Shown: positions 1-32,000 of the stretch, one piece after another
How the letters are laid out: each line of letters starts with the position of its first letter
Numbering within the stretch: the first letter of the stretch is position 1
NCBI RefSeq assembly: GCF_000195855.1
Contig: NC_002677.1
Coordinates: forward strand, 1,080,001 to 1,112,000
Reading direction: 5' to 3'
Source of the DNA: Mycobacterium leprae TN
GTDB taxonomy: Bacteria > Actinomycetota > Actinomycetes > Mycobacteriales > Mycobacteriaceae
Length of the DNA stretch: 32,000 nucleotides
Made by a program: the position numbers and the translations under genes
The notes under the pieces: generated by a model
Database searches by the model: none
What the model was told of the DNA's origin: nothing
The model's input: the letters and a program-made list of their open reading frames with translations, nothing else

Positions 1-219
1 CTGTTCGTTGCCGAAATCACCTCGGTTGTATTGCAGATTCTGGCTTTCCGGACCACTGGTCGTCGGGTGTTTCGGATGGCGCCGTTCCACCATCATTTCG
101 AATTGGCCGGTTGGGCCGAAACCACTGTGATCATTCGTTTTTGGCTGCTCACAGCGATCGCTTGCGGTCTGGGCGTGGTCCTGTTCTATGGCGAGTGGCT
201 AGCCACCATTGGCGCTTGA
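1..219 (+). CDS. mraY: Phospho-N-acetylmuramoyl-pentapeptide transferase MraY, C-terminal fragment (5' end lies outside the window)
   Basis: Frame 1 is open from base 1. The translation ...[24 protein letters not shown] carries the conserved MraY C-terminal HHHFE motif. It sits directly upstream of murD, as in dcw clusters. Confidence 0.9.
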
Positions 220-1693
220 CGTGCTTGACACACTGGTACCGGGCGCGCCTGTATTAGTAGCTGGTGGCGGGGTGACCGGGCGGGCGGTACTGGCGGCGCT
301 GACCCGTTTTGGCATGGCGGCAACGCTGTGTGACGACGACCCAGCCGCCCTGCAGCAATACGCCGACAACGGGGTGGCTACCGTGAGTGCAGCTACCGCC
401 ACACAACAGATGTTCGAGCGGGGAAGAAAATACGTCCTGGTGGTCACCAGTCCAGGTTTCGCGCCGACCACCCCCGTGCTCGTCGCCGCGTCGGCGGCGC
501 GGGTGCCTATTTGGGGCGATGTGGAGTTAGCTTGGCGACTCGATGCCGCGGGCTACTACGGGCCGCCACGTCGCTGGCTTGTGGTGACGGGTACGAACGG
601 TAAAACGACGACGACGTCAATGCTGCACGCGATGTTGGCGGCAGATAACCGGCGTAGCCTGCTGTGTGGAAACATCGGCCGCCCGGTGCTGGATGTCTTA
701 ACTGAGTTCGCCGAACCCTCGGATTTTCTTGCTGTCGAGCTGTCCAGTTTTCAGCTGCACTGGGCTCCTTCGCTACGGCCGGAGGCCGGCGTGGTGCTCA
801 ACATTGCCGAAGACCACCTCGACTGGCATTCGACAATGGCCGATTACACCATGGCGAAGGCTCGGGTGCTGACCGGCCGGGTGGCGGTGGTTGGGCTGGA
901 CGACAGCCGGGCCGCGGCACTGCTGAGCACGACAGTAGCGCCGGTACGGGTCGGCTTCCGGTTCGGAGAACCAGCTGTGGGCGAGCTCGGGGTGCGTGAC
1001 GGTTATCTCGTTGATCGTGCGTTTGCTGAAGACCTGGCCTTAATGCCGGTTACGTCGATACCGGTGTCGGGCCCGGTCGGAGTTCTCGACGCGTTGGCCG
1101 CTGCGGCACTGGCCCGCAGTGTCGGTGTGGGGGCGACCGCGATCGCCGACGCGGTCGCATTGTTTCGGCTGGGCCGACACCGGGCGGAGGTGGTAGCCGT
1201 TGCTGACGGGATCCGCTACGTTGATGATTCCAAGGCCACCAACCCGCACGCAGCTCTTGTCTCGGTATTAGCCTACCCGCGTGTGGTGTGGGTGGCCGGT
1301 GGCCTACTCAAGGGTGCGTCTGTCGATGCGGAGGTTGCGCGCATGGCGCCTCAGTTGGTCGGCGCGGTGCTGATCGGCCGAGATCGCGCGATGGTTGCCG
1401 AGGCGTTATCACGACACGCGCCCAATGTCCCCGTTGTCCAGGTTGTGGCAGGCGAGGATGCTGGTATGCATGCGGTTGCCGTTGTTTCTGGTACTGATGT
1501 GATAAGCATCAGTGATGTTGGCGGGACTATCGGTACTCGCGTGATGGTTGCGGCCGTGGCGGCGGCCCGGGATTTAGCCCAACCTGGTGACACCGTACTG
1601 CTGGCACCGGCCGGCGCGTCGTTCGACCAATTTAGCGGTTATGCCGACCGCGGTGACACATTCGCAACTGCCGTGCGCGCAGCGATCCGGTAG
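209..1693 (+). CDS. murD: UDP-N-acetylmuramoylalanine--D-glutamate ligase MurD
   Basis: 494-aa ORF with N-terminal [12 protein letters not shown], Mur-ligase P-loop [12 protein letters not shown] and [10 protein letters not shown]. The start is ambiguous: TTG 209 overlaps the mraY stop, and GTG 221 is the alternative. Confidence 0.9.
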
Positions 1694-3304
1694 GTGGGCG
1701 TGGGTAACGCGCTGGGTCGGGATAGGGGTCGGGGCACGGGAGATAACAACAGTGTGCAGGCCGCCACGACCGTGGAGGCGGTTGAGCCCGGCACTGCTAC
1801 GACCGGCGAAGTGTCCGAAGCGGAGGCCAAAAGAGCCGGCTCTCTGAGGGCCGGAGTACGCGGCCCTCAGACTCGGTTCGATGCCTGGCTGGGCCGGCCG
1901 ATGGCCTCCTTTCATCTGATAATTGCTGTGGCTGGATTGCTGACGGCATTAGGTCTGATAATGGTGTTGTCGGCCTCAGGTGTGCGGTCCTACGGCGACG
2001 ACGGATCGGCTTGGATCATTTTCGGCAAACAGGTTTTGTGGACGATCATCGGTCTCATCGGTGGTTATTCCTCATTGTGGATGTCGATACGGTTCATCCG
2101 GCGCATTGCATTCTTTAGTTATGTCATCACCATCATTTTGCTGGTGCTGGTGCTCATCCCGGGAATTGGCAATCTCGCCAACGGGTCGCGTAAATGGTTT
2201 GTGATCGCCGGCTTTTCGATGCAGCCTTCCGAGCTGGCCAAGATTGCTTTCGTCATTTGGGGTGCGCATCTGCTGGCTGCTCGCCGGATGGAACGAGCGT
2301 CGCTGCGCGAGATGCTTATTCCGTTGGTGCCGGCCGCGGTCATCGCGCTGGGACTGATCGTGGCTCAGCCTGATCTCGGGCAGACGGTGTCGCTGGGCAT
2401 CATCCTTTTGGCCCTGCTCTGGTACGCTGGGCTGCCGCTGCGCGTTTTCATCACATCGTTGCTCGCGGTCTTTATTGCGGGAGCGATCCTGGCGATGTCC
2501 GCGGGTTATCGGTCAGAACGGGTGCGGTCCTGGATGAATCCCGAGGCCGATCCTCAAGACACCGGCTACCAGGCTCGGCAAGCAAAATTCGCGCTGGCCC
2601 ACGGAGGCATTTTCGGCGACGGTCTTGGCCAGGGTGTTGCCAAGTGGAACTATCTGCCCAACGCTCACAACGATTTCATTTTCGCGATCATCGGCGAGGA
2701 ACTCGGCTTGGTTGGTGCGTTGGGACTGTTGGGACTTTTCGGGCTGTTCGCCTACACTGGAATGCGGATCGCGCGGCGGTCGGCCGATCCTTTCCTGCGG
2801 CTGCTGACCGCCACCACGACTATGTGGGTGCTGGGCCAGGCGTTTATCAACATCGGCTATGTGATCGGGGTGTTGCCGGTGACTGGTTTGCAGCTGCCTT
2901 TCATCTCTGCCGGTGGAACATCGGCGGCAGCAATACTTTTCATGATCGGCATCATGGCCAACGCGGCTCGCCACGAGCCAGAGGCGGTGGCGGCGCTGCG
3001 GGCCGGGCGTGATGACAAGGTGAACCAGCTGCTACGGCTGCCGCTGCCGGTGCCGTATCTGCCACCCCGGGTGGAGACGTTCCGCGACCGCAAACAGGTT
3101 CGCCCGCAACCCGGCAAGGCGTCGGTTGGCCGCAAGCCCGCCCGCAAAGCCCCCCGGGAGCCTGACCGGCCGCTGCGGCCGGCATTCCCCCGAGTGGCTG
3201 ATCGACTGGAGCACCGATCAGGGCAGTATAGAGCTGGTCAGCTGCGTGCCGGTCAACGTTATACACCGCGCGTTCGTGTATTCGAAGGTCAGCGTTACGG
3301 GTGA
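1694..3304 (+). CDS. ftsW: SEDS-family cell division protein FtsW with a long basic Pro/Arg-rich C-terminal tail
   Basis: 536-aa multi-TM ORF with SEDS motifs [25 protein letters not shown] and [13 protein letters not shown] 1694 follows the murD stop with no spacer. The exact start is uncertain. Confidence 0.9.
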
Positions 3305-4524
3305 ACAACTCGGTTAGGGAGCCGACCCGCGGGCGAAGGGGCAGCCCGCCGGTCGCCGATGCCGCATTATCGGTTAATCCCCCCTTGTCGGTTGTGCTGG
3401 CGGGCGGCGGTACCGCCGGCCATGTGGAGCCCGCAATGGCCGTTGCCGATGCACTCAGAGCGCTGGATCCACAGGTCCGGATCACCGCGTTGGGCACTTC
3501 GCGTGGGCTGGAGACCAGGCTAGTACCCGAGCGTGGCTACCACCTCGAGTTGATCACACCGGTGCCATTGCCGCGTAAGCTTACCGGCGACCTGGCCCGG
3601 CTCCCATTACGAGTGTGGCGTGCCGTCCGAGAGACCCGCGCGGTGTTCGAAGTCGTCGAGGCCCATGTGGTGGTGGGTTTCGGTGGGTACGTGGCACTGC
3701 CAGCGTACCTCGCCGCACGTGGTATCCCCAGGGTGCGGCGTCGTATCCCGGTGGTGGTTCACGAGGCCAACGCCCGGGCCGGCATCGCCAATCGTGTCGG
3801 TGTGCGTACTGCCGAACGGGTGCTTTCGGCAGTACCCGGTTCCGGATTACGTGGTGCCGAGGTGGTGGGAGTGCCGATCCACGCGACCATTACTACGCTG
3901 AACCGCCCGGCATTGCGAGCTGACGCCCGCAAGCATTTTGGCTTCACCGACGACGCGCGGGTGTTGTTGGTTTTCGGTGGTTCTCAGGGTGCAGTTTCGC
4001 TGAATCGGGCGGTTGCCGGTGCTGCCGAGGACCTGGCCGCCTCGGGAGTGGCCGTGCTGCATGCCTACGGACTCAAGAACACCCTCGAGCTGCGCACACC
4101 CGAGTACGGTGAGCCGCCGTACGTCGCGGTGCCCTACCTTGACCGAATGGACTTAGCGTACGCCGCCGCTGACCTGGTGATTTGTCGGTCCGGAGCAATG
4201 ACGGTCGCCGAAGTGTCGGCCGTCGGCTTGCCAGCCATCTATGTACCGTTCCCAATTGGCAACGGTGAGCAACGGCTCAATGCACTGCCGGTGGTTAACG
4301 CCGGCGGCGGCCTGGTGGTCGCCGACGCTGACTTGACGCCCGGTCTGGTGGCGCGGCAAGTTGTCAGGTTGTTCAGCGATCCGGCGCAGCTGGCGGCAAT
4401 GACGGCGGCCGCCGCGCGAGTGGGACATCGCGATGCGGCACATCATGTCGCCAAGGTGGCACTGGATCTGGCACGTGCAGAGCGTGACACGGCGTCAGGA
4501 CGGTCGGCCGGAGGGAAACCGTGA
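3301..4524 (+). CDS. murG: UDP-N-acetylglucosamine--N-acetylmuramyl-(pentapeptide) pyrophosphoryl-undecaprenol GlcNAc transferase MurG
   Basis: 407-aa ORF with the N-terminal [10 protein letters not shown] glycine loop, FGGSQGA, and [19 protein letters not shown]...EQRLNA. Its GTG start overlaps the ftsW stop (GTGA). Confidence 0.92.
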
Positions 4525-6008
4525 ACGCCGGCCAGTTGCCGCCCGAGTTGCAGCGGGTGCACATGGTGGGCATTGGGGGATCCGGGATGTCGGGTATTGC
4601 GCGCATCCTGTTAGACCGGGGCGGTCTGGTGTCTGGCTCAGATGCCAAGGAGTCGCGTGTTGTGCACGCACTGCGGGCGCGCGGCGCGCTGATCCGCATC
4701 GGACATGATGCGTCATTGCTGGACTTGCTGCCTGGCGGCGCTACCGCAGTCATTACCATCCGCACTGCCATCCCCAAGACTAACCCCGAGCTGGTCGAAG
4801 CCCGGAGGCGCGGCATTCCGGTTCTATTGCGATCGGCCGTGTTGGCCAGGCTGATGGATGGGTGTACCACGCTGATGGTTGCTGGCACACACGGCAAGAC
4901 TACGACGACGTCGATGCTCGTTGTGGCCCTGCAGCACTGTGGATGTGACCCATCCTTCGTGGTTGGCGGTGAGCTTGCCGTGGTGGGCACCAACGCCCAC
5001 CACGGCCTCGGCGCCTGCTTCGTTGCCGAGGCCGACGAAAGCGATGGCTCGTTACTGGAATACACGCCCAACGTAGCGGTGGTCACCAACATCGACTCCG
5101 ATCACTTGGATTTCTACGGTAGTGTCGATGCTTATATCAGGGTGTTCGACTCCTTCGTGGAGCGATTCGCACTGGGGGGAGCGCTCGTGGTGTGCAACGA
5201 CGATCCTGGGGCGGCCGCGCTGGCCCGGCGCACCGCCGAGCTTGGGATCCGGGTGTTGCGCTACGGCTCCGACGACCGGATAGGTGAGACCTTGGCCGCC
5301 AGGTTGTTGTCGTGGGAGCAACAGGGCACCGGAGCGGTCGCGCACATCCAGTTGGCTGGTCAACCAAACTCACGGGTGATGCGGCTACCGGTACCTGGGC
5401 GACACATGGCGCTCAATGCGCTAGGTGCGTTGCTGGCGGCGATCGAGATTGGTGCGTCGACCGATGAAGTGCTCGACGGGCTGGCTGGTTTCAGGGGTGT
5501 GCGTCGCCGCTTCGAACTGGTTGGGACTTCAGGAGTCGGCCAGGCCTCAAACTCGCTGGTGCGGGTGTTCGACGACTACGCACACCATCCAACGGAGATC
5601 AGCGCGACGCTAGCGGCGTTCCGTATAATGCTTGAGCAGAGCGGCGGCGGACGCTGCATCGTGGTGTTTCAGCCCCACCTATATTCGCGGACAAAGGCTT
5701 TGTCCAGAGAATTTGGTCGTGCCCTGAGTGCTGCCGATGAGGTGTTCATCGTTGGTGTCAACGGTGCCCGCGAACAACCGCTTGCTGGCGTCAGCGGAGC
5801 TAGTGTTGCTAAACATGTCAGCGTGCCGGTGCGCTATATACCAGACTATTCGGCGGTCGTCATAGAGGTTGCTGCTGCGGCTGGCCCCGGCGACGTCATC
5901 GTTACGATGGGTATCGGCGACGTGGGCCTGCTGGGGCCGGAGATCGTTGCCGCGCTGCGGGTCCGGGCCAACTGCAACACTCCCGGCTGTTCGGGAGTGT
6001 TGCAGTGA
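4521..6008 (+). CDS. murC: UDP-N-acetylmuramate--L-alanine ligase MurC
   Basis: 495-aa ORF with [22 protein letters not shown] and [10 protein letters not shown]. Its GTG start overlaps the murG stop (GTGA). Confidence 0.92.
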
Positions 6009-7030
6009 CAGAGACGGACGAGGGTGCACCAGTCAACCATTCGGCGACGATGTGGGCTGTAGTGGGGGTGCCGCCCGTTTGCGGGGGACAACCGGGCGAT
6101 TCGGGTGTGGTGGCGGGGACCTCCAGAGCCTTGGTCGATGCTGCGATCATTGCACCGGTCACGACCCTAACGCGAGACGAGCCAGCGCAGTATGACCGCT
6201 ACGAGTTCGAGGGGCCTCGCCGACGGGCCCGCCGTGAGCGGGCTGAGCGCCGTGCCGCGCAGGCGTGTGCCATCGCGATCGAAGAAGCCCGCCGTGAGGC
6301 CAAACACCGTATTCATAGGCAGATGAGCAGCGAGGCCAACTCTCCCAAACCGGTTGCGCGCGGGGTTGTTCGGGGCCTGAAGACGCTGTTCGCTACGGTG
6401 ATGTTTAGTATCGCCGGTTTTGGGCTTGGGTTGGCCCTCTATGTAACGCCGGCGATGTCAGTGCGCAACATCGTGGTCACCGGGATTGAGACGGTGACCC
6501 GCGAGGAGGTCCTCGACGCGGCCGGGGTGCAGCTTGGGACACCGCTCCTGCAGATCAACACCAACCAGGTAGCTGATCAGGTAGCAGCGATCCGGCGAGT
6601 GGCTAGCGCGCGGGCACAGCGTCAGTACCCTTCAGCGCTGCGGATTACCATTGTTGAGCGGGTGCCGGTGGTGGTGAAGGACTTTCCCGATGGCCCGCAC
6701 CTTTTTGACTGCGATGGCGTCGACTTTGCGACCGCTCCGCCACCACCGGCGTTGCCTTATATCGATGTCGGTCATCCCGGACCGATCGATCCGGCGACCA
6801 AGGCTGCGCTGGTGGTACTGCTCGCGTTGCGTCCTGAGGTTGTAAGTCAGGTGGCCCGGATCGCAGCTCCGTCGGTGTCGTCGATCACCCTTATCCTGAC
6901 GGACGGGCGGGCGGTGATCTGGGGGAGTACCGACCGCGCCGAGGAGAAAGCCGAGAAGCTGGCTGCGCTATTGACGCAGCCCGGACGGACATACGACGTG
7001 TCTAGCCCTGATTTGCCGACCGTGAAATAG
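6005..7030 (+). CDS. ftsQ: Cell division protein FtsQ (POTRA/FtsQ-type) with a ~120-aa charged N-terminal extension
   Basis: 341-aa ORF. It has a single TM helix ([21 protein letters not shown]) followed by a POTRA-like [23 protein letters not shown] segment. Its position between murC and ftsZ fits. Its GTG start overlaps the murC stop (GTGA). Confidence 0.85.
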
Positions 7031-7292
7031 AGCGACCGGGTATGTACCCGTCAAACGTGGCGTTGGCATCATGATAGACCGCAGAAAAAAACCGTGGCGC
7101 ATCGGCGCGCCTGCTCGGTTAACACCCGTCGTAGCCATACGGTGCTGCTTACACGGAGCTACTTGACATAACTCTAAGTCTATGGTTGAGGTTGATGGTT
7201 TGCCAAGTAGACACACCGCCGGGAGGAACCCACACCCACCAGGGAGCCCAAACTAGCCAGGGCAAGTTTAGTCCCACCACGGAGGAAGACGA

Positions 7293-8435
7293 ATGATGAC
7301 CCCCCCGCATAATTACCTTGCTGTTATCAAGGTTGTGGGCATCGGTGGCGGTGGTGTCAACGCCGTCAACCGGATGATTGAGCAGGGCCTCAAGGGTGTG
7401 GAGTTCATGGCGATTAACACCGATGCGCAGGCGTTGTTGATGAGCGATGCCGACGTCAAGCTCGATGTCGGGCGGGACTCCACTCGGGGGTTGGGTGCCG
7501 GTGCGGACCCGGAGGTCGGGCGCAAGGCCGCCGAAGACGCCAAGGATGAGATCGAAGAACTGCTGCGCGGGGCGGACATGGTGTTCGTCACGGCGGGTGA
7601 AGGCGGGGGAACCGGCACCGGAGGGGCACCCGTCATCGCGAGCATCGCTCGCAAACTGGGCGCGTTGACTGTCGGTGTGGTCACCCGGCCGTTCTCGTTC
7701 GAGGGCAAGCGGCGCAGTAATCAGGCCGAGAACGGTATCGCGGCGTTGCGGGAGAGCTGCGATACCCTTATCGTAATCCCCAATGACCGATTGCTACAGA
7801 TGGGCGATACTGCAGTATCCTTGATGGATGCTTTCCGCAGCGCTGATGAGGTGCTGTTGAACGGCGTGCAAGGCATCACCGATCTGATCACCACGCCGGG
7901 GCTGATCAACGTAGATTTCGCCGACGTCAAGGGCATCATGTCGGGTGCGGGCACCGCGTTGATGGGCATCGGTTCAGCGCGCGGGGATGGTCGGTCGCTC
8001 AAGGCCGCCGAAATCGCTATCAACTCCCCCCTGCTGGAAGCGTCGATGGAAGGCGCGCAGGGGGTGCTGATGTCGATCGCCGGCGGCAGCGACCTAGGCT
8101 TGTTCGAGATCAACGAGGCGGCGTCGTTAGTGCAGGACGCCGCTCATCCGGACGCCAACATCATTTTCGGTACCGTCATCGACGATTCGCTGGGTGACGA
8201 GGTACGGGTCACTGTGATCGCGGCGGGCTTTGAAGCCAACGGACCGGGCCGCACGCCCGTGATGGGCAGTACTGGAGGCGCGCACCGGATCGAGTCGGCG
8301 AAGGCCGGCGCGCTCACTTCGACTTTGTTCGAGCCTGTCGACGCTGCTAGTGCGCCGCTACACACCAACGGTGCGGCTCTGAGTATCGGTGGCGATGATG
8401 ACGATGTAGACGTGCCGCCGTTCATGCGTCGCTGA
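7293..8435 (+). CDS. ftsZ: Tubulin-like cell division GTPase FtsZ
   Basis: [13 protein letters not shown], tubulin signature [11 protein letters not shown], and the conserved C-terminal peptide [19 protein letters not shown] at 7281-7286 precedes tandem ATGs at 7293 and 7296. Confidence 0.97.
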
Positions 8436-8457
8436 CGCCGGGGCCGGGACCTTTGAA

Positions 8458-9207
8458 GTGGGAGGATTTGCCGATACTGGACAGGTGAGCGTTCGCATCC
8501 GTTGGGTGATCACAATGCGGGCGGGTGGTGTTTTGGTATCCCCGTTCGATTTCTTGGACCTTGGCGACCATGTCGGTGACGACCCCGACTGCGGTGGTCA
8601 CTTATCCCGTGCTTGGCTGGTTGCCGCCATTGGACTGGGTGTCGACCGGGTGGTGTGGATGAGTCAGGTTCATGGTGATCGAGTCAAGGTGGTTCATGAG
8701 CCGTGTGACGCCGTGGTCGATAATACCGACGCCTTGGTGACCAGAACATCTCAGCCGGCGTTGCCGGTCGTCACGATCCACTGTGTGCCAGTGTTGCTGT
8801 CCGATGCACGTCCCGGAGTGACTGCGGCGGTCCACGTCGGGGAGGGTCGGGGTTCAGCGAGGTGTGCTAGCCCGTGCGATGGATATGATGCTGGGCCTGG
8901 GTGCGTACGTTGGAGACGAGACATTGCAGTGCTGCTCGGTCCGGCTGTTAGTGGCCGCAACTATGAGGTGCCCGTAGTGATAGCCGACGGAGTCGAAGCG
9001 GCATCGCCAGACAGCTGCACCACCACCAGGATCTCAGCCGGAACTCCCGGCCTTGATCTACGGACCGGAATCGCTTGCCAGTTCCGCGATTTGGGTGTCA
9101 TGTCGATCGAAGACGATCCGCGCCGCACGGTGGCTGATCGGGCGCTGTTCAGTCATCTCCAGACCGTGTCAACAGGGCGACTGGCTTCGCTGGTCTGGAT
9201 GGAGTGA
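8458..9207 (+). CDS. yfiH: YfiH/PgeF (DUF152, Cu-oxidase_4) family protein. The ORF is intact but locally aberrant and may be decaying.
   Basis: 249-aa ORF at the conserved post-ftsZ position. Family landmarks QVHGDRV, a Cys motif (TIHCVPV where the family has ADC.P) and AVHVGEGRG (family HAGWRG) are present. A Cys/Arg/Gly-rich stretch, GRGSARCASPCDGYDAGPGCVRWRRD, looks like out-of-frame translation. Confidence 0.6.
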   Translation: MGGFADTGQVSVRIRWVITMRAGGVLVSPFDFLDLGDHVGDDPDCGGHLSRAWLVAAIGLGVDRVVWMSQVHGDRVKVVHEPCDAVVDNTDALVTRTSQPALPVVTIHCVPVLLSDARPGVTAAVHVGEGRGSARCASPCDGYDAGPGCVRWRRDIAVLLGPAVSGRNYEVPVVIADGVEAASPDSCTTTRISAGTPGLDLRTGIACQFRDLGVMSIEDDPRRTVADRALFSHLQTVSTGRLASLVWME

Positions 9208-9986
9208 CCGCCATGGCGGCGGATATTGACCTGCAGGGCGACCGCGAATCCGAATTAATGCATGCGCTAGCGACGGTGCGTTCCCGGCTTGCGGCAGCTT
9301 CGCAAGCCGCGGGGCGCAATGTCGGCGAAATCGAACTTCTACCTATTAGTAAATTCTTTCCAGCAACTGATGTTGCGATTTTGTCTCGATTGGGTTGTCG
9401 GTCTGTTGGTGAATCGCGGGCACAGGAAGCTTCAACGAAAGCTGCTGAATTCGCTGAACTGTTAGGGGTTTCTCGGGAAGAGAAATCGAGTATTCACTGG
9501 CACATGGTGGGTCAAATTCAACGCAACAAGGTGCGGTCGCTGGCGCAGTGGGCGCACACTGCTCATTCGATCGACAGCTTGCAATTGGTCGCTGCGCTCG
9601 ATCGGGCGGTAGCAGCGGCGTTGGCCGGCGGTCGTCGCGAGCAGCCGTTGCAGGTCTATGTCCAGATAAGTCTCGACGGAGACATATCGCGCGGTGGTGT
9701 CAACGTCACTGCGCCCGGCGCAGTTGACCGGGTCTGCGCACAGGTCGAGGAGTCGAAAAGCCTGGAGTTGGTCGGGTTGATGGGCATCCCGCCGTTGGGG
9801 TGGAATCCCGACCAGGCTTTTGAGCAGTTGCGATTGGAACATCGCCGGGTGCTGCGGTCACATCCGGATGCGATCGGGCTGTCCGCTGGCATGTCTAACG
9901 ATTTTGAGATAGCGGTCAAACATGGTTCGACGTGTGTGCGTGTCGGTACCGCGCTATTGGGTCCAAGCCGGTTACGGTCGCCGTAA
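9204..9986 (+). CDS. ylmE: YggS/YlmE-family pyridoxal-phosphate-binding protein
   Basis: 260-aa ORF with PISKFFP (PLP lysine context), WHMVGQIQRNK, GLMGIPP and LSAGMSNDFEIAVKHGSTCVRVGTALLG. GTG 9204 overlaps the upstream stop (GTGA); ATG 9213 is an alternative start. Confidence 0.85.
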   Translation: MTAMAADIDLQGDRESELMHALATVRSRLAAASQAAGRNVGEIELLPISKFFPATDVAILSRLGCRSVGESRAQEASTKAAEFAELLGVSREEKSSIHWHMVGQIQRNKVRSLAQWAHTAHSIDSLQLVAALDRAVAAALAGGRREQPLQVYVQISLDGDISRGGVNVTAPGAVDRVCAQVEESKSLELVGLMGIPPLGWNPDQAFEQLRLEHRRVLRSHPDAIGLSAGMSNDFEIAVKHGSTCVRVGTALLGPSRLRSP

Positions 9987-10053
9987 GTAGTCACTGTAGT
10001 CACATCTTCATCACAGACACCAGAGCTTTCAGGCCTAGATAGGGGGTCACGCA

Positions 10054-10686
10054 ATGAGCACACTGCACAAGGTCAAGGCCTATTTCGGAATGGCTCCGAT
10101 GGAAGACTACGACGACGAGTACTACGACGATCGTTCTCCCACTCACGGTTACGGGCGTTCTCGGTTTGAGGAAGGGTACGGCCGTTATGAAGGGCGCGAC
10201 TACAGCGACCTGCGTGGAGACCCGACCGGCTATCTGCCGCTCGGGTACCGTGGCGGCTATGGGGATGAGCACCGCTTCCGCCCTCGTGAATTTGACCGGC
10301 CTGACCTGAGCCGCCCGCGCTTGGGATCGTGGTTGCGAAATTCCACCCGCGGAGCTTTGGCTATGGATCCGCGCCGGATGGCTATGCTGTTTGACGAAGG
10401 TAGCCCGCTGTCGAAGATTACCACGCTGCGGCCTAAGGACTACAGTGAGGCGCGCACTATCGGCGAGCGGTTTCGAGATGGCACCCCGGTTATCATCGAT
10501 TTGGTGTCGATGGACAATGCTGACGCTAAACGCCTGGTCGATTTCGCCGCGGGCTTGGCCTTTGCGTTGCGTGGATCCTTCGACAAGGTCGCAACCAAGG
10601 TGTTCCTGCTGTCGCCAGCCGACGTCGACGTATCCCCTGAGGAGCGTCGCCGGATCGCCGAAACCGGCTTTTACGCCTACCAATAG
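10054..10686 (+). CDS. sepF: Cell division protein SepF
   Basis: 210-aa ORF with N-terminal [15 protein letters not shown], a disordered Tyr/Asp/Arg-rich linker, and the C-terminal SepF core ([47 protein letters not shown]). Confidence 0.9.
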
Positions 10687-10810
10687 ATCGGTTTATAATC
10701 AGATCCACCGCAACATATGGGTCCGTCTCCGACCTCCGAGTCGGTATTCTGGCGGTAACCGTACGTGTAGGCGGTGGTTGGTATCTTCATTGGTAAGGTC
10801 GGGCTTTAGT

Positions 10811-11101
10811 TTGGCGTTGTTTTATCAGATCCTTGGATTGGCGCTGTTCGTCTTTTGGCTGCTGCTGATCGCCCGGGTTGTCGTCGAGTTCATACGTTCA
10901 TTTAGCCGTGACTGGCGCCCCAACGGTGTCACTGTTGTGATCTTGGAGACTATCATGTCGATCACCGATCCGCCGGTGAAGCTGTTGCGGCGGTTGATTC
11001 CGCAACTCACCATTGGCGCGGTCCGCTTCGACTTGTCCATCATGGTGCTGTTGCTGGTTGCGTTCATAGGCATGCAATTGGCTTTAAGCGCTGCGGCTTA
11101 A
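10811..11101 (+). CDS. ylmG: YggT/YlmG-family small membrane protein
   Basis: The last 96 codons of the long ORF 10391-11101 encode a two-TM protein (ILGLALFVFWLLLIARVVVEF ... FDLSIMVLLLVAFIGMQLAL) typical of YggT. In-frame TTG 10811 (or TTG 10790) is the likely start. The upstream part of that ORF overlaps sepF and is not credible. Confidence 0.8.
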   Translation: MALFYQILGLALFVFWLLLIARVVVEFIRSFSRDWRPNGVTVVILETIMSITDPPVKLLRRLIPQLTIGAVRFDLSIMVLLLVAFIGMQLALSAAA

Positions 11102-11347
11102 GCCATGCCCCGACGCCCCGGGAGGAGGCGACGGTTCGGCCACGTTTTGGCGACGGTTTGCTCCGTGTGATTTCAAATCTAAGGGTTGGGATTTAATTGG
11201 CCTTACAGTTTGAAATTCTTTACTTAATTTATTAGATAACGGCAACAGCCGGGTCTGGTGTGACAGGATGGACGGTAGTTGCGCGATGGCTACCACGCCG
11301 TTCTACACTTTCCAAATAATTTGACAAGGGACTTGAGGGGACGAACA

Positions 11348-12148
11348 ATGCCGCTTACACCAGCCGACGTCCACAACGTGGCGTTCAGTAAGCCGCCCAT
11401 CGGCAAGCGTGGTTATAACGAAGATGAGGTCGACGCTTTCCTCGACCTGGTTGAGAACGAGCTGACTCAGCTCATTGAAGAGAATTCCGACCTACGCCAG
11501 CGGATCGAGGAGCTGGATCATGAACTAGCTGCGGGTGGCGGTACTGGTGCTGGCCCCGTTATCGCCGTGCAGCCCACTCAGGCGCTCTCCACTTTCGAAC
11601 CCGAACTAGTGTCTGCCAAGCAGGCGCCAGTGGCAGCTGTTGCCGAGACGGCCGAAGAATTGGCGATGAAGGCTACTAGGGTGTTGAGCCTGGCGCAGGA
11701 TACCGCTGACCAGCTCACCAGTACGGCTAAGGTCGAATCGGACAAGATGTTGGCCGATGCGCGTGTCAATGCCGACCAAATTCTCGGCGAGGCTCGCCTC
11801 ACGGCGGAGGCTACCGTCGCCGAAGCCCAGCAACGCGCCGACGCGATGTTGGCCGACGCCCAAACTCGCTCTGAGGTCCAGTCACGTCAAGCCCAGGAGA
11901 AGGCCGACGCCCTGCAGGCCGAAGCCGAGCGTAAGCATTCTGAGATTATGGGAGCCATCAGCCAGCAGCGCACGGTGTTGGAAGGCCGACTCGAGCAGCT
12001 ACGTACCTTCGAACGCGAGTATCGGACCCGGCTCAAGACCTATCTGGAATCTCAGCTTGAGGAACTCGGTCAGCGTGGGTCGGCTGCACCGGTTGATTCC
12101 AATGCGGATGCTGGTGGATTCGACCAGTTCAATCGGGGTAATAACTAG
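11348..12148 (+). CDS. wag31: DivIVA-family polar growth/cell-shape protein Wag31
   Basis: ATG 11348 opens [39 protein letters not shown] (the DivIVA N-terminal domain), followed by coiled-coil Ala/Glu/Gln-rich sequence. Confidence 0.92.
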
Positions 12149-12220
12149 CTGAGAAGTGTGCCGGACTCCACGGTCGACACACTAGGTGGCAATTCTAACT
12201 TGTGGGCTGGAGGATCACCA

Positions 12221-12613
12221 ATGCTGATCATTGCACTGGTGTTGGCCCTCATTGGTCTCGTTGTTCTGGTGTTTGCGGTTGCCACCAGCAATTTGCTAAT
12301 GGCCTGGGTATGTATTGGTGCAAGTGTCCTGGGCGTGCTGCTGTTAATCGTTGATGCAGTCCGGGAACACCAGTGCATCGATGCGGCCAACAACGAGGAT
12401 AAGGAAGACACAGATCAGGACGATGGGGCCGTCTATGTCGACTACTTGGACGAAGTGCCAGCGGGGACCTCAACGGAGGCCCCAGATGCGGGCAGCCAGG
12501 AAGGCGATACCAACAGCGGTGAGTTGTCCGGGTATTGGGGTAGGCTTACCATAGACACGGGTGAGCAATCGGCGGTAGCCGCCGACGACCACGATAACGA
12601 CCGCGCCACGTAG
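12221..12613 (+). CDS. Small membrane protein with two TM helices and an acidic C-terminal tail
   Basis: GGAGGA lies 6 nt upstream of ATG 12221. Predicted helices are LIIALVLALIGLVVLVFAVA and LLMAWVCIGASVLGVLLLIV, followed by an Asp/Glu-rich tail. The ORF is intact and sits directly after wag31. Confidence 0.6.
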   Translation: MLIIALVLALIGLVVLVFAVATSNLLMAWVCIGASVLGVLLLIVDAVREHQCIDAANNEDKEDTDQDDGAVYVDYLDEVPAGTSTEAPDAGSQEGDTNSGELSGYWGRLTIDTGEQSAVAADDHDNDRAT

Positions 12614-12639
12614 GCGTTTTGGATGGAAATTAGCCGCCT

Positions 12640-13090
12640 CGGGCGTCGCATTGCTCAAGGCGACTAATTTCAGCGGCCCTGTGATGTGGCCTGTCGGTGG
12701 TGGGTGTGGTGAGGAGTTCGCGAACCTGATCGTCGAGTAGATCTGTCCAACCGCATCAAACGCGGATATCAATGGGTTGCGCACACCACATCGTAGGCTT
12801 CGTGCGATCTCACGGCCAGGCTGGCTGTTGGCCCGACCGGTATCGTGACAATTATTGATTTGGGGGGTCGAGCGGGTCTCGTGGCCCGTAAGTTACGGTA
12901 CGGGCGGCCGTCAGCATGCTGGCGCCGGTGGCTATGCCGTCATCGACGGGGGTCACGGTCCTGCCGTGTGGGTCGGCCGACGGTGCGCTTGCCCCTATAC
13001 ATCCGTTTGCATCGCATGAGTGCCACTGTCTCCTTGTCAATCACCGTGCGAGTCAGCATCGGACGGGGCATTGTTGGGGTGATTGAGGCC
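12640..13090 (-). pseudogene. Phosphoribosyltransferase-domain protein, frameshifted and 5'-truncated at the RLEP boundary
   Basis: Minus-strand frames give GRTVTPVDDGIATGASMLTAAR (a PRPP-binding loop), then IIVTIPVGPTASLAVRSHEAYDVVC, then NPLISAFDAVGQIYSTIRF. The roughly 100 N-terminal codons expected upstream are absent because the reading runs straight into RLEP at 13091. Boundaries are approximate. Confidence 0.45.
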
Positions 13091-14016
13091 TTGGGTGGTG
13101 GTGTTGTGGTGGGCTGGTGGGGTGTGGGTGGTTGATCTGCGCTAGAAGGTTGCCGTATGTGCCGCCGACGGCCGGATCATCGATGCACTGTTCACTAACA
13201 CGATACTGCTGCACCCGGCGGCATGCCTGCTTGCTGGCTGAGGGCCGGTCAACAAGCCGCCGACACCGATACCAGCGGCAGAAATGGTGCAAGGGATAAC
13301 ATCAGGTGCGAATAGTTATACCGTGCACGGGGACGTGCCTGTTCAGGTGCGGCCACATTGACCACGCCGACACCTCAAGGCCATGACATGCACACTAAAA
13401 CGCCCCTACCCCGCGGCGCTAACAACTATCCTCACACTCACGCCTGCATCGATATCGCCTTCAGCACAGCCCAGGTGCCCAGCCCCTGGCATCATCAACA
13501 TGTAGACCAAGCAGCATCCACCACCGACATGCTTACGTGCGCCGCGCTAATCGTGTCCACTGCGGCAAAGCACACGAAGCCTCATCGAAAGCAGGCAGTC
13601 AGCCACCCACCAACAAAAACCCCGCAACACAGCAAAACACGTCAACAGGATTCCGGGCTGCCCCCCACGACTACCGAACATATCGGCCAGTCATAAAACG
13701 CAAAAACAGCCATTTCACCCACCACCTATGAAACCAACCGAACAACTCACCGCCACAGACACAAGACAGCAACCTGCAGTTCAAGGGAAGCAGCGGTGGC
13801 CAAACCAGCTGAAACCGTGTCCAGCACCATTAAGTGTATATACGGTACACTCGCTTAGCGCGTTTCACACCGAGGATTCTGTTGACCATGTCGAAGGTGC
13901 TAAATCCTATGCACTCTATCTTTCGGATTCCGCAGAGACCACCCCCAAGAAGGAAGGAGTATTCATCTAGTCGGCATGGGCGCAGGAAGCCGAATGAAAT
14001 TCGGCATCAGCAGCGC
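13091..14016 (+). repeat. RLEP dispersed repeat, copy 1 (926 bp shared with copy 2)
   Basis: It contains caccgataccagcggcagaa (13264-13283) and the reverse complement of tgcatgtcatggccttgagg (13373-13392), spanning 129 bp. These match the RLEP diagnostic primer pair as I recall it. It is near-identical to 16810-17727 in reverse complement: every ORF-track translation falling wholly inside the shared segment is identical between copies, and those crossing its ends or the 8-bp indel differ only there. The boundaries are defined by where the two copies diverge. Confidence 0.93.
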
Positions 14017-14375
14017 CGCCAACCGGTGTCCCTTCGGCGTCAGTGATCCCGGCCTGTGCTCCAGCAAAGCTGAAAGCCGTGTCGGGGTATTCGGGGCGTG
14101 AGGCCGAGTTAATCGACCGATCCAATGACCGGTCTCGATTAGCCTGGTGGCCGCAGACGTCTTCTCCGGGCGGGGCCCCGACGAACCACTGCGCCTCCGC
14201 GGCAAACCAGATACGATCTTACAGTTCATGGCCCCGCAATAAAACCCGCGTGCAACCGGCCTCTGTTTGTGGGCGCATAGTCAAGTAACCTCGGCACAAT
14301 GCGGGGGTGGCTTACCGATAAATACCAGCTCCATAGCCTCAGGCCGCGGATCAGGAAAATACTAAGGAGCATTTT

Positions 14376-15812
14376 GTGACGGAAAAGACGTCCGACGACG
14401 TATTAAAACTCGCCAAGGACGAGAACATCGAATTTGTCGACGTTCAGTTCTGTGACCTGCCCGGCATAATGCAGCATTTCACTATTCCGGCTTCGGCCTT
14501 CGATAAGAGCGTGTTCGAGGACGGGCTGGCCTTTGACGGCTCGTCGATTCGCGGGTTCCAGTCGATCCACGAGTCCGACATGCTGCTGTTTCCCGACCCG
14601 GACACCGCACGCATCGATCCGTTCCGTGCGGCCAAGACGCTGAATGTCAACTTCTTCGTCCATGACCCGTTCACCCTCGAGCCATACTCCCGCGACCCGC
14701 GCAACATCGCTCGCAAGGCTGAAAACTACTTGATCAGCACTGGTATCGCTGACACCGTGTACTTCGGTGCCGAGGCCGAATTTTACATCTTCGACTCGGT
14801 GAGTTTCGACTCACGCTCGAACGGTTCGTTTTACCAAGTCGATGCCATTTCGGGGTGGTGGAACACCGGCGCGGCGACCGAGTCCGATGGCAGCCCCAAC
14901 CGTGGCTACAAGGTTCGCCACAAGGGTGGGTACTTTCCAGTGGCTCCCAACGACCAGTACGTCGACTTGCGCGACAAGATGCTTACCAACCTGACTAACG
15001 CTGGCTTCGTTTTGGAGAAGGGCCACCACGAGGTGGGCACCGGTGGGCAGGGTGAGATCAACTACCAGTTCAACACGCTGCTGCATGCGGCCGATGACAT
15101 GCAACTGTACAAATACATTGTCAAAAACACCGCGTGGCAGAACGGCAAGACAGTCACCTTCATGCCCAAGCCGCTGTTCGGTGACAACGGCTCCGGTATG
15201 CATACTCACCAATCGTTGTGGAAAGGCGGCACCCCGCTGATGTACGACGAGATCGGCTATGCCGGTTTGTCAGACACCGCACGGCATTACATCGGAGGCC
15301 TGCTGCACCATGCACCGTCGTTGCTGGCGTTCACCAACCCGACCGTAAACTCCTACAAGCGTTTGGTTCCCGGCTATGAGGCCCCGATTAAACTAGTTTA
15401 CAGCCAGCGCAACCGGTCCGCATGTGTGCGTATCCCTATCACCGGCAAAAACCCGAAGGCCAAGCGACTGGAGTTCCGCTGCCCCGATGCATCGGGCAAC
15501 CCCTACCTGGCGTTTTCCGCCATGTTGATGGCGGGCCTGGACGGCATCAAGAACAAGATCGAGCCTCAAGCCCCGGTTGACAAAGACCTCTACGAACTGC
15601 CTCCGGAGGAGGCCGCAGACATTCCGCAAGCGCCCACCCAGCTGGCTGCGGTGATCGACCGTCTCGAGGAAGACCACGACTACCTCACTGAGGGAAGCGT
15701 GTTCACACCCGACTTGATCGAGACGTGGATCAACTTCAAACGCGAGAACGAAATCGAACCGGTCAACATTCGACCGCATCCGTACGAGTTTGCGCTGTAC
15801 TACGATGTCTAA
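14376..15812 (+). CDS. glnA1: Glutamine synthetase type I (GlnA1)
   Basis: 478-aa intact ORF. AAGGAG at 14364-14369 precedes GTG 14376. It shows GS-I motifs ([45 protein letters not shown]) and the adenylylation-loop context [10 protein letters not shown]. Confidence 0.97.
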
Positions 15813-15818
15813 GGGGAA

Positions 15819-15859
15819 CGCGGGAACCCGCTTGGTGATCAACCAAGCGGGTTCCCGCG
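15819..15859 (+). terminator. Perfect 18-bp-stem hairpin 7 nt after the glnA1 stop (potentially a bidirectional terminator)
   Basis: cgcgggaacccgcttggt (15819-15836) pairs perfectly with accaagcgggttcccgcg (15842-15859) across a 5-nt loop. It is followed by attt, which is only a weak U-tract. Confidence 0.6.
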
Positions 15860-16063
15860 ATTTAGGTTCGGGGCTAATGTCCGATTAATCTACCCACGAC
15901 ATCTTGACCTGCCGTCCCTCGGCCATCTCGACAACCTCTAGCCAAGCTCCCGGAGAGAGTCGAACACGCCGTTAGTTTCGGGCCTCGCCGTTGCTAAAAC
16001 CACCGTAAACGTCATGCGTGAAGTATGGCTCCATAGAACACCGAAGCTGATGACAGTAAGTAG

Positions 16064-16832
16064 CTAGCTGTCCAATGTCAGGTCCTTGCTCTTGTTGACC
16101 AATGTGGTGGCTGACTCGACATAGAACATCCGCAGCATGGTAAGAATACCGGTGATGTCGGCGTCCTCGGCGCACCAATAAGAGGTAATGCTGCCTGCGT
16201 CAGTAAGTCCCGTCAGGACGGTGAAATCATCTAGAGAAACACCTTTTCCAATTCGTAATTCCTGCAGCCGATCGGCTGCCGCGATAGCGCTATCGGTCCT
16301 TATGCGGTCACCCAGATAGCCGTTGTGGCGCGCAACACTGCGCAATGCGGTCTCGCCGAACCCGCGATACAGAATCGGTATCGGCCGGTGAGGTTGACTG
16401 TATCTCCAAACGCAGTGTCCGGTAGGACTCACTATCGACTTGCGTCCAACGCGGTTGCCACAGCGTCTGCATCAAGTCAAGGAATTCATCGTTACGTTTG
16501 CCGCGGGCAGCGAACAGCTCCCCTCATAAAGGCGAATCCCTCTTTATTATCAACCGACTCCGATTCCGAACTCCACTCGCCCGGACACCAGGTACCAATG
16601 GCTTCGGTGGCTGAATAAGGACTGCGCACAGCGGGAATGTAACCGGTGCTGACAAACCGCTGCCGGGTGGCGACTTAGGTGTAGAGATACGCGGTGGGGT
16701 GTTTAGGGTTTCCAAGTTGACTACGTGGTAAGGGATCCCGATGCCGTCGTCATAATCGAGGTCGTCGGCTGCCTTGGCGATCTCGATGATTTCCCGGGTG
16801 TTTAGGAACGCGCTGCTGATGCCGAATTTCAT
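16064..16832 (-). pseudogene. Luciferase-like monooxygenase (LLM)/F420-dependent oxidoreductase family pseudogene
   Basis: Minus-strand fragments in three frames: MKFGISSAFLNTREIIEIAKAADDLDYDD (a typical LLM N-terminus), NDEFLDLMQTLWQP, HRPIPILYRGFGETALRSVARHNGYLG, and AAADRLQELRIGKGVSLDDFTVL. Stops and frameshifts lie between them. The ATG and first 7 codons lie inside the RLEP-shared sequence. Confidence 0.5.
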
Positions 16833-17727
16833 TCGGCTTCCTGCGCCCATGCCGACTAGATGAATACTCCTTCCTTCTTGGGGGTGGTCTCTGCGGAATC
16901 CGAAAGATAGAGTGCATAGGATTTAGCACCTTCGACATGGTCAACAGAATCCTCGGTGTGAAACGCGCTAAGCGAGTGTACCGTATATACACTTAATGGT
17001 GCTGGACACGGTTTCAGCTGGTTTGGCCACCGCTGCTTCCCTTGAACTGCAGGTTGCTGTCTTGTGTCTGTGGCGGTGAGTTGTTCGGTTGGTTTCATAG
17101 GTGGTGGGTGAAATGGCTGTTTTTGCGTTTTATGACTGGCCGATATGTTCGGTAGTCGTGGGGGGCAGCCCGGAATCCTGTTGACGTGTTTTGCTGTGTT
17201 GCGGGGTTTTTGTTGGTGGGTGGCTGACTGCCTGCTTTCGATGAGGCTTCGTGTGCTTTGCCGCAGTGGACACGATTAGCGCGGCGCACGTAAGCATGTC
17301 GGTGGTGGATGCTGCTTGGTCTACATGTTGATGATGCCAGGGGCTGGGCACCTGGGCTGTGCTGAAGGCGATATCGATGCAGGCGTGAGTGTGAGGATAG
17401 TTGTTAGCGCCGCGGGGTAGGGGCGTTTTAGTGTGCATGTCATGGCCTTGAGGTGTCGGCGTGGTCAATGTGGCCGCACCTGAACAGGCACGTCCCCGTG
17501 CACGGTATAACTATTCGCACCTGATGTTATCCCTTGCACCATTTCTGCCGCTGGTATCGGTGTCGGCGGCTTGTTGACCGGCCCTCAGCCAGCAAGCAGG
17601 CATGCCGCCGGGTGCAGCAGTATCGTGTTAGTGAACAGTGCATCGATGATCCGGCCGTCGGCGGCACATACGGCAACCTTCTAGCGCAGATCAACCACCC
17701 ACACCCCACCACAACACCACCACCCAA
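16810..17727 (-). repeat. RLEP dispersed repeat, copy 2 (inverted relative to copy 1; 918 bp)
   Basis: It is the reverse complement of 13091-14016, apart from one 8-bp unit missing in the GT-rich head. Both diagnostic primer words are present (tgcatgtcatggccttgagg at 17434-17453). Confidence 0.93.
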
Positions 17728-18123
17728 ACCAAAGTTGTTCGATCCGAGACTAATCTAGCTAATAGGAAAAAAATTTCAGTGTTCGAGTTGCTCTCAATAG
17801 CATCTTGATGCCGTCCATGATGCTGTTCCCAGCGGCCGAGCCCTAACGTGGTTGCGGTTTCGAGAATCAGTACGGGCCGAAACGATCTCCGGTGCGGATC
17901 GCCATCCTAGATGGTGACGTCGTTGTGTATTGACCGCGCCAACAACAATGCAGGCCAGTGGGATCAAGCGAATTGATACGTCCTGCAGTTTCGGTTAGCA
18001 GACCTGAGAAGATGGTGTTGTTGCGAATTCAGATCTATTTAATTGCCCGATTTTGGGTTCACATGATCTTTTGTCCCGATGTGAAGGATGGGATAATTGG
18101 CTAAGACTGGGAGAAAGACGAGT

Positions 18124-18337
18124 CATGAGACTGCTACTTGTGCTGCTCGGCGCTACCGGCCATGATCGGTCTAGCCGTTCCCACCTATGCCGACTCAGAT
18201 TGTGGCGAATCGATCCTGAAAATAATCCAAGACTTCGAGACCCACAATCCCTAAATCACCATGGATTACGCAGCAAAGTTAGTCGCCCTTGCGACGAAAT
18301 ACTACTGCTCCCAACAATTCTCTACGGCATAGCGTGA
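18124..18337 (+). pseudogene. Small secreted DUF732-like protein pseudogene
   Basis: A signal-like MRLLLVLLGAT is followed, in a shifted frame, by MIGLAVPTYADSD and IIQDFETHNP*ITMDYAAKLVALATKYYCSQQF, which resembles the C-terminal A..YCP region of DUF732 proteins. There is a frameshift, an in-frame stop and an apparent internal deletion. The identification relies on my memory of the family. Confidence 0.4.
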
Positions 18338-18548
18338 TTCCGCAACGCTGGAGGATGGGTAACTCATCGCTGGGTCAATCTTTGTTTTTGACCTAGCAGT
18401 TTAGCCGCTAGCAACGGTTCGGCCGTAATTTAACCAATTTGGCAAGTAGACCTGCCGTTCACCTGTGTTTGGTTGGTTGCCGACGGCAAGATCGTTGCGA
18501 GGGTGGTGGTGGGTGCTCATCCCCGTGATTTGGAAAGGGTGCGGTGTC

Positions 18549-19216
18549 ATGCGACACGTTGGGCATCGTTGATTTCGCGCTCCGGACTGACTGTCGAGGT
18601 GGGTTGCGGCGCCTTTATCGGCTTTGAGTGGCAATTGCGGGTGCGCATGGCCGGGGACCCTGAGCACTAACGTATTGGTGGCCGCCGGTGACCAACCTTG
18701 TTGGTGCGCTATGCAGCCGCCACTGAGGATAGCAGCTCCACCAGAGGCGCGTTTTAATGTGTTGGCTGAAGTCGGTTTTTGTGGCGGAGTAGGTGTGCTG
18801 GTCGCTTCCGGGGAACTGCTATTCATTGTGATCGTCACTGTTACCATCTCTTTACTGGGTCGCCTACTTGGCCGGCTGATCGACCGCGACAACGTCATCG
18901 AAGAGGATGAAGGTCTGCGGGCCATATCAAGTACAGATGATCTGTAGTTGTAAATCTGGAAAATTATACGTTCGCCCACACCGTGCAACCCACTAGCAGT
19001 AACGACATCACCCTGCGTGGTATCCAAACCGGGAAGGCCAACGGTGACAACATCAGTTTGACGGTGCACTTGCTTGTGGACGGGGTGGTACGCCGGCAAA
19101 ATTGGAGCGATTGGTTGCGGAATTTTCGCTGCACTCCAGCTATATACGCCGTTCACCGGTACGTCGGCAATCAAGCGCAGGTAGACCGAGGCCTGGACAA
19201 GTCGGGCGTCAGCTAG
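18549..19216 (+). pseudogene. mgtC: MgtC/SapB-family protein pseudogene
   Basis: Fragments in order across three + frames: TLGIVDFALR, GCGAFIGFEWQLRVRMAG (the MgtC N-terminal signature), LSTNVLVAAG, LLGRLLGRLIDRDNVIEEDEGL, PYQVQMIC, and DITLRGIQTGKANGDNISLTVHLL. There are multiple stops and frameshifts. Confidence 0.65.
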
Positions 19217-19259
19217 GGGGTGGTCTTGCAGGTTCGGTGCGGTCGTTGCTAGCAAGGCG

Positions 19260-20225
19260 GAGTGATGGCCGGTCGGTGGTGGATAGGTCCTACGGGTATT
19301 GAGATGGTGCGCTTGTTAGACTTGGCCTGCTTGCCATCGGTGACCACCACCCGGTCTCACTCTGCGAGTTACGCCTCGTCAGCCGACTCCCGTCCTGGTC
19401 GCAGTGCCGTTACTCGTCAAGGTTTGCTCGATCACCAGCTGTGCCAACGCGCCCATCGGAGCCAACCAAGCGATTGTGATAAATCAGCACCACTCGCGTT
19501 GCAATACCTTCCAGGGCAAACAGCGTCCGAATCCTGCTTGTCAGTTCGCAGGCTGCTTCCATCCCGGTTAGCCCAGCACCGATCACGATAACCGTGGCTG
19601 GGGCTGGGGCTAGCTGCAGCATCTTGGTAGCGTTCTGGGTTAGGGTGTGCAAGTGGTACTCCAATTCGAGGGCGTCGTCGTAGTTGTCGACGTCAAAACT
19701 GCACTCGCGCAGACCACTGAATGGTGGGTTTGAGCAACTGGTTGTCCGCGGCCAGCACGAGTCGGCTGTGGCTATAGGTCTTACGCTTGACGTGATGACT
19801 GTGTTGGCATTGGTGTCGATCTTGATGACTTCTGCGGTGACATGCCAAACTCCGGCCGGGCTGATGTACATCAGCTAGCGTAATGCGGCAGCCGCTCAAA
19901 TCGGCCTTGTAGTTGCGAACCTAAGTATCATGAAAAGGCTTGGTAATCAACACTGTGATGTCGACTGTGCCCGCTGAAACTCAGCGCTCGTCGAGTCGCC
20001 GGGCGGCATCGAGCGCCGTCTACAGCCTCGCGAACCTGGAGCCGATACCAACCACATCGGTAGCTGGCTCGACATCCCCCAACCTTTCTGCTATTGCCTG
20101 CCGCTTCCAGCATCAATCCCACCGCGACATCCAGTAATGCAGCCCTGTGGTTTGTCGGCCTCCATTGATCAGACGTACAATGCAACCGACAAAGGTGCAT
20201 GTGCCGGCCAAGCCGATATCCTAAT
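19260..20225 (-). pseudogene. FAD-dependent pyridine nucleotide-disulfide oxidoreductase (NDH-2-like) pseudogene
   Basis: Minus-strand TVIVIGAGLTGMEAACEL (the second GxGxxG fold), DALELEYHL and WHVTAEVIKIDTNANTVI. An N-terminal remnant, DIGLAGTCTFVGCIVRLINGG, lies near 20170-20225. Frames are broken and the 3' limit is approximate. Confidence 0.5.
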
Positions 20226-20269
20226 CACTAGGGCCTTACTTGTTGTGGGGTGAGGTCGTAGTCTGTTTG

Positions 20270-21244
20270 ATGTGGGGGTGTTGGCTGATTTCTGGTCCGG
20301 TTTGCCTCAGCAGATGCGGGATCCGGTGCTGTTTGCCATTTCGTTTTTTATTGCTTTTACTTCTTGAGTGGACAGCGGCCCATAAGCTGGAATGGGTCGA
20401 AGCTGCCGTTCCTGAAAAGTTCTACACGCCGTGATCACCTGCCGGTGCGTATAACACCTCGATTCGGTGGCAAGTATCTCGATGGGGTTGGTCTCGATCG
20501 CCACTACCGCTGGCTGGAAAGCCCTGGCCTTGCTCGGTTATGCGGCGATGCATGCGTACCTGGCGCCTTGGTGTCTTCCGGTATCCCAATGGCACACTTG
20601 AGTTATCGCCGATCCTCGGCATCGACCTGCTATACTACGCATACTAGCGCATCGCCTGTCGGGTTCTGCTGATCTGGGCGACGCATCAAGCCCACTACTC
20701 GAGCGAATACTTCAACTTCGCCACCGCATTGCGTCAGAAGTGGAACAACAGCGGCGAGGTCTTGGTGTGGATTCCGTTGCCGCTGTTGGAGCTTCCCCTT
20801 GGGGGGAATTCAGCTGGTAACTTGAACTTGATCAACCAGTTGTGGGTACATGCCGAGTGGATCGACAGACTACCGCGGGTCTTTCAATTCATCTTCAACG
20901 CACCGTCGCACCATCGGGTACACCATGGGATGGACAGGATTTACCTCGACAAGAACTGCGGTAGCATTTTTATCATCTGGGACCGGCTGTTCGGTAGTTT
21001 TCAACCGAGACGGTTCCACCCGCAATACGGCCTAGTCAAACAAGTCGACACATTCAACGTGTGGACCTTGCAGCCCTGCGAGTACGTGGCGATTGCCAGT
21101 GACTGGCGATCGGCGATGCGCTTGCGAGATCGGTTGGGCTGCGTCTTAGGGCCGCCAGGATGGGCGCCGTGCAGTGCTGCGCAGGCCGAACTCCGCCCCG
21201 CTGGCTATGTCTCCGTTAGCGTTACTTCCAGTCAGAGGTGGTGA
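20270..21244 (+). pseudogene. Fatty-acid hydroxylase/sterol desaturase (ERG3-like) family pseudogene
   Basis: MRDPVLFAI... N-terminal remnant; a degenerate His box LIWATHQAHYSSEYFNFATALRQKWNN; then NAPSHHRVHHG and NCGSIFIIWDRLFGSF (the family motif NYG..WDrlFGT). At least two frameshifts or stops lie upstream of 20729. Confidence 0.6.
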
Positions 21245-21348
21245 CTAAACAGGGTGGCCGATGTGAAACGCGCTTTTTAAGGAAAGATTGCGATGTAACT
21301 TGCAACTTGCGGTCGGCAGTCGCGTCGGCCCCGACGGATCTGGAATCC

Positions 21349-22020
21349 ATGGTGTGCCGCCTGATTATGCGCGCATGCGTTGCGCCGGGTGCCGTCATGG
21401 CATTCTTGCCCAATCCGTCACCGGCATTGGCCAACGCAGACCCCACGTTGATTTCTCGGGCATGGGAATCCGACAGGACAAACGCATTTGCACCTTGGGT
21501 TATGTCGATCCGAATCTAAAAAATCGCATTCACTTCCGGGCACTGCCGTTGTGGGGAGCGGTCGCCGACCGGGACACGATGTCATCGGCCATCTTGCGAC
21601 ATTCCGGGACAACAAGCCCAGTAGCACGACAGTGGCCACTGATTAGTTAATCGTTGACTAAGAGGCGATTGTGCTTGTCGATCACGTGACAGTAAGCAAT
21701 ATTTTGTCCGGCAGGCGTCGACTGGAATAAAACCCAACCGTGGTGGTTCAGCCTGGACAAGCGATATGCCCTTTGGTGCTATCACTTGTTAGACTGGTGG
21801 AACTGTGGCGAGCGCCAACAACGGGTGGGTTCACCCTGTCCCACAGCATCCAGAGCCAGAAAGCCGATTCGAAGGGTATACCTGGCCCCCACTGAGGCCA
21901 CGGGCGAATCGTCGGGATTTTTAGCAGTGTCTGGGGATTTGCCCGCGGCGGTGTCGTGACGGTCCACCTCCAGAATAGGTCCGTCAGGATCTTGGAATGA
22001 TCTCCAATCCCCGTTGGTGT
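21349..22020 (+). pseudogene. Secreted chymotrypsin-like (S1) protease-family pseudogene
   Basis: A signal-peptide-like MVCRLIMRACVAPGAVMAFLPNPSPALANADP is followed by GMGIRQDKRICTLGYVDPNLK, GGTVASANNGW, TLSHSIQSQKADSKGIPG (a degenerate GDSGGP serine box) and RIVGIFSSVWG, in three different frames. The 3' limit is approximate. Confidence 0.5.
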
Positions 22021-22585
22021 TTACCGGCGGGAAGGGTGGGTGTGCACACATCGGAATCAAGGGTCCGGCAGCATTCAGCTGCTAGTCAGTTGATTCCGGT
22101 TTGAATCTTGTGAAATACCCTTTGACCTGTCAATACTACCTAGCCGGATAGCGCTTCAACAATCCAAGTTTGGTGGCATTGGGTACCTCACTGATCCCGG
22201 TGTCAGTACGAAGCGATCTTGATGATGCCGGCTGCCCCGACATTGCCCACCCACTAGGCGTTACCGCCCGGAGAGGCGACATAGCCGACGCCGTCAGCGC
22301 TCGGCAGGTTGATCACCACGGTAGGTTGTTTACCTGTATGGCGGCCACACGGCCCACAGTGCTCGGGTCCCGGTGATGCTGATTCCCAGTTCGTCCAGCT
22401 AAACGGATTACCGTGTTAGCGGCCCGCGTGGTGCGGTTCTGCTCTGTATGTCGCGTGGACATTGTGCATACTTATCGATCGGGTTATTATAATGTGAGAG
22501 GAGTGTTTTCGATATTGGTTACGCTGCCACAGCATTGACGGAAATGCATTCAGAGTGGTGATCTCGGTTGTGTCAGACTGGCTGC

Positions 22586-23233
22586 ATGGGCAAACGGCAG
22601 GACTCGCGGGAGAACGTCGAAGTGCAAATTGTGGAACTGAATCGTCACCAGCTGGTCGATTACGGCGTAGCTGGATTCTCGCTACGTGCAGTAGCTCGCG
22701 CCCTGGGCATGGTTTCCTCGGCGGTGTACTGCTACGTGTCAAGCCGTGATGAGTAGTTGACCTTGCTGCTTGTCGACGCCTATTTCGAACTGGCCGACAC
22801 CGTGGAGCAGGCTCGCGACGCGGTAACTGTTAATTGGACTTAAGATATGACCGCCATCGCGTGGGCGGCGCGGCAATGGGCCGTCACGCACCCCGCTCGT
22901 TGGGCCTTGCTGTACGGCAGCCCGGCATCAGGATATCACGCTCTGGCGGAGCAGACCGTCGGAGTCGACACCCGGGTGATGGGAGTTTTTTCGACGCAGT
23001 AGCAGCCGGTATTGCCACCGGGAATATCAGGTTGACTAATGACCTTGTCCAGCAAACGATGTCACCGGACTTCGAATGGATTCGCCAAGAGTTCGGTTTT
23101 CCCGGCGATGATCACGTCGTCGTTAGAGTACTTTTTGTTGTGGTCAGGTGTGGTAGGTGCGACCAACCTGGAGGTCTTCGGGCAGTACGACACCAACATC
23201 CTGGCCGAAATGGAGGCAGGGTGTGACATCTAG
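22586..23233 (+). pseudogene. TetR-family transcriptional regulator pseudogene
   Basis: The N-terminal HTH is GFSLRAVARALGMVSSAVYCYVSSRDE, then an in-frame TAG (22754-22756) where TetR proteins have Leu (SRDE*LTLLLVDAY). The C-terminal domain WAARQWAVTHPARWALLYGSPASGYHA lies in another frame. The tail ends at 23233. Confidence 0.7.
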
Positions 23234-23838
23234 GTGCGGCTGTTGGTGGGTGTGTTGACGCAATATTGACGGTAGCGTTACTCGCGACTAATGGACCGAA
23301 ATTTGAATGCTTTCATTCGACTTTCCCCGACCCACTGATACTTATAGTGGTGAAGTTATCCTCAAGTCTGCCACCCCTTTCTGCCGGCCAGCAGGCTGGG
23401 CTATCCCGCGAAACGGTGCATCTTCCCGGTTCAGTCGTCGACACCGATCGCGTGGGTTACCCTTCGGACTTGGAATGCCACAGAAACGGCTCTGACCAGC
23501 CTGTTAGGCGTTCGCAAGTGGATATGCGGATTATTGATGGGCATTTTGCTTCGGATACCTGTAGTTACCGCAGCAAACCCATAGATTTTGTGGTCGAGTC
23601 CGGGGCGAGAGCATCTATAATGAATTTTGCGTGATAGCGGATTCGTTTTGCATCACATCTGCATCGAAGTTGATAGCCTCGACTTCTTCGATGTAGTGCG
23701 GAAGTGGTGCAGCAGGGCATGATGCCTGGCGCAATCCAGTTTGTCTATGTTAAAGCCCTAAGCGGGAGTTCCTTTCATTGAAATTGCTTATATTCCACCC
23801 GAAATTTCTATTTTTTACGACTATATCAACCAGGAGCA

Positions 23839-25288
23839 TTGGTGGACTCCGAATTTACAGCCACGGTCAACGCAGACACCGTGGCGTCCTGTTCAGATGA
23901 GGTCGATGTAGTGGTAATCGGGTTCGGTATTGGTAGCGGATGTGCGGCTGTCAGCGTCGCTGCTGCTGGTGCTCGAGCGCTCTGCCGTGGCGGGCTGGTA
24001 CCATTACTGCATTTGCTGGTGGGCACTTCTGCCTGGGCGGAGGAACCGCGGTCCAGCAGGTGACTGGGTCATCCTGCCTCGCCCGAGGAGAGTTACAAGT
24101 ACTCGGTTGCGGTGTCACGACAACTCGACCACGTTACCACGTTAAGATGTGCGCTTATTGCGATGGCAGTGTGGAGCACTTCAATTCGCTTGAAGAACTG
24201 GGTTTTCAGTTCGAACGCAGTTACTGCCCGGCGAAGGCGGTGATCCAACCCAACGCCGAGGGATTGATGTACACTAAAGACTACAAAGGTCTTACCGTTC
24301 TGCGAGATGGCGGTGCCGCGGAAGCACAAGGTGCCAGCAATGGTGATCGACCTGCTACTTCAACAGACTGCAAGCCTGGGTGTACAGATGTGTTACGGAA
24401 AACCGGTGTCATCCGTGTTTATTGTGGACGGTGTGGGCCAAAGGGGCCGCGTGAACGACGTTATGTGGAAGCGGTTCGTGGAGTCCGGTGCGGTCAAGGT
24501 GAAGGCCGTCCCCATCGTCGCTGGGGGATTTAGTGATGAAGCCGGATATGGTGGCCAAATACACTTCAAAATTGGCCGAGAAGCTTTTTGTGTTCGGAAA
24601 CATCTACGAAGACGGACTGGGCATCCATATGGGCGTATCAGCCGGCGGGTTCACCCTGCACATAGAGGGATGTTTTATGACGGCTTCGTCCTACCCGCTG
24701 TCGATTCTGTTCACCGGGATCATCGTCAACAAACTAGGACAGTGGTTCCTCATCGAAGACTCCTTATACCATTTCAGGACTGTCGTATTCATCATGGATC
24801 AGCCAGGTAGCGCCGCGTTTTGATCGTCGACAAGGCGTATCTGGAGGCATCTCACGATGTCGTTGGTTCCGCTGATTGACGGCTGGGAGAGCATCATCGA
24901 AAATGGTTGCTGCATTCGACATCCTGCCGGGCAGCCTAGCCGCGGCACTCGATCGCTACAACACCTACGTCGCGCTCGGCGAGAATCCCGATTTCCATAA
25001 GTAGCTGGAATTCCTTGCGCCGTAAGACGGCGGGAAGCGGGGTGCATTCGACCGGTCGCTGAATAAGGCGCTATACACCGGTTTAACCACTGGCGGGCTG
25101 GCTATGGCGGTGAACGGCCAGGTGCTGCACGCAGACGGCATTATAACGGCTGGCCTGTACGTGCCCGGGGGGCGTGCGCCTCCAGCATCGCCTATAGGAT
25201 GACGAGGGTTACGCTAGTCGGTACACAGTTAGGTTTAGGGTTTTTCTTCTGCCTCTGTGCAGGAGCGCACACGGCAGCGCTAGTCTAG
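23839..25288 (+). pseudogene. FAD-binding flavoprotein dehydrogenase (KstD/fumarate-reductase-like) pseudogene
   Basis: AGGAGC precedes TTG 23839/GTG 23842. Motifs are DVVVIGFGIGSGCAAVSVAAAGARAL (FAD GxGxxG), AFAGGHFCLGGGTAVQQVTG, CDGSVEHFNSLEELGFQFERSY, and the C-terminal TTGGLAMAVNGQVLHADGIITAGLYVPGG. The reading switches frame many times. Confidence 0.65.
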
Positions 25289-25689
25289 GCCGCTAGGGAT
25301 CCAGTCGCTGAGTTTCCGGCTGCAATTCGCAAGCAAATTGCCAGGCAAATTCGACGTTCCCGCAACGGACCTTACTTAGGCCACTTTTCTGTGGTTGCTC
25401 CGGCGTCGTGGTGGCCTACCTCGTACCGTGAAGACGGCTTTGCGGGCGATCGTGGTGCAGATCCTGTGGTCGGTAGAATCACCAGTACGCCCGCCGCAAA
25501 TACGAAAAACCACTGACCATTTTCTAACTCAGGTTTAGGGTTCGCGCCCGTGTTCACTGTGAACAAAAAATGATCTGTTGGGGCTTGATATAATGAAAAG
25601 ATTTGTAGAAACAGAATTTTTAGGCTATGATTTTATGAGGGGTTGAGCTAATTATACGCTTTGTTAAATGTTACTTACGATAGCCTAGA

Positions 25690-26100
25690 AACCGCGCAAT
25701 TGCGTAAACGGTACCATTTTCTCTGGCGTGTGTTCCTACTGGTAGAAAGTTGCTCGATATCGGATGCTTTTGGGGTGCAGCGGTAGAATTGACCCTAAGT
25801 CGGCCACAGGTTGGCTATATCCAGGATACGCGCAACGGAAAAGTGTCCTTTTAGGTCGCTGATTGGCTGGATTTCGAACCATCTTCGGTGGTCGATGGAA
25901 TCGTTTGCATCAGAGCAACCCAACCTCGCGCTAGATTCGGATGGTCGTATGAACAGAAAAAATTCGGTATTGCAAGTTCTTTGAAACCGGCCACCGGTGG
26001 TTGACCCCGGAAGAGTTCTTCTCCCTCCGAACTACCGGAAAAGAAATATTCCCCTGAATACACGTGGAATAGAAGATACGTTCTTTATCTTCCAACGTAC
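25690..26100 (+). pseudogene. Class I SAM-dependent methyltransferase remnant in low-GC DNA
   Basis: Three motifs occur in the right order: GRKLLDIGCFWGAAVEL (motif I, LDxGCGxG with Gly to Phe), ADWLDFEPSSVVDGIVCI (the acidic/fD.v motif) and SSLKPATGG (the LKPGG motif). They are interrupted by stops. The boundaries are loose. Confidence 0.35.
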
Positions 26101-26669
26101 TTTCCCAAAGTCAGGTCTGATGTGTTCGCTAGTGTTGTGTGTTGGTGATTGTTTTAACGTTTGATTTTGTTGAGGGGGTGTCTGCGGTCTGGGTTCAGGT
26201 GAACGGTGTGGTGTGTTCGTTGTAGGTGGGGATCGCGGTTTCGAGGTTGTTGATATCGGTGAACGTGTTGTGGCGGGTGATGGTGGTGAAGAAGATTTTG
26301 GTTATGTGTCAGCTATGAGCAGCTTGTCGGTGTGAAGTGCAGTGTGGCTTGCTGGTTATCCTGTAGCCAGGATCGGCTGCTGGGGGTTTGTGGGTTGGCG
26401 TAGTTGTCGCAGATTGGGGCATGCCTGTATGTGTGGGTGTGTTTTGGTGGCGAGTTTGAAGGTAGTGGCAGAATCGGTTTGGGTGTGATCCAGCTGCTTG
26501 GGTCTGGGGCTTCATTGTCGACGCTAGAGCATAATCGCGGCCGCGGGTTGAGTAGGCCTGGGGCGCGGTGTGGGTGTATTACTTTCGGTCCGTTTCCCAG
26601 ACTGGTCGCCGATCCTGGTGTGCGCGTCTTTGCGCACCGGGCTTTTCATGGTCACTACCGTTAGGCGGT

Positions 26670-27870
26670 GGGAATACTGGTCCAAGGGTTGGGTATTGTG
26701 GTGATTTGGTAGCGGTACCGGGTGACCGGTATCGAGGTCGGGTTCAATAGGGTGGTCTCTTCTGCGTCAATCGGTTTTCACCGTTTTTCGGAGGTGGTGA
26801 ACTGCCGGCGAATGTCTTTCCATCTCCGGCGATACAGTGCTCGAAACCACCGATGGTTGATCTGTGCCAGCACGGCCCCCGGATTGCGCTGTGATTTCCT
26901 GTTTGCCAGGGCACGGATCTTGGCTTTGACCGACCGTCGTGCCCGGTCGGCGATACAAGTCCTAGACATGCCCACGTGGTCGTTGCCTTCTTGGGTGTCC
27001 ACCCGGTGTGGAAGCCGCGAAAGTCCATACCAGTTACCGAAGTGCGCGGTCTTTGTCTTTGCAGTCGACAGCTGCAGACCTAGAGGCGTAAGCATCGAGT
27101 TTATTTCGTTTTGCAGGCCTCTGGCGTGTCTGGTCGCCATGTGCTGAGTACAACGCAGTCGTCCGCTACGCGGGACGACTGCGTTGTACTCAGCAGGCCT
27201 GTGACGCGGCGCCGACTAGGCAGGTAAGCAGTGGACATCGAGCCGCACGGTTTCCATGGCTGCATCCGATACTCATCGAGCCCAGGCAAGGCGATGTTGG
27301 TCAGCACCGGCGACAAGATATTGCCCTGAGACGTTCCGGTGTGAGTGTTCTGGTGCTCACCAGACTCGGTGAGCACACCGGCCTTAGAAAACGCCTTCAC
27401 CAGGACCAAGTACGCGTTTATCCTTGACTGGCAATAGCATCCGCTCCAACAGAGCAGAATGTGAGATAGAGTCACAGCGCACCTCAATGTCTGCATACAG
27501 CACCCACCGATAGCTTGTAGTGCTGTATTGGTGAATTTCGGCGATCGTGTCCCTGAGATCGCCGCTTGGGGGCGGAATCCAGGGGAGATCGGCTCGAAAG
27601 CGGCCTCGACGACAGGCTCCAACACCAGCTTCAACGCAGCCTGAACGACTCGATCCGCAGATTGTCCAACAACCCGCTACCTCGACGATTTCCTCAACAT
27701 GGGCTCCGGTCCGGGCGTCCACACCAGCAGTATTCGCCCCATAGTTGCCCGTGACCCAGTCAAACGCCACCAACAATGTTCGCCGGGTCACACACGAGAT
27801 TGAACAGGTCATCAAACCTGCGGCCACGATCGACCGACGATGACCCCAACCCGATAAATCGTGTTGGCCA
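26670..27870 (-). pseudogene. Group II intron-type reverse transcriptase/maturase pseudogene
   Basis: Minus-strand fragments in order: LLVAFDWVTGNYGANTAGVDARTG (RT-0/1), KLVLEPVVEAAFEPISPGFRPQ (RT-2a/3), WVLYADIEVRCDSISHSALLERM, GTSQGNILSPVLTNIALPGLD (RT-4), RVADDCVVLS (the YADD box), LGLQLSTAKTKTAHF (RT-7), AVLAQINHRWFRALYRR (X/maturase domain), and a terminal RYRYQITTIPNPW. At least 3 frameshifts or stops are present. Confidence 0.8.
27143..27194. repeat. Perfect palindrome (22-bp arms, 8-nt spacer) inside the RT pseudogene
   Basis: gctgagtacaacgcagtcgtcc (27143-27164), spacer gctacgcg, then ggacgactgcgttgtactcagc (27173-27194). The arms are exact reverse complements. Confidence 0.95.
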
Positions 27871-28999
27871 CACAACACCCAAGCAGGACCTAGGACGATT
27901 CCTCCCCTTCCCGACGCCACCCAAGGCCAAGGTGCCCCCGCTTCACCGTTCCTGCTGCGACAGGCCCGGCGGCGAAGATCTCTCACCTTCACTGCCATGC
28001 CAATCATCAGCACTTCGTGACGCACGTGGATCCAGGTCGAGCCCGACCACATCACGCCGTTTGGTCTCCCACGTCGGGGTCGGTAACGAACTTGAAGGTC
28101 TTCACGCGATGCGACTGGATGCCCCCACTTATGCCAGATCCGCGCGACCAAGGAAAACGAAATCCCCCACAGCCATCAACTGCTCCGGTGACGGGCCGCT
28201 CCGACGCTGAACGGCCGATTCGCATAACATCGCCGACCAACGTCTCTACGAGCACCATGACCTCATCGATCACCGAAGCACGTCCCGTCCCCGGCGTACC
28301 CGAACCGCGATATCAGTATCTAGCCACTCCATCGGACACCAACCACACAATCCACGCCCGTGTCACCTGCCCCACCAGCACCCACAACACCCTCGTCAAC
28401 CACCCCAGCCGACCCCGGTCGCCATCGCGCAACTCCAAGACAGCAACCACATACACCGCCCACTTACCTCAACCAACCACACCTAAACGCCTCAAAACCA
28501 CCCACCACTAGAACAACCCGTCTTCGAACTTAGTCGCCAATCCTTTGGTTATCTTTCCCCCACGGGTCGCTGTTACGCCGAATATCAAGCTATCCCACCG
28601 AAATTCTTGGGTGCTGGCTCCGACGCAAATGTCGTGTCCATGTAATCTGCGGTGAATTATCCTGGCTGGCAAAAAATAAAAACTAATCCGACTCCGGGCC
28701 GTCGACGACCATTACTCAACTCAAGTAAGAATCCGTTGATCATTAAGTCATTCATCTGTTCGGCTGATAAACCCTGCACAATTTTCATATAGCTCTGTTA
28801 CAGGGACTTGGTGACCGGGCAGTCAGCTATGTGTAGACTTTCGTCCTCGGTATATTTCTTAAATTTCGCTGCGAACATATCGCGCATGTCCTGATAGCTG
28901 TAGACGTTAGGCGCGTTGCTGGGTTTCTCCTCCATTAGGAAATAAGGGATGTTATTTTGTCGTCCACTGTTGGCTGCGGGATGGTGTCGTCGAGCGGAA

Positions 29000-29332
29000 T
29001 TTGCGGTATGTCATACTAGTCAGCTGCGCCCGCTGCGGCTGCTGTCCCGATGATGGTGGCCTTGGTGTCGTCATTAGGCATCCGCGCCAGGGGCAAAGGC
29101 GTTGGTGCACTCCTTATGGATTAATTCGTCCTGAACGGCGATTGCCTGGCAGAGCTGGCCCTACGCGCTATAACGCGCATAGCGTTGAGCAGTGACACCT
29201 CGTCCGGTGGCCACAGGTACGAGACCGGGCGTTGTGGCGGCAACCTCGGCATTGTTAGCACCTAGCTGCGCGGGGTGATCCCCTCTGTAGGTCGCCGCCG
29301 GCTGTCTCGGTGGCTTCTGGTTCTAATGTCAT
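29000..29332 (-). pseudogene. PE-family protein pseudogene (PE domain remnant)
   Basis: The minus strand from ATG (29332) reads MTLEPEATETAGGDL, then LGANNAEVAATTPGLVPVA, DEVSLLNAMRVIA, and CQAIAVQDELIHKECTNAF, across three frames. This follows the PE-domain consensus (M..PE..AA..L ... AA.PTT.V..AA.DEVS...A..F..HA..YQ..SAQA...H..FV..L). The 3' limit is approximate. Confidence 0.55.
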
Positions 29333-29674
29333 CCCAATAGGTGGAGGGGAAAAGAATGAGACATTCAGGATCTTCCCTATCCGATCTGGCCGAGATAAAA
29401 TTTACTGCATAACATAACCCCAGCGATCTGAGTGCACGCATCGCACCGACGCTCTTGCCGGTGATGAATTGCGGCAAACAAGGTAACTCGTGCGCAGCGC
29501 CCCACGAGAGGGGAAACCATCCAAAATACTGCAGCCCAGGAGTTCAAGTGGTATATAATACACACTCCTAAACCAACCGACCGGGCGGTTTCGTGCGGTG
29601 GAAGCAACATCGGGTGTGACTGTCGCTTGCCCCTACCGTCCTTGGCTTGCAGGCCCGTCGGCTAACTTTGCGCC

Positions 29675-29908
29675 ATGACTCGCCATGACTTTAGGCGAAA
29701 GAAACCAAGTGCGACTGGGTCGTCAGAGTGGACGATTTTCGGATCCGGCCCGGTATGGCTTAAATCGGCAACTGATCAAGGTGAACTTTCGGTTCAACAT
29801 GTGAAGATGCAGTTTAGCCAGTATTCTAGCGGTCTCCGACGCTTGCTAGCTGCTGAGCCTTTCCTGTACACTAAGCCAACTGTCGGCTTTCATGGAACAC
29901 TTCCTTGA
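29675..29908 (+). CDS. Hypothetical 77-aa ORF (orphan; may be non-coding or a gene fragment)
   Basis: An open ATG-initiated ORF overlapping the next ORF by 17 nt. It has no recognisable motif and no clear Shine-Dalgarno sequence. Confidence 0.2.
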   Translation: MTRHDFRRKKPSATGSSEWTIFGSGPVWLKSATDQGELSVQHVKMQFSQYSSGLRRLLAAEPFLYTKPTVGFHGTLP

Positions 29909-30188
29909 TGTGAGCACAGAACCTCGGTGGACCGAAGCACAACGGCTTGTCACTCTCGCGGCGATCGACATTGTGAAGACGTTTTTCAAGGCGGACCGAG
30001 ATGCCGCGGGTGCCAAGATAAACGAGTATCTCAGGCGGATCGGCAGTGAGGGCGTAATTGCGGGTTACAACGGCCTGTGCGGGATGCTCGTCAAGCACGT
30101 TGCCGAAGTGACCGGTGAAGACCCTATGGCGGTTGTCTATCGGGCCGAGGAGACTGCACGCAACGTGTTGCCGGAAGAGGAGGAGTGA
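29892..30188 (+). CDS. Hypothetical 98-aa helical, acidic-tailed protein (orphan)
   Basis: An intact ORF with protein-like composition (…RWTEAQRLVTLAAIDIVKTFFKADRDAAGAKINEYLRRIG…VVYRAEETARNVLPEEEE) and moderately GC-biased third positions, surrounded by decayed DNA. I recognise no family. Confidence 0.35.
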   Translation: MEHFLDVSTEPRWTEAQRLVTLAAIDIVKTFFKADRDAAGAKINEYLRRIGSEGVIAGYNGLCGMLVKHVAEVTGEDPMAVVYRAEETARNVLPEEEE

Positions 30189-32000
30189 TCGGGCGCGTTG
30201 TTTACTGTGGGATCTCAATACAACACCACACCTGGGGTCCTTCGAAATTTGGTCAAAGCCAATCGTGCCGGCGGTCGTTCGGACACGTTAGCTGCATGCT
30301 GGGGGTGCTGGAGGCACGCTACAATGTATTAGCAGCATTTGCTATATACACTGGAATGAAATTTGTTTCAACCTTTATTTCTTTGCATGATTATTATGCT
30401 ATATTTATGGCAAACTCGATTGTGTGATTTATTACGACATCTGAAGGAAATTTTTATTCCTATAGCTTACACTACTGCTAGTGTCTGGGTTTGTGACTGC
30501 TTTAGCTGCAATATAGTTGCTTAATCAATAATATCTCTGAAATCCTCTATTATTTTCGGTTTGGAAATGCTGGCGGAAAGATCGACTGTTAGTGTCTGGT
30601 TTCGTGGATATCGAATTTTGCGGTTGACCGTTCGGTATTTCGTAGATAGATTCAATAACGGGAATGCGTAAGCTGCTTTATTGTAACGGGGCTTTCACTA
30701 TGGAATTTATCCCAATGCTTTGGTGGTTGGCTGGAATGGTCGCTATACGGCGTTGATCTTGTCTGGAGGGGGGCTGCTGTATGCGGCTGTGAAACATGGT
30801 GGCGTGTATATCGGTGGCGGGGAACACCTACTAGGCCCCAATTACCTCATCACATGTATCTGCCGGTATTCCCGACCATGGGGGATGGTGCTTTACCTCC
30901 CGATCTGATGCCGTGATCTACCGAGCGGATATTTCTATGACTTGGATCACAATTCTTGGAGTTGTTCATAGGCTTACAGATTGATACCAGAAGTTCTGGT
31001 GGTGCCTTAAATCCTATTTGTAGGGCGTATAATTTTCGGTTTTCACGTGCGTAGATAACCGATAGGTATGTTGTTGCGACAATTTTGCTTAAGGTGGAGA
31101 AAATTCGATGCACATTGCCGAGTACCGGATTTTATCCGGTAACCAAGTACCCTAGTTCTGCCCGCAAAAATAATCGCTTAAGCGAGAGAAATGGAAGCTG
31201 CGAGCATAACGAGGGTTGGCAATGATCTTCATCGTCGTTAAGTTTTAAACCAGACCTGAGTGGAGCAACCGCTGGCGGATTTGGTCGTGTCGTTCATCGC
31301 TGCTACTCGTGCCAAAGTGGGCAATCTGCGATTCGAATGGTCCCGCAGCCTGGACAACTTGGCAGAGTACGTTCTGGTGGACGTTTTCCGTGACGATGAT
31401 ATGGGTGCACCCATGTCAACAGCGATCATTTCACGCAAGCTATGCGGGAGCTGCTGCAGGTACTGAAGTTGATGTCCAAGATCATCAGCCAGATGATGAG
31501 GCGATGGGGGAGATGTCGGTTGACTAGCCGATGATGGTCGATTAACTGCTGACAACCGTTATTCGTCACCCAGCCGATAACTCGGTTCAAAGGAAGTGCA
31601 TCACCGCTCCAAAACGAGCCCGGGTCGAGCCAGTTCAAGTTCTTGTCCGTGACAAGCAATTCCATGTCTTGATAGGTGTCGCCACGGTTTCCGTGAAGTA
31701 TGCCTTCTCTAGAACCATTGTGCACCGTTGATCTTAGCGCCGCTGCATCTTCTTCTGAATCTTCCTGTCCAGCAACGCTAGTAACCCGAATACAGTCGTT
31801 GAGAGTCGGTACACGTCCGCGCAGCCAGCGGCAGGTCAGCTGTACGGGTGGTCGGAAACGCGGTGTCGTTCCTCTGTGCGATCACACGTAGTAGTACATT
31901 ATTTTGTTTACGGCTGGCATATAGCGTCCAGCTGACGCAGCCAGCATCGTTGGGTTCGTTGTAAGATGGTTTGCAGCAGATCGTTAAGCTGAACTATGCG

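Follow-up and report, generated by a model that had tools for sequence, protein, structure and literature searches.

A precedent for an intron nested in an insertion sequence is RmInt1 of Sinorhizobium meliloti, which interrupts the transposase gene of an element of the IS630-Tc1 family, ISRm2011-2; its reverse transcriptase (RT) has no endonuclease domain, copies of ISRm2011-2 serve as its homing sites, and, because it is located inside the transposase coding region, splicing is needed for the transposase to be expressed (PMC4238363). By architecture, RmInt1 in ISRm2011-2 appears to be the closest described analogue of LEPREP, the Mycobacterium leprae repeat considered here. The nested layout is the same as that of LEPREP and its intact relatives, but the host of RmInt1 belongs to the Alphaproteobacteria and that of LEPREP to the Actinobacteria, the RT of the LEPREP relatives comprises about 489 aa, and, unlike the RmInt1 system, LEPREP is dead in both of its components.

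In the literature, LEPREP and LPMREP, its counterpart in Mycobacterium lepromatosis, are named as a group II maturase pseudogene. The publications that we searched, a set without Cole et al. 2001 (Lepr Rev), describe for LEPREP or LPMREP neither an IS630 host nor intron boundaries, and neither a domain V/VI remnant nor asymmetric substitutions. The evidence assembled below makes it very probable that LEPREP derives from an IS630-type insertion sequence, now decayed, with an ordinary group II intron interrupting its transposase gene; nested selfish DNA of this sort, an intron within an insertion sequence, is already known.

The LEPREP unit and its junctions

The complete unit, a dead IS630-family insertion sequence together with a dead group II intron, occupies 2,383 nt on the minus strand at positions 26129 to 28511 of the window, by which we mean the whole 32-kb stretch of M. 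leprae DNA that was analyzed. A first-pass annotation of the same DNA had delimited this element by its CTAG ends and suspected from its length that it was LEPREP, and both claims hold. Its open reading frames are exact M. leprae proteins in exact-protein look-ups, the full 2,383 nt recur with the same span in nine other M. leprae read or genome assemblies (99.9 to 100% identity), and the unit shows what characterizes the LEPREP family, namely, dispersed near-identical copies and a group II maturase-like pseudogene. A second genomic copy is present in AP014567.1, and several distinct flanks were recovered. The copies compared are those in recovered contigs, a subset of the eight in the genome; a scan of genome contigs with an exact 22-mer gave no matches, and one with protein patterns gave 32 unconfirmed stretches.

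Among the other M. leprae copies, three different 5' flanks each diverge directly before CTAG, and two of five distinct 3' flanks diverge directly after it. CTAG stands on both sides of every junction seen, in the M. leprae copies as well as in four intact relatives, and the earlier view of CTAG as a terminal or target-site feature therefore agrees with copies that all start and finish there. The remaining three of the five distinct 3' junctions have 21 to 24 nt in common beyond CTAG, for which simple transposition is an insufficient explanation; in the window this extra sequence consists of the 21 nt CGAACACATCAGACCTGACTT past the right CTAG (positions 26108 to 26128, minus strand), a stretch that occurs there only once. 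The surroundings, previously described as AT-rich, are only somewhat so, with a GC content of 0.44 to 0.50 in the flanks.

The insertion sequence and its intron

Insertion sequences of the IS630 family prefer CTAG sites and duplicate the central TA, and from this habit a TA duplication may be expected at LEPREP sites as well. The left terminal inverted repeat (28482 to 28511, minus strand, with CTAG at 28511-28508) starts CTAGTGGTG, and its first 9 nt are those of the left ends of four related loci (L020, L003, L025, and L026); the right one (26129 to 26158, minus strand) matches it and finishes ...CACTAG. The two repeats, already noticed in the first-pass annotation, agree at 19 of 30 positions in LEPREP and at 14 to 25 of 30 in the four intact relatives, with the terminus CTAGTG in common.

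These intact relatives (L020, L003, L021, and L028) are actinobacterial composites of 3,314 to 3,339 nt from soil metagenomes, each bounded by CTAGTG...CACTAG. In their ends, in the codon at which the intron is inserted (GLYLNP|P), and in the order of their parts they agree with LEPREP, and their RTs are the closest to it, with about 50% identity to the reconstructed pseudoprotein; they differ from LEPREP in having open reading frames, weak skew, and, in L003, a domain V/VI that passes the Rfam model RF00029. Of 83 related loci, 14 have their intron in an IS630 transposase at residue 168/169, and these 14 include all of the RTs closest to LEPREP; when only the 58 loci with enough 3' flank are counted, 10 have the intron in an IS630 transposase.

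Outside the intron, LEPREP retains two transposase exons, both as pseudogenes on the minus strand. The 5' exon (28026 to 28511; 486 nt), recognized by DNA alignment with exon 1 of the relatives, corresponds to the N-terminal, helix-turn-helix (HTH) part; it is G+T-rich, has a deletion of about 70 to 80 nt, and encodes the peptides GIQSHRVKTFKFVTDP and DVVGLDLDP, which match intact transposases in tblastn searches. The 3' exon (26129 to 26546; 418 nt), recognized by tblastn against IS630 transposases, corresponds to the C-terminal DDE_3 part; it is C+A-rich, has lost 139 nt in one deletion and further bases in two small ones, and encodes ICDNYA..WL..LHFTPTSCS and PFT*TQTAD, which match IS630 transposases in the same way. 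Both exons are colinear with the L020 transposase (E values of 2e-7 to 1e-6), and joining them restores the frame across the splice junction. The L020 transposase itself scores 278 bits on NF033545 (IS630 family; cut-off of 100) and also contains PF13358 (DDE_3) and HTH domains. On this homology, the G+T-rich head and C+A-rich tail of LEPREP are two halves of an IS630-family transposase gene and not untranslated regions of a retroelement, and the combination of HTH and DDE domains expected of such a transposase is recognizable in LEPREP as a pseudogene only. The first-pass annotation had treated some 640 nt upstream and 540 nt downstream of the RT frame as belonging to one entity with it; 486 and 418 nt of these fall outside the intron, and it overlooked a second mobile element, the insertion sequence that houses the intron, to which the CTAG termini, the inverted repeats, and the greater part of both head and tail belong.

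As a rival reading, LEPREP could be an ordinary, dead group II intron that entered the chromosome directly, with CTAG and the weak repeats either coincidental or a duplicated intron target; this would agree with the abundance of CTAG in the window (69 occurrences) and with the many relatives of the LEPREP intron family that are located outside IS630 elements. We regard it as very improbable, since the repeat unit in all copies extends 486 and 418 nt past the intron ends, these extensions are homologous to IS630 transposase exons, the termini match those of the intact relatives, and no intron-only copy (28025-26547) was seen among the recovered M. leprae contigs.

The intron remnant spans positions 26547 to 28025 on the minus strand, 1,479 nt versus about 2,181 nt in the intact relatives, and its ends align with the intron ends of the three related loci L001 to L003: the 5' GTGCG at 28025-28021 is invariant in this alignment, and the 3' end reads ...CTCAAC. 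Deletions totaling about 510 nt have removed most of domains I to III and the first 38 or so RT codons, which leaves about 200 nt from the start of domain I as the 5' ribozyme remnant (27826 to 28025, minus strand). Because domains I to III are present in the intact relatives, this shortfall represents loss and not absence of ancestry. At the other end, a decayed domain V/VI with the 3' splice site (26547 to 26659, minus strand) is matched over its full length by a family-specific covariance model built from 56 relatives (53.7 bits; E value of 2e-10), and in this match the AGC triad is kept, about 14 pairs are broken, and the end is ...CAAC. Rfam found no group II family in the window, either at gathering thresholds or at E values of up to 10, but in the relatives RF00029 scores 50 to 56 bits at places homologous to the LEPREP domain V/VI. 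For L001 to L003, Rfam listed no D1 to D4 family, and a search for exact EBS/IBS complements gave candidates that were inconsistent among the relatives.

The RT of LEPREP thus sits in a canonical group II intron that runs on the minus strand from 28025 to 26547, and its domain V/VI is a remnant and no longer a functional domain. Inspection by eye in the first-pass annotation had found neither a domain V nor GUGYG/AY termini and had left room for a retroelement of another architecture or for an intron whose ribozyme had decayed; instead, GUGCG and domain V/VI are both located at places homologous to those of the intact relatives. The same annotation had stated that a normal domain V/VI found by covariance models would make the element an ordinary dead group II intron. 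The family-specific model does find that domain, although only as a decayed remnant, and the general Rfam model misses it.

The RT/maturase pseudogene, mapped by tblastn with the nearest relative, P0001, extends from 26661 to 27840 on the minus strand. A decayed group II-type RT on this strand had been recognized from the outset, with a count of at least three frame breaks; we find at least seven frame changes and one in-frame stop, as well as the replacement of YADD by VADD. The accompanying claim that all blocks from RT-0 to RT-7 are present does not stand, as a 109-nt deletion takes out the segment comprising RT-1 and early RT-2 (consensus AGTFRPLPVRERKIPKPGGSGKLRKLGIPVIADR) and a 90-nt deletion takes out part of the X/maturase domain. 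The codons that should immediately precede the YADD box are replaced by a perfect inverted repeat (27142 to 27195; arms of 23 bp, loop of 8 nt), which is not part of the consensus of the relatives. The reconstructed 390-aa pseudoprotein matches proteins with RVT_1 and GIIM domains (E value of 6e-119), P0001 scores 368.5 bits on TIGR04416 (cut-off of 300), and in plasmid BLAST searches only element positions 519-1971 match, to ltrA introns. Pfam searches with single LEPREP open reading frames returned nothing but a sub-threshold RVT_1.

Other RT identities were considered and rejected. Family cut-offs for retron, DGR, and defense-associated RTs were not reached, with scores of 51.6 bits for Drt3a (cut-off of 200), 32.8 bits for Retron St85 (235), and 29.7 bits for Drt2 (390), and structures of G2L4 gave an E value of 2e-7 versus 1e-58 for the GsI-IIC RT. 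This distance from retron, Drt, and G2L4 RTs also bears on the proposal of a noncanonical retroelement, which would lack a group II ribozyme, have its own CTAG ends, and carry its RT between a GT-rich and a CA-rich untranslated region. Such an element would account for the silence of Rfam in the window even at E values of up to 10 and for the strong skew of the ends, but we hold it to be extremely improbable, given that GTGCG, domain V/VI, and the 3' end are placed exactly as in the intact relatives and that both head and tail consist of sequence that encodes transposase.

Strand-asymmetric substitutions at the two ends

The skew of a GT-rich head and a CA-rich tail, first seen by eye, is borne out by measurement: no other 400-nt segments in the 32 kb are as G+T- or A+C-skewed as the two ends of the element, which have plus-strand G+T fractions of 0.76 and 0.28 versus 0.538 ± 0.036 outside repeats. 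We scored the asymmetry of substitutions at the conserved columns of relatives, using piecewise alignments, since a whole-length MAFFT alignment misaligned the head. Relative to the relatives, the odds are 3.17 in the head (P = 9e-7), 0.97 in the middle (P = 0.92), and 0.11 in the tail (P = 4e-16); in the sense strand, A and C changed to G and T at the 5' end, and G and T changed to A and C at the 3' end. The asymmetry therefore reverses its sign between the halves, and it decays with distance from each end. Head substitutions common to M. lepromatosis number 32 versus 13, and the lineage-specific ones number 5 versus 12 and 5 versus 4; the head asymmetry arose before the split of M. leprae and M. 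lepromatosis.

Could the skew simply be native to the insertion sequence lineage, as its composition or as the outcome of selection for codon or structural needs? The GC skew of the four intact relatives, about +0.2 on the left and -0.2 to -0.3 on the right, speaks for this version of the composite, which we nevertheless judge improbable: the skew of LEPREP exceeds theirs two- to threefold, it crosses the exon/intron boundaries, the polarized substitutions are asymmetric, and the changes that produce it fall at positions conserved in the relatives and destroy reading frames. The GT-rich head and CA-rich tail are a real product of strand-asymmetric substitutions, a mutational scar.

The same pattern is seen in both copies of RLEP in the window. 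We also considered RLEP as a derivative of LEPREP, but it has no homology to IS630 transposases, to the RT, or to LEPREP beyond low-complexity GT runs and hence is not derived from LEPREP. G+T richness also marks the first bases given in print for the cores of RLPM and REPLPM.

As for its cause, we tentatively propose that the scar was left by repeated, error-prone DNA synthesis primed in the flanking DNA and proceeding inward from both ends. Such synthesis could occur in gap repair at insertion or in synthesis-dependent repair of the excision gap, and through G·T mispairs the new strand would become richer in G and T. In the head, A>G changes (22 of 68) are about as frequent as C>T changes (25 of 96), and the neighbors of the mutated bases form no motif and nothing that resembles the context of a deaminase, so that polymerase G·T mispairs fit better than chemical or enzymatic deamination of cytosine. 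In the tail, G>A (42 of 123) outnumbers T>C (11 of 69), an imbalance greater than the mispair model would lead one to expect.

Convergent transcription would give a geometry identical to that of inward synthesis. In a rather doubtful variant of the same composite, each inverted repeat contains an inward promoter, transcription converges from the two ends, and C>T and A>G changes accumulate in the nontemplate strand while it is exposed; GT richness would thus arise in the sense strand at the 5' end and in the antisense strand at the 3' end. Transcription-associated mutation of this kind agrees with the flip in sign between the halves and the decay from each end, as well as with the weak skew of the intact relatives, which has the same direction. 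Against it, A>G and C>T are equally frequent in the head, where cytosine changes should dominate under deamination, and RLEP has an equal pattern without known inward promoters. If inward synthesis is the cause, the G+T-rich 5' ends of LEPREP and of the unrelated RLEP might possibly be a scar of how the dispersed repeats of the leprosy bacillus ancestor were copied, left as a G·T-mispairing polymerase made the inward-running strand anew from each end in every round of movement or repair.

History and significance of the composite

The host is a Tc1/mariner-like insertion sequence of the IS630 family with a single gene for an HTH-plus-DDE transposase and with ends CTAGTGGTG...CACTAG, inserted at CTAG sites. 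Its guest is placed exactly after the codons for ...DVVGLYLNP and, when complete, consists of GUGCG, domains I to III, an RT/maturase frame in domain IV that encodes no endonuclease domain, and domains V and VI. From the established biology of group II introns and IS630 elements, the working of the live element can be pictured as follows. Upon transcription of the insertion sequence, the RT/maturase would help the intron splice out and thereby restore the transposase mRNA; the transposase would then move the whole 3.3-kb unit by cut-and-paste, and the intron ribonucleoprotein could also retrohome to intron-less copies of the same insertion sequence.

In the common ancestor of the leprosy bacilli, deletions stripped the unit of about 950 nt (most of domains I to III, the RT start, RT-1, some of the X domain, and segments of the transposase), frameshifts arose, and the ends became skewed. 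LEPREP today is inert and survives in near-identical copies. LPMREP, whose core starts TAGTGGTGTGTG, is about 79% identical to LEPREP over the 399 nt compared, versus 99.7 to 100% among the M. leprae copies; the long copies of LPMREP measure 2,844 to 2,850 nt, which includes roughly 340 to 390 extra nt. A protein search with the 255-aa open reading frame of LEPREP returned an M. leprae cluster only and none from M. lepromatosis. As the unit was crippled before the species split and its copies are near-identical, late trans-mobilization or gene conversion must be invoked.

Of the four classic repeat families in M. leprae, these results resolve the identity of one, and they remove the suggestion of a new retroelement architecture, and the exact boundaries of the parts are useful for annotation, for diagnostics that target the repeats, and for the reconstruction of genome rearrangements. 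Of wider interest is the strand-asymmetric gradient that runs inward from the ends, whose head part is older than the species split and whose pattern also occurs in RLEP. If this gradient reflects repair synthesis during transposition, it would offer a new type of evidence about the copying of bacterial cut-and-paste elements; the scar would then record, in a general and readable form, the replication step in transposition or gap repair, and it could reveal the route by which RLEP-type repeats spread.

Boundaries and copies of LEPREP

The element at 26129 to 28511 (minus strand, 2,383 nt; element positions run in the reverse transcriptase [RT] sense) belongs to a repeat family named LEPREP in the literature, or LPMREP in Mycobacterium lepromatosis. 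Several ORFs within it are exact M. leprae database proteins (MLCB2492.31, MLCB1788.49, and others), and exact-protein look-up returned a second genomic copy (AP014567.1, 364320 to 374541) along with many read assemblies. The full 2,383 nt are present in 9 retrieved sequences at 99.9 to 100% identity (99.7 to 100% for partial copies), and the CTAGs at both ends are the exact start or stop of several M. leprae unitigs. The 5′ flanks, of three different kinds, all diverge directly ahead of the CTAG; among the five kinds of 3′ flank, two diverge directly past the CTAG and three have a further 21 to 24 nt in common (CGAACACATCAGACCTGACTT, at 26108 to 26128 in the window and in the M. leprae copies L013, L007, and L015). 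Because full copies and several unitig ends stop at the two CTAGs and the literature name agrees, the first-pass annotation was right in its coordinates and in naming LEPREP.

Copies with the common CGAACACATCAGACCTGACTT junction have nothing in common in their 5′ flanks. Published supplementary data list five LPMREP copies, two with a length of 2,506 nt and three with 2,844 to 2,850 nt; since both species show a 2:3 split, three of the copies may have arisen by a duplication that took in flanking DNA. In the M. leprae draft LVXE01000050.1, a copy (L014) with the same 5′ flank as the AP014567.1 copy (L013) lacks ~42 nt (element positions 1014 to 1055) and runs into a different 3′ flank, which suggests either that copies have recombined in this strain or that the assembly is at fault. 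Between 19000 and 32000, there is no ORF of 200 aa beyond 19255 other than those inside LEPREP, and GC content beside the element falls to 0.37 to 0.50; the surroundings look like a gene-poor stretch, apparently rich in pseudogenes.

A group II intron and its decayed RT

In three intact relatives (L001 to L003), domain V/VI matches to Rfam RF00029 (50 to 56 bits) lie directly 3′ of the RT stop codon. Alignment with these loci places the invariant 5′ GTGCG of LEPREP at 28025 to 28021, the domain V/VI homologue at AAAGCCCGGTGCGCAAAGACGCGCACACCAGGATCGGCGACCAG...GGCCTACTCAAC, and the intron 3′ end at 26547, ends that fix the intron length at 1,479 nt, versus ~2,181 nt in relatives. Absent are ~510 nt, comprising most of domains I to III and the first ~38 RT codons. 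The general Rfam model did not detect the domain V/VI remnant in the window, but a covariance model made from domains V and VI of 56 relatives gave exactly one significant match in the 32 kb, at 26659 to 26547 on the minus strand (53.7 bits; E value, 2e-10), full length with ~14 pairs disrupted. The covariance search proposed in the first-pass annotation thus failed with the general model and succeeded with the family-specific one, and the domain V and GUGYG/AY termini that the annotation could not find by eye are present, domain V in decayed form. Judged by these sequence features, the intron is a canonical group II intron. In two relatives (L019, 2193 to 2304; L047, 3971 to 4082), the match to the family consensus breaks off mid-domain VI (after GGCGAGCGG.CTGGGC), which may reflect another insertion or rearrangement at the intron 3′ end.

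A 390-aa query stitched from three minus-strand frames matches thousands of RVT_1 + GIIM proteins of 460 to 505 aa (best E value, 6e-119; 52% identity). The nearest intact RT, P0001, scores 368.5 bits on TIGR04416 (cut-off, 300), and among solved structures the GsI-IIC RT is closest to it (E value, 1e-58). Retron and Drt identities were rejected, P0001 scoring far under the cut-offs of those models. When P0001 is compared with the element by tblastn, the remnant has at least 7 frame changes, one in-frame stop, and VADD in place of YADD. All RT blocks had been reported as present, wrongly, because a 109-nt deletion removes the RT-1/early RT-2 segment and a 90-nt deletion removes part of the X domain. 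These matches identify the LEPREP RT as that of a group II intron, in a badly decayed state. Inside the RT gene is a perfect 23-bp inverted repeat (27142 to 27164 and 27173 to 27195; 8-nt loop), in which the codons due ahead of YADD (consensus PRWRIVRY) are swapped for the reverse complement of the ADDCVVLS codons; the arrangement resembles the product of a fold-back or template-switch event.

An IS630 element around the intron

Both the 486 nt before the intron and the 418 nt after it share homology with the exons around the intron in the closest relatives; in L003, those exons join into an IS630-type transposase, interrupted at ...DVVGLYLNP|REKAIV.... In 14 of 83 related loci (L002, L003, and L019 to L029, whose RTs are closest to that of LEPREP, plus L037), the intron interrupts such a transposase at residue 168/169; among the 58 loci in which 200 nt or more follow the intron, 10 have it at this site and 48 at various others. 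One relative, L001 (Streptomyces sp. b84), has its intron outside any IS, between inverted-repeat arms at 3385 to 3409 and 5582 to 5600 (GACCCCTGTGG ... CCACAGGGGTC), a target different in kind from the IS630 site.

Four intact soil-metagenome composites (L020, L003, L021, and L028) measure 3,314 to 3,339 nt and are bounded by CTAGTG...CACTAG, with terminal inverted repeats matching at 14 to 25 of 30 positions. LEPREP, whose inverted repeat matches at 19 of 30, begins with CTAGTGGTG, as do L020, L003, L025, and L026, and ends with CACTAG. The L020 transposase carries DDE_3 and HTH domains and scores 278 bits on NF033545, “IS630 family transposase” (cut-off, 100). Intact transposases give colinear tblastn matches to the joined LEPREP exons (E values, 2e-7 to 1e-6), one of which spans the splice junction (DVVGLDLDP|PAAAIML in LEPREP versus DVVGLYLNP|PENAIVL) and so confirms both intron boundaries independently. 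Against plasmids, BLASTN matches only element positions 519 to 1971, always in annotated ltrA introns. Since head (GT-rich 5′ end) and tail (CA-rich 3′ end) align as IS630 transposase exons with the relatives’ ends, the CTAG ends and inverted repeats are properties of the IS, not of a retroelement. IS630-family elements insert at TA, classically inside CTAG, and duplicate the TA. The four composites also show a weak GC-skew gradient in the same direction as LEPREP (left, ~+0.2; right, ~−0.25), although both their genes read the same way.

LEPREP was already known as a repeat family, with its RT nature in the literature; its intron-in-IS630 architecture is not spelled out in the papers searched. 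The proposal that LEPREP has a new retroelement architecture finds no support, the intron ends being canonical and the head and tail being transposase exons; an IS630-family IS with a group II intron nested inside it is an ordinary arrangement. Similarly, RmInt1 of Sinorhizobium meliloti lies within the transposase coding region of ISRm2011-2, of the IS630-Tc1 family (PMC4238363). By analogy with the intact relatives and with established group II intron and IS630 biology, the live form would make transposase only once the intron had spliced out, and the intron would spread by retrohoming into intron-less IS copies and by travelling along with the IS. LEPREP is a dead example of this nesting, able to make neither of the two proteins and lacking the ribozyme core.

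Strand-asymmetric ends

No other 400-nt windows in the 32 kb have G+T contents as extreme as those of the two LEPREP ends (0.76 and 0.28 on the plus strand versus 0.538 ± 0.036 outside repeats). Substitutions were counted against columns at least 80% conserved among relatives. Across element positions 1 to 700, A/C-to-G/T changes (65/164) exceed the opposite (40/233; odds ratio, 3.17; P = 9e-7); positions 701 to 1700 show no such bias (57/383 and 66/431; odds ratio, 0.97; P = 0.92), and positions 1701 to 2383 show the reverse (15/261 and 68/192; odds ratio, 0.11; P = 4e-16). The asymmetry runs across exon/intron boundaries and consists mostly of transitions (head, C>T 25/96 and A>G 22/68; tail, G>A 42/123 and T>C 11/69); no neighbour-context motif was found at the substituted bases. 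Going 5′ to 3′ from either terminus into the element, the strand that begins there is enriched in G+T.

Such a geometry would be expected from repeated re-synthesis, with G·T mispairs, of the strand that runs inward from each terminus, whether gaps were filled at insertion or the excision gap underwent synthesis-dependent repair. A serious rival, which predicts identical geometry, is convergent transcription that leaves the non-template strand damaged.

Over its first 399 nt, taken from the supplement, the LPMREP core is equally G+T-rich and ~79% identical to LEPREP. With head changes over this stretch polarised by outgroups, 32 of those common to both elements are A/C to G/T versus 13 opposite, a bias missing from species-specific changes (LEPREP, 5 versus 12; LPMREP, 5 versus 4). 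From this contrast, the process skewing the head acted before the species split and has stopped since. Near-identity of copies within M. leprae, ~79% identity between species over these 399 nt, and crippling before the split together call for an explanation by late trans-mobilisation or by gene conversion.

In the 32 kb, the 400-nt windows with the strongest skew are four: the two LEPREP ends and two copies of the RLEP repeat, recognised by the standard RLEP PCR primer sites. These copies (13091 to 14016, plus strand; 16810 to 17727, minus strand) are inverted, 100% identical over 914 nt, and ~2.8 kb apart. Both are patterned like LEPREP, with a G+T-rich start and then a long C+A-rich stretch; comparison of RLEP with IS630 transposases, RT, and LEPREP found no sequence homology apart from low-complexity GT runs. 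In M. lepromatosis, the RLPM and REPLPM cores resemble the LPMREP head in being G+T-rich over their printed starts (~400 nt and ~45 nt, respectively; Table S3B, PMC9248898), so several repeat families in the two leprosy bacilli may share the end skew. Of the features of LEPREP, only the asymmetric gradient at its ends merits further attention.
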